Positions 1 through 64,000 of a DNA stretch of 64,000 nucleotides are shown here, piece by piece. Made by a program: the position numbers and the translations under genes. The DNA lies in the NCBI RefSeq assembly GCF_030144855.1, contig NC_082725.1, forward strand, positions 15,376,001-15,440,000, in the 5' to 3' direction. Source of the stretch: Hypanus sabinus (lineage: Eukaryota). Numbering within the stretch: the stretch's first letter is position 1; each line of letters begins with the position of its first letter. The notes under the pieces were generated by a model. That model was not told the origin of the DNA. It made no database searches and saw only the letters and a list, made by a program, of their open reading frames with translations.

Positions 1-94
1 ATGACAATAAATTTGACCTGATCGGAATGGCATTGGTTTAAAGGAGAATGATGGATAATTAGCAATAACTGACTAATCTTTAAAAATCCTGCCA

Positions 95-1015
95 TGTTGA
101 ATTGAATTGACTTTATTTCTTACATCCTTCACATACATGAAGAGTGAAAATCTTTACGTTACGTCTCCATCTAAATGTGCAGTGTGCAATCATAGTAATT
201 TATAATAAATACCACAGTCAATGTAACATAAAATACACTCAGATCAGCGTGAGTTAATCAGTCTGATGGCCTGGTGGAAGAAACTGTCCTGGAGCCTGTT
301 GGTCCTGGCTTTTATGCTGCGGTACCTAATCTCAGATGGTAGCAGCTAGAATAGATGTGGTTGGGGTGCTCCAGGTCCCCAATGATCCTACGGGCCCTTT
401 TCACACACCTGTCCTTGTAAATGTTCTGAATCATGGGAAGGTGTCAACTACTGTGCTGGCAACACACACAAAATGCTGGTGGAACACAGCAGGCCAGGCA
501 GCATCTATAGGGAGAAGCGCTGTCGACGTTTCGGGCCGAGACAGAGCTTCTCCTATAGATGCTGCCTGGCCTGCTGTGTTCCACCAGCATTTTGTGTGTG
601 TTGTTTGAATCTCCAGCATCTGCAGATTTCCTCGTGTTAACTACTGTGCTGGGCTGTCCGCACCACTCTCTGTGGAGTCCTGTGATTAAGGTAGGTACAG
701 TTCCCATACCAGGCAGGTACTGTTGTGCCTTTTTCACCGCACAGCTGATGTGTACAGACCACGTGAGGTGCTCAGTGATGTGGATACTGAGGAACTTAAA
801 GCTGTTTACCCTCTCAACTCCAGATCCATTGATGTCAATAGGGGTTAGCCCGTCTCCATTGCTCCTGTAATCCACAACTAGCTCCTTTGTTTTTGCAACA
901 TTGTTGAGAGGTTGTTTTCTTGACATCACTGTGTCAGAGAGATGACTTCTTCCCTGTAGACTACCTCATTACTGTTTGAAGTAAGGCCAATCAGTGTAGT
1001 GTCATTGGCAAATTG
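95..1015 (-). mobile_element. Rex1/Babar-type non-LTR retrotransposon, 3' portion (RT C-terminus and tail), interrupted at 460-638
   Basis: Minus ORF 444-929 contains NVAKTKELVVDYR...VERVNSFKFLSIHITEHLTWS; short tandem tail (TTGAA repeats on +) near 97-110. Confidence 0.8.
460..638. mobile_element. Fold-back mini Penelope-like element (terminal repeat plus inverted copy) with 14-bp target-site duplication
   Basis: Arms ~460-523 and ~539-603 are near-perfect reverse complements; AACTACTGTGCTGG is duplicated at 446-459 and 639-652; sequence matches the end of the PLE at 24670-26190. Confidence 0.85.
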
Positions 1016-1559
1016 TTTGCCACAATGGAAAAGCAACTCAGAGATTGTTGGACTGACATCACTGTCACATTGAGTAGCACAGAGGTCAGCTGGTTTTGCA
1101 ATGGATACTCGCTTTGCTTTTCAAAGTTGAAGTTCTCAGGTGATGTGCTTAACTCTGACAAAAAAATCACTAATGAAAACTGCAATTTATCTTTTCTGCA
1201 CTGAGAACTGTGAGCTTCCTACTGACTGTAAAAGTTATTTCAAACTTACTTCAGGTCACCTCAATGACACCCCCTCCTCCTCTGCCAAATGCTTGGAAAA
1301 ATTATCCATGACAAGACCCCAGTACTGTTCATGATGAGTCCTACCCATATTAACCCTAACCATTACAAAACCTCTCCATGACTTCTCTGAGTGATGGAGT
1401 CATATAATCAGACGGCAAGGAAACAGGCCATCGTGTCCATGATAACCATTAAACACTGTACCTCAAACCAATGTGACAATAATAATCTGATATAACAAAT
1501 AATTAGTATTCAGACAATATATAAGAAGAAAATAAAAATTCAGTGGCCACTTTATTCTG

Positions 1560-4500
1560 CTGGCCCAACCAGTGGCGGCAGCAGTGCACAGTGAGAAAGA
1601 ATCTCACAGCTCAGTGACGCTCATTTGAAATGAGAGCTTTGCGGGCATTCACTGTCATTCCGACAGCTCAATTAGTGGTGGGAACAGTACAGAGAGGAGT
1701 AAATAAAAGTGCAAAAGGGACAAGCGGAGTGGCCATTGTTGGGAGTGAGCCAGTGGTGAGAGTAGGAGTGTCAAGCTTTGGCTCAAAGGAAGGGGTATTG
1801 GATCTGAGTCAGTTTCTGCTAAGTTTCCCTTCTTTCTTACATTGTCTGGCAGGGATACTTTGTGTAGTTTAAATGGCCAGAGTCTCCCAGGGAACTAAAT
1901 CTGCATGAAGTGCCTCCAACTGAAGACCAGCTCCTTGAGGACCACATTAGGGATCTGGAGCAGCAGTTGGATGACTCTCAGCTTGTACGGGAGAATGAGG
2001 AGATCATCGATCGGAGTTACAGGGAAGCAGTCACCCTTAAGTAGCAAGAAGCAGATAGTTGGGTGACTGCCAGGTGAAGAAATGAGAAGGTGAGTAGGCA
2101 GTTAGTGCAGAACACCCCTGTGGCAATTCGCCTCAATAATAAATATACCGTTTTGGATACTGCTGTGTGGGATGACCACCCAGGAAAACGCCATAGAGAC
2201 CAGGTTACTGGCATTCAGTATGGATCCGTAGTGCAGAAGGGGAAGAGGGAGACGAGGGGAGCGGTAGTGATAGGGGACTCAATAGTCCGAGGAAGAGACA
2301 GGAGGTTCTCTGGACATGAATGGGACACTCGGATGTCAGGGTCAGGTACGTCTCAGATTGCATCCACGTCATTTTGCAGGGGGAGAGGGAGCAGCCAAGT
2401 GTCTTGGTACATATTGGTACCAATGACATAGGAAGGAAAAACAAAGAGGTTCTAAAGAGAGAATTTAGTGCGCTAGGCAGAAAGCTGAGAAGTAGGAACT
2501 CCAGGGTAGTAATTTCATGATTGCTGCCTGTGCCTTGCACTAGCGAGTGTAGAAACAAGATGACTTGGCAGATAAATTTGAGGCTGAGAAGCTGGTGCAG
2601 GTTCTTGGATCACTGGGATCTCTTCTGGGGTGGGGGTATGACTTGTACAAAAGGGGAATGGGTTGCACCTCAACCCAAGGGGGACAAATATTGTCATGGG
2701 CAGGTTTGTTGGAGTTGGTGAGGAGGGTTTAAACTATTTTGACAAAAGGATGAGAACTGGAGTGAAGGGACTCATGGTAAAAAAGCAAAGATAGCATGCA
2801 GTCAGACTGTTACGAAGGGCAGACAGATGACAGGACAAAATAGCAGCCTACATGGTGAATATCAGTGCACTATGGATGCAGAATCAAAAAGTGTAGCAAA
2901 TACAGTACTCAACGTGTTATATCTCAATGCATGGAGTATAAGAAATAAGATGCATGATCTTGTTGCACTTCTACAGATTATAGGGTACGAGGTTGAGGCC
3001 ATCACTGAATCGTGGATGAGCAATGGTTGTAGATGGGAGCTGAATGTCCAAGGTTACACCTTGTATCAGAGGGATGGGAAGGTCAGCAGAGGGTGTGGTG
3101 TGACTCTGCTGATAAAGAATGGCATCAAATCAGTAGAAAGATGTGACATGAGATCAGAAGATGTTGAACCCTTGTGGGTTGAATTAAGAAATGGCAAGGG
3201 TAAAAGTACCTTGATGGCAGCTAAACAGTGGCTGAGATGTGGACCACAGATTGCAACAGCAAATAGAAAAGGCATGTCAAAAGGACAATGTTATGGTAAT
3301 CATGGGAGATTTCAACATGCAGGACAATTGGGAAAATCAAGTTGGTAATGGATCCCATAAGAGTGAATTTGTTGAATGTCTACGAGTTGGCTTTTTAGAG
3401 TAGTTTGTCATTGAGCCTACTAGGGGATCAACTATACTGGATTGGGTGTTATTTAACGAACCATTGGTGATTAGGGAGCTTAAGGTAAAAGAACCCTTAG
3501 GAGGCACTGATCACAATATGACTGAGTTTAACTTGAAATTTGTTTGGGAGAAAGTAAAGTCTGGCATAGCAGTGGAGTAAAGGAAATCACAGTAGTATGA
3601 GAAAGGAGATGGCCAAAGAAAATTGGAAGGAAATGCTAGCAGAGATAACAGCAGAGCAGCAAAGTCTTGAGCTTCTGGGGGAAAAAATGAGGAATGTGCA
3701 GGATAGATGTATTTCAAAAACAAAGGAATACTCAAATGGCAAAATAGTGCAAATGTGGCTGACAAGGGAAGTCAAAGCTGATGTAAAAGCAAAAGAGCGG
3801 GCATACAGCAAATCAAAACATTATTGGGAAGGTAGAGATTTGGGAAGCATTTAAAAACCTACAGAAAGCAACTAAAAGAATCATTGGGAGGGAAAAGATG
3901 AAGTAGGAAAGCAAACTAGCAAACAATATATAGGTGGATAGAAAAAGCTTTTTCAAGTATATAAAAATAAAGGAGAGAAGAATGGTGATATTGGACTGCA
4001 AAAAAATAAGGCCAGAGAAATAATAATGGGGGACAAGGAGATGACAGATAAACAGATGGACAGATAGATAGAGAGATGCTTTATTGATCCCAAAGCAAAT
4101 TGGGTACAGTGTCACAGTAAGCATTACAAGTGCACATATATACAAATATCAGAAGAGAAGTAAGAAAGAATAAAAAAATAAGTTACCTCAAACAGACTAA
4201 CAAAAGGGGAGGGGGTCATCACTTCCCCAGCTATAGGTTGATTCATTATAGAGCCTTGTGGCTGAGGGTAAGAATGACCTCATATAATGCTCTTTGGAGC
4301 AGCACAGTTGTCTTAGTCTATTACTAAAAGTACTCCTTTTGATGGCTTTGTTGCCAAGTTTGCAGATGATATGAAGGTTGGTGGAGGGGCAGGTAGTGTT
4401 GAGGAAACAGGTAGGCTGCAGAAGGACTTAGACAGATTAGGCAAATGGGCAAGAAAGTGGCAACTGAAATACAATATTGGAGAATGCATGGTCATGCACA

Positions 4501-4710
4501 GAAGGAATAAATGTGCAAACTATTTTCTAAACGGGGGAGAAAGTTGAAAAATCTGAGATGCAAAGGGACTTGAAAGTCCTTGTGCAGGACACCCTAAAGG
4601 TTAACTTGCAGGTTGAGTTAGTGGTGAGGAAGGCACATGCAATATTAGTATTCATTTCAAGAGGTCTAATATATAAAAGCAGAGATGTGATGCTGATGCT
4701 TTATAAGGCT
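1560..4710 (+). mobile_element. CR1 LINE, decayed: ORF1 (SGNH esterase), ORF2 APE endonuclease and partial RT, with internal deletion and nested insertion
   Basis: VVIGDSIVRG and VLVHIGTNDIG (ORF1 esterase); LNAWSIRNK and AITESW (endonuclease); KFADD at ~4355-4370; many stops and frameshifts. Confidence 0.88.
4050..4335 (-). mobile_element. 3' end of a LINE (Rex/L2-like) nested in the CR1
   Basis: GATA-repeat tail followed by TTTATT (AATAAA on -); interrupts CR1 ORF2. Confidence 0.5.
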
Positions 4711-4719
4711 TTATTTTCT

Positions 4720-5080
4720 GCAGTTGGTTCTGCAGTTCTTTCTCTCATTTGCTGTTTGAAGAACATTGTGCCAGACCTGCTCGTTTCACCAAAAAATTGC
4801 ATCCTTAGCATACTCCGTGTAAAATCTTTTGTCTATCCTCTGCGGAGCGATCACACCTTCCTGTGATGTGGTGACCATTAACATTTGAAAAGCATTAGCT
4901 GTTGCCTTACTCATTCCATCATAATCCTTCTGCTCTTTTATTCTGTGTCTTGGCCAGCAAAATATCCCCGATGTCTTCTTAATCATCATATCCACCTGGT
5001 CTACAACATTCAGGGATCCATGGATGTGGATTTACACATCTCTCTCTGTTCCTCGTTGCTTTATTCCATGATTTATTTTG
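4720..5080 (-). mobile_element. Degraded CR1 ORF2 C-terminal fragment
   Basis: Minus-strand remnants resemble the CR1 motifs (QRRFTRM-like) seen in the better preserved copies. Confidence 0.5.
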
Positions 5081-5659
5081 TATTTCCTTACTTTGTTCAC
5101 CTTCCCCAAGAATTTTACTTCACACTTCTCAGTCTGAATACCGTTTCCTGCCTCCTTCCCCTGAGAATCAGGAAGAATATCTGTTCCTGCACTCTGAAGT
5201 TTTCTTCCTGACCATCAATCACTCACAAATTTTATATCAAATAAACTTTTCCTCAAGATGCCCACCCTCTAAATATTTAAGTTGATATCTACTGGACAAT
5301 GCAAGGGTTCTGCAGAATTCCAAAGCAAGCAAGCTTCTAGACACTAAAATGTCCATTGACATCCTGCATTCTGTGGTACCGAATGCATTTTGGATCCCAC
5401 TTGTCACATTCTCTTGGATCTCAAGAACATTTACTCATTTGATCATTCTGTCATATTCCTTTATTGGGTGTTGTCCAAACACGTCTTCCAAATATGTTGT
5501 CCAAACAGATGGCAGGATATCATGCAACGAGCTGATCATTACAACATGCGTGAATTTCTGAGTGTTGCCAAGAAAATGTGCAAACCAGTCACCAAGGGCT
5601 CACTCTGCTGAGGGCTAAGAATAGAGGAGAGAGAATCAGTCAGAAGATAACCTATACTA

Positions 5660-6345
5660 TTGTCTAAATGGGGAAACAATTCAGAAATCAGAGGAGCAAA
5701 GGGACTTGGGAGACCTCATGCAGGATTCCCTAGAGGTTGAAGACAAATGCAATGCTAGTGATTATTTTGAGAGGACTAGAATACAAGAGCAAGGATGTAA
5801 TGCTGAGGCTTTATGGGCATTGGTCAGACTGTACTGGGAGTATAGTGAGCATCTTTGGGCCCCTTATCTAAAAAAAGATGTGCAGGCTTTGGAGAGGATC
5901 CAGAGGAGGTTGACAAGAATGACCCTGGGAATGAAAGGGTTAACGTACGAGGAGCATTTAATTGCTCTTGTCCTGTACTCACTTGAGTTTAGAAGAATGA
6001 GAGGAGCTGTCATTGAAACCTATGAAATAGTGAAAGGTCTCAACTGAGTGGATGTGGAGAGAACGTACCTTAGGGTGAAGGAGTCTAGGACCAGAGGGCA
6101 CAGCCTCAGAATAGAAGAATGTCCTTTTAGAACATAAATCAAAAAGAATTGCTTTAGTTAGAGGGTGGGGAATTTGTGAAATTCATTGCTTCAGACTGCT
6201 GTGGTGGCCAAGTCATTGGGTATACTTAAAGTAGTGGCTGATAGGTTCTCGACTGGGTAGGGCATCAAAGATGGGCAGGAGGAGGGATAATAAATCAGCC
6301 ATGATAAAATGGTGGAATAGACCCAATGGGCCGAATAACCTAATT
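5660..6345 (+). mobile_element. CR1 LINE 3' end
   Basis: ALVRLYWEY..WAPYLKKDVQALERIQRRLTRM...YSLEFRRMRG, followed by a CR1-type 3' UTR. Confidence 0.85.
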
Positions 6346-9120
6346 CAAAGTTCAAAGTAAAATTTGTTATCGGGGTACATTTATGTCACCATATATAACT
6401 CTGAGATTCTTTTACTGCGGGCGCACTTAGCAAATATATAGAACAGAAACTGGCATTGGTCTTCCATTACCAGGCTGCAAAGCAGTCAGTCAGCACACTT
6501 TCTACCACACATCCATAGAAGTTTGACAAGGTTTTCTTTCTTTTTGTAATTTATTTTTTTATTGAAGTTCATCATCAAACAAACATTTCCAGAAGATGTA
6601 TTTCAGACATTGTACATATATATCATATAATCATATATATCACAAATCTCCACAAAGTATGTATCTGAGTATGTACAAGTAGGGAGTGATCTTATTTTTT
6701 TGCAACATGTTCATTGATTTGTGAGAATAAAATCAGGCCTATGAGGCATTATGTAGTTAAACCATTGTTCCCAGTATGAATCAAATTGTCCAAGGTTTTC
6801 AATGTCAAACCTCTGCAGACTCCTAAGGAAGTAGAGCCACTGTCGTGCCTTCTTCAAAATAATACTTACATAAGGGGTCTAGGAAAGATCCTCTGAGATA
6901 GTGACACCCAGGAATTTAAAGTTACTGATGATCTCCACCTCTGAAAATCTGAAGATTACTGGCTCATGGACCTTTGGTTTCCCTCTCCTGAAGTCTACAA
7001 TCAGTTCCTTGGTCTTATTGACATTGAGTGAGAGGGAGATTGTTGTTATTACACCACTCAGCCATGTTTTCGATTTCTCTCCGGTATGCTGATTCATCAT
7101 CCCCTTTGATACAGCCCACAACGGTGGTGTCGTCAACATACTTGTATACGGAGATGGAGCTGCACTTAGCTACATTGTCATAGGTGTAAAGTGAGTATAG
7201 CAGGAAGCTAAGTACATGTCCTTGCAGTGCTCCTGTGCTGATGGAGATTGTGGAGGAGATGTTTTTGCCAATCTGAACTGACTGGGGTCTACAAGTGAGG
7301 AAATCTACTGAGACCCAGGTCTTGGAGTTTACAAATTAGTTTTGAGGTGGTGATGGTGTTAAATGCTGAGATTTAATCAATAAAGAGCATCCTGATATAT
7401 GCATCTTTGCTGTCCAGATGTTCTAGGGTTGTGTGAAGAGCCATTGAGATAGCATCTGCTGCAGACCTGGTGCTTTGGCAGGCGAAATGGAGCTGATCCA
7501 AGTCGCCATTCAGACATATGCTTCAACATTAACCTCTTCTCAAAACATTTCTTCACTGTGGATGTAAGTGCCACTGGGTGATCTTCATTGAGGTGGGTTA
7601 CTACACTCTTTTGTGTACTGGTACAATTGACGCCTGCTTGAAGCAGGTGGGTACCACATTCTGCTAGAGTGAAAGGTTGAAGATATCCGTGACTACACCA
7701 TCTGGTCAGCACAGGTCTTCAGTACTCGGCCAGGTACTCCATCCAGACCGAATGCTTTCCTTGGATTCTCTCTCTTGAAGGCAGCTGCATGTCATCTTCA
7801 GTTACTGAGGCCAAAGGATCACCGGGAGACATGGGTGTGTCTGATGGTTCCGCCTTGTTGTGGTGGTGAAAGCGAGCGTAGAAGGCATTCTCATCTGGAA
7901 CTGAAGCTCTGTTGTCCCCCAGATTGCAAGATTTAGCTTTGTAGGAGGTTGTGGCATTCAAACCGTGCCACACCTGTCAAGCATCCCTTTTTGACTCCAG
8001 TCTAGTCCGGAATCTCCACTTTGCCCGAGACATGGCTTTCCAGAGATCGCACCTGCACCTCTTGTAGCATTCTTGATCTCCAGACTTGAATGTCTCTGAT
8101 CTGGTTCTCAGGGGATTCTGGATTTCATTGTTCATCCAAGGGCTTCTGATTGGGGAAAACCATGAATGGTTTTGTGGGGACACACTCATCCATAGCTATT
8201 TAAATTAAGTCTGTAACGACCCTGGTCCAGCCCAGTCCACTGACTCAACAAAGTCCTGTAACCGTTCCTCAGCCTCCTTTGACAAGCTCTTGACTTGATC
8301 TCTGGAGCCTTGCTCTTTAAGCCCTGTCTGTATGCAGGTATTAGTACAGCCAAATGGGCCATCTTACCAAAATACAGTCTCGGGAAGGAATGATAGGCAT
8401 CCTTTATCTTAGTGTGGCAGTCATCTAGTGTGTTGGGACCTCTGGTGCAACAGGTTACATGCTGGTGACAATTGAGCAGGATTTTCTTCAATCAGGCCTG
8501 GTTAAAGTCACTGACTATAATTTGAAATGTGTTATGATGGGCCGTTTCTTGTTTACAAACATCATTGTGCAGTTTCGTGAGTGCTTGCTTATAACTGGTG
8601 ATTGGAAGTACATAAACTGCAGTCAGCATCATGAGTGAGAACTCCCAAGGTGAATAGAATGGTGTACATTTAATCAATAGTTGTTCTAAGTCAGGGGAAC
8701 AAGAAGCCTACATAACCCTAATGTCAGTGAGAATTGACTAAAAAGCATATGCTGCCAGCTCTTTCCTCATCAGAATTTGAGGTTCACTCCATTCTGAAAA
8801 TAGCAAAACCTTCTGGTCAGATAGCGGCATCTGGCGTGTTCGCTGTTAAGTAAGTCTCAATGCAATGAACAATTGATGTCTACCTTATCTCCCTTTGATA
8901 CAACAGCCTTGCTCTGAGTTTGTCAATCATACTTCACTAACAAAATGGTAGGCTGAGGAAGCCTTGTCCTTCTGTTCTTCAGCCTGATTTAAATCCCACT
9001 ACTCCTGCGCATTTTTGGCCTTGGCCTTGGTATTGACCCTTAAAGATGCTGGGCTTAACTGCTCCCCAATTAATTGTCAAATGTGAGATCTGAAGATCAT
9101 TGATGTAATTTCATTGTCCC
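6346..9120 (-). mobile_element. Rex1/Babar-type LINE, long decayed copy (endonuclease plus RT)
   Basis: Minus ORF fragments [57 protein letters not shown]; TTCAAAG-repeat tail at ~6344-6358. Confidence 0.85.
6537..6790 (-). mobile_element. 5'-truncated L1/Tx1-type 3' end with A-rich tail and 10-bp TSD
   Basis: CAAGGTTTTC duplicated at 6527-6536 and 6791-6800; minus strand reads QFDSYWEQWFNYIMPHRPDFILTNQ* then a 3' UTR and A-rich tail. Confidence 0.7.
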
Positions 9121-9259
9121 TTGCTAAGAGGAAATTTACATGCTGCAGATTGCAGCAGAAGTTGTTCAAAAAGAGTATATTTAAGAAAAAAACTGGTACA
9201 AATTCCTGCAGCCCACAGGGATGCTGATGTAGACCAGAGCCATCTTACTGCTTTGGCTT

Positions 9260-9660
9260 ACTATCTTATGACTAAGTCCAAGCAATTGATTGTGGACTTC
9301 AGGAAGAGGAAGTCAGGAGAACACACAACAGTTCTCATTGAGGCGTCAGCAGTAGAAGGGGTGAGCAGCTTAAAGTTCCTGGGCAACAACATCTCTGAGG
9401 ATCCTTGCTGGCTCCAACACATTGATGCAATGTGAAGAATGCATGTCTGTGTATATACATCATTAGGAGCTTGAGGACAGTTAGGTATCACCAAAGACCC
9501 TTAATTTTTATAGGTGTGTGATGGAGAGGATTCAAATTGGTTGCATCAGCTCCAGGCATGGAGGCTCCAAAGTGCAGAAATGAAAGAGGCTGTAGAGAAT
9601 CGCTCAGCTCCATCACGTGCATAATCTTCCCCTCCACAGAGAATATCTTCAAGAGGCTTC
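9260..9660 (+). mobile_element. Rex1/Babar-type RT C-terminal fragment
   Basis: KSKQLIVDFRK...VEGVSSLKFLGNNISED. Confidence 0.75.
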
Positions 9661-11169
9661 CCCTTAAAATTCAGAAAGAAACTTCAAAAGTGTGAAGCAA
9701 TGACCCCTGCCATCCTGACTACTTCAGTGACATCAGCAACCTACAGTAGACGCCTCACAGCGGTACAAACGTTGTCTCAGCAAAATTAGCCAAATCCAAT
9801 AAGAGAATAATGAATCAACATCAACATTCAGCGTTGAAGCTCTAGTTTCCTCACTTGACTCAGGTGGGTGGGATGCATTGTCCATCTGACTCAGACCAGT
9901 CTCTTGACAGGAATTCTTCTCTAAGCTCTATTCTGGCAAGGAATTACCCAGAGGACAAATAAAATCGGGAAGAAATCTCAAAATCTCTTTGGGGGAAGAA
10001 AAGTCCTCATTGAATCTTGTGAATATATCTGAACAAAGAACATTTGGGAAAGTGCTGAGAACCTCATAGCTCTTCATTATCAGCCAACAGAAGTTCAGCA
10101 AAAACGGTGAAAGAAACTTACCATTACCCAGTTTGCCAACCAACCTATCCTGGCCCATGTATGGCACAGTTGGTGGGTCCCACATTGGCCTTATCAGCCA
10201 TAGGAGCTATTCATCCTTGATGCAAAAGATCAACTGGAAACAAAAAGGTGTTCAAATACCCAGGAATTAACAATATTTAGTGACATAAATATCAGGCTTC
10301 TTTGATATGAGAAATGTGGCAAACTGGAAGATTTTAAATTTGTTTTAGATTAGGTATAAGACATTGGAAAAATGTTCAGTGAAAAATATTGAGCTATTCA
10401 AGTCCTGCTGATGCAATATTGAACATGATTTCTTTACAGCCTTCAGAGAATTTGAAGAATGAGCAGATTCATCAATAGAGACTTACCATTTGTCCTTGTA
10501 GCAACCAGCGATGTGCCAGTTCATGATGACCCGTAAGAGATTGAAGTTGTGGTGAAGTTCAATGACGTAGGGTAGAAAATTTATGGGATATTTAAAAAAA
10601 CAACTTGCTTTTCACGTCAACCATTTGTCAGAGCAGACTGAAGACCAGAGAAGTTCAAACATGATCAAGTAACTAGAGGCCATATTACTAAATGACTTCA
10701 CTTAATCACATAGATCTCAACATCTGGTTATTTGATTTGATTGTGAGAGCCTGGCACCTGTCACTGTACACCATAAAATCTCTGCTGGCAAAGAACAATA
10801 AAGAAAGAAGATTTTAAAAGTAGGACAAGTAATCCACCTTTGTGTTATATACATAAATGTATCCTGGATTATGCTTCAATGTAAAAACACTGAGATGACA
10901 TCCATACACTTCAAGAGCTTTTCCCTTATAATTTATTATGTGCTTTCGGCTCTGGGATATGTTATTACCTTGTAAAAACTGAAAATTCTGAGTTCCCGTG
11001 TAACTTATAAATCCTTTAATCAGTTACTCTAAACATGGTTAAAGTTTGTTAGATAGAATTTTAAAAAAAAAGCTATTCTACTGCATTCATTGTGTGAATA
11101 TGTTCTGAAAGAAGGAGAGGGCTGGTGGAAAAGGAAACACAATTATATCAAGCATTTTGCAATTTAGGG

Positions 11170-11300
11170 ATACCAAAAGCACGTTATAACCAATCAAATA
11201 TTTTGTGAAGTATAGGCACTTGCATAATGTAGGAAATGCGGTAAGCAATTTGTCATGTTATGATCTCAGAAAAGCCAATGCAATAATTATGAAATCATGT
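11170..11300 (-). mobile_element. Ancient Deu-domain SINE remnant (AmnSINE1/SacSINE1-like)
   Basis: Resembles the chondrichthyan DeuSINE consensus as I recall it (…TAATGTAGGAAATGCGG..AGCAATTTG…) and the copy at ~34960-35295. Confidence 0.45.
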
Positions 11301-11699
11301 CACATGTGATATATGTGCCAACTTTTCAAGAGCTATAGAACTGGTCCCACTTTTCTGCTTTTTATTTGTAGCCCTGAAAAATTCTCCTTATCAAATATAT
11401 TGTACATCCAATTGACATCAAAGCCTATGAGTGTATTTATTTTCCTATCATTTCAAGTGCTATATTCCAAGTTGTGACTTACTGGATTGCAAAAAAAAAC
11501 CCCTCTCCCCTCCAATCCTTAACCCCACCTCACCCCAAATTGGATATTTCTTGATCCAGTTATTATAATTTTCCATCTACTGGTCACAAAATTTTCTTGA
11601 CATGGATAATTTCTACATAATTACCACAACAAAATCCTTCATGTTAAATTTCCCCTTTTTTCCCTTCAAGTGAATGGGTAATGTACTATATATTTGACA

Positions 11700-12340
11700 T
11701 ACACACACACAAAATGCTGGAGAAACTCAGTAGGTCAGGCAGCATTGACGGAAATGAATAAACAGTTGATGTTTCAGGTCTAGACCCTTCATCAGGACTA
11801 CAGGTGCTGCTTGACCTGCTGAGCTTGTCAGACAGTCATAGGGTTATAGAAAAATGCACAGAAACAGGCCCTTCGGCCCATCAAGTCTGTGCCAAATTAT
11901 TTAAACTGCCTACTCCCATTGACTTGCACCGGGACCATACTCCTGCCATCCACATGCCTATCCAAACTTCTCCTGAATGTTGAAACTGAGCTTGCATGTG
12001 CCACTTGCACTGCCAGCTCACTCTACACTCCCACAACCCTCTGAGTGAAGAAGTTTCCCCTCATGTTCCCCTTAAACTTCACCCTTAAACCATGACCTAT
12101 CCATCTTCAGTGGGGAAAAGAAACTGCCTGCATTCACTCTATACCCCTCATAATTTTGTATCCCTCTATCAAATCTCCCCTCAATCTTCTATGGTCCGAG
12201 GAATAAAGTTCTAACCTATTTAATCATTTCTTATAACTCAGGTCTTCCAGTCCCAGCAACATCCTGGTAAATTTTCTTTGTTCCTCCAGCATTTTGTCTG
12301 TTGCTCTGGATTTCAAGCATCTGCAGAATCTCTTGTGTAT
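11700..12340. mobile_element. Fold-back mini-PLE split by a CR1 3' end (CR1 ~11835-12280, minus)
   Basis: PLE terminal sequence 11700-11800; the inverted arm starts at ~11803 and resumes at ~12280; the intervening DNA encodes KFTRMLLGLEDLSY and a CR1 3' UTR. Confidence 0.75.
11764..11800 (-). ncRNA. Minimal type I hammerhead ribozyme motif (PLE-associated), partly CpG-decayed
   Basis: Minus strand AGUC-CUGAUGA-A-GGGUCUAGACCU-GAAA-C-AUC-AACU. Confidence 0.55.
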
Positions 12341-13749
12341 ACTTGAGTTAAATGTGTGCAGACAAAACATATTTGAATGTGTACTACAGGGAAACCAATT
12401 CCATTCAATGTTTGCACTGAGCTCCATCAAAAGAAGTCTCAACTGTAATGCAATCACTTTTCAATCTCAATGCTGAGTTTGGAGAGCCATCTGCAATACA
12501 CCTGCAATTTTGTTTCAAGTCTTTAGAAATCATATAGAACAGGAAAATGGCCATTATAAAATAGATTTTTTTTTTGAAGGACAAAAAGTCAGAAGCATAA
12601 AACAAGATGCTTGAGTGAATGCCGCAGGTGACTTTCAGTGACGATTGAGAGAACAAAGCTTGCAGCTGTACAAATTCAACAGATCTATCTACTTTAAGGC
12701 CGTATTAAAAATATTTAAGTTACAAAAAATGCTTCCAACAAAATAACCTCTAGATTCACAATCTGCCAAATTACAGGATCCACATGGAAAAATGACGGTC
12801 TTCTGTAAGGGTTTTGGCAAGAAATTTCAGCCTCTAACAGCTGTTACATGGTGTGAGGTGGTTGGTGAGAAATGAACACTTAACCCTTGACTGGGTATTT
12901 CAATTTATCAAGGACACACTCCTCAAGTCCCTCTACTACATCTCTACATGTGATATGTTACGATGATTAATAGCAACTGGAACTAAATTGAAGTGTACAG
13001 ATATTCCATGTACTTTCAAAGACTTTGATGACTATTTTTTTAATCATTGAAGTAGGGCACTTGCAAAGACTTCACACCTTCATAAAAATAAATTAAAACA
13101 AAACATGTCCTATTTTCAAAAAAGCCATAAAATTGCCGGGAAAAATAACTGAACCTCAAGTCTGTTCAATCACTATAAGCCACAGATTTTACAAGTACGA
13201 ATGTGCCACTAAACAAAGTCATCAAAAGGCATATTAGCTAACGTCATTCTGATACGCCACTTTCCATTGGAAATGATTCATCCTCTTCAGTTTATTCAGT
13301 TTTGGCAGTTGAAGCAGAAATTAAACATTAATGCTTATTATGTTAGAGAAGTAAAGATTATTGTAGAGTTTTTAATCATTCTTATTTTCCTCATATTTTT
13401 TCTTTTGCAATAAATCTTGATTTATGGTCATAAAATGTGTTGATATTTGGACTTTCCCAATGTATTTCATAGAAATGTGTTGATATAGTGCAATTAAGTT
13501 AAAATTACATGAAATCCAATGTAGGGTATTGCATCATTCTGACTGAGCAGATTTAGTGCTTATGAATTAAGAGATGACGTTCTTCTCCCAAATTCACTGC
13601 TGAGGTAAGTAATACTTTTATTTTGGATAAAGCATCTTTGCAACACATGAAAAAAACTAGTCCTCCAATGGATATTTTAAAGTAATAGTTTGTCTGCACA
13701 AGGGGAAGCCTCCTGTAAGCAGGAAACCTTTAAAGAATGAGTATTTTTT

Positions 13750-14240
13750 ATTAGGAGATAGAGCATGATAACAGGCACTCCCAGCCCTTTGAGTACATGC
13801 CTCCCATGTGACCAATTAACCTACTAACCCGTGCATTTTTGGAATGTGGGTGGAAACCAGAACACCTGGAGGAAATCAATACCGTTGGAGAGAGAGCATA
13901 CAAAGTCCTTACAGACAGTGGAGGGAATTGAACCCAGATCACCGGCACTGTGATTGCATTGCGCTAACCATTGCACTACTGTGCCCCCCCCCCCCCCACC
14001 GCCCCCGTGTAAAGGATGGTGCAGCAGTTAGCTCTGACTCCAGTGATCTGGGGCCAATCCTGGCCTCCAGTGCTATCTGCCAGGAGTTTGCGTTAAAACC
14101 CCATGAGTGCTTGAGTTTCCTCCAAGTACCCCTTTTCTTCACCCATATCTTGAAGATGTCTGATGGGCTAAATTGCACTTTGCCTTGTGCAAGTGGGTGG
14201 TTGGGGAACTCGAGGGAGTACATGGGCATGTGAGAGAGAA
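13750..14240. mobile_element. Two back-to-back tRNA-derived SINEs (V-SINE/HE1-like): ~13750-14000 minus, ~14015-14240 plus
   Basis: B-box-like GGGTTCAATTCC on minus, followed by the TTTCCACCCACATTCCAAAA…GTTAATTGG core; the second copy is more degenerate. Confidence 0.6.
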
Positions 14241-14524
14241 GGAATTGGAATCAGAATTGGTTTATTATTATCATATATACCAAGGTTCAGTGAAAAGACT
14301 GGCTTGCATATTGTTCACACAGATTAAAGCATTACACAGTACATTGAGGTAGAACAAGGTAAAGTGACAAAAGAATGCTGAATAAAGTGTAACAGTTGCC
14401 GAGAAAATACGGTGCAAGTACACAATAAAGGACAAATCCTAACCAGGTAGAATATGAGGAAAATGGAAGGATATGGACATTGTGTAGGCAGAGTGGATTA
14501 ATTTAACTGGCCATTTGATTAAAA

Positions 14525-14715
14525 AAGCAACACACAGAAAAATAATCTTCTTCAGGCATCTGGCATCTTTCCCCTTCCTTCTCAGTCCTGAAAAAGGGTC
14601 TCGACCCAAAATGTCAGCTGTTTACTTTTTTTCCATAGATACTGCCTGAGTTCCTCCAGTGTCCTGCTCGTGTTGCTTTGGATTTCTGGCATCTGCAGAC
14701 TTTCTTCTGTTTGTG
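14525..14715 (+). mobile_element. Mini-PLE terminal fragment with degenerate hammerhead
   Basis: GTCCTGAAAAAGGGTCTCGACCCAAAATGTC…GCATCTGCAGA matches the PLE terminus. Confidence 0.65.
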
Positions 14716-15042
14716 ATTTGGTTACTAATTTAACTGGGCTGAAGGGTCTGTTCCTGGGCTGTAACTGTTTTATCTACTGCTGTGAGATTGAAAATCCTGA
14801 TGAACCACTTAAAAGTCCTATAACAGCAAGGTAGCAGCTGTCCTTGAGCCTGGTTCAGGGTTTTTTAAAAATCTTCTGCTTGATGGAAGAGGGGAGAAAA
14901 GAGAACGTCAGGGGTGCGTGGGGTTTTTGATTACACTAGCTCCTTTATGAAGGTAGTGAGAGGTGGGAAATGGTCATTTCTGAGAGCCAGCATGCACCTG
15001 ATAGGCAAAATTGTCTCTTTCTGTGGAATAATACCTTAGTAC

Positions 15043-15262
15043 AAGAAGAAGAAAAAGAAAGCCCTTAACTCTGCGTGGAGTCATCGGGACACCACCGTGA
15101 CAGCGCTTTTATAGCAGGCTTTCTTGTTTTTACAAGACCGAGTTGCCAACTCGACGCTCAACCCAGCACGGATGGAAAGCATGCAAGGGGGACGGCTGGA
15201 TTTGAACTCGGGACTCTTCTCTCCGAAGTCCGGCGCTGATGCCACTAGGTCACCTGTCAGCC
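15043..15262 (-). mobile_element. tRNA-derived SINE with (TTC)n tail
   Basis: Minus strand has A-box-like TAGTGG and B-box GAGTTCAAATC and ends in TTCTTCTTC; imperfect flanking duplication CCTTAGTACAA / CCCTAGTATAA. Confidence 0.65.
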
Positions 15263-15499
15263 ACCCCTAGTATAAAACCACAAATAAAAATATACCATCA
15301 TGACATTCCCTTGCCTTCTCAGGGATCACTTTGCTTTTCTGATTCATTGTTTATCCTGAGTTCTCCTTCAAACTGTTCAGCTCAAAATGTATTTGTAAAT
15401 ATTGCATCTGCATCCTCCCATTGTAGAGCAAGCAAATTTCACTGTGATGTGCAATAAATTACTTGCTCACAGTGTCCAACTTTGTCAACAGTGTCTATA

Positions 15500-16024
15500 C
15501 TTTAATAAAGCGGCTACTGAGAGTATGCTCACAGTCTTCTGCTGACGTAACCCCTCAAGGTTCAATGTGTTGTGTATGCAGAAATGCTCTTCTGTTGTAA
15601 CACATGGTTATCTGAGTTACTGTCACCATCCTGTCAGCTTGAACCAGTCTGGCCTTTCTCCTCCGAGCTCTCTCACTAACAAGGTGTTTTCACCACCAGA
15701 ACCGCTGCTCACTGGATATTTTTTCTGTTCTTTGCACCATTCTCTGTAAACCCTAGAGGCATCGTGTGGGAAATTCCCAGGAAATCAGCAGTCTGTGATA
15801 TAGCCAAACCATCCGGGCTGGCACTAACAATCTTTCCATAGTCAAAGTCACTTAGGTCACATCTCTTCCCCATTCTGATGTTTGGTCGTCCGAACAACAC
15901 GTGGACCTCTTAACCATGTCTGCATGCTTTTATGCATTGAGTTGCTGCCACATGATTGGCTGATTAGATATTTGTATTAATGTGCGGCTATGCAGGTGTA
16001 CCTCATAAAGTGGCCACTGAGTAT
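15500..16024 (-). mobile_element. Non-autonomous Tc1-like DNA transposon (TIR plus transposase N-terminus)
   Basis: TIR CTCAGTGGCCACTTTAT; MGKRCDLSDFDYGKIVSA…ISQTADFLGIS (paired-like HTH region). Confidence 0.85.
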
Positions 16025-18054
16025 ATATAAGATGAGTTACTATTAGGTAACTAATAGGTAACTAGTTAAGATTAGTTACAACATCCCTATGTTATCAATT
16101 CAGTTTATACTACAAAGGACTGCTAACCAGATTAGTAACTCTGTCCATGTTCTTGACCTGAACCGTCGATAAGTCCTTTCCCTCTACAGATACTATTTGT
16201 CGCGCTGTGTTCCTTCCAGCTGTTTGTTTATTTGTGCTTCAGATTCCAGCATCTGCAATCATTCGAGTCTTCAGTTATCAGTTTTCCACATTATACATAC
16301 TCATACATATTGCAAGTAATCCCATCATGATTTAAAAGAAAACACTAATATCTTGGCAGGGATTGGACATATTGTTGGATAAAAAGATGCTGATGGAATA
16401 AAGATGACAAAATATCAGCGAGTGAAACTGGGGCAAACTGTCCTTTTTTAATTGGGTGAATTGATATGTATTCCAGTAGTGGTAGAGGTTTAATATGGTT
16501 AAATATGGCTGTAATTATTTGAGGGTAATAATACAATTAATAATTGCAACATAAGGAGCAATAAATCAGTAATATTATGAATATTTAACAATCTGATTTT
16601 TCCAAAGCAATGTTCCAAATCCTTTGCTACCAAACTATAGGCACTGTCATTTTTAAGTGTTCTTATTACTATAGAAATAAGCCAATGAGAAACATGTGTC
16701 TCACAAGGCTTACCCAGAACTACATGCTCACAGATTTAACATGGTACAGCTGTTGAATGTAGCTCCGTGCAGACTTTTATTAAACACTGGGGCCTGCAAG
16801 TTATGGTGTGTGAATATTAAACTAAATAGGTTAATGACTGACTAAAATATCACTCAGAAGAATTTCATACAAAGGTGATAAGTGTTTGTACTCTAATTGG
16901 AATTCGGCATATTTTCAAAGGAGTTTTTTTTTCATCAACTAGTTATTAGACAAGAATAATTTCTACCATATGGTAGCTCCGTGTTGATTGACACGCTTAT
17001 CCACTGGTTTATAAACCATTAGTTAGAGACTGTGGAGTTGAAACTCCTTTGGGGTGGTTTGATCTAGCATAAGCCACAGGATGTACCCACCCATGGCCCC
17101 CGCACCAAAGGATGTTGAGACGTGCAGGAGAGGAAGGCAACAAACTGGGCTGAACAGGCATGACTGTGGTGGTGGGGCGGGGGAGAAGATGGTGGAACAC
17201 TGCTTCCAAAGAGGCCAGGTTAATAAATGAGTGTTAATGGAAACAAAGCTACTCCTTCTGTCATGAGGTTGCTTCTAATTCTTCCCTGATCTGTGTCAAG
17301 CTGGGATAATTCCCAGATAGAAGAGGAATTTTTTGCGGGTCCTGAAAGAAGGTAGGGGCACCGAAAGCCATGGTTTAGAGTGTCGCCCTAATTTTACATT
17401 GATAGTTGGGCAGCGCCTGCAACCTCACGAGCCTTTTATCTCTGTGAATTAGAACTTGACAGAAGAAATAAGGTTGTGATACTTCTAATGAGGTACATCA
17501 TTTAATGCCTGAAAAGAGAGTCTCATGCTGCTGTGTGTCTTTTTGTTTCACCATGATGCCTAGGCATTATCTACACCAGAGATTAAGCAGATGCTGGAAA
17601 TCCAGAACAATTCACACAAAAGGCTGGGAGGATCTCAGCAAGCTGATCAGCTGAGTTTACTTCAGGATTTTCAGTTTATTGCCGAGGGCAGGATTTGACA
17701 GACTTTTTTACGCTATGAACCCCTCTCATTAGCCGAGGGGTCTGTGTGGACTCCAGGTTGGGAGCTGCTGGTCTAGGGATTATTCTATGTTTGACACTGT
17801 ATAAATGTGGCTTTAAGGATATTGTAGCATGGCAAGAAGCATACAAGATGTATCACAACTTCGATGGTCAGATTAGTAACTGAAATGAGGAATTATCAAT
17901 TAAATATGCAATGGAGAAATGCAAATTCATCATAAGTAACATAATTTAGTGAGAACGAATGTGAATGAAAATACAACAAGCCTTAACTTCTTGAAACAAT
18001 TCATACTGTGACTGTAGCAAGGTTAACAGGTTGGTGAGGAAACATCTGTAATAT

Positions 18055-18975
18055 GCACAAGAGAATCTGCAGATGCTGGAAATCCATAGTAACACACACA
18101 AAATGCTGGAGGAACTCTGCAGGTCGGGCAGCATCTATGGAGGGGAATGGAGTGCTGAGACCCTTCATTGGTACCTCCAATATAATTCAGCAAGCTAAGC
18201 AATCTCCATTGATCTCCCTCCTGGCATTTATCCTTGCAAGTGTTACACCTTCCCCTACAACACCTCCATCATTACCATTCAGGGCCCCAAACAGTCCTTC
18301 CAGGTGAGGTGACACTTCACCTGTGAGTCTGTTGGAGTCATCCACTTTATCCAGTGCTCCCAGTGTGGCCCCTTGTATATTGGTGAGACCCAATGTAGGT
18401 TGGGACACCGCTTCACTGATCTCCTACCCCCTGCCCAGTCTGCCAGAAAAAGTAGGATCTCCCATTTTAACTCCTCTTCCCATTCCCATTCCAACATATC
18501 AGTCCATGGCCTCCTCTACTGTTGCCATGAGGCCACACTCAGGTTGGAGGAGCAACACCTTATGTTTTGTCTGGGTAGCTTCCAACCTGATAGCATGAAC
18601 ATCGATTTCTTGAACTGGGTAATGGCCCCTCCCCCTTCATCATTCCCCATCCCCTCTTCCCTGTCTCACCTGATCTCCTTGCTTGCCCATCACCTCCCCC
18701 TTTTCTTTCTCCCATGGCCTTCTACTAGATTCCCCTTCTCACAGGACTTTCACCAGTAAACTTCCCAGCTCTTTACTTCAACCCTCCCCCCTTCCAGTTT
18801 CACTATCACCTTGTGTCCCTCCCTCCCCTCCCCTCCCCCCCCCACTTCCTAACTCTGACTCCACATCTTTTATTCTCCAGTTCTCCTGAAGGGTCTCGGC
18901 CCGAAACATCGACTGTACTCTTTTCCATTGGTGCTGCCTGTCTTGCTGAGATCTTCCAGCATTTTGTGCGTGTTG
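18055..18975 (+). mobile_element. 5'-truncated Penelope-like element (GIY-YIG region and terminal repeat) preceded by an inverted terminal copy
   Basis: YIGETQCRLGHRF…HFNSSSHS…LEEQHL (GIY-YIG); 18055-18170 is the reverse complement of the terminus at 18880-18975. Confidence 0.85.
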
Positions 18976-20759
18976 TCTGCACAGTTTTTTTCTGAGTGCT
19001 AACGGTGGGGTGGATTTCTGACCCTTGATTCAGCTCCAGTCTTTGGAAAGGGAAGGATAAATCCACTTTACTGAAGAGCTGTTTGATTGTCAATATAGCA
19101 ATGCTTACAGTTTACAGTTACTGTTCTATAGATTTGCTAAGTATGTCCACAGAAAAAGAATCTCAGGGTTGTATGCAGTAACATGCATGTACTCTGATAA
19201 TAGATTTTACCTTTTGAACTTCAGCTTTGATACACCGCCTTACAGTTGCCACAAATCCTCCCTGTTCTGCCTCTGGTTCAGTATAATCATTCTATTTTGT
19301 ATATGCATAATACAATGTCATGCCTCTTCAGCCAGTCTGTTTCCTTCTCATTAGATTTCCTTATCAGTGGTTTCAGAGATCTGTGACCCCTGCAAGCAGA
19401 GCCCCAGCATAATCTTGTGCCTTGACTGTTTTGCCTACAAAGGCCAAGACCATAAGACCATAAGAGACCATAAGTCAAGTTTACTGTCAGATTGAAGTGT
19501 CATTGGGGTGTGGCTGGGTGGTCAAAATATGCAATCAGAGAGACACACAGCAGAGGGAAAAACCCTTTCACCCATCAAGTCTATTCTGACCATCAATCTC
19601 CCACATACTAGAACACAGAGCAATGGCCTGTCTCACAGCTTGATGCTCATGGGGGGGTGGGGGGGATTAGGAAGGACATTACTGCTGTGCTTCCTATTCA
19701 AAGTAAAGGGATTTCATCTACTTTTTCTTCATTTTTTCCTAGCCTGAATGAACATGGGTTTGTGAGTTTTGGACAAGCTTTTAAACATTACTAAATTTGG
19801 AAAAGGGAGAGAATTCTGCATGGCTTTTTAACAACATTGGCAATCATGCCAAGCTTAAACAGTCTGTTGGGTACAGTATAGGACTCAAAGATGCTGGTGG
19901 TGTTGTCAATGACCTCAAAAGCACAATAAATTACTCAAGGGTCTGCTTGTTTTGTGGGCTGTTGGTTGGGGTGTGTGAGTGTAATCCTCCTTACCAATGC
20001 GTAGCTTCCCAATGGAAGTGTGAACTCACAGCTTGGCATTCATCTTCCAGAATCTTCTAAGATTTAAAGAGTGGGAATGGAATTTACAGGGATGGTTCAT
20101 GGGTTCTATTTAATACCAGAGAATGTATACAGTATACAACCTGAAATTCTTACTCTCCGCAGCCATCCACAAAACAAAGTAAAAGCCCAAAGTGTGAATG
20201 ACAAGGAAATGTTAGAACCTGAAAGCCCGTCCCACTCCCATGCACGAGCAACAGTCCCTCACCACCCACCCTGTGAGGAATAACAAACCCTCAGAGACCA
20301 TGATCCATCAGAAACTACTGTTCACCCCTACAGTTTGATGTGCCACAGTCTCGCTCTCTCCCTAACAAGGGACAGAGGGATATCGCTTCTGCCACAGCAA
20401 GAGGGAGACCAACAGCTCTCTGTTTCGATGTTACAGTTTGCATCATTGCTTATTTTGATAGCCGTGTACCCTGCTCTCTCGACATTCTGATCTCAGCCGG
20501 CGACACCGGCAGGGCATCGGTTCTTCCACAGGGCCGCACCCTAAAGGTGTCCCCGTCTTCCAGGCCGCTTGGTGAACAAAGAGCAGGGACCCAGCACCAT
20601 GAAGAACCACACTTTGAGAGCAGCCATAGAGCGCCGACTCCAATGGGACCCCAGACACCTTGAAAAAGGAAAGAAGAGACATTAGAGGGAAGAACTCAAA
20701 CTGTTTTGCAGATGGACTGGGGCAAGTCACCCTCGTGCCATTTCTAGCAACTCCCACAT

Positions 20760-21185
20760 GAGGACCTGAGTTATAGGGATAGGTTGAATAGGTTAGGTCT
20801 TTATTCCCTGGAGCATAGGAGAATGAGGGGTGATTTGATGGAGGTATATAAAATAATGAGTGGCATAGACAGGGTAAATGCATACAGGGTTTTTCCACTG
20901 AGTTTGGGTGAGATTAGAACTCGAGGTCATGGGTTAAGGGTGAAAGGTGATGTGCTTAAGGCAAGTGACAAGCAACTTCTTCAGTCAGAGGGAGGTGAGA
21001 GTGTAGAATGAGCTGCAGCTGAAAGTAGTGGATATGAGTTTGATTTCAACATTTAAAAGAAGTTTGGATTGAAGGGATATGGAGATCAATGTTCAGGTAG
21101 GCCGATGGGTCCAGGGAGAATAAAAGTTCAGTACAGATTAGTCGGGCTGAAGGGCCTGCTTGTGTGCTGTAGTGCTCTACGATTC
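20760..21185 (+). mobile_element. CR1 LINE 3' end
   Basis: RLGLYSLEHRRMRGDLMEVYKIMSGIDRV…TRGH. Confidence 0.85.
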
Positions 21186-21894
21186 TAAAATCAGCATATA
21201 TTGTGCAGATTGGGAGAATCAGTGCCTAATTCAGTTGCTCTACATGTGCAGTGACACTTCACTAATTCTGTGAGCCCTAGGTTAGAATTGTATATAATAA
21301 GTCTGATAGTTCCAAGTTGTAATATTTGACAATATTCTCATCAGCAACATCTTAATCTTTTGTGCATCTGTCATAATATTTTACATCCAAAATAACAGTT
21401 AACCAATCTTTTAGGAACATAACAATATATCAATATTTGCTGGTCACTTGACTCATAAAAAATATAGAACATCTGTCTAAACTTTTACTGAATCCATCCT
21501 ACTTATTTACAGTGCTAATTAAATATCCTAAATAATTTATCCTTGCTTCTCAAAGCCCTGGCTTGTTGCCTTACAAAACATGCAGTTGTTCTCCATCCTC
21601 ACAGATGGAAGAACTAGAGCGTCTCTTGGAAGTTTTAGTCTCCTCATTATAACATTACAAGCTTCAAACTACAGATTGAAGAAATTAGTTGGAAGCACAA
21701 AGAGCTTTGCTTAGAAACCATTCCAGATTCTGACCGCTGTGCAGGAAATAAAGAATCTTCTAAGCCCTGCTTTATTTTTGATTACTAAAATACACGGTCC
21801 TTTAACTCATGCTTGCTTATATCAAAAAGATTTATGTATTTTAACATATGGCGATAATGATTATGTCTTCTATTAGCATTACTATGAAGTTGGA

Positions 21895-22240
21895 CTGATT
21901 CTTCTCCCTTCCCTTTCTCTCATGATCCACTTGCCTCTTCTATCTGATCCTTTCTTCTTCAGCTCTTTAACTTTTCCACCTATCACCTCCCAGTTCTCAC
22001 TTCATCCCCTCTCCCACATCCACCCACCTCCTCCCTCACCTGGTTTTGCTTAACACCTTGCAAATCCCTCCGCATGCCCCCATACTTATACTTTGGTTTC
22101 TCCCCTCCCTTCTCTTCGGTCCTGATGAAGGGTTTCGGCCCGAAACTTTGACTATTTATTCTTCTCCATAGATGCTTCTTGACCACGATTTTGTGTATGT
22201 TGGTCTGCAGCTCCAGCATTGGCAGAATCTCTGGTGTTTA
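21895..22240 (+). mobile_element. PLE terminal fragment with hammerhead core
   Basis: Pyrimidine-rich tract then GTCCTGATGAAGGGTTTCGGCCCGAAAC at ~22119-22146. Confidence 0.7.
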
Positions 22241-22284
22241 TAACTATGAAATTGTCTGCATCTTGATGCAGTATTAATCTACTA

Positions 22285-22715
22285 AATACTTACTCACTTA
22301 CTTGCTGCCTGTTATGCCTCTAGTACTTAGAGCAGCAATGAAAGTCTGGCGGTGTTCAGGGCTTCCTTCATTGTGTCAGTAGCTTCCTTTCAGTTTCCAC
22401 AACTGTCAGTCATGCAAGTCTCGGTTGGAGACTCAGGAATACCATCACACTCAAGTGTAGGATTCTTCATTGCTGCTCCGTAGCAATTTTGTTTTACCAG
22501 TCAGGGTTGTTAGCCCTGAGCTGCACCCCCAAATCCTGGAGGACTAGTAGACTACTCTTAGTCTGTCCTTTGCCTTTTGATCTGTTTGCCATGGGTGACC
22601 CTACCAAAAGCCAAAGCATAAAGCCCTGACTCCAGCCAACATAGCTCTCTGGGTTATTGAGGCACACAATCCTCAAAACCCAACAACAAGGTTGTAGTCC
22701 TCTTGGAGGGATCTA
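22285..22715 (-). mobile_element. Non-autonomous RTE-like retroelement; second copy at 63770-64000
   Basis: Colinear similarity with 63770-64000; TAAG-type tail on minus; GGGCTAACAACCC motif typical of RTE 5' UTRs (family assignment from recall). Confidence 0.55.
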
Positions 22716-23081
22716 TTAAGTAACAGTATCCAAACTATGGCATAGACTAGTTATAGCAATCAGTCATCACACCACACCCTTATGCCTTAGGAATGTAGCC
22801 ATTGAACCAAAGGTGGCTGACTTCAGTCAGTGTTTTCTATACAACTTTTGGTTTATTTTGGTGGGCTTGAAAACCTGAATGTGCTCCTGTTAATCCATTG
22901 ACTATGAGAAATATTCAAATGAAAGGCATTGAAGATGAGATGTTTTACAGTAGAGGGAACCTGATACAAAGCATTGCCTACATGCATGGGACATGTTGTA
23001 TGTGAAATGATGTATGGCTGTTATTTAACAGTAAAGCAAATGATAGCTCATTAGTTGACTTGCAATGAGCCATTTCAAATA

Positions 23082-23545
23082 CACTCAATGGCCAATTTAT
23101 TTGGTACATCAGCTCATTAATAGACCATAGAACACAGAAATCTACAGCACATTATAGGCCCTTCAGCCCACAATGTTGTGTTGACCTACTCTTGAAGCTG
23201 CCTAACATTTCCCTACCACATAGTCCTTCATTTTTCTAAGCTCTGTGTACCTATCTAAGAGTCTCTTTAAAGACTCTATTGTATCTGCCACTACCGCTGT
23301 CACTGGCAGTGCATTCCACGCACCCACCAATTAATGCAAATATCTAATCAGCCAATCATTTGGCAGTAATTCAATGCATACAAGAACTCAGGCATGATCA
23401 AGAGGTTCATTTGATGTTCAGACCTATCATCAGAATGGGGAAGAAATGTGACCTAAGTGACTTTGATCGTGGATTGATTGTTGATGTCACATGGATGGGG
23501 TGGTTTGTGTATCTTAGAAACTGCTGATCTCCTGGGATTGTTATG
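23082..23545 (+). mobile_element. Non-autonomous Tc1-like copy, truncated, with a CR1 tail inserted at ~23121-23330
   Basis: TA-CACTCAATGGCCAATTTAT TIR; ATGGGGAAGAAATGTGACCTAAGTGACTTTGAT = MGKKCDLSDFD; ATTAAT duplicated around the insert. Confidence 0.8.
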
Positions 23546-23654
23546 TGTCATTCCAAATCTCTTGCACTTTATATTCATTCCCATTGACAGTCCAGTTGCA
23601 CGAAAATGCACCGATTGAATGACAGAGGTTGCATCTTCAATTTGACACTAAATA

Positions 23655-24139
23655 CAGTACTGTGCAAAAGTATTGGGCACATAGGTGTAGCTGGCATGCC
23701 TAAGACTCTGGCACAATCCTGTATTTGTCCTTGTGGAGTAGAGAGCGAGCTGGTAAATCTATCGGGAGTAAAGTACATTGCGAATGGCAAGGGCGGAGCA
23801 CCGCTGGCAGGGTATGGGACGGGTGGCAAAAAGGAATGCCAGGGCGGCGCAGGTGCAGACACAGCAAGCTCCAAGGCATCCAAACAATCAATTTATTGAT
23901 CATTACGGAACATCTCTCTGATGCTTCCTGCTCCCTCCCCTTTTCCCAGCCATGGTTCCCCTTCCCACTCTCAGTTCACAACAGAGGCCCATATCAGAAT
24001 CAGGATTATTGTCATGAAATTAGGGGGTTTTTTTTGAGACAGTACAGTGCAACACATAAAATTACTACAGTGCTGTGCAAAGGTTTTTGGCACCCCAGCT
24101 ATATACGGTACTTGTGCCTAAGACTTTTGCACAGTACTG
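23655..24139. mobile_element. Composite Tc1-type MITE bounded by two ~70-bp mini-MITEs
   Basis: CAGTACTGTGCAAAAG TIR in inverted pairs at 23655-23721 and 24068-24139, TA-flanked (last flank reads CA); the interior recurs at ~46070-46420. Confidence 0.8.
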
Positions 24140-24601
24140 CATATATAGTATGAATGCAGGAACAGATGTTGCAAAGTAGAGTGAAACTGCTCATTCAGGG
24201 TATTGTACTCTAACATGAGTATCTGAAGCACCGTTATGATTCCAACATCAAATTGAAGCAAAGCAGTACAAATTTGGATCTCTTGTTTCATTGTGTAGAT
24301 AGTAAACGCCGAGCTGCACAATTCAAGTTTGCACTGTACAATTGGAGTTGGCTGAGAGTGAACGAGATCATGCAAGACCGAACGGCTGCTTAATAATCAT
24401 TCATCTGCTTTTCCCAATAAATTATGATTATACTGCAAGATCATGAAATGTGTTACTTATTTTATAATTGTTTATTGTTTAGAAAATATTAAGATGTCAA
24501 CATTAAGAATGACCTGCCATTCCTGGTTTAATGTGTCCCCCGTAATGTATGCCAATGCATACAATAAATAAATAAGGAATGATTTAGAAACTAATTTTTA
24601 A

Positions 24602-26521
24602 CCCTTACATACTGTTCTGGTCAAATTTGACCTGTTTTGATACTTGACAGCAGTAAAAACACCCTAAGTGCCAACACGAGGAAAGCTGCAGATGCTGGAA
24701 ATTCAAACAACAACACACACAAAATGCTGGTGGAACGCAGCAGGCCAGGCAGCATCTGTAGGGAGAAGCATTGTCAACGTTTCGGGCCGAGACCCTTCGT
24801 TAGGACTAACTGAAAGGAAAGATAGCAAGAGGTTTGAAAGTAGGAGGGTGAGGGGAAAATGCGAAATGATAGGAGACCAGAGGGGGTGGGGTGAAGCTGA
24901 GAGCCAGAAAGGTGATTGGCAAAAGGGATACAGAGCTGGAGAAGGGAAAGGTTCATGGGACGGGAGGCCTAGGGAGAAAGAAAGAGGGAGGGGAGTACCT
25001 GAGGGAGATAGAGAACAGGCAGAGTGATGGGAAGAGAGAGAGAACAAAAGGAGGAGGGGGAAAAATAACTAAATATATCAGGGATGAGGTAAGAAGGGGA
25101 GGAGGGGCATTAACAGAAGTTAGAGAAGTCAATGTTCATGCCATCAGGTTGGAGGCTACCCAGCCAGTATATAAGGTGTTGTTCTTCCAACCTGAGTGTG
25201 GCTTCATCTTGACACTAGAGGAGGCCATGGATAGACATATCAGAATGGGAATGGGACATGGAATTAAAATGTGTGGCCACCGGGAGATCCTGTTTTCTCT
25301 AACAGACAGAGAGTAGGTGTTCAGTGAAACGGTCTCCCTGTCTGTGTCGGGTCTCACCAAAATATAAAAGGCCACACTGGGAGCACCGGATGCAGTATAC
25401 CACTCCAGCCGACTCACAGGTGAAGTGTTGCCTCACCTGGAAGGACTGTCTGGGGCCCTGAATGGTGGTGAGGGAGGAAGTGTAAGGGCAGGTGTAGCAC
25501 TTGTTCCGCTTGCAAGGATAAGTGCCAGGAGGGAGATCGGTGGGAATGGATGGGGGAGGGGAAACGAATGGACAAGGGAGTCGCGTAGAGAGCAATCCCT
25601 ATGGAAAGCAGAAAGGGGGGGGAGGGAAAGATGTATTTGGTACTGGGATCCCGTTGGAGGTGGCGGAAGTTACGGAGAATTGTACGTTGGACTCGGACGC
25701 TGGTGGGGTGGTAGGTGAGGACAAGGGGAACCCTATCTCGAATGAGGTGGTGGGTGGATGAGGTGAGGGTTGATGTGCGGGAAATGGGAGAGATGCATTT
25801 GAAAGCAGAGTTGATAGTGGAGGAAGGGAAGCCCCTTTGTTTAAAAAAGGAAGACATCTCCCTTGTCCTAGAATGAAAAACCTCATCCTGAGAGCAGATG
25901 TGGCAGAGGCAGAGGAATTGCAAGAAGGGGATAGCATTTTCGCAAGAGACAGGGTGGGAAGAGTAATAGTCCGGGTAGCTGTGAGAGTCTGTAGGCTTAT
26001 AGTAGATATCAGTAGATAAGCCATATCCAGAGATGGAGACAGAAAGATCAAGAAAGGGGAGGGAGGTGTCATAAAATGGACCAGGTAAATTTGAGGACAG
26101 GGTGAAAGTTGGAGGCAAAGTTTATGAAGTCAACGAGCTCAGCATGCGTGCGGGAGGCAGTGCCAATGCAGTCGTCGATGTAGCGAAGGGAAATGCCATG
26201 TTTTTTAGCTGAAATTTGATGACTTTTCCTAAAGTGACCCAAAATGCGCAGAAATGAAAATATTAAAAAATTTTATACTTTTGTACAAGTGCTACAATTT
26301 TTTGTAGATTGAGGCTGTTCCGGGTCAAATTTGACCCGTATCTATTGAAATGGATTTTAGATCTCTGAAACATTAATTAAGGATTAATCACCCATTTATT
26401 AATGTCAGATAGGCTATATATACATTCTGAATAGATCTGTGGTTCAAAATTTGGTATAGACACCTGTTATGAGGGAATTGTTACGCAGGGTCGAAATTGA
26501 CCGGGACCATACTGTGAAGGC
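24602..26521. mobile_element. piggyBac-like non-autonomous DNA transposon interrupted by a PLE
   Basis: TTAA|CCCTTACATACTGTTCTGGTCAAATTTGACC at left; degenerate inverted match GGTCGAAATTGACCGGGACCATACTGTGAAGG at ~26489-26520; internal copy of the palindrome at ~26315-26340; right-hand TTAA not preserved. Confidence 0.55.
24670..26190 (-). mobile_element. Penelope-like element, 5'-truncated (RT from YIDD, GIY-YIG endonuclease, terminal repeat)
   Basis: RYIDDCIG at ~26160-26185; LPFLDLSV…YYKPTDSHSY..Y.SSHP; CKRNKCYTC…VVYCIRCSQCGLLYFGET; frameshifted. Confidence 0.92.
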
Positions 26522-27134
26522 ATGAACAGGTTGCCTGAGTTAATCCTCAGGGGACTGATTATCTTCCCAGATCCTGAAGTGGGCAGGCTGTAGGTGTTAA
26601 TGGGGCCAATTCCGCAACCAGCTTCAAATTTTCTTCATCCTAGTAGCGAAAAAGGAGTTTCCAATTGAATCCAAATCAGTAATTGGTGATTATTCAACAC
26701 AAACATGTCTTTACTTTTGAAGTTAAGTTGAAGTCCAAAAAACTCAAGGTAATTTCCACGAATTCCTCTCCCACCTTCACTAGCCCTCAATATAATGCTG
26801 TTTCATTAGTGAAAAACTCACAATACTGAAGTAAAACCTATTATTAATAATTTGTATGAAATCTATTTCTCCTTTCATTGATATGAGAGGGATAATATGC
26901 CCAGGGAAGTGCTTGCTAACAAAATTATGATTGTGAGTGGCGCAAATGTGGCTGCACAGCTACAATATCCACATTAAAGCCAATAACGGATACCTGTCTG
27001 GATTGCCACAACTAAGTAAGTGTTTCCTAGGAGACTTCTGTGTGGATAGATTTGAAGTTATTCTCACCTAGCCTTTGCAGTAAAGAGCAATACAAGATAA
27101 ATGCTAATGCTTGAATTCTAAAATATTAAATAAG

Positions 27135-27340
27135 TGCAACACACACCAACACACACAAAATGCTGGACGGAACTCAGAAATTCAAGCAGCATCTAAGGAA
27201 CTAGATTAACAGTGGAGGTTGCAGACTGGGACCCTTCTTCGGGACTGGAAATGAAAGGGAGAGATGCCAGAATACGGTGGTGAAGGAAGGTGAAGAACAA
27301 ACTAGAAGGTGTCAGGTGAAGCCAGGTATGGGGGGGATGG
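27135..27340 (-). mobile_element. Older PLE terminal fragment
   Basis: ACACACAAAATGCTGG…GACCCTTC pattern, degenerate. Confidence 0.6.
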
Positions 27341-27442
27341 AATGTCAGTGGTAATGTTTTTACACAGTGGGTATGTGGAATGCCCTGCCAATGGTAAAGG
27401 TAGATATTCTTAGATAGGCCTTAGATAGGTTGATAAAACAAT

Positions 27443-27801
27443 CACAAGGAAATCTGCAGACGCTGGAAATTCAAACAACACACACAAAATGCTGGTGGAA
27501 CACAGCAGGCCAGGCAGCATCTATAGGAAGAAGCACTGTCGACGTTTCGGGCCGAGACCCTTCGTCAGGACTAACTGGCAGGAAAGATACTAAGAGATTT
27601 GAAAGTAGGAGGGGGAGGGGAAGGGGAAAATGCGAATTGATAGGAGAAGACCGGAGGGGCTGAGAGCCGGAAAGGTGATTGGCAAAAGGGATACAGAGCA
27701 AGAGAAGGGAAAGGATCATGGGACAGGAGGCCAAGGGAGAAAGAAAGGCGGAGGGGAGCACAGAGGGAGATGGAGAACAGGCAGAGTGATGGGCAGAAAG
27801 A
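27443..27801 (-). mobile_element. Young PLE terminal-repeat insertion with target duplication
   Basis: Closely matches 24675-25035; GATAAAACAAT at 27432-27442, 27802-27812 and 27813-27823. Confidence 0.85.
27538..27571 (-). ncRNA. Minimal type I hammerhead ribozyme motif, core intact
   Basis: Minus strand GUC-CUGACGA-A-GGGU(CUCG)GCCC-GAAA-C-GUC^GAC: conserved core, stem II, palindromic stem III (ACGU), GUC cleavage triplet, stem I GUC/GAC. Confidence 0.7.
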
Positions 27802-28429
27802 GATAAAACAATGATAAAACAATGCAGGGTTATGTTATAGGGAAGAGTTAGATTGATTTCAGACTAGGTTAAATGGTCAGTACAACATCAAGCCGGAAGT
27901 CTGTTCAGTGCTGTAATACTCTACATCCAATGCTCTACTGGGAGTGAGGGGGAAGCAGGTGGGAAAAGCTGTGAACCCTTGGAGAGAAATAGCAGTGAGT
28001 GTGAAGTGGAAGAGAGCAGAGAGCACACAAGGAGAAAGAACAGTGAGCAAACAGAAAGACAGAACTCTGTACATGTAAGTGCAAAGATCACGCAGAGTAG
28101 TGAGTAGTCAAGATTTACTTAGCTAGCAGACATTTAAATTATGATCATGCAAACTCCTCTAAATATTGATCAGATTTTCTAGAGAGTATGCCACAAATTA
28201 TAAAGGACTTTTGAAATAACTTTTAAACCATATTATAGGTTGAAGGAACGTAATTTTCTTTTTCCCACTTCATATCCTATTGGGTGGCTGTTCACAAGAT
28301 ATACAACCTCACAGGAAAAGAGTGACCTTGGCTGCATCAAAACCAGAGTCACTGCAAAGGCCTTTGGAAAAGTTACTACTGAAAGCCACTCATCAACTTT
28401 CAAAATATTGAAGTTCAGGCATATTAGGG

Positions 28430-28750
28430 TGGGAAAGTAGTGTAGTGGTTAGCACATTGCATTATTCCACCAATGATCAGGGTTCTATTTCCACCAAAGT
28501 CTGAAGGGAGTTTGTATGTTCTCCCATCCCGTGACAGCATGAGTTTCCTCTGAATGCTCTGGTTTTCTCCCACATTCTACAGATGCACAGGTCAGTGTTA
28601 GTAAGTTCTGGGCATGCTTTAATCGTGCCAGAAGATGGAAAACGACAGAAAATGGAAAGCTGCCCCCAGCACATCCTCATACTGTGTTAGTCAGTGGCAC
28701 AAATGACACATTTCGCCATATGATTTGCTGTACATGTGACAAATAAAGTG
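28430..28750 (+). mobile_element. tRNA-derived SINE (V-SINE-like)
   Basis: TAGTGTAGTGGTTAGC A-box, GGGTTCTATTTC B-box, core GTTTCCTCTGAATGCTCTGGTTTTCTCCCACATTC, AATAAA tail. Confidence 0.7.
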
Positions 28751-29599
28751 AATCTCTTTAATAAACATCAAGCAATTCTCAACATTGTAAACTTTGTACT
28801 ACTCCTCTCTCTGTACTGCACCCATCAACCCATTGATCAGAGGACCACAAAAACATTATCTCCATAGCAACCCTGGCCTCAGCCTGTCACTAATGTTTGC
28901 TTTGTTTTTATTCAGCTTCCTCCTTCTTCAGCAACTCAAAACCATCTCTTCTTTCTAAATAAAGGTCTTTGACTTCAAGTGTTAAATCTGTATTTCTTTT
29001 CACAGACATTGTCTGACCTGCTGTTTTCTTTTTTTTTTATGTTTTCATGTTTTTTTATTCAGATTACGAGATTCTGCAGCTTGACTTTCATTAAGCACGA
29101 TGACTTTTCTTTGAACAGACAATGGGGTAAATCACGAAGAAGGATCAATTTTCAAAGCCTCACAAGGCTGAGGTAAAAGGATACAATAAAAGCTGATGGA
29201 GGATTTCAAATTTTATTGAAATTATTTCACGTTACAATGAACTTTAAATCAAGCTTTAGCAAATTGCAAGGAACTGTGGACAGGACTGATCATCTATCTG
29301 CATGGGAGGAAACTCCTCTAAGGGATGGCAAGGTGCATTGCAATCAAAATTACTCAAAGTTTTAGAAAATTGCACAACACTTGAATGACACAAAGTTAAA
29401 TAGTATCTTAGAGGAGAAATTCATAAACAATGATTCCTTCAGCGAATGCAATTGGACTTCTTAATATCTTTATTGGAGTGAGTTGTTTTCAAAGACATAG
29501 TTATACAGAACCACATATAGGTTGATGATGTGGTTACAGCTAAGGGTTAAAGCTTTATAATTCATTGAAAAACACTCATCATGGACATAAAACATTGAA

Positions 29600-30750
29600 T
29601 AGCATTTAATACCATCATTCCCACAACCCTGATTGAGAAGTTGCAGAACCTGGGCCTCTGTACCTCCCTCTGTAATTGGATCCTTGACTTCCTAACCGGA
29701 AGACCACAATCCATGTGGATTCATGATAACATCTCCTCCTCACTGACAATCAACACTGCTGCACCCCAGGAGTGTGTGCTTAGCCCACTGCTCTACTCTC
29801 TATATATACATGACTGTGTGACTAGGCATAGCTCAAATACCATCTATAAATTTGCTGATGATACAACCATTGTTAATAGAATCTCAGGTGGTGACGCGAG
29901 GGTATACAGGAGCGAGCTATGTACATACAGGAGTGGTGCCACAGCAACAACTTGGCACTCAATGTCAGTAAGACGAAAGAGCTGATTGTGGACTTTGGGA
30001 AGGGTAAGACAAAGAAACACATACCAATAATCATAGAGGGATCAGAAGTGGAGAGAGTGAGCAGCTTCAAGTTCCTGGGTGTCAAGATCTCTGAGGATCT
30101 AACCTAGTCCCAACATATTGACGTAGATATAAAGAAGGCAAGGTAGCGGCTTTACTTCATTGGGAGTTTGAAGAGATTTGGCATGTCAACAAATACACTT
30201 AAAAACTTCTATAGTTGTACCGCGGAGAGCATCCTGACAGGCTGCATCAATCTCTGGTATGGGGCGGATGAGAGGCTGCTGCACAGGACCGAAAGAAGAT
30301 GTAGAGGGTTGTAAATCTAGTCAGCTCCATCTTGGGTACTAGCCTACTAAGTACCCAGGACATCTTTAGGGAGCAGTGTCTCAGAAAGGCAGCGTCCATT
30401 ATCAAGGACCTCCAGCACCCAGGACATGCCCTTTTCTCGCTGTTACCATCAAATAGGAGGTACAGAAGCCTGAAGGCACACGCTCAGTGATTCAGGAACA
30501 GCTTCTTCCCCACTGCCATCCAATTCCTAACTGGACATTGAACCCTTGGACACCACCTCACTTTTTTTAAGTTTCTGTTTTTTGCACAATTTTAATGTAT
30601 TCAGAATATGTACACTGTAATTGATTGACTTATTTATTATTATTCTTATTTAATTTTTTTCCTCTTCTATGTTATGTATTGCTGCTGCTAAATTAACAAA
30701 TTTCATGTCACATGCCACTGATAATAAACCTGATTCTGATTCAGATTCTG
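29600..30750 (+). mobile_element. Rex1/Babar-type LINE 3' portion
   Basis: [14 protein letters not shown]…[18 protein letters not shown]…KFADDTT; [13 protein letters not shown]; tail AATAAACCTGATTCTGATTC. Confidence 0.9.
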
Positions 30751-30799
30751 AACAGTATAGGCTCTACAGCCGACGATATTGTGCCAACCTTTTAAGATA

Positions 30800-33110
30800 A
30801 TAAAACCATAAGGTATGGGAGCAGATTTGGCCCATTGAGTCTGCTCCACCATTTCTTCATGGCTGATCCAAATTTTCTCTCAGCCCCAATCTTCTGCCTT
30901 CTCATCATATCCCTTCATGCCATTAACAACCACGAATCTATCAACTTCTGCCTTAAATATACAGAAAAAAATGGGCTTCAACAACTGCCTGTGGAAAAGA
31001 ATTCCACAAATTCACAACTCTCTGGCTAAAGAAATTCCTCCTCATCTTTGTTCTAAAAGGACAGCCCCCCTGTTCTGAGTCTGTGCCCTCTGGCCTTGGA
31101 CTCTTCTACCATAGGAAACATCCTTTCCAGATCCACTCTGTCAAGGCCTTTCACTATTTGATAAGCTTCACTGAGGTCACCACTTATTCTTCTGAATTCT
31201 ATTGGATACAGCTCAGAGCCATTAAACACACTTAATTTGACAAGCCATTCAATCCTGGAATCATTTTTGTGAACCTCCTCTGAACCATCTCCAATACCAG
31301 CACATCCTTTTGCAAGATAAGGGGCTCAAAACTGCTCACAATACTCTAACTGAAGCTGTGAGACTTCATCAGTGCTTTATAAAGCCTTGTCAATACATCC
31401 TTGCTTTTATGTTCTAGCCCTCTTGAAATGAATGCTATTATTGCATTTGCCTGCCTCACCACAGTCTCAACCTGCAAATTAACATTTAGGTAATCCTGCA
31501 CAAGGTTTCGCAAGCCCTTTTGTGCTTAATTTTTGTTGTATTTCCTTTCCATTTAGAAAATAGTTAGCCCTTTAATTTCTTCCACTAAAGTGCATGACCA
31601 TCCATTTCCTGACACTGCCATTGTCAGGGAAAATACAAAAACTGAGGCACAAAGGTAGTTGGGATCTACAACTTCTTTGCCCATTCCCCTCATCTGTCTA
31701 TGTCCTTTGCAGCCTCTCTACTTCCTCAATACTACCTGACCTCCACTTAGAAAACATAGAAAACATAGAAAATACATGCAGGAGTAGGCCATTCGGCCCT
31801 TTGGGCCTGCACCACCATTCAGTATGATATGGCTGATCATCCAACTCAGAATCCTCAATCTTTCTCTCCATACCCCCGATCCCTTTAGCCACAAGGGCCA
31901 TATCTAACTTATCTTCATATCGTCTGCAAACCATGCAGCAAAGCCATTAATTCCATCGTCCAAATCATTGACATGTAATGTAAAAAGAATCATTCCCAAC
32001 AAAGACCACTGTGGAACACCACTAGTCACTGTCAGCCAACTAGCAACAGCTTCTTTTATTCCTATTCTTTACCTCCTGCCAATCAGCCACTACTTTATCC
32101 ATGCTTGAATCTTTCCTGTAATACCATGGGCTCATAGCTTGTTAAGCAGCCTCGAGCGTCACACCTTGTCAAAGGCCTTCTGACAATCTAAGTACACAAC
32201 ATCAGCCAATTCCCCTTTGCTATCCTGCTTGTTATTTCTTCAAAGAATTTCAACAAATTTGTCAGGCAAGATTTTTCCTTAAGGAAACCATGCTGACAAT
32301 AGCCTATTTTATCATATGCCTCCAAATACCCTGAGACCTCATCCTTAATAATCATTCTGCCATCTTCCCAACCACTGTCAGATTAACTTGCCTGTAGTTT
32401 CCTTTCTTCTGCTTCTCTTCCTTCCTGGAGAATGGAGTGACATTTGCAATTTTCCAGTCTTCCAGAACCATTCCAGAATCTAGTGATTCTTGAAAGATCC
32501 ACAATCTCTTCAGCCAACTCTTTCAGATCTCTAGGGTGTACACCATCTGGTCCAGGTCTACCATTAGACCTTTCAGTTTCCCAAGGACCTTCTCTGTAAT
32601 TATGGTAACTTCACATGTTTCATGCCACCTGACACTTCGAACTGTGACCATACTGCTAGTATCTTCCACAGAGACGACTGACGCAAAATACTTATTCAGT
32701 CTGTCTGCCATCTTGTTGTCGCTTATTACTAACTCTCCAGCATAGTTTTCCAGCGGGCTGATATCTACTCTCACCTCTCTTTTACACCTTACGGATCTGA
32801 AGGAACTTTTAGTATCCTCTTTAATATTATTGGCTAGTTTGCTTTCAAATTGCATCTTTACCTGCTTACTGACATTATTTAGTTGCTTTCTGTTGGTTTT
32901 TAAAAGCTTACCAACCCTCTAACTTCCCATTAATTTTTGCTCTATTATATGCCCTCTCTTTGGCTTTTATGTTGGCTTTGACTTCTCTTGTTTGTCACAA
33001 TTGTTACATTTTTCCTTCAGAGTACTTTTTCCTCTTTGAGATGTATGTATGCTGTGCCTTCCGAATTGCTTCCAGAAATTGTAGCCATTGCTGATCTGCC
33101 ACCATCCCTG
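30800..33110 (-). mobile_element. CR1 LINE ORF2 and 3' end, with a nested CR1 tail at ~31748-31910
   Basis: ESKLANNIKEDTKS…MADRLNKYFASV…EKVLGKLKGL; CR1 3' UTR at ~30800-31000. Confidence 0.88.
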
Positions 33111-33169
33111 CCAGTGTTCTTTACTCCAACCTACTCCAAGATCAAATGAAGCTTCCCTTCTGCATAGTC

Positions 33170-34200
33170 CCCCACCTTTTCTTTTCAATCATGTGCTTAT
33201 CTAAGTTTCTCGCAAATGTCAAATGTCCTTAATGTCTCTGACCCCGGCAAAATGTTCCATGCATTTACCACTCTCCGTGTGAAAAAAAACTACTGACAAC
33301 GCTCCAAAAATCCAAAAATCTCTGGAAAAAAATCTCCATCAGTCCACTCAGTCTCTACCTCTTATCATCTTGCGGACCTCTATCAAGTCACCTGCCATCC
33401 CCTTTCACTCTAAAGAGAAAAAAACCTTAGCTTGCTCAACCTATCCTCATAAGACATGCTCTCTGTTGTAGGCCAGATCTTGATAAAGCTCCTCTGCATC
33501 CTTTCTAAAGCTTCCTTGTCCTTCCTATAATGAGTTGACCTGCTCTGAAATGTGGTCTAACCAGGGTTTCATAATGAGCATAGAACACAGAACAGTAAAC
33601 ACAGGAATTAACTCCTTGGCCCAAAATGTTGTTGTCCTAAACCATTTAAATTAGTAATCTAATGACCAAAACTAATCTCTTATGCCTACACATTGCCCAT
33701 ATCCTTCCATTTCTCTCACATTCATGTGCCTATATAAATGTCTTTTAAAAATCACCAATCTATTTGCTTCCACCAGCACCTCAGGCACCCACCACTCTCT
33801 GTGTAAAGATCTTGCCCCTTGCATCTCTTTTGAATTTACCCCTCTCATCTTAAATGCATGCCCTCTGGCATTATGCATTGCAGACCTGGTGGAGTAAAGA
33901 TACTGTCTGTCTACTCTATCTATGCCTCTCATAATCTTATAAACCTCTATCAGATCTCCCCTCAGCATCTGCCGTTCCGGAGAAAACAAAGCAACTTTCT
34001 CCCACCTCTCATGATAGCACATGCCCTCTAGTCCATGCAGCATCTTCAAATGTGAATAAGAACGCTGCCATATTATCTTGGGGTTCTTGAATTTAGTTGG
34101 CTGACTATTGGAGGCCCACACTGCATATGCTTTCTAAGGTCATTTGCAACTTTGAGGGATCAATTGATGTGCAGCCCAAAATCTCTCCACACTGCCCATA
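33170..34200 (-). mobile_element. Two stacked CR1 3' fragments
   Basis: LFSPERQMLRGDLIEVYKIMRGIDRVD (33672-34121) and a similar decayed segment at 33170-33570. Confidence 0.8.
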
Positions 34201-34628
34201 TCCTTCGTGGATAATTAATTAGGACTTTGTCGTATTTGCCCAAACAAAATATATTATAAAGGAGCTCTGGGTTATGTTGCTCTGTGAGCCTTTTCTTGTT
34301 TGACTGCACCCAGACTGGTTCACAGTAGAGGCGCTAGAGATAATTACTATGTAGTAGAGTGACAAAAGGAGACAAAACATAGGCATGTTGGTGGAAGAAA
34401 ACTGAGGGCTATGTAGGAGGGAAGTGTTGGGTCAGTTTTAGAGTAGGTTAAAAGGTTGGCACAACATTGTGGGCTGAAGGGCTGTAATGGGCTGTAATGT
34501 TCTATGTTCTAAAGGGGATGAGCTGTAAGTATGGGAAGAATGGGAAGAGAGGGCATAGACCTGCTGGAGGGGATCTGTGCACAGAGAGAAATTAGAGAGC
34601 ACAAGGGCAGGGAGAAAACCCGAGAGGA

Positions 34629-34631
<3 letters not shown>

Positions 34632-34667
<36 letters not shown>
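34632..34667. repeat. (GA)n microsatellite, about 18 units
   Basis: Read directly. Confidence 0.95.
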
Positions 34668-34671
<4 letters not shown>

Positions 34672-34959
34672 GTGGGGGGAGAGCAGTGAGCATGATGGAG
34701 AAAGTGTGGATGGGTGTGAGTGGATCAGGAGACCAGTGAACATATAGGCAAAGTAAGGAATTTGTGACGAGAGCAGAGATTATGTGGTAGTCACAAGTTA
34801 AATTCAATAAAGTTTGTGCTATTGATATTTTTAATCTTCTTTAGCTAGAAGGAGTTGAGAAGTGGTAATAATTAATTAGTTGCTGTAATATGCATACAAT
34901 TGCACCAACTGTAAATGCACAGTTTCATTGAGAAGTGTTAATATTGATGTTATGCCCTT

Positions 34960-35295
34960 CCCAATCTCACTGTGTACTGTGGCAAGGAGTACTACTGAAG
35001 TGCAATGTGGGAAACATTGGAAACAGTTTGTGAACAGCAAGCTCCCACATGCCTACTGTGTGATATTACTCCACTAATTTGTTTTTCCTATCATTCATAT
35101 TCTTCAAAATGATGACATTAGGATCTTTCATATCCAAGCAAGTAAAGGAAAAAAAGCCTCAGTTTAATGTTTCAGCTGAAAGATGAAACCTTTGCTAGCA
35201 CTGCACTCCCTCAATGTGGAGTGAACTAAGATTTCTGTTTAGGATGTGAGGTCAAATCTCTACGGTGGCATTTGATCGCACAATGTTATGACTCA
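34960..35295 (-). mobile_element. Ancient Deu-domain SINE remnant
   Basis: ACAGCAAGCTCCCACA…GGATCTTT…GCCTCAGTTTAATGTTTCAGCTGAAAGATG…GCACTCCCTCA follows the recalled DeuSINE consensus order. Confidence 0.55.
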
Positions 35296-36299
35296 ATGAA
35301 AAAAATGTAATTTTCTTGAAATAATTCTATTAAAGTGACAAGTACTGTGTTTCCAATACAACCTGGAGCAAAGGAGTTCTCAAAGCACGTATTATTTTTG
35401 GCCATGCTGCAACAATTCTACACAAGCCTTCGAAGTGTTGAATGGATTTTTCCTTAAACACTTTAATGTCTTTTGTCAGCACCTGTTAATTTTATTAATT
35501 TGATAGAGTGTCTTGTGTCAAACAAGCTCAACATCTACAAGCAGGGAAGATAAAAATGATCAAAGTGTCTGGCTGAGATAATTACCCAATAAAGATGACA
35601 CTGAGTGTTCTCTGGAGTTGACTTTGTGAAACTTGGTATTTCAGAAAGTGACGATGAAAGTGAAATAGCCTTTCAATCTGCTTGGTAGATCTGAAAATCG
35701 GAACTTACTTGTTTTTCAACGCTGCCCAGCCTAACTGATGCATTTAACTTCAAGCTCATTCTTATAGGCCAAAGAAGCAATAAAATTAACCTATGGTCCT
35801 GTTTCATTCTCAAAGTTAATTCAAGGATCTAATGTATAATGATTAATGCGAGAGTCTAACATTCCCAACGACCTAATTTAATAACGACTTGGGCTGTTCG
35901 GTGAGGTTATTGACTTTAAAGCATCCAAAGAAAAAGTTTAAAAAAGTACTGTGTAAACTTTGTGCATTAGATTACTTTCTGAGTTTGAAGGTTTAAAAAA
36001 TGTTACGACTTCTCTCAATATATGGGGTAAAGTCTTAGATTTCATCGTGGGTTCCTGCTTCAATTTGTAAACAGCATAAGATTTTTAAAAGAAGTATTGA
36101 AAAAGCTGTGAAAAATACATCTTTTCAACATTTATTTTGACCTCCTATCAATTATTAATCTTTTGATATTCTGTATGCTACAGTTTTCACTGATGATCTC
36201 ACTCTCACAGACACTATTAGAAAGGGGTATATAAATGTTTTAGTTCCTGAATTTATTCTTTACACTTTAACCATTGCCTCTCCACTGCTTTGTCATTTG

Positions 36300-36850
36300 A
36301 TAGGTGGCACAGTGGTTTGCACAACCACTTTACAATATAAGCAACATCTCTGATAGGTGTTAGATTCCCGCTGCTGTCTATAAAGAGTTTGTATGCTCTC
36401 CTCATAACCTCGCGGATTACTTCTGTGTCCGCTGTTTCCTGCCACATTGCAGGGAAGTCCTCTGGTTAGGGTTAGGGGTAGTAAGTTGCGGACATGCTGT
36501 GTTGATCCCTGAAGCATAGCATCACTTGTGGGCTACCCCAGCCTAATCCTCACTGATTTGACTTGATGCAAACGACACATTTCACTGTATCCCTTCTGCC
36601 AATCACCTTTCCGTCTCTCAGCTTCACCCAACCCCCTCCGGTCCTCTCCTATCGTTTTGCATTTCCCCCCTCCCTCTCCTACTTTCAAATCTCTTACAAT
36701 CTTTCCTTTCAGTTAGTCCTGACAAAGGTTCTCTGCCCGAAACGTCGACAGCGCTTCTTCCTATAGATGCTGCCAGGCCTGCTGCATTCCATCAACTTTT
36801 TGTGTGTGTTACACATTTCACTGTTCCAATATATGGAAAATAAAGCTAAT
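36300..36850 (+). mobile_element. tRNA-derived SINE interrupted by a PLE fragment
   Basis: Same family as 28430-28750; resumes after 36811. Confidence 0.65.
36589..36810 (+). mobile_element. PLE terminal fragment with 14-bp TSD
   Basis: ACACATTTCACTGT at 36575-36588 and 36811-36824; hammerhead-like CTGACAA…GAAACGTCGAC. Confidence 0.85.
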
Positions 36851-37899
36851 TTTTAGCTTCTCAATCTATCTTAACCAACCTATTGTATATATCTTTGCTG
36901 TTTTACTTGTGCAGATTTAGGACTCCAATTTCTTCATGAATACTTTCTGTCTTAATGAAGAATCTTAAATATCTTTGTTACTTTTCCTTAAGAAACCTCT
37001 GCCCTCCCCATAACAAGATTATTAACTCACCCCTTATTGGTGCTCAGTACCCAATCTAGATTGGGTGTGCTGTTTATTTTGTGAGGTGTCTGTGTTTGTT
37101 TCACAGATAATCTATATTGTGAGCAAAATAGTGGCGAAATTGGGTGGATATGTTTTTACAAAATAAATGAAAATCAAGATAGAATGATTGTAGAGCGTGC
37201 TATGGAATGCTCATTAAGATTTATAATTTGAGGCTCACGGCTTTTAAAGATTCGGCACTCAATTTTATTTAGGTATATAGAGGTTGGTTGGCAACCATCT
37301 GTATTGAAGGATAATGAGTGATGACCATCGTCATCACAAGCCTGTGCGGAAGGTATGGAGATTCTGAATTGCCCAGTCGCTAAAGATCCCCCTCTCAACC
37401 TCACTAGTGTTATCCAAAGGAAAGCTTATGAAGGAATATGCTTGGCACCAGTTTGGCCGTAGGAGCTGCCGGAAGATGTCCAGCTGTCTGAGGGGCTCCA
37501 CGCTGGATTTGCTGTCTGGGATTATTCCCATAGCCCTCGTTCCTCCTGAGGCTGCCCACAAGGCAGTGAGGCTATCTACCTGTAGCTGGGGATCTCTTAA
37601 AGAGCACCAGGGCCTGTCAACCACCGTGGGCTTGTGTGCTACGTGTGCAGGAGCCAGACCTCCTCCCTGTCCTCTGTAGTTCGGCCTGAGTCCACCAGGA
37701 GTTCTGTTTCTGTGTGTCACCAGCAAGAAGGCACTACGTGGGGCTTGCTGTTGGCTATGTACTGGCTGGGAAAGATTTACACACTCAGCTGTCCTTTTCA
37801 CAAGACTGCTCGCCAATGGTGGAAGCTGAATGTGAGAGTGACAAGCACTGCCCGTTCCACACCACAATGGATGCATCACAACAACCATTTTGATACCAT

Positions 37900-38245
37900 T
37901 TTGAGCGGTATAGATAGGGTAAATGCAAGCAGACTTTTCCCACTGAGGTCGGGGGGGGGGGGGGCCACAACCAGAGGTCATGGTTTAGGGGTGAAAGGTG
38001 AAATGTTTAAGGGGAACATGAGGGAAAACCCCTTCACTCAGAGGGTCGTGAGAGTCCGGAACGAGCTGATGACACAAATGATGCATGCAAGCTCGATTTT
38101 AACATTTAGGAGAAGTTTGGATGGATACTGGGGGCATGGAGGGATATAGTCTGGGTATAGGTTGTTAGGAGTCTGCAGTTTAAATGGTTTCAATGAACTA
38201 GATGGGCTGAAGGGCTTGTTTCTGTGCTGTACTTCTCTATGACTC
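37900..38245 (+). mobile_element. CR1 3' end
   Basis: GIDRVNASRLFP…TRGHGL…FTQRVVRV. Confidence 0.8.
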
Positions 38246-39819
38246 GATGCTATATACTGCTTATAGCAGCTTGACAGTCATTGGCAAGGAACACGTGAAA
38301 ATGAAACTCATCCAGGTGATAAAACAAAATCTTCAGCAGAATCCATGCTGGTGTGTAAAATGAGCGGCTGATTTGCTACTGTCCGCTTAGAGCTGCTCCC
38401 CAGGCTGGTTCATTGCTATCAGAACTCCTGCATAAACTGCCAATTCCACACTTCATGAGTTTGAATCATTTTAATGAAACCATCCTCAAGCTACAGGGAA
38501 ATAGAGAGTCACTAAATGTGGCAAGCTACCTTGAAGACAAAGAGTGCAGATTCTGGAATTTGGAGCAACAATCTGCCAGAGGAACTCGTGCATCAAGCTG
38601 CATCTTTATTGGACATTGAATTGTCACCATTTGTATCAAAAGCCTGAACTAGGTTGCTCCATGACATGGTGTAGGGTGCTTCTGTCTCTGTGGTTTTCAT
38701 ATTTATTACGTCGTACTTAAAGAACAATAATCTCAGCAAAAAAAAAGATAAAAGTAAGAAAAGGACGGGTTTCCCACTTCAGTGCAGTATTTTAGAAATT
38801 TTGAGAGATTGGGAAGCTTTGACGTGCAAAGGAATTTGAACGTCTGTGTACAGAAATCACTGAAGGCTAATATACAGACTTAGCGGGGGTTAGGGAGGTA
38901 AATACATTCTATCTTGGCTTTTTTTTTGCTAGAATATTTGAATGCAAGAGCAAAGGTGTCTTACTAAATTTGTATAGGACTTTGGTACCAAAAGTATTGT
39001 AAACAATTTTGGTACTTCCAAAAGAAATGCATTTGCTATAGAGAGAAACTCATCATGCTAGTTCCTGGGACTGGGATGGATGGTTTTAACAATGACAGAC
39101 TCCCACCTAGTGGCTCAGGTGAAGAAATCAAATTTTTACAGATTGAATGGACTGCACATTCTTGCCTCATTTTATCTCAAGAAATGTCTTCTCATGGTCT
39201 TCATCAGCACCAAGCTACAATTAGGTTGAGCCTGATGTCTAGAATCCCAAAACCATCTGTGATTCACAGCAATAGGGGAGAAGAGGCACATAATTAATGC
39301 CAGAAACACTTAGTGGATGTGACTATATCTCCTCCCTTAGAGCACTTAGAATTTGGATTTGTTGAGTTAAATATTATTCACTAAGTTGCATTTTAAATTA
39401 TTAGCGATGTTAAGTCTGTAATTTATCATTCTTTGACAATGTCAACATTATTTAATCAATATACTCAATGCATACCAGAACTGACAACTTTACAACTATT
39501 TTACAAATGCATGCCAAGGGAATCAATATTTAAATGTTTTATTTGATTGCTTAGAAAAAAAAACAATTCAAGAAAGAGATCCAGAATAAGGGTTTGAAAA
39601 CATTTACTAACAAGAGGTAAGGTAGGTCCCGAATGAGCATATATAAAATGCAGGACCATGAATTTTACTTCTACTTAAATGCAAGGCTTTCCACTTACTA
39701 ACACACAATCATTCCTTTAGTGTTAGCTATAGTACTTGTATACACGCACTTTAGTTGGATCTGTAAATATATACATCAGTGTACATTTTGTCATTGTACA
39801 TTATGCTTTATGTAACGTA

Positions 39820-41015
39820 TGCTCAGTGGCCACTTTATTAGATACACCTGTACACCTGCTCATTAATGCAAATATCTAATCAGCTAATCATGTGGCTCCA
39901 ACTCATACATTAAAGCATGCACACTTAGTCAAGAAATTAGGTTTTTTTTTCAGATCAAACATCAGAATGGGGAAAAGTATGACCTAAGTGGCTTTGACCA
40001 CAGAATGATTGTTGGTGCCAGACGGGGAGTTTGAGTATCTCAGAAACTCCTGATCTCCTGGGATTTTCTCACACAACAATCTCTAGCATTTACAGAGAAT
40101 GGTGCAAGAAGCAAGAAAGCACCCAGTGAGTGGCAGCTCTGTGGGTGAAACACTTTCTTGATGAGAGAAGTCAGAAAAGAAAGACCAGACTGGTTCAAGC
40201 TGACAGAAAGGTGACTGTAACTCAAATAACCACGTGTTACAACAGAGATGTGCAGAAGGTTCAAGACTACTTAATGCACACAAGTGCAGGGAGAAAGAAA
40301 TAGTTGTTACTCTGGATCGGATGCAGCACAAAAATAAACACAAAAGATAAAGAACACAATGGTATTAATAAAACACAATAAATAGAAATGCATAAGGTAG
40401 CTTATATACATGGATTGTTTGTATGTCCATAAAGTGATGCTAGGCTGTACATAAGGTGACTGAAAGGAAGTAATAAAGTAGTATTGGAATTAATGGGTAG
40501 AGGTGTTGATCAGCCTTATTGCTTGGGGAAAATAACTGTTTTTGAGTCTAATGGTCCTGGCATGGATGCTACCTAGCCTCTTGCCTGATGGGAGTGGGAC
40601 AAACAGTCCATAAGTGGGGTGGGTGGAATCCTCCCTAATGATACTGACCCTTTCCTGGCACCTATCTGTGGTTATGTCATTGATGGTGGGTAGGCTGGTG
40701 TTGATGACTCATTTGGCAGACTTGACCACCCGCTGCGGAGTCTTCTTGTCCACCACAGTGCCATTTCCGTAACCAACAGTGATGCAAGATGCTCTCTACT
40801 GCGTGTCTGTAGAATGATGTGAGTATGGATGTGCAAAGACCAGCATTCTCAGAAAGTGAAGGAATAGGTGAACTTTCTTGGCCTTGTGTTCTGGGGAGCA
40901 TCCTTGAACATAGAGCCTTGAAGTAGGTGGGCCACAGTAGCAGAAATCTATGAACATATACTCAGTGGCCACTTTGTTAGTTTCAGGGCATACATAATAA
41001 ATTTGCCTCTAAGTG
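39820..41015 (+). mobile_element. Non-autonomous Tc1-like element interrupted by a Rex-type 3' end (~40260-40893, minus)
   Basis: Left TIR CTCAGTGGCCACTTTATT; MGKKYDLSGFD-like start; resumes at ~40895 and ends in a direct plus inverted TIR pair at ~40960-41015. Confidence 0.8.
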
Positions 41016-42234
41016 TACTTGCAGTGCCACTGATGAGAACTAAAGGATTTAACAATGATTAGTATTAAAAGTAAGTAAATGAGCAGATAAGTAAGAATAC
41101 TGCATAAGTCAGTGGGTTACATGGGTCAAACAACATCGGAATCTGCTTCAGACAAGACATAATCCACATCCGGAGCCACTCTTGATATCTATCTTTGACT
41201 GTTGACATCAACTCTTTCTGTGATGAAGACCATTGCAAATGTAATATAATTACTTAAAAAGATTAGTTCAATCATTTCAAGTCAGATAGACCATGCTCCA
41301 CATTTTTTTTTACATTCAGTGAATGATTTATAGTGTTTAAGCTATTTCAGTGTCCTCTGTCTACAACCTTGACCATGTAACTTAGTTCAAACTACGGTGG
41401 GGAAGATCAATTCTTTTTTTTTTTGCTTTTGCAAAGTTATAAAGGGATAATATAGCAAAAGAAAACATAAATAGTAGTTTCATTTGTAGTAATTATCATA
41501 TACAAAATAACCAATAATAATTGCTATTCAGTGAATTTGTTATTAATTAACAGATACTGAATGATATTGCAAAAAGCATTGATTCATTTGGCTCCACTTA
41601 TATTTAGAATATATCAAAAAATGCCAAGAATTTAGTTTAAAATCAAATACATTCCAAACACGAGTAATGCAGGAGTAAAATAAGATATAAATGGATCAGC
41701 AAGGAGTAAGTAACGCACCATCTGAGTTCATTGTAATTTGTTCCCACAGTATCTACTTCTCTATATATAGCAGTCCTGCTCTTCACATAAGAACTGCACT
41801 TATTCTCTCTTCTAACTACACATGAAAACAGCTGTGATTTTCTTGAAACTGTATATACATTCTGGAGAGCATTTTTAACAATTTTGTAAGTGTATCTTCA
41901 AAGACTACGTACAGCTGTAAGACTAGGGAATTCCCATACTCACAAATGAAATGCATCAGTGACAGTCCTGGGTCTAGAGCCAACACTATGATTTAAACAA
42001 AACTTTAATATATCCGGAAAACATGATATTTACATTCGAGCATTTCTATATTTTCTGCAAGTGATAGAAATGTGTTAGTGACGCTATTTCCTGTCAATAC
42101 ATGAAAGTTCACCGCAAGACTTCATGGAATAGAAAAAAAAAGTCAATCTTCAATTATTAACAAACTTCAGAAATTTTCTTTTGGTGATAATCACAAGCAC
42201 AAAACGCCAAATTTAACTTTTGTCAGCATGTGAG

Positions 42235-43295
42235 TCAAAAAGGGCGTCCCTTTAGACAGAGGTAAGGAGGAATTTCTTTAGCCAGAGAGTGGTATATCTG
42301 TGGAATTCTTTCAATGGCTGGCTGAGGAAGCCAAGAATTTGGTATATTTAAAATGGAGGTTGATAGGTTCTTGACCAGAATCAGATTCAGGTTTAATGTC
42401 ATTGGTATTTGTTGTCAAATTTGTTATTTTGCAGCAGCAGTATATTGTAATACATAATAATAATAACAACTATAAACTATGTCAAGTATATATAAAAACA
42501 GAAAATAAAGTTGTATAAGACATTGATGAGGCCTATTTTGGAGTATTGTTTGCAGTTTTGGGCACTCTCCTACAGGAAAGATATAAATGAAGTTGAAAGA
42601 GTACAGAGAAAATTTACCAGGATGGCACTGGGACTGGAGGACCTGGGTTATAAGGAAAGAGTGAATAAGACAGGATTTTATTCCTTGGGAAGTAGAGGAT
42701 TAAGGAGAGATTTGATGCAGAAATATGAAATTATGGATGGTATGGATAGGTAAACGCAAGCAGGCATTTTCCACTGTTGGGTGGCACTACAACTAGAATT
42801 CATGGTTAAGGGTGAAAGGTGAAAAGAGGATTGTGAGAGTGTGGAATGAGCTGCCAGCACAACTGGTGCATTTGAGCTCGATTTCAGTGTACAAGAGAAA
42901 TGTGGATAGGTACATGGATGATAGGGGTATAGAAAGGTATACTGGTGGTGCAGGTTGTTGGGAGTAGGCAGTCTAAATGGTTCGAAATGGACCGGATCGG
43001 CCAAAGGGTCTGTTTGTATACTGAACTTCTCTATGACTCCAGTGCAAAAAAAAAGAAGGAAAATATTGAGGTAGTGTTCATGGGTTCATTGACCATTCAG
43101 AAATCCGACGGCAGAGGAGAAGAAGCTGCTCCTGAAATGTTGAGTGTGTGTCTTGAGATTAGTAAGGACATCAAAGGTTATGGGGAGAAGGCAGAAGAAT
43201 GGGGTTGAGAGGGATAATAAATTAACCATGATGGAATGCAAGAGTAGACTCAATGGGCTGAATGGCCTAATTCTGTTCCTATGTCTTATGGTCAT
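42235..43295 (+). mobile_element. Cluster of CR1 3' fragments with interleaved Rex-type tails
   Basis: YKTLMRPILEYCLQFW..SYRKDI..VERVQRKFTRM at 42511-42753. Confidence 0.75.
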
Positions 43296-43779
43296 AGTGA
43301 GTTGAAGTATGTTGGAAGTGATAGTGCTTGCAATTAAGTCCTTTAGAGAGGTTGTGAACAGTTCTTTAACCATTATATTGGTGGAATACTTGAACTTTAA
43401 CTGAGAAAGACAACGTTTCATTAAGCTTCTGGAACTGTCTGGAGGAAGATTTGATGGTGCCAAAGGCTAGCAGTGACATTGCATTCCAAGTTTCCTGTTC
43501 AAGCTTGTAGTGAGAGATTAGTTAGAAAATGCATTGAAAATAAAATATAAAAAGTTGCAGCAGTTGACCATAGAATCCATGGCATGGATGCCAGAAATCT
43601 GTAATAAAATTAAAAAATGCTGAAGATGTTCAGCAGGTCAGACAGCATTTCTGAGCGAAGAAGGGTGATTAATCATGCTTGCTCTGGAAGAGGTGTAAAG
43701 GAAGAGGATGGAGAGAAACTAACGGATTCGCATGTAGAGACAGAAATAAAAATTTATACATAGGAATACCAACAGAACA

Positions 43780-44030
43780 GTCCTGATGGCTGTTCTCTTT
43801 ACAACCCCCATAATGCCCTGGAGACAGGGGGTTCTGCACAGCGAACAGCAGCAAAACTTCTTCATCCTACTTCTATAGGCTCGAATCATGCCCTCCACTT
43901 CCGTCTCTGGCACTGCTCTACCAGCTCCTGGCATTTGGCCTTCTTGCATTGGAACACCTCCCCAAACTGGTCTTCCCAAGATATTGCCATGACCACCTTC
44001 TTGAATGTTTCTGACAGAATGACCATGTTG
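43780..44030 (-). mobile_element. Hero/NeSL-type (R2 group) non-LTR restriction-like endonuclease fragment
   Basis: Own translation of a minus frame not in the ORF track: NMVILSETFKKVVMAISWEDQFGEVFQCKKAKCQELVEQCQRRKWRA*FEPIEVG*RSFAA, matching the RPD..E...PWEE..K.AKYQELVE.C...GW....PIEVGCRGF pattern. Confidence 0.75.
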
Positions 44031-44257
44031 ATGGTATGGTGAAGTCAATCTCTGGATGGTCTGGATGGCAAAATTCAGTTACAAATAAATTGAATGCAAC
44101 CAAGTCTAGTTTCTTAAAGGAAAGACCTAATTCAACTTCATAACATCTTAAAGCATGGGTCCTGTAGTAGAATATCTTTTAAGTTATGTACTAAACAGAC
44201 ACCTAGGAATTTACCAAGTTTATAGATTTCAATGAAACAAGGACTAATAACCCAGTA

Positions 44258-44720
44258 CATGCACAAAATTCTGGAAGAACTCAGCAGGTGAGGCAGCAAC
44301 TATGGAGAGAAATAAAATGTTGTCATTTTGGGTCGAGACCCTTCAATCAAGACTGGAAAGGAAGGGGGAAGAAGCCAGAATTAGAAGGTTGGGGAGGGAA
44401 AGCAGTACAAGCTGAAAGGTGATAGGTGAAACCAAAGGGAAGCTCAGTGGGTTGTGGAGGGAGGTGGGGGTGAAGTGAGAAGCTGGGAGGTGCTCGGTGG
44501 AAAAGGTAAAGGGCTGAAGAAGAAGGAATTTGATAGGAGAAGAGAGTAGGTCATCACACAAAGGGAAAGAAGGGGGGCACCAGAAGCTGATGAGAAGAGA
44601 AGGGGTAAGAGGAGAATCAGAATGGGAAATGGAAAAGGAGAGAAGAGGGAGGGGAGTAGAAATCAACGTTCATGTCGTCAGGTTGGAGTCCACTCAGACG
44701 TAATATGAAGTGTTGTTCCT
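44258..44720 (-). mobile_element. PLE 3' fragment
   Basis: Colinear with 24715-25190. Confidence 0.75.
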
Positions 44721-46069
44721 AATATTTCCATTTCAGATTGATGTTATGATTTCCAATAAAAAGAGGTGAATTTGCAGCACACGTACTGTGTGTGGCAGCA
44801 AAGCACTTATTTTCAGACTAAGAATGGAGGATCAGATAGAGGACTTACTCGGACCTGGTGAAGGCAGTTTCACCTTGATAGTTCTGCCATCCACACAAGT
44901 GGCAACGTAAGTGAAGCTTTTTTCCATTAAAGTAATCAAATCATAAGAATAAAGAAATTGAAACCCGCTTGCTCGTCAAGGAGGAGGACAAATCCTTTCG
45001 GCTTTGAATTCACTAATCTTTGCAGATTAAAAAAAAACAGCGTTTGGGACGATAGCCAAGACATAGGTAGATTTTCAGCAGGGTTACACCAATAATGGGA
45101 CATAAAGTGTAAAGAGTCTGAGTCTTATCAAAGAGTCTCCACTTGCAGGTGGGTCCACATCTGGCACAGGAAGCTTTGTGTAACTATGGTAACACCAGTC
45201 ATAATATTGATGGGTCCACTATTTTAGCCCCATATATCATGAATGCCCTCCTTATTTTTACTTCTTAAATTGCCCAGACTGATCCAATGAGCATGGAGTA
45301 ATATCCAATGAGCATAGAGGAATATCCTGAAATTAGATATTTTATATGTAGAAGCTGAGGGTAGATGTAGTTTAGTAGGTGAATCATTCTTGTATCATGG
45401 GTTTGGACCACTAAGTATAGTGCACCTTAATTAAGATTTTTGTATATTCCTTTGTGGGGATTATCTGAATTATGCTGTCTGGATGGGAAAAGAGAAGGCG
45501 AGTCACATCAGCAGCACAGCGTCCATCCACCATTGCTTAATAAATTGCATATTGTGCAGGTAAAGCTGGACTAGCTTAGATCTGAGAAAATAATGATTGT
45601 GGCTGTATTTGTCTTAAAAGATGCTGTGACAAATTTTGTGCGACTTGGTGAAGTGTGGTATGCAAGCAACCTTATGCGCCGGCATGGTAACATCACCTCT
45701 GGTACTGTCACTGCAGTATCTGATTTTTAGGCATGAGGTGCATTCCAAACTGCCACAGAATTTGCAGCTAAAACCTGTAGTTCATCTGAATCTAAGTAGA
45801 CAGGAAGCTGGAGGCTTTAGAAGATGGCCTTTCATAGGGTTAAAGAACTGTGAACATGCGTAGCTGGGGCGGAGGAATGTGCCTTATTTTGCTGTTGTTG
45901 TTTTGTTGCTCGTTACGTTCTGTGGTGTTCTGCCAGATATTCTGGGCATGCTGTGTTGATGCCAGGATGTGTGCTGACCCTTTGCTCAGAACTGTATTTG
46001 TCAATGTCTAACTGAGAGAGTTTGTAAACCTGTTAAGAGAAAAGGGTGTTGGGAATGGTGAGGGTACAG

Positions 46070-46420
46070 TGCCACCAGAGAGGTGTGGGGCAGGTGGCAG
46101 AGAAGGAGGGCCAGGGATGTGGGTGTAGCGTGGTTGTAAACACACCAAGCCCTGAGACACCAGGCAATGTCATTTGATTCCAAACAATTGGTTTATTGAT
46201 CATTACAGAATGTCCCTCTGTTGCTTCCCATTCCCTTGCCTCTTACTTTCTCTTGCCCCAACCATTATTCCCCCCTCCCTGCCCCCTTCACACACTCAGT
46301 CCACAATAGATACCCAGATCAGAATCGGGCTTATCATCACTCATGTATGTTATGAAATTTGTTTTTTTCTTCCTGCACTAGCAATACAGTGAAACACACA
46401 AAATTACTACAGTACTGTCC
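46070..46420 (+). mobile_element. Truncated second copy of the composite MITE at 23655-24139
   Basis: Shared CCAAACAAT..TTTATTGATCATTAC..AA…AAATTACTACAGTACTGT. Confidence 0.7.
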
Positions 46421-46424
46421 CAAA

Positions 46425-48440
46425 GTTTCTTCAGATACATAAAGTGTAAAGAAGGGCAAGAGTGGATATCGGACTGCCGGAAAATGGTGCTGGAAAGGTA
46501 GTAATGGGGGAACGAGGAAATGGCGGATGAACTAAGTAAGTATTTTGCATCAGCCTTCACTGTGGAAGACACTAGCTGGTGGTGGAATTTCCAGGTGTCA
46601 GGGGTCATGAAGTGTGTGTAGTTACCATTACTAGGGAGAAGGTTCTTGGGCAACCGAAAGGTCTGAAGGTTGATAAGTCACCTGGTGCAGATGATGACCA
46701 TCCAAGGGTTTTGAAAGAGGTGGCTGAAGAGATTGTGGAGGCATTAGTAATGATATTTCAAGAATCACTAGATTCTGGAATGGTTCTGGAAAACTCAAAA
46801 CTTGCAATGTCACTCCACTCTTCAAGAAGAGAGAGAAGCAGGGTAGCTGAAGGAGAACTGGTTGATGTTGTGTATTTGGATTTTCAGAAGGCATTTGACA
46901 AGTGTGGTCCATGAGGCTGCTTAACAAGCTCTGAGCCCACAGTATTACAGGTAAGATTCTGGCATGGATAAAGCAGTGGCTGATTGGCAGGAGGCAACGA
47001 GTAGGAATAAAGTGAACCTTTTCTGTGTTGGGACCAGTTCTTTTTACATTACATGTTAATGATTTGGATGATGGAATTCATGGCTTTTTTGTAAAGTTTG
47101 CAGACAATACGAATGTAGGTGGAGGGGCAGGTAGTCTTGAGGAAGCAGAGAGGCTACAGAAGGACTTAGACAGATTTAGAGAATGGGCAAAGGAAGTGAC
47201 AGATGGAATACAGTGTCAGGAAGTGTACGGTCATGCACTTTGGTAGAAGAAATTAAAGGGTTAGATATTTTCTAAATGGAGAGAAAATACCAAAAATTGA
47301 GGTACAAGTGGACTTTAGGATTCCCTAAAAGTTAATTCAGGTCAAGTCTGTGGTGAGGAAGGCAAATGTGATGTTAGCATTCATTTCAAGGGGACTAGAA
47401 TATAAAAGCTAGGTTATAATGTTGAGACATTCTAATGCACTGGTGAGGTCTCACAGAGTATTGTAAGCAGTTTTAGGCTCTTATCTTAGAAAGGATATCT
47501 TAGAAACTGCAGAGGGTTCAAAGGAGGTTCATGAAAAAGATTCCGGGTTTGATCGGCTTGTAAGATGAGGAGCATTTGATAGCTCTGTGCCTATATTCAC
47601 TGGAATTCAGAAGAATGAGGGGTGTCCTCATTGAAAACTATCGAATGGTGAAAGGCCATGATAGACTGGAGGTGGAGAGGATGTTTCCATGGGTGGAAGA
47701 GTCTAAGACCAGAGGACACAGCCTCAGAATAGAGGGCCGTCGTTTTAGAATGGAGATGAAGAAGAATTTCTTTAGCCAGAGAGTCATGAATCTATAGAAT
47801 ACATTGCCATAGCCAGCTGTAGAGGTCAAGTCTTTATGTGTATTTAGGACAGAGATTGATAGAGTCTTGTTTGGTCAACGCAGAAAGGCATATGGGGAGA
47901 AGGTAGGAGACTGGAACTGAGATGAACATTGGATCAGCTATGATGAAATGGCAGAACAGACTTGATATGGCAAATGGCCTAATTCTGCTTCTATGTCTTA
48001 TGGTTTTATGGTATATAAAGCAAAGTCTGATGAGTAAGGACGTTAAAGTTATGGGGAGAAAGCAGTAGAATGGGGTTGAACAGGACAATAAATCAGCCAT
48101 GTTCAAAATGCAGAGCCGATTCAACGGACCCAATGCTTAATTCTGCTGCTGTGTCTTATGGTTTTAAGAGTCTAGATCATGGGCAAAGATTTCAACAGGA
48201 TTTCAGTGGCAGCTTCTTCACACAGGGTTGTACACACTTAGAATGAGATGCTAGAAATAATGGCTGAGATGGGCACATTAGCAACATTTCAAAGGCATCT
48301 AGAGATGTACATGGATGGGAAAGGTTTAGAGGGATATGGGTCAAAATAAGGCAGATGGGGACTAGCTCGCTGGGGAGCGCAGGTTGGACAAGTTGTGCTG
48401 AAGAGCTATTTCCATGCTGTAAGTCGCTATGATTCTGTGA
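46425..48440 (+). mobile_element. CR1 ORF2 (RT) and 3' end followed by two further stacked CR1 tails
   Basis: DKSPGADDDHPRVLKE; VDVVYLDFQKAFDK; LGPVLF…KFADNT; YSLEFRRMRG. Confidence 0.9.
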
Positions 48441-48476
48441 CTCCAAAGTGAGCAATACAGGAGCATTTTGGGCTTC

Positions 48477-48745
48477 CAAGGCAGCGTAGCAGTTAATACA
48501 ATGCCATTACAGCTTCTGGAGTTTGGAGTTCAGTTCCGGTGCCGTCCGTAAGGAGCTTGGGTGTTCTTCCTCTGACTGCATGGCTTTCCTCTGGTCGCTC
48601 CCGTTTTCTCTCATAGTCCAAGGGTGTATCATTTAGTAGGTTGATTGGTCCTGTGATTAGGCTGGGGCTAAATAAGTGGGATGCTGAGTAATGAGGCTTG
48701 CTGGGCCAGAAGGACCTGTTCTGCTCTGTAACTCTAAATAAAAAC
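48477..48745 (+). mobile_element. tRNA-derived SINE (V-SINE-like)
   Basis: GAGTTCAGTTCC B-box, core GGCTTTCCTCTGGTCGCTCCCGTTTTCTCTCATAGTCCAAG, AAATAAA tail. Confidence 0.65.
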
Positions 48746-48889
48746 TCAGAAATAAGTCCTGATCATAGTTTTCTGAACACGACCATTCACATTAGGGAAG
48801 GAATCTAATGAGATCTGATGTTATTAAGCCCAAAACTTTGTAGTTATACTTCAGTGGCCACAACTGTTATTTTGTTAGATACGTTACTA

Positions 48890-49504
48890 CGAGGGGTGAT
48901 AAGTACATGGCCTAAGGTAGAAAGAGTCAATTTTAGAAAAAAATAACACATTTATATTTCAACATAGTCCCCTCCTACATTTGCACACAATTCAACAGTT
49001 GTGGAGCATACGGATCCCTTCTTTGTAGAAGTGGTCCACAGCAGGGGTGATTGATAAGTTTGTGGCCTAAGGTAGAAGGAGATGAGTAATTAACTTCAAA
49101 CTTTCTCGTTATCAATCAAAGAGTTGAACTGCACGTGCATGTAATGAGAGCATCTTGGACCTCCAGGTGGTCCACAGCTGGGGTAATTGATAAGTTTGTG
49201 GCCTAAGGTAGAAGGGAGTGAGTTATACAGCTTTCGTTACATGCACGTGCAATTCAACTCCTTGAGTGAAAATGCAGAAAGTTTGGATTTAGTAACTCAT
49301 CTCCTACCTTAGGCCATGAACTTATCAATCACCCCATGCTGTGGACCACTCCTGGAGGTCCAAGTTGCCAACTTCTACAAAGAAGGGATCCGTATGCTCC
49401 ACGACCGCTGGACTAAGTGTGTAAATGTAGGAAAAATAAATGTGCTCGATTTTCTAAAATTGACTCCTTCTACACTAGGCCACAAACTTATCAATCACTC
49501 CTGG
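48890..49504. mobile_element. Palindromic mariner-derived MITE with several internal TIR copies
   Basis: TA|CGAGGGGTGA…TCACTCCTGG|TA; both arms carry the mariner transposase C-terminus (FYKEGIRMLHDRWTKCVNV); internal TIRs near 49043, 49180 and 49310-49335. Confidence 0.85.
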
Positions 49505-49909
49505 TATGTACTACGTTATGTTCATACGATGACCAATAAATCTATTAGACTTGAAATCAAAGCAATTGTTCTTGCAAACTGTTAATATTGTGGTTGACAT
49601 AGCATTGAAGATTAAGCTCGCTTATGTACGATCTGAGCAGATGGTAATCTTACTCAGCACCACATTTGTTGCACATATGTGCTAGGATGTATATGCACTT
49701 TCTTTTAAAATAACTTGTTCCGATTCCGAGTAAATTCAAGTTAAAGTCTGCTGTTTGAATCTGAGAACAGCAATGCTAAAGCACATCATGATTCTAGATC
49801 AGTATTCACTTGTGATCATGGCTTTATTGTTTTCAGTGAGCTATAACGGCACCCAATTAATTGCTTAACATTCCTGGAACTGGATCTATTAGTCAGAGTA
49901 GAATCCTAA

Positions 49910-51495
49910 CCTAACCACTCCACCCCCCCACCATCACCCTCCTCTGCCTAGCGAAACTCATCCTCACTCTCAATAATTTCTCCTTTGGCTCCTCCCACTT
50001 CTTTCAAACAACAGGGGTAGCCATGGGCACTCCCATGGGTCACAGCTATGCCTAGCTGTGTGTCGGCTACGTGGAGCAGTCTATGTTCCCAGCCTACACT
50101 GGTGACTGTCCTGCACTTTTCCTTTGCAACATCGCCGACTGCATTGGTGCTGCTTCCTGCACTCGCACTGATCTCGTTGACTCATCAACTTTGCCTCCAA
50201 CTTCCACCCTCCCTCAAATTCACCCAGTTCATTTCTGACAGCTCCCTTCCCTTTCTTGATCTCACTGTCTCTACCTCCAGAGACAGTTTACTCACCGATG
50301 TCTATTACAAGCCCACGGACTCTCACAGCTACCTGGACTACACCTCATCCGACCCTACCACTTGTAAAAATGCCATCCCCTTTCCTCAGTTCCTCTGTCT
50401 CCACCGCATCTGCTTTCAGGATGAAGCTTTTCAGTCTAGAATGAAGGAGATGTCCTCCTTTTTCAAAGAAAAGGGTTTCCCTTCCTCCACCATCAACGCT
50501 GCCCTTAACCACATCTCTTCCATTTCATGCACTTCTGCTCTTAGTCCATCCTCCCACCACTCTACCAGGGTTAGGGTTCCTCTTGTCCTCACCTATCAAC
50601 CCACCAGCCTCCGCATCCAGCATATAATTCTCTGAAACTTCCATCTCCAACTGGATCCCACCACTAAGCACATCTTTCACTCCCCCCCTCCACTTTCTGC
50701 TTTCCATAGGGATATCTCCCTATGTGACTCCCTTGTCTATTAGTCCTTCCTGGCCCTTATCTTTGCAGTGCTACGCCTGCCCCTACACCTCCTCCCTCAC
50801 TACTATCCAGGGCCCAAAAACAGTCCTTCCAGGTGAGGCGACACTTCACCTGTGAGTCTGTTGGGGTCATTTGCTGTGTTTGGTGCTCCTGGTGTGGCCT
50901 CCTGTATGTCATTGAGACCTGACATAGAGTGGCAGATCGCTTCACCGAGCATCTATGCTCCGTTCTCCAGAACGTTGGGATCTCCCAGTGGCCGTCCATT
51001 TTAATTCCAGTTCCCATTCCCATTCTGATATGTCCATCCATGGCCTCCTCCACTGTCGGAATAAAGCCACACTTTGGTTGGAGGAACAACACTTTATATT
51101 CCATTTGAGTAGCCTCCAACCTGATGGCATGGACATTGATTTCTCAAACCTCCGGTAATGTCCCCCACCCCCCACTTCTCCATTTCCTATCCCCTTTTCC
51201 CTCTCTCACCTCATCTCCTTGCCTGCATATTGCCTCCCTCCAGTGCTCCTTCCTCCTTTTTCTTTCTTCCATGTCTCTTTCACCAATCAACTTCCCATCT
51301 CTTTACTTCATCCCTCCACCTCCAGGTTTCACCTATCAGCTGGTGTTTCTCTCTCCCTCCCCCATCTTTTAAATCTACTCCTCAGCTTTTTCACTCTAGT
51401 CCTGCTGAAGGGTTTCGGCCTGAAATGTCCACTGTACTCTTTTCCATAGATGTGCCCTGTCCTGCTGAGTTCCTCCAGCATTTGGAGTGTGTTGC
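49910..51495 (+). mobile_element. Penelope-like element, 5'-truncated (RT, GIY-YIG, terminal repeat)
   Basis: FQTTGVAMGTPMG; LPFLDLTV…YYKPTDSHSYLDYTSS; HFNSSSHS…LEEQHFIF; degenerate hammerhead at ~51399-51432. Confidence 0.9.
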
Positions 51496-52049
51496 TTATA
51501 AGTCAGAGCCCAAGTTTAAACCCAGCCATTGGAGCTGTGGGATTTAACATAGCTTAATGTTTTAGAACTTTGAAAAAAGAGTATTTGCTAAAAATAGCTA
51601 CAAAACTACCAGACCGTTGTAAAACACTGTTTCACTAATGTCTTCAGGGTAGAAAATCTTCTTTGTCACCACCCCACCATGAAGAATATCTTCAAAAGGT
51701 GATGCTTCAAAAGGCATCAAAACAACAAATCTCATGGCATGTGCCAGTGAGAATAAATCTGATTCTGATCTCATTCTGGTCATTAGCTAGAGTGGCCAAA
51801 ATGACTCCAGAACCACTCACAATGTAATTGCCCCTTGACTACCTTCTGGCCCGATGAAATGGCCGAGCCCGTCACTCAGTCTATAGACAACTCGGGATGG
51901 AGGCAAACTCTCAGCTGCAGTGATCTCATGCCAGCTCTCCCACAAATATAAAACATAGACAACACCACTCAATCCGGGGGAGAAATTCCGACTCTGTTTC
52001 TCTCCCCACTTCTGCCACTTCACCTCGTGGAGCCACACAGAAATGGGTT

Positions 52050-52817
52050 CTCTGGCCCATCACATCAATGCTGATCTGTCTGCCCAGTTACAGGATTCCC
52101 ATTTTTCATGTATTAATAACTTTCCTTTTTAGGCCTGGCATGTTCTCTCTAAATCTTCTTAAACATAGTAATTGCATGTGATTTCATGACTCCTCTGGCA
52201 GCATGCTCTAGGTATCAGCAACTGTCTATGTGAAAAAGACTCAGACTCCCTTTAAATCTCCTACCACTCACATTAAACCTGTGCCCTCTTGTTTTTTTTA
52301 TACCTGTACAATGAAATATGCTCCTGACTATCTTTCCTTTCAATTCCTTTCTTAAGCTAATAAACTTTATCAGATCAGCCGACTGCCTCCTTCACTCCAG
52401 GGAAATTAAGTCCAACCTATCCAATCTCTCCTTATAACTGAAGTCATCCAATCCAGACAACATCATGGATAATCTCCTCTGCACTCTCTCTAGTATAGCC
52501 ACATCCTTCCAATCACAAACAAGAGAAAGTCTGCGAATGCTGGAAATCTGAACAATACACATAAAATGCTAGAGGAACTCAGCAACTATGGAAAAAGGTA
52601 CAGACGTCCTTCCATTGGTGGGCCTGGCAAATGGTTCCAGTCAGGACCATAAAACATGCAGCAGGAGCAAAATTAGGGCAGTCAGCGCATCAACTCTGCT
52701 CTGCCATTTAGTCATGGCTGATTCATGTCCCTTTCAACTCCATTCTCCTGCCTTCTCGTAACCTTTGCCTTCAGCCCTTACTATTCAAGAACTTATCAGT
52801 TGCTGCTTTGAATGTAC
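52050..52817 (-). mobile_element. Decayed CR1 3' fragments with a PLE terminal fragment (~52512-52605)
   Basis: Similarity to other CR1 and PLE ends in the window. Confidence 0.6.
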
Positions 52818-53039
52818 TGTTATGTTTTGTAATTTCAAAACATTAAACTAATTCAAAGGAAGACATGGAAGTCCAGAAATGTGTGTCTAACTTTTTGAGT
52901 TTACTTTAATAGAGGTGGGCATGTATCACGTATTTATACATGTATTCCATAATGAATCATTTAAACAAACAAGAATTCCCAATCAAAGAACATATTTACA
53001 AAGTTACTCAAATGTTACTAAAACATTAAATGCACAACA
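52818..53039 (-). repeat. 3' LTR of copy A
   Basis: Minus strand TGTTGTGCA…CATAACA directly after the PPT; homologous to 58081-58316. Confidence 0.88.
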
Positions 53040-53334
53040 CTCCTCCCTGCTTAGCTATAAACTCCAACTCAATAGAGAATGCATCTCAACTATATGTACT
53101 GACATTCACTGCAGAATAAATTTTAAATTGTCCCATTCAGGCTTAAAGAATTAATCACTGTGGAGTATTTCTTAATCTTCTGGGATAATGTCGTTCCTGA
53201 CAAGGGGGATCACTTTGCTTGGCAGCTAAGACTTGTGATTGTGAAACAATCTCACATTCGGAGGCCTCCTCCGTGATCATTGTAGGAGTTGTCTCTGAGA
53301 CTGCAGGAAGTGATTCTGACAGCTCTGGGTATCT

Positions 53335-53930
53335 TTCTTCTCCTTCATTTTTCTTCTTCTAGCTTGTGCATCTTGATCATGGGAAGCAGTATTTATTTTA
53401 CTGCAGTATTCTCTTATTAAAGTTTCTAAAACTAAAGTTACTAAAACTTCAAATGCTCCCTTTATGATCAGTTCTCTCCTCTTGGCTTCCTCATCCACAA
53501 AATCATCTGACAAATCCTTTGTTTTCATATCTCAATTTACTCCTTTCTCTTTGGTCTTCCATTCATCCAGCTGGGCTTTGGTCTTTGCATCTACTTTTAT
53601 GAGCAGCTTTTTTTTCTTTCACTTGAAGTTCTTGCAATAACCTTTATTCATGTAGAGTAGATTTTGGCTCTTTATACTTACTAAAGCCATTTCCTTGCAA
53701 CTTTTCTGAAACTCCTTGAACTCCCTTCCAGCTTAAAACCAAGTCACTTTCACAAGGAAATGCCTGATTCACTCATCAGAAGTCTTCTCACATATGCTGC
53801 CTATGAAAACTGTTGAGGTTGGACCACTAATTTCCTCTGAGCAATGGTCCTTCCATTGATTCTTTAAGCTTTTTAACAAGAGACATGGAGATTGGCACTA
53901 ACACCTGGTTGCCCATTGCTGGGGAGCAAT
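53335..53930 (-). pseudogene. RBM25: Processed RBM25 fragment (RRM and downstream region) inside LTR copy A, disabled
   Basis: QVLVPISMSLV…KDH…GPTSTVFIGSICEKTSD…LVLSWK.VQG…KYKEPKSTL…KKLLIKVDAKTKAQLDEWK…DEEAKRRELIIKGAFEVL…LIREY; several stops and frameshifts. Confidence 0.88.
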
Positions 53931-55429
53931 TCATGGTGTACAGCATGGAGACAGTTGTGGTATCATTCAATATCTTTCTTAATTAGCTTTCAGTTGGCTT
54001 CATTGCAGTGGATGTGGCACGCAAATAGTGGTTGTAGTTGTTTCAACCAGTCCCATCCCCACAATGCTGATCCTCCTGTTTTTACCACATTCAAGTCCAA
54101 CATCGTTCCCACAGATGTTACATTTTATCCTGTATAAGTTCTTAGTTGGATATCTGCAGGCTTCAATTTGGCATAATTTAAATGCCATTCAAACTTATTT
54201 TGTTGAATGACTGAAACAGCTGAACCTGTGTCCAATTCCATTTTAATTAATTTTCCATTCAGTTCTGGTGTAAGCTATATTGCCCGTCTATTGTTAGCTT
54301 CCACATTGTGAATCTCAGGGGTACCTAGTCCTGCGTCATTCTCATCATTATCAGATTTTTCATCAACAGCATGCAGTTTAGTGCACTTTTTGAAACTACA
54401 ACTTAACTTTTTAGTTTTGCTCTTCCTTGTGCAGTCCATTTATTTTCGTCTGCCCAACATGACCTTTGTATGTACTTTACTTCCTTGCATTTTCTGCAAG
54501 TTTCACCGTTATATCTGCATTTGTTTGTTATATTTGAGCCATTGCCAAAATGGAAACACAATTTGGTTGGCCTCACTGATTTCCATTTAGAAGTTGCAAT
54601 TTTGTTTGTGCTCACTTTCATTCCTGAGTGCAACTCAGTTACATCTCTGCCTGCTGTTTCCATTGATACAGCAATTTCAACTGCTCTTTTCAATGTAAGT
54701 TGTGTTTTAGTTAGGAGCTGTTTTTGATTGCTTTCTTTTAAGATTCCACAAACTAAACAACCTCTCAGTGCATCATTAAGTCCATCCTTGAACTTACAAT
54801 GCTCAGACAATGTCTTCAATTCAGCCATGTACGCAGAAATGGTCTCCCCTTCCGTTTAAATCCAGTTATGAAGCCTAAAATATTCTGCAATCAGCAATGA
54901 TTTTGTTTTTAAATGTTTCCTGCATTCCTTTCACAATATCAACAAAGTCACATTTCCGCTAGTTTGGTTGGAGTAGTCAAATTTCGAAGCAAACTGTATG
55001 CTTTTAAATCCAATGCGCTCAGCAAAATTTGTACTCTTTTCTAATTGCCTATTTAATTTGCTTCAAAGTACTGTACAATTTTCTCAGTATATAAAATCCA
55101 GTTATTTGATGTGTAATCAATCATGTCTAACTTTCTGATGTATCCAGCCATTTCTGTTCTTTCTTTTATGATACTTCTCTCCCAGTACTTACCGTTTACG
55201 AACCATGAATCGTTCTGTCTACTGACTGTTAATTTGACAGTCCCTGCATGTGCTTGCACTTCTGTTTATTTTACCTCCTGTTCCTCATTGTGGTTTTTTT
55301 TAAATTCAAGTGCCTTGATTCATTTTCAACATGTTGGTAGCCATCTCAGGTTTATTTTTAAAATACTTCATCACAACTGTTACGTTCTGAAACTAAGTGA
55401 AAGGAAGACAAGGGAGTCTGAACCATAGG

Positions 55430-56300
55430 CAGAGGCAGAGATGTGATGGTGCTAAATTGCGACTCCTTTGTGTTCGTCTATGAAAACAGTTTAATTCCTA
55501 CCTTTCATGTTGCTCCTTTTCCTTCAGGGTCTGTTTCCTTTTCTGTTGAAGATCCTGACCTGGAGTTTGACCCTGAGATCCTGACACTCTAACTTTGATT
55601 CTTATTAGTGGTGGGAGCTGCTCTTGGCGCTCATGGCTGGCCGATTTCAATATCCCAAGGATGCGTACTAGAACATGAGTGCACCTTCAGGGTTCCAAGG
55701 TTTTGTAGCCCTGTGGGCCGGGCTGATTCTAATCAAGTGCCACCGACTGTAATGTTGCAGGAGAGACTGGAATATCGGGAACAGCGGATCAGCTGTCAGA
55801 GGCTGTGAACTCAGCGACTTGCGCGCTCTTTTTCTCTATCTCTCGTGGCTACGTGAGAGATTGTTGCTGATTCTCGGGTCACAGAACTCAGAAGAAAAAC
55901 GGCAGACTTTTAAGCCCATAAACCAACTAGTTGTTTTATTATGTCTCTCTTCTCGCTATGAAAGGGACACTGCTTTTTCCCTTTATTAAGGAAAGAGAGA
56001 ATCTGTTTTTGTTGCACTGCAGATCATGGTCTTTTTTGGAATCCTTGCTATTGCATGCTCGATGGGTGGAGGGTGCTGATGGTTTTTTGCAGAAGTGGGT
56101 GGGGATGGGGTGGGTCGAAGCTTTGCTGCTGCTTGTGTGTGGGAGGGAAGAGTAGGGGGACTTTGGGGTTCTACGTTTTAACTGTCATTCATTCTCTGGG
56201 CCATTCTTCTGCCTTTTTGGATGTCTGTAAAGGGAAAGAATTTCAGGGTATATATTGTATTCATTTCTCTAATATTAAATGGAACTATTGAACTACTGAA
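55430..56300 (+). mobile_element. Unclassified, probably non-autonomous LINE-derived repeat
   Basis: Interrupts the LTR; ends in ATTAAATGGAACTATTGAACTACTGAA short tandem tail; no recognisable coding motif. Confidence 0.45.
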
Positions 56301-56309
56301 TTTGAGTGT

Positions 56310-57020
56310 AAATTCATATTTACTTCAAGTGAACCTTTCCACCAGACCATTTAAAGCTGGTGGCATAGTACAGATGTATAATATCATATTCCATCCACTT
56401 GCAGGAATGACTGAAACTGCTCCCCCACAAACTGTGGTCCATTGTCACTCACTAAGTGTTTTGAACCACCAGTCCTTGTCAATTCAATACAGTCTTTTCA
56501 ATACATCAGCAGTGTGCAAGGCTGCAGTGGAGGCTATTGGCAACACTTCAAGCTACTTTGTAGCTGCATCCACAACTATCAAGGAGTTTATGCCCATGAA
56601 TGGTTTGGCAAAATCCACAAGAATCCTCTGCCAGGGCAAAGCAGGCCTTTCCCAGGGATGGAGAGGTGCCGCTCTTTGCAACTTCTGGATGTGTTGCCAT
56701 ACCAAACAATGCTCGATCTGTTTATCAATCCCAGGCCATCAGACAAAGCTGTGAGCCAATGCTTTCATTATAACCATGCCTGAATAATCAGCATTTCGCT
56801 CCTCCAACACTTTAGCTTTCAGTTTTGATAGTACAACAAAATCCCCACATAAACCAACCTCTGTCAAGGGCAAGTCCATACTGGCTCTGGTAAAAATGGT
56901 GGAACTGGAATATCTGTAGCACATTCCAGCCATTATGGGTGGCCATGTAGACCTGAGATAGTGTGGCATCTTTTCTGATTTCTCTTTGAATCATCTCTCC
57001 CATAATAAGGAGACTTTCAA
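56310..57020 (-). mobile_element. Gypsy pol fragment (post-RNaseH linker, zinc-binding region and integrase core), decayed
   Basis: IQREIRKDATLSQV; SFV*WPG; PWQRILVDFAKPFMGINSLIVVDA; HLVSDNGPQFV. Confidence 0.88.
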
Positions 57021-57122
57021 TTTAATTGTCGAGTTAAAAAAAAAGGACAGTAAATGGAAGAATTCACAATACATAAATAGTGAGTACTGGGTGATAACAA
57101 TCATTTTTTAAAAAGAGCAGAA

Positions 57123-57740
57123 ATGGCTGGCCATATCAGAAAGCATATTGGACCAAGGAAGGACCTTGCTTCTCAGATGAATTGTGAAAGAGGTCAAAGC
57201 AGAGGTTTGACTATAACAGTTTTTGCAGGCAACATATCTGACAAAGCTTTTGGTATGTTGATTGGGATTTTACGTGCAAAATGTGGCTTGGTTTTAAGCT
57301 GGAAGAGAGTTCAAGGAGCTTCACGAAAATTGCAAGCATTTAGCTTTCGTGAGTATAAAGTATCAGAATCTGCTCTGCGTGCTTTAAGTTTATTGCATGA
57401 ACTTCAAGTTGGAGACAAAAAGCTGCTTGTAAAAGTAGATGCAAAGACCAAAGCCCAGCTGGAGGAGTGGAAGGTCAAAAAGAAAGAAGTTCAATGGAGC
57501 TATGAAAACAGAGGATTCATCAGATGTTTTGAATGAGGAATCCAAGAGGAGAGATCAGATATTAAAGTGAGCAATAGAAATATTAATAGAGAATACTCCT
57601 GCAAACTAAATGCACATTCCCAAGATCAAGATGCATAAACTAGAAATAAGTAAACAGAAGAGCAAGATAAAGAGAGAAAGAAGCAGAGACCAGGACAGAA
57701 GCAAGGATCAAAGTTGCCCTTCAGAGAGAAAAGCAGAAAG
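57123..57740 (+). pseudogene. RBM25: gag(7 aa)::RBM25 chimeric reading frame; RRM still open for 137 codons (57123-57536), frameshifted thereafter
   Basis: MAGHIRK|HIGPRKD…TVFAGNISDKA…AKCGLVLSWKRVQGASRKLQAF.F.EYK..ESALRAL.LLHELQVGDKKLLVKVDAKTKAQLEEWK; then NEESKRRDQILK*AIEILI.EYSCKLNA and RERSRDQDRSKDQS..REKSR, all matching vertebrate RBM25 as I recall it. Confidence 0.92.
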
Positions 57741-58080
57741 AAAGTAGAAGAAAGATGTCCAGAGCTGTCAGAACCACTTATTGCAGTGCCAGAATCAAAT
57801 CCTACAACCACCATGGACGAGGCCCCAAAACCTGAGATTGTTTCAGAGTCACAAGTTTCACCTGCCAAGTACAGTGATTCCCCTTGTCAGGAAGGATGTA
57901 ATCCAACAAGAGCAAGGAATCCTCCACAGCGATTAAATTTTTAGGCCTGAATGGAACAATTTAATATTTACTATACTGTGGATATCCATATTGTAGTTAC
58001 AGTATATTACATATTATACTGTTTATATAGTTGAGATACTTTCTTTATTGAGTTGGAGTTTATAACTAAGTCGGGAGTAG

Positions 58081-58316
58081 GGTTGTGCACTTAATAATTA
58101 AATAATCTTATAAATATATTGTTTGATTAAGCATTCACTGTTGTCAATATAATTCATTATGGTTATATGTAAAAATACATGAATTACAAATGTTATGATG
58201 CTATCATGTGATATGTGCATGCCTTTCTTAAAGTAAATACAAATTTAGAGTCACATATCAGACTCCCTTATCTTCCTTTGAATTCGTTTAATGTTTTGAA
58301 ATTACAAGAAATACCA
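58081..58316 (+). repeat. 3' LTR of copy B
   Basis: GGTTGTGCAC…GTTTAATGTTTTGAAATTACAAGAAATACCA, inverted homolog of 52818-53039. Confidence 0.85.
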
Positions 58317-58339
58317 GTGTTCAATCAATTTTGGCTTAC

Positions 58340-58575
58340 TGTTCTCTCTAGCCTCTGTAATTCCTTTTACTCCCCTGTAATACTGACACATCTGACTTTA
58401 TCTTCTCCCTCCCAAACTGCAGATTAAATTCTGTCATATTATGGTCATTGTCTCCTACATGCTCCTTTTCCTTAAGCTCCCTAAGTAAATCTGCTTCTTT
58501 ACACAACACCCAATGCAGAATTGCCTTTCCCCTTATGGGCTCAACCACAAGATGCTCTAAAAGGACATCTCGTAG
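58340..58575 (-). mobile_element. CR1 endonuclease fragment
   Basis: VEPIRGKAILHWVLC…GDNDHNMTEF. Confidence 0.8.
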
Positions 58576-60529
58576 ATGTTATTCAATCGTGGACATGATA
58601 AGTATGGTAACAGTAATTCCTCAGTTTGCTTCCAAAATAATGTTAAGGAGCAGATTGTTGATGAAACATTCCATATATTCATTGGAGTTATTTATGATTT
58701 GTAGACAGATTGCAGATAAGGTCTGTAACTGAAAATACATTGCCATTTTCTATGCAGATTCATTCTCATTCCAAAGTTGACAGTTTATTTCAATAGACGA
58801 CTGAGGGACTCTGACAGATGTTGTTCATTTTCAGGAGGAAAAATTACCATATCATCTGCATTGCACAAATATGTGATAAAGCTATCGCTGATAGAAATTG
58901 CAGCTGTCATTGCAATCACTCATTTTATTGAATTAATGCGGTGCCTAATGGACAGAGAGGCATATCGCCCCCATTGTTTCAAATGTTCCTGAGCTGTGTA
59001 CTTGAGTGTGACCATATGCAAAGTTAACATGAAAGCCTGACTGCCTTTTGTTGTTAGATGTTCACTCGCACAAGCCGGAAAATCTCAAGAAAGCAAAATC
59101 TCAGAAGCCTTCTTCATTCAATACAATCTCTTTTGGTTAACAAATAAGAAGACATAATTATCAAGTTATTTAATTAGATCTTCATTAAAAGGATGCTCAA
59201 ACATTAATGACATTAAAACCATTGCATGTACATTACACAAAATAAGGCTCATTAGAGCAGAAAAGGGAAGTTTTATCATTATGATGCACATCTATTAAAG
59301 AATTCTAGTGTGCATGAAGTCTTCCTTATTATTCCATTTGTGCTTCCTGTACTGTTTAATGGACTTCTTTCCAATTTCACATTATAGAGTAGAGTTTCAA
59401 ATATTTATGAAGAGAATTTGCCTGGGAAGGTGCCTATTTTTAAAGTAATAGCTAAGCTGAGCAAATTAATATGAGCTGCTTGTGAAAGTTGTTTTATATA
59501 TAGCTCGTTGTACCACATTATATGTGGCGCATGTCTACAAAAAGTCTATTAAAAGTCTGTGAAAAGTTTATTTTTCAGATTGTTATGAAATCTGAAGTCT
59601 TTTACGTTATTAAATCATGTGTGCTCTCTTGCATAGAATTTGTATGCATGAAGTACACTTATAAAAAGTTATTCATTTATTCTGTGTTCTCAATACAGAT
59701 GTACAATCTGCTGGAAGTGCCTTTAGATAGAATACTAGATATATACAGACCCAAGATCTCAGTGCTGTTGCCTTTGTTCGGTTAAGGAATTTAGTCAGTC
59801 AATGATAGAACAAGAATTCCTTTGGAGGCATGGACTTTCCATAAACAAGAGTAATGAATGGCAATGAGTTTCCACTTAGCTGCCATTCTTTCCAAAAAGG
59901 TCACTATGTTGATTTTCTATTAAATGTTTCACAATTCTGCAAAAAGTCAAATCTATCCAACTATTTTATCAACATTATAAATATACTAGGACAAGAGACT
60001 TCATTTCTAACAATGTCTAAAACTTTCCAAAGCACACTTATATATTTTTTTTTGGAAAATGTAATCCCAAAAAAATCTGCTGAATTAATGTTTCAGGTCA
60101 TGGACCCTCTCACAGGACTGAGCCTCCCCCGATGAACTGGTTTCTTTTTCCACAGATGTTGCCTGCCTGGCTGAGTTCTTCCAGAATTTTCTTGTGGTTT
60201 CAGATTCCAGCATCTGCAATTTTGTATGTTTCCTTGAAACCTCAACTTTTGTTCACAGTGAAGCCAGATGAATCTCTTCCCCATGTTGTTACCCTTGAGT
60301 CCGCTTTTCTGAATACCTGATGCCACAGGAGATTGGGCCAAGCACATCACTTAAAAGCTGGCAAAATTCAGTCAAAGAAACACTGACCCTTGAACTCATG
60401 ACCTATGTCACAATGAAATCAGTGCTCTTATCTGTGATGCTGAGCCAACTGTACTGTTTCTCATAAATTGTGGTTTGATTTAGTCACATATCTAATCTTG
60501 ACCCTATTGGCCTGTCTAACTTCGACGTT

Positions 60530-61260
60530 AGAAACACAGAAACATAGAAAACCTACAGCACAATACAGGCGCTTTTGCTCACAAAGCTGTGCCAAACATG
60601 TCCTTACCTTAGAAATTACCTGGTGTTACTCTTAGCCCTCAATTTTTCTGAGCTCCATGTACCTGTCCAGAAGCCTCTTAAAAGACCCCATCATATCTAT
60701 CTGCACCACCATCGCCAGCAGCCCATTCCACACACTCACCCCTCTTTGCATAAAAAAACTTACCCCTGACATCTCCTCTGTATCTACTTCCAAGCACCTT
60801 AAAATGGTGCCCTCTCATGCTAGCCATTTCAACCCTGGGAAAAAGCCTCTGACTATCCACATGATCAATGCCCCTCATTATCTTATATAACTCTATCAAG
60901 TCACCTCTCATCCTCCATCGCTCCAAGGAAAGAAGGCTGAGTTCATTCAACCTATTCTCATAAGGCATGCTCCCCAATCCAGGCAACATCCTTGTAATTC
61001 TCTTCTGCACCCTTTCTATGGTTTCCACATCCTTCCTGTAGTGAGGCGACCAGAACTGAGCACAGTGCTGCAAGTGGGGTCTGACCAGTGTCCTATGTAG
61101 CTGCAACATTACCTCTCAGCTCCTAAACGCAATCCCATGATTGATGGAGGTCAATGCACTGCATGTCTTCTTAACCACAGAGTCAACTTGTGCAGCAGCT
61201 TTGAATGTTCTATGGACTCGGACCCCAAGATCCTCTTATCCTGCACACTGCCAAGAATAT
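60530..61260 (-). mobile_element. CR1 3' end, relatively well preserved
   Basis: LHRTLVRPHLQHCAQFWSPHYRKDVETIERVQKRITRMLPGL…RMRGDLIELYKIMRG. Confidence 0.9.
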
Positions 61261-63229
61261 ATAGTAACCTTGACTTACTCTACTTGTACTTCCTTCAAAA
61301 TGAGTATTTCCTATTATTAGCATTTATTTCTTTAATTATCTTGTTCAGGACAAAATACAGACTGTTCTTTAGATTTCAGATTCAGGTGTATAGCGTGTTG
61401 TTACCAAATCCAAGGCCTAACAGCCTTGTTATCATAAACTTGCTGTCTCCTAATCCTAAATCAATTGTTCATCAATTGATCATTTCTAAAATTCCAAAAT
61501 TTTGCGAAATGCAAGCAGCAATCTTTCTTGTAACTAGGTGATTCAAAACATGGATATAGGCAAGGAAGGGCTCAGAAAATTCAACCGTCTAATTCAATTT
61601 CTCTGAAGACAAACAGTCTCTCCAAGTTTTAATGGAAAAGGCAGATATTTCAAAGCAAAAGTGTGGTACTTGTCATAATGGGTCAAGAACACGTACAAAT
61701 ACCATGTAAAACTGAAGATTGTCCATTTAAATAAGAGTTTAATTCGCAAAGCCTGATCTCAATATTAGAATATTGCAATACTGAGGGTGTATAACTATAA
61801 AAATAAGTGGTAACCCCTCAGCACTAAGCTGCCTATCTCCATATTCAGTATGGCTGAATATGGAGCTGAAGCAAGTGGGTTAGCTAGTCTTTATTCAGTA
61901 TTAAAAGAATACAATAATTCTCTAATCCTCATCATCGACACCAACTTGGCTGCTTTTTCTCCTGAAATTGTGGCAGTCAGTAATGAGCCTTCAATTGTTC
62001 TTCAGATTTGAATTAACACGAGCTCCAACTGGAATATTGAAGGGGCCTCAGCCCTTGGATCTCACTGGTCAAGGTCCATGCCATTGCCTGTCCAGAATTT
62101 TTAAGTTGCATTGATTAAAAAAAACTTTTTAGATAAGTTTATTTTGTAGATTTTAATATTTCACAGATCAAGTCGAGTAGAGTCATAGAGTCCGAGACCA
62201 GTTCAGGATCTGAAGAAAGCCCCTGGCAATCACAAGGAGAATTCTGTGCAGTCAACATCCAAGATCTAGAGTGAACCCAGGACTCTGATGTTGTGAAGTA
62301 ACGCCACAATCAGCTGTGTCACTGTGCTGCTCAGAGATGGAGGTTACCTTCCCTAGTCAGAAGATGTTCTCCTTCTTTGACCTTATGGTGGGCCCTTTAT
62401 AATCAAAATACATTTTGAAAACAGAAATTGGGTGGGGGGGTTGCTAGGTGAAGATTGCATGGTATCATAACCCAAAATTAACTATCCAGGAGATATGGTG
62501 CAGCTTTTTGTTTATTAGTCATTCGTATCTTTGAGTCAGGAGACCAGATCTAGAGCAATAAGGAGTGTAAAAGGGCATTAAAGGAGTTTGAGCAGTCGTG
62601 CTTTATAATGAGTCCAATCTTAGAAGTTTAACCTGTACAAAAAACTAAAAAGCGGCAGGCCACATGCTGAGCTAAGCATTCCCATGGCAAGGTCATGGGA
62701 ACAATGGTAAAAGTGAGTGCAATTACTGAAACAGGAAAAATTTATTGGACACATCAACTCCATCATGGACGATCCCATGTCTGGAGGAGGTAGGGCATGG
62801 AGTTGACAAACTCATTGCATAAAAACCCAGAGCTACAGAAGCTTCAAAGACCTCATCCCTGGAAGAGAAAAGATCTTTAAGGATGGGTTACACCTGAGGA
62901 CAACTTGAAAGATTGGCTCAAGATGGAGAACAATGGTAAGCTGCTGTCAGCAGGAATAGGGGTTATGGACTGAAGAAGATAAAGATTAGTTATATTGGAT
63001 AACATCTCTGAGTCCAATAGAATTTACAGTGATGATATCCAACAATGATGGAATATAAACTCAACACACTGTAAATCCATATGAATATTGTTCATAAACT
63101 TTACAAATTGACAATAATCTTTTGGGTTTCTTTACTTTCTTTTCCATTTTTTAAATGATAGCCAAACAATAATTTCTCCAGTACCATGAAGATGTAATTG
63201 GTATTTAAAAGTAATACTAAAATAAAATA

Positions 63230-63740
63230 AAGAACATAAGAACATAACAGACAGGAGCAGGAATAAGTCAATGGAGGTCCTGAGGCAGCATTTTGTATCG
63301 AAATGTTGACAATCCCTTCCCTTCCACAGGTGTTCCTCAATCTGCTGAGTTATTCAATCATTGCAGGAGTAGTTTAATCAGCCCCTCAGTACCTCTTTGT
63401 TATTTAATTAGATCACAACTAATCCAATTATCAACTTCAATAGAGTTTCCACATGTCTCTTTGTTCCCTTTGAGTTCAAAGGCAATTCTTGGTCTTGAAC
63501 ATATTCAATGACTTGGCTGCTATAGCTGTCTAGAATAAAGGATTCAATGGTTCATGACATGCTGAGGTAAGAAAGTTCTCCTCCTCCCTGTCTTGAGTGG
63601 GTAGTCACATACTTTAAAACATTATCTCCTTGTTTTAGATACATCAACAAGGGGAAATATGTTCTCAGGATTCACGCTTTCAAAATCTTCAGAATCTCAT
63701 TTCTATCAATAAGATCATATCTCCTTCTTTGATATTTCTA
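63230..63740 (-). mobile_element. Old CR1 3' end
   Basis: AAGAACAT-repeat tail and degenerate CR1 3' sequence. Confidence 0.55.
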
Positions 63741-63769
63741 TAATACCCTACCTGTTCAGTATTACCCCT

Positions 63770-64000
63770 TATTCTTTTCCCTTCTGCCTGTTCATTGCTG
63801 TTTAGGACAGCAATGAAGGTTCTCCATCTCTGGTGGTATACATGACTTCCTTCATCATGTCAGTAGCTTCCTCTCAGGTTACTGTCAGCCATGCAAGTCC
63901 CGTGTGGAGACTCAGGAATACTGTCACACTCAGATGTAGAAGGATTCTTCATTGCCATTACTTTAACAGTTTTGTTTGAATAGTCAGGGTTGTTAGCCCT
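63770..64000 (-). mobile_element. Non-autonomous RTE-like element (runs off the window)
   Basis: Colinear with 22300-22520. Confidence 0.55.

Follow-up and report, generated by a model that had tools for sequence, protein, structure and literature searches.

An old LTR retrotransposon family carrying a spliced fragment of the host gene RBM25

Two decayed Ty3/Gypsy-type elements, A and B, are located in the window, the whole stretch of 64,000 nucleotides of Hypanus sabinus DNA that was analysed. In both, the core of reverse transcriptase (RT), RNaseH and integrase is swapped for spliced mRNA of the host gene RBM25, an assignment largely confirmed by the analyses; the label Ty3/Gypsy is based on the domain set and on characteristic motifs. 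It was also largely confirmed that A and B are two dead copies of an old LTR family, in which an intron-free RBM25 fragment reached about 1,000 to 3,000 places in the genome. Capture by LTR elements is already known, but such multiplication of one captured gene piece is unusual.

Structure of the two elements

Two separate Gypsy-type elements had been proposed in the first-pass annotation, and they were found at 52818-55421 on the minus strand (A) and at 57027-58316 on the plus strand (B). The RBM25 piece common to both shows 74% identity over 475 nt, the common tail, polypurine tract (PPT) and LTR 70% over 604 nt. The insert was identified by a homologue search and the element domains from better-preserved relatives. 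The top match of the insert was a shark RBM25-like protein (81% identity); among the 120 matches listed, the named ones were RBM25 and the others unnamed RRM proteins. A PDB search yielded generic RRM proteins only, the window's own open reading frames had no match in Pfam, and a tRNA search of the whole window detected none.

Element A has a 3' LTR of 222 nt with TGT...ACA ends (52818..53039, minus strand, as all parts of A); full-length relatives carry the same LTR at both ends. It is adjoined by the C-terminal tail of pol, the 3' spacer and the PPT (53040..53345), the tail being recognised by its match to integrase-bearing relatives and the PPT seen directly. Captured RBM25 mRNA (53346..53955) comprises the final bases of coding exon 2, followed by a 48-nt exon, the exons of the RRM and the exon after them; its 3' part is deleted, and indels and stops are present. 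Decayed gag, protease and pol linker extend up to the 5' capture junction (53956..55345) and match gag-pro of pol-bearing relatives at 75%, a similarity that stops at this junction. The RVP protease match in A is weak (E 0.03), and a zinc knuckle was detected in one relative (E 0.011). A degenerate primer binding site (PBS) and a remnant of the 5' LTR are located at 55367..55421; the remnant, 43 nt of the LTR's 3' end (55379-55421), shows an 86-88% match to LTR ends, and a PBS-like motif is found at the same site in five of the six relatives shown. The 5' LTR is cut off by an unrelated dispersed repeat of about 870 nt (55425..56295, plus strand) with 5,500 first-look candidates in the genome and no match in Pfam; its relatives match this span only. 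Next to it, part of the integrase of a third element is found (56332..57023, minus strand), a pol-bearing member of the parent family whose relatives have the same tail and LTR; the rve match has an E value of 0.0039 here and is above cut-off in relatives, and 4,330 first-look candidates were obtained. The first-pass annotation did not list the 5' LTR remnant of A, the repeat and the integrase fragment, the last two being located between A and B.

Element B, on the plus strand throughout, starts with the gag leader and the first seven codons only (57027..57143). The previously suggested position of RBM25 between gag/protease and pol tail in both elements applies to A, but B is without protease. 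Its gag remnant is fused to RBM25 by a private deletion with a 5-nt microhomology; of 92 carriers of the insert, B alone has this junction. The 5' LTR and PBS are absent. The captured RBM25 mRNA of B includes the RRM and is broken 3' of it (57139..57753). It is followed by the 3' capture junction, the pol tail and the PPT (57745..58082), and by a 3' LTR of 234 nt (58083..58316), in which 163 of 206 aligned positions are identical to the LTR of A. Because little or nothing of the 5' LTR remains in A and B, a target site duplication (TSD) is not callable for either.

Comparison with host cDNA bore out that A retains more 5' RBM25 sequence as well as gag-protease, and B a piece of the RE/RD region: A starts at the junction, position 147 of the cDNA, and extends to about 767, B covers 236-767 plus 1125-1218 (RE/RD region). 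A recent local duplication had been rejected before, and in agreement the RBM25 parts of A and B show 78% identity, less than the mean of 81% over all copy pairs, and the two are not sisters in the tree. One inverted insertion comprising A and B was ruled out as well, the outer flanks not being a direct repeat.

Captured RBM25 stretch and capture junctions

Host RBM25 is a single locus in the genome. The captured stretch, about 1,070 nt of coding sequence, crosses eight introns there (25,579 nt), all absent from the copies; four exon junctions are intron-free in every copy covering them (82/82, 90/90, 90/90, and 89/89). Alignment to the true RBM25 locus thus confirmed intron loss, and the fragments, described initially as uninterrupted, are so in the sense of being intron-free. 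Their reading frames are broken, by seven indels and stops in A and by three indels and stops in B. Likewise, transduction of the splicing factor holds for the capture of RBM25 as such, but only a middle fragment was taken (the RRM and part of RE/RD, no PWI), and all copies seen are decayed. The captured 48-nt exon is absent from the bony-vertebrate proteins compared.

Both switch points show microhomology. At the 5' switch point it comprises 7 nt (10 of 12 positions), TGCCACA occurring both in the pol linker and near the 3' end of coding exon 2 of the host; the last 3 nt of this exon and then the next exon follow. These 3 nt read ACT in 51 of the 78 copies extending to the exon start. Most copies seemed to start at an exon edge, which prompted a splice-donor model for this junction; it was ruled out by the bases before this edge, with which the upstream host exon ends. 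At the 3' switch point the microhomology is 9 nt long, with GAGAAGAAA in both host exon and pol tail. The 5' junction is in frame with gag-protease, the 3' junction is out of frame. In 73 of 92 unique carriers the pol linker is found directly 5' of the identical exon start. Since the junctions are shared across copies, and introns are absent, one ancestral capture of spliced RBM25 mRNA, as postulated earlier, is supported. The insert is flanked by discontinuous parts of one LTR element, gag-pro-linker on the 5' side and pol tail-PPT-LTR on the 3' side, both matching the pol-bearing family.

Capture by template switching, followed by one burst in trans with RBM25 as a passenger, is very likely the origin of the family. 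A particle formed by an active Ty3/Gypsy element would have co-packaged spliced RBM25 mRNA, and two template switches of reverse transcriptase at short shared words would have replaced RT, RNaseH and integrase by RBM25 cDNA. As it retained LTRs, PBS, PPT, gag and protease, the chimera could have been transcribed, packaged and copied with enzymes supplied by the parent family, and probably amplified in a single old, fast burst shortly after capture. Later microhomology deletions may have removed part of the purine-rich RE/RD region, and LTR and tail may occasionally have been exchanged with the helper by recombination. The copies have since decayed neutrally. Points against this overall reading are that the carriers are not one clade, the synonymous excess described below, the in-frame 5' junction together with the short forms, and the missing intact parent.

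Decay, copy number and insertion of the carriers

The copies decay neutrally and form a star-like tree. Across the 92 unique carriers analysed, 4.4 frame breaks per copy were counted, and 45.2 nonsynonymous and 13.5 synonymous (sd 3.8) private changes; no copy stood out from the pool once the 92 tests were corrected for (lowest p 0.02). Three of the 92 copies are open over 195 codons at the N:S of the pool (p 0.25-0.40), and A and B are broken, so an intact RBM25 reading frame under purifying selection was not found. No sign of selection on the RBM25 piece was detected in a star-like tree that has almost no internal branch to test. In the tail tree, end branches are long (median 0.15) and inner branches short. 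Carriers are clustered in it (6 label changes versus about 20 after shuffling) and do not form a single clade in the tail/LTR tree, where at least three changes are forced by well-supported branches, with bootstrap not settled; this may reflect recombination. One site only distinguished 38 short from 31 longer copies as a subfamily-diagnostic substitution, and none of 4,565 variant pairs was linked after correction.

Starting from the same capture, a Gag-protease-RBM25 fusion could have been made and been useful, with the RRM as an extra RNA-binding module in packaging, export or splicing protection, which appears improbable. The 5' junction preserves the reading frame, which in three copies still runs on into the RRM, and the two most frequent short forms (19 of 30 short copies) do not shift it; however, the odds of each frame coincidence are near one in three, and three open copies at pool-level N:S are a chance expectation with 4.4 breaks per copy among thousands. 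A fused gag-RBM25 protein was not seen among the 120 matches listed for the junction-spanning frame (best coverage 79%). Only three amino-acid differences from the host are shared by most copies; each is the shark residue, and the changes therefore took place on the host's own lineage. From capture to radiation the stem shows no amino-acid change, and shared synonymous differences number 23, more than the 13.5 private ones per copy (Poisson p 0.012), an excess that is mild and not polarisable. Hidden purifying selection on the element's stem could be reflected, but in their direction (12 versus 7) the shared synonymous differences agree with mutation in the host line. Variants at 10-50%, 82 of 98 being G>A or C>T and unlinked, show no constraint, with an N:S of 23:6 for those at 15-50%. 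The RRM is retained in most tail-anchored carriers and RE/RD usually lost, yet repeats within RE/RD explain this loss. First-look candidates also fit a useful fusion, amounting to 2,879 for RBM25 and 4,330 for integrase versus 6,987 for gag and about 7,000 for the tail. Such a fusion would account for one chimera forming a large part of the family.

Further LTR-linked RBM25 copies, a test named in the first-pass annotation, are abundant. At least 159 distinct places on 29 contigs were listed, and a recapture estimate, biased low, gave about 1,200 copies (630-2,600); the copy samples are top-scoring matches, not random ones. The hallmarks of LTR elements, TG...CA ends, PBS, PPT and a short TSD, are present in the family. 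In 16 of 22 carriers with two LTRs the 5-bp flanks agree at four or five positions, compared with 17 of 462 mismatched pairs. These individual TSDs at the LTR ends, together with differing flanks, largely refute a spread of the carriers mainly through duplication at the DNA level, whether segmental, in tandem or as part of another mobile element, that followed one or a few retropositions. The few near-identical copies (maximum pairwise identity 95.5% after duplicate removal) and a tandem cluster of pol-bearing copies on one contig would fit such a spread, but with copies on 29 contigs and star-like divergence it is very unlikely.

The parent family is abundant and pol-bearing and has the same gag, tail and LTR as the carriers. 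Its copies show the domain order PR-RT-RNaseH-IN (RVT_1, RT_RNaseH, Integrase_H2C2, and rve), and these domains are missing from the carriers, in line with the original description. No intact parent copy was present among 15 extended ones, and an RVT_1 search of the own genome gave long frames resembling LINE RTs and no intact parent. With B's tail as query 22 of 29 hits were carriers, with the tail of a pol-bearing copy 2 of 29, and a gag-anchored sample contained 13 carriers, 11 pol-bearing copies (seven from one tandem cluster) and five with neither; the carrier share varies with the query and gives no unbiased proportion. Since the enzymes are missing, copies have TSDs of their own and a pol-bearing parent family exists, amplification probably occurred in trans. 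Contigs of one RNA run overlap the element, which alone cannot show transcription. Although LINE-type RT is abundant in the genome, a LINE-made RBM25 processed pseudogene that landed in an LTR element and was later trimmed and amplified is extremely unlikely, as the insert has no poly(A), no mRNA 3' end and no TSD of its own, both ends lie inside coding exons and abut pol sequence at microhomologies with the pol core missing exactly between them, and exons outside the captured stretch, namely the first coding exon and those for PWI, occur once in the genome.

Comparison with known systems and meaning

Oncogene-transducing retroviruses are replication-defective and helper-dependent and carry host cDNA in place of pol, often fused to gag; their host reading frame is under selection, and they spread by env-dependent infection. 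The RBM25 carriers resemble them in the replacement of pol by cDNA and in apparent helper dependence. In contrast, they have no room for env, no sign of selection was found on their RBM25 piece, and at their 5' junction a microhomology leads into the end of an exon, without a splice from the element.

No paper describing an RBM25-carrying LTR family was found, and RBM25 does not occur in the main text of Tan et al. 2016 (PMC5131818), where the capture mechanism was published for LTR-mediated retrocopies in animals. These share with the RBM25 chimera a partial spliced mRNA within a discontinuous LTR element, microsimilarity at both switch points, sense orientation, an in-frame start, the capability of acting as a non-autonomous element, an insert without poly(A) and TSD, and secondary retroposition with shared switch points. 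The published cases are young and few (PMC5131818), whereas the RBM25 chimera is old and decayed with about 1,000-3,000 copies. Maize Bs1 is also an LTR element with transduced host exons and switch points common to all copies; it has one to five copies, three parental genes and a reported protein product (PMC5131818, PMC7264820). Pxyfem of Plutella xylostella is likewise a multicopy partial cDNA of a host regulator, template-switched to LTR-element sequence, but its 11 copies are W-linked and in tandem and give rise to silencing RNAs against the parent gene (PMC9674220), whereas the RBM25 carriers are dispersed and integrase-made. There is a small chance that the in-frame RRM fusion aided RNA handling of the element and drove its rise to a large share of a family numbering several thousand, or that the copies are a source of small RNAs acting on host RBM25 mRNA, as with Pxyfem. 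High copy numbers of host gene pieces in a vertebrate are known from bat Helitrons, with 12,382 copies over 54 genes and 16 conserved regions; these are DNA rolling-circle elements, unlike the RBM25 family, and those with retrogenes are far fewer, with 118 copies for four retroposed mRNAs and 36 for one captured retrogene (PMC4224331).

The finding is notable for its scale, the mechanism being already published (Tan 2016, PMC5131818). LTR-mediated captures of host mRNA in print have one to a few copies, and here one capture was able to give rise to a major family of repeats in the germ line of a vertebrate. In carrier genomes the copies may confound both the annotation of RBM25 and the mapping of reads. 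An old RBM25 transcript is preserved in the family like a fossil, with the 48-nt exon and three residues since changed in the host, and presence or absence of the insertions can serve to date splits between related fishes. The family also offers a natural experiment on the tolerance of a genome for thousands of silenced copies of the mRNA of an essential splicing factor.

Layout of the two elements

Comparison of the window with itself revealed two inverted blocks joining the decayed Ty3/Gypsy-type elements A (52818-55421, minus strand) and B (57027-58316, plus strand). The first (53343-53814 versus 57215-57660, 74% identity) is RBM25. The best match to the frame of B in a protein homologue search, at 81% identity, was a shark RBM25-like protein, as would suit a cartilaginous fish; its residues 28-207 map onto B and residues 36-215 onto A by tblastn. 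The second block (52816-53358 versus 57731-58318, 70% identity) comprises the LTR, the polypurine tract and the pol C-terminal tail. According to the first-pass annotation, each element carried an uninterrupted RBM25 coding fragment behind gag/protease. Both points have to be corrected: relative to the host cDNA there are seven indels in A and three in B, stops occur in both, and protease is absent from B. That A and B are separate elements and not a recent local duplication was borne out, since they are 77.8% alike in RBM25, below the mean of all copy pairs, and are not sisters in the tree.

Through a private deletion in B, the start codon of gag now shares the reading frame of the RBM25 RRM, yielding a 137-codon open frame (57123-57533). 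With 34 nonsynonymous and 6 synonymous changes in the compared region, this frame gives no sign of constraint.

Separating A from B are the 43 nt that remain of the 5' LTR of A, an unrelated dispersed repeat of about 870 nt (55425-56295; 5,500 first-look candidates) and a minus-strand integrase fragment. The repeat has neither a Pfam match nor a long frame, and its relatives are alike over 55425-56295 only. The outer flanks of A and B do not form a direct repeat, so a single insertion producing both was rejected; the span is a pile made up of one foreign repeat together with at least three members of the family. In three other organisms, contigs of 92-98% identity span the capture junction of A, the edge between LTR remnant and insert, and the join of integrase and B. 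The pile is therefore older than the separation of these organisms. Truncated family members arranged head-to-head, resembling the integrase-B join, were also seen at two other loci (L082 and L102), at L082 with a pol-bearing copy opposite an RBM25 carrier.

Related copies of a repeat, with remnant frames resembling RT, lie at 50000-51500, 25100-26130 and 18240-18980; they gave no Pfam match and look Penelope-like. The remainder of the window contains LINE-like and SINE-like fragments at high density.

Capture of spliced RBM25 mRNA

In the 4.04 Gb searched, the PWI end of RBM25 identified one locus with three exon matches on contig C16, and the first coding exon had one genomic match. According to an exon map made on 100 kb around this locus, the longest copies cover positions 147-1218 of the host cDNA, corresponding to nine exons and eight introns (25,579 nt of intron in total). 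At four exon junctions all covering copies are spliced (82/82, 90/90, 90/90 and 89/89), confirming the intron loss expected in the first-pass annotation. Among the exons of the host gene is one of 48 nt, in frame and bounded by canonical splice sites (G000:C16:113706119-113706166, locus L046), which is contained in the captured mRNA and the shark protein P0001, is absent from the bony-vertebrate proteins compared, and is probably an alternative exon. When it was used as query together with its intron flanks, 527 candidates were obtained; the 39 scored non-host matches align to the exon part only.

Pol-bearing relatives align with gag-protease of A up to one point and again from the tail. At the 5' switch point, the end of host coding exon 2 resembles the pol linker at 10 of 12 positions, and both contain TGCCACA; past this word, carriers continue with the last three bases of exon 2 and then the next exon. 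At the 3' switch point, the pol tail has GAGAAGAAA in common with the host exon, in a different frame. By eye, about 35 of the 39 rows from carriers contain it, as do 12 of the 15 with integrase; in the remaining rows the retrieved stretch does not include the tail. Removal of 18 duplicates (>97% alike) left 92 of 110 carriers. The pol linker directly precedes the 48-nt exon in 73 of them and other sequence does so in five; 14 lack the 5' part by the threshold used, seven of these with the linker within 8 nt. The single ancestral capture proposed previously is thus supported by a common 5' junction and two microhomologies. The junctions match the double template-switch pattern of LTR-mediated retrocopies in the portions of Tan et al. 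2016 consulted (PMC5131818).

Decay and selection

Copies are 86.1% identical to the host cDNA (sd 1.7) and 81.4% to each other, and LTR pairs show 67-81% alignment identity. Across 195 codons, the average copy has 2.6 frameshifts and 1.8 stops; three of 92 copies have neither. Private changes are neutral (N:S 3.3). The copy at locus L004 has the highest synonymous share in its RBM25 piece, with 15 S against 30 N (p 0.02, uncorrected for the 92 tests). At 26 sites the majority of copies depart from the host; 23 of these sites are synonymous and three nonsynonymous. At all three of the latter they carry the shark-protein residue, so that the protein stayed the same from capture until radiation. 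This is most simply read as a burst of copying soon after capture.

A benefit to the element from in-frame fusion to RBM25 is unlikely. TGCCACA is in the same frame in pol and RBM25, readthrough into the RRM is retained in three copies, and the synonymous excess (23 common differences, compared with 13.5 in a single copy; p 0.012) is the only result that could point to stem selection. However, each of the frame coincidences has about a one-in-three chance of arising at random, and the direction of the common synonymous differences (12 versus 7) fits mutation in the host line.

Variants at 10-50% frequency are unlinked, and G>A and C>T predominate among them. The RE/RD region downstream of the RRM is shortened in most copies; two modal short forms (19/30) keep the original frame, and longer forms have no frame preference (10, 9, 7). 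The tree built from 59 tails has a star-like shape, with carriers clustered (6 label changes versus about 20 in shuffles). At least three changes between carrier and non-carrier are forced, which would fit occasional recombination with co-packaged helper RNA.

Dispersal and copy number

First-look candidates, which are not copy numbers, amounted to 2,879 for the RBM25 piece, 4,330 for integrase, 6,987 for gag, and 7,054 and 6,757 for the tail. Five match lists, which overlapped 9 times, together named 159 distinct RBM25 places spread over 29 contigs and gave a recapture estimate of 1,195 copies (629-2,613), biased low because all five lists favour well-preserved copies. Further LTR-linked copies, as predicted, therefore exist. 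Both LTR ends were callable in 22 of 35 extended carriers, and 5-bp flanks were alike at four or five positions in 16 of these 22 versus 17 of 462 mismatched pairs; each such carrier is thus a separate integrase-made insertion. Spread by DNA duplication and origin as LINE retrocopies both fail, being contradicted by target-site duplications and junctions.

Spliced RBM25 mRNA was captured once at two microhomologies, the enzyme core was lost, and the copies were dispersed by integration and decayed neutrally. The mRNA would have been co-packaged with element RNA, two template switches would have replaced the enzyme core by RBM25, and enzymes supplied in trans would have copied the product into dispersed sites, with RBM25 as a passenger. 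This fuller account is very probably correct.

In the parent copies examined, all of them decayed, RT is followed by RNaseH and then integrase, the order of Gypsy elements. Seven similar pol-bearing copies of equal match length (L200-L205, L210) at about 9.69-10.55 Mb of contig C1 likely form a large tandem or segmental array. At locus L113, gag is joined almost directly to the tail without pol or RBM25, a further non-autonomous form. Twenty public sequencing runs (X1-X20, ten organism labels) have 7-22% of exact 31-letter words in common with 52818-58316. For three other organisms among these, the contig depth summed across the RBM25 bin of B was about 1,950, 2,050 and 1,000 times that of the unique flank, ratios which are not copy numbers.

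No RBM25-carrying LTR family was found among the listed papers of the open literature, and an unnamed entry in a repeat library may exist; RBM25 had 0 occurrences in the main text of two elasmobranch genome preprints, whose supplements could hold repeat libraries. In the parts of the reports consulted, five of the six features of LTR-mediated retrocopies considered are shared by the carriers (PMC5131818), and the sixth, co-transcription, may be. The difference is one of scale: maize Bs1 is present in one to five copies (PMC5131818), ORFs transduced by LTR elements of plants are said to reach one or a few (PMC7264820) and Pxyfem has 11 (PMC9674220), in contrast to the roughly 1,195 estimated here. 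In bat Helitrons captured pieces likewise attain high copy numbers, but retrogenes reach tens only (PMC4224331). The present analysis identified the two switch points of the carriers and their parent family. The RBM25-carrying family is real, ancient and dead; it belongs to a known kind, but its copy number is exceptional.

Follow-up and report, generated by a model that had tools for sequence, protein, structure and literature searches.

A stop-free gag::RRM frame is a private deletion in one decayed copy of an old LTR-element family carrying spliced RBM25 mRNA

As in the family described here, LTR-mediated retroposition leaves a partial spliced mRNA between the discontinuous halves of an LTR element, with Drosophila CG17604_r, mouse IAPEy retrocopies, and HERV-K/FAM8A1 as described cases (Tan et al. 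2016, PMC5131818). These cases, again as here, are often in frame and have gone through further rounds of retroposition, and the article contains no shark case ("shark," 0 occurrences). The transduction of host genes by LTR elements has been called occasional (PMC6431247). A survey counted 14,081 retrocopies over all its cartilaginous fishes and tied retrocopies to non-LTR elements (10.64898/2026.06.26.734816), with MIPOL1, SUDS3, SDF2L1, SLU7, and ZNF276 among the top parent genes, and its companion methods discard candidates that are ≥40% repeat-masked (PMC13320880), a filter likely to hide a family such as the RBM25-carrying one. In the portions available, the main text of neither report mentions RBM25, and the supplements of the preprint may list it. 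Our literature search, with Repbase and Dfam outside its scope, found no report of an RBM25-carrying retrotransposon family.

The family reported here shows the sequence features by which LTR-mediated retrocopies are recognized, i.e., discontinuous LTR-element flanks, intron loss, microsimilarity, and a partial mRNA. Its usual layout is LTR-gag-protease-RBM25-pol tail-PPT-LTR, the RBM25 cargo replacing the RT-RNaseH-integrase of a Ty3/gypsy element. Two copies lie in the window, i.e., the whole 64,000-nt stretch of DNA analyzed (Table 1). Copy B holds the feature flagged by the first-pass annotation, a 137-codon frame without stop on the forward strand (57123-57536, translation of 137 aa), in which seven gag codons run in frame into RBM25 across a 5-nt overlap. 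The reading of this frame as a gag start followed by RBM25 proved right: the gag start accounts for its first 21 nt, as in copy A and other copies, and for the rest 249 longer proteins match at E≤1e-10, nearly all of those with a name being RBM25. When the genome was searched with query 57085-57200, gag-side matches stopped at query base 58-59 and RBM25-side matches started at 52-55; hence GAAAG at 57139-57143 can be assigned to either parent, with the codon phase unchanged, as expected of the proposed in-frame junction at a shared motif. The RRM is indeed stop-free and followed by damage, since the RBM25 match ends at a +1 frameshift near 57490, the frame terminates at 57534-57536, and stops ensue. 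The absence of the PWI domain, also claimed earlier, extends to the whole family, whose cargo stops at the start of exon 10. In copy B, exon 8 and most of exon 9 are deleted as well.

Both the 5' LTR, whose lack had been pointed out, and the primer-binding site are missing from copy B. Its leader homology begins at ~57027, and the stretch from that point to copy A is devoid of LTRs; the distance from LTR end to gag ATG is 190 to 280 nt in 3 of the 4 copies in which both were found. Without a 5' LTR or primer site, copy B would itself have been unable to serve as a template. An inverted integrase fragment, with a weak rve match (E 0.004), directly abuts the leader, and the same join occurs in contigs of two other organisms; it may have come from a deletion between head-to-head copies. 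The remainder of the window (1-52800 and 58350-64000) contains many dispersed direct and inverted repeat copies of 60 to 90% identity, presumably LINE/SINE-like.

Table 1. Parts of copies B and A and of the adjoining pol fragment, in window positions
Feature	Position	Strand	Observation
Inverted parent pol fragment (RNase H link, integrase)	56330..57025	-	76-78% identity to pol-bearing loci
Copy B leader, last ~96 nt	57027..57122	+	aligns to leaders of L025, L048, L053 from 57027-57029
Copy B gag, first 7 codons	57123..57143	+	matches copy A and other gag starts
5-nt microhomology at private ~1.3-kb deletion	57139..57143	+	matches from both sides overlap
Copy B RBM25 exons 4 (part), 5, 6, spliced	57144..57498	+	exon-by-exon host match without introns
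Copy B RRM core	about 57216-57437	+	within spliced RBM25 exons
Copy B RBM25 exon 7, followed by residual exon 9 and 10 sequence	57499..57755	+	ends at 3' switch point
Copy B pol C-terminal tail (stop region 57942-57950) and 3' untranslated part	57756..58066	+	common to pol-bearing copies
Copy B polypurine tract	58067..58081	+	sequence; same position in L163, L164
Copy B 3' LTR	58082..58316	+	agrees with the LTR of copy A and with the two LTRs of more complete copies
Copy A, normal family layout	52818..55421	-	LTR, gag, protease, RBM25, pol tail, LTR
Copy A 5' LTR remnant	55378-55421	-	
Copy A gag ATG	55151	-	
Copy A protease	about 54265-54100	-	weak aspartyl-protease matches, E 0.03-0.14
Copy A switch into RBM25	near 53960	-	RBM25 runs to about 53330, then pol tail
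Copy A 3' LTR	53039-52818	-	

The gag::RRM fusion stems from the loss of ~1.3 kb between gag codon 7 and RBM25 exon 4, private to one decayed copy, and is in itself of little importance. In other copies, the distance from gag ATG to the switch into RBM25 is mostly 1177 to 1300 nt, and private shortenings of >100 nt occur in 4 of 22 copies. Whether the deletion dates from the reverse transcription of copy B or from after its insertion cannot be told, as both fit. The 4.04-Gb assembly was searched with the RBM25 part (2,498 first-look candidates, 40 of them scored), and in all 29 other top loci fetched, the RBM25 piece sits behind protease-region sequence or normal upstream exon sequence, with a gag start directly before RBM25 in none of the 29. 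The idea that the fusion lies at the head of an amplified sub-lineage, in which the LTR promoter would express a dominant-negative PWI-less RBM25, draws on the in-frame junction with its microhomology and is the least credible of the readings considered. With the junction as query (40 matches scored of 877 candidates), 39 of the 39 other scored matches cover one side only. The junction 17-mer has 178 matches at ≤1 mismatch, and among 30 loci examined from these, gag lies upstream only at the window (0 of the 29 others); the eight other exact matches are six ordinary copies and two unrelated sites. A 35-nt junction pattern with ≤3 mismatches matches the window alone in the whole genome, at a sensitivity to a diverged sibling of 9 to 39%, so that a handful of siblings could still exist; a sub-lineage of any size is unlikely on these sequence searches, on which amplification of the fusion was rejected. 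Thus, the other genomic copies of the junction that the annotation had proposed to collect were not found in this genome, and the gag::RRM join is not the capture point of the family. The accompanying proposal of an RRM product without PWI, driven by the gag ATG, loses its footing for copy B's junction, which bears no sign of amplification, and survives in a weaker form at the level of the family, whose capture is in frame.

The open RRM of copy B was rejected as a sign of selection, open frames being at chance level. Among other copies covering the region, 4 of 78 have neither stop nor frameshift, as do 8 of 79 over the RRM core, and a first sample had a Poisson expectation of 3.7%; in the subsample picked by the 5' switch alone, the counts are 0 of 25 and 2 of 26, the remainder of the sample leaning towards well-kept copies. 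Of the 149 best protein matches elsewhere in the genome, 35 contain no stop in the matched stretch, with open frames of up to 301 aa. On its own branch, as estimated from three-point distances, copy B shows no purifying selection, with a dN of 0.128 (0.089 to 0.173) versus a dS of 0.076 (0.035 to 0.122). It differs from host RBM25 at 28 residues over 115 codons, and 14 of these differences fall in the RRM core, RNP2 and RNP1 positions among them; over this core, the host and the Heptranchias protein P0121 are identical. At a cutoff as loose as E≤1, copy B still has no match to Pfam RRM_1, compared with 2.5e-10 for P0121, and a PDB search returned only a weak PABP match (E 1.4e-4). These results, together with the missing 5' LTR, bear out the earlier verdict that the copy is dead.

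They also weigh on a second reading of copy B, as a co-opted mini-gene that would express a 137-aa RRM protein under a neighboring promoter. Such a gene has in its favor an open frame with an ATG and the apparent persistence of the locus in two other organisms, which we count against our best explanation. In sequencing runs from these organisms (X17 and X18), contigs cover the RBM25-carrying family at very high depth, and each run holds a single-copy-depth contig that reaches from the integrase piece over the ATG and as far as 57165, i.e., 22 letters past the junction, the threshold for bridging being 31 letters. Since these contigs run from the integrase piece past the junction, copy B and its deletion are likely older than the split of the organisms. 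No contig listed for two presumed RNA runs spanned the junction, a result that bears on expression neither way. Nevertheless, with an excess of dN over dS, core changes at RNP positions, no RRM_1 match, no 5' LTR, and open frames arising by chance in about 5% of copies, co-option of copy B is very improbable.

The origin of the cargo is clear from the host RBM25 gene (G000:C16:113.69-113.75 Mb), in which six exons were delimited, all with AG/GT borders. Copies match the host exons end to end and without introns, at 81 to 89% identity, and thus carry spliced mRNA. The cargo, about 1,071 nt long, opens with the final 9 nt of exon 3, takes in a 48-nt cassette exon, and breaks off where exon 10 has just begun; it is a partial mRNA without poly(A) tail, with the pol tail directly behind it. 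The 48-nt in-frame exon lies between host exons 3 and 4 (G000:C16:113706119-113706166, AG/GT); it is present in family copies and in Heptranchias P0121, which shares 194 of 203 residues with host RBM25, and the proteins of gar, paddlefish, frog, and turtle that were compared lack it. By this distribution, it is likely a cassette exon of cartilaginous fishes. A search for the PWI family did not recover the host RBM25 gene, and a search with the exon-8 peptide matched mainly family copies.

Both borders of the cargo carry microhomology. At the 5' switch, 7 nt (TGCCACA) are common to the end of host exon 3 and to pol where RT starts, in matching codon phase; at the 3' switch, 9 nt (GAGAAGAAA) are common to exon 10 and the integrase tail, in a different phase. 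In copies without frameshifts, to which the frame reading was confined because phase counts from landmark distances over all copies were too noisy, a single frame runs from zinc knuckle to protease and from protease to RBM25. Hence, the capture made a gag-protease-RBM25 frame with the RRM and the RE/RD region and without PWI. While the burst lasted, this frame could have yielded a corresponding RRM product lacking PWI; nothing shows selection for it.

Switch motifs searched at ≤2 mismatches gave 1,005 RBM25-type and 2,214 pol-type sites (controls, 0 to 1), so that RBM25-type copies are 31% of junction matches. The first count is a lower bound (at least 1,005 copies, on many contigs); because the pattern catches roughly half of the copies at about 12% divergence, the true number is likely about 2,000. 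Of the RBM25-type loci sampled, 30/30 continue into RBM25, 26/30 of them through the RRM core. The pol-bearing parent coexists with this derivative and has the same tail and LTR. At parent locus L102, RVT_1, RT_RNaseH, Integrase_H2C2, and rve follow the protease region in gypsy order; the parent may belong to the Mag / K02A2.6-like, single-ORF gag-pol type. The element has a CCHC knuckle, a PPT, and LTRs, with no env seen, and the derivative is without RT, RNase H, and nearly all integrase. LTR matches on both sides were found at 7 of 20 extended loci, giving the element two LTRs together with a PPT and a primer-binding site. Secondary retroposition as a non-autonomous element is thus seen for the family, and not for copy B's junction.

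Among the 19 best pol-bearing loci retrieved, 6 (L102, L110, L113, L114, L117, and L119) sit on contig C110, which carries few of the best RBM25-type matches. Near-identical groups occur on C87 (L006, L013, and L029, 95 to 98%) and on C1 (L124 and L125); they are likely segmental duplicates, not recent transpositions.

Copies of the family decay neutrally. Over the 80 copies with ≥400 aligned nt (9 shorter copies, 2 near-duplicates of L006, and one repeated locus being left out), copy-copy dN/dS is 1.07 (codon bootstrap, 0.96 to 1.20), as obtained by simple counting in host codon context from pairs that are not independent. The purifying selection for which the first-pass annotation had proposed a test is thus not seen among copies, whose ratio is about 1. 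A host-copy dN/dS of 0.54 to 0.55 was rejected as purifying selection on the copies, the synonymous change lying on the shared stem. The tree is a star, with a mean terminal branch of 0.128 and internal branches that sum to 0.51 versus 10.2 for terminal ones; with almost no internal branches, selection on the cargo during the burst would be invisible either way. No supported clade of ≥3 copies with length appears in the 80-copy tree, and no allele pair among 221 is linked at p<0.001; subfamilies by point changes were rejected on these grounds.

In length, the shared stem (dN 0.020, dS 0.139) is close to a terminal branch. At 9 codons the host and Heptranchias differ; most copies carry the Heptranchias residue at 3 and the host residue at 6, and the host-versus-family differences at the 3 are therefore due to change in the host line. 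Host-line change after capture is the best reading of the stem, and would place capture and burst close in time. LTR pairs agree with the tree, their K2P distance being 0.25 to 0.31 (about 0.28) in 5 pairs with ≥120 nt aligned. Whale shark and zebra shark differ by a dS of 0.061 to 0.111 over about 50 My (PMC13100897), and slow shark rates are supported (PMC10587355). At 0.11 to 0.14 per lineage, this borrowed and rough rate suggests a burst of roughly 100 to 230 My ago.

Deletions shaped the family further: 58 of 77 copies lack exon 8, and recurring variants drop exons 8 and 9 and keep the RRM. Same-size classes in exons 7 to 10 comprise an anchor-to-tail distance of 31 to 40 nt, one of about 142 to 148 nt, and a 129- to 139-nt loss within exon 9. 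These classes, without diagnostic point changes, may be structural variants amplified during the burst. A shared frameshift in the long forms, hinted at by the phases, was not confirmed, indels being mostly private.

The same deletions enter the question of whether the cargo aided the element, as a Gag-protease-RBM25 polyprotein or by keeping an unbroken frame near the PPT, with decay only after insertion; the benefit would be better RNA stability, packaging, or splicing escape. Such a benefit could account for the in-frame 5' switch at the RT start, for the frame entered from RBM25 after the 3' switch, which runs on for about 55 codons until a stop at 57913 that 80% of copies have in common, for the 31% share of RBM25-type copies, and for deletions that spare the RRM, the shortest variant keeping net frame in 16 of 22 copies. 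Each frame coincidence, however, has a 1-in-3 chance, the purine-rich repeats of exons 7 to 10 favor deletions mechanically, and over all 56 copies measured the phases are mixed (26/16/14). Moreover, supported subclades, linked alleles, and internal branches are lacking, and a shorter non-autonomous element is generally known to spread without useful cargo. We consider a helpful cargo unlikely. The more specific proposal, unlikely too, is a joint one: the RRM and RE/RD half was captured in frame at the protease-RT boundary, and its product or the unbroken frame served to out-replicate, giving about a third of the family, and the RE/RD part was later shed in amplifying variants while the RRM was kept. 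If true, it would be a germline counterpart of oncogene transduction in which the cargo benefits the element, and a route to the retrocopy abundance of cartilaginous fishes that repeat-masking pipelines miss.

Altogether, we favor, with a probability of about 0.85, a one-off microhomology deletion in copy B of a family that acquired RBM25 by a double template switch, spread in trans with the cargo as a passenger, and decayed neutrally. RBM25 mRNA would have been co-packaged with element RNA, and the reverse transcriptase would have switched in and out of it at the two microhomologies. The shortened element, which kept its LTRs, primer site, and PPT, would then have been copied in trans by the pol-bearing parent, and the family would have spread in one short ancient burst in which RBM25 probably rode along before decaying. 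Copy B would have lost its 1.3 kb at the 5-nt overlap, at birth or later. By LTR-mediated retroposition, one fragment of a host mRNA thus became >1,000 genomic copies in a cartilaginous fish. An old RBM25 splice form, with the 48-nt cassette exon, is preserved in these copies, which will also be a source of error in RBM25 annotation and read mapping.

Compared with Ty3/gypsy elements, the parent has the same PR-RT-RNaseH-IN order, and the RBM25 derivative differs in its loss of RT, RNase H, and nearly all integrase. Oncogene transduction by retroviruses, with gag-onc fusions, is mentioned in PMC6431247. Such viruses generally depend on a helper, and they too carry an intronless host coding sequence in place of pol and in frame with gag; unlike in those viruses, no env is seen here, the copies are in the germline, and no selection for the cargo is seen. 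Closer is maize Bs1, likewise an LTR element with internal host exons and identical switch points in all copies, although Bs1 has 1 to 5 copies and three parental genes, whereas the present family has one parent gene, >1,000 copies, and a retained gag and protease (PMC5131818). The microsimilarity at switch points, with a median of 6 bp in the retrocopies of that study, is 7 and 9 nt here. Those retrocopies are mostly young and single or low in copy number, in contrast to at least 1,005 copies with one switch point and about 13% divergence in the family described here (PMC5131818). LTR-mediated retroposition is thus a known mechanism, and it is the copy number of the RBM25-carrying family that is unusually high.
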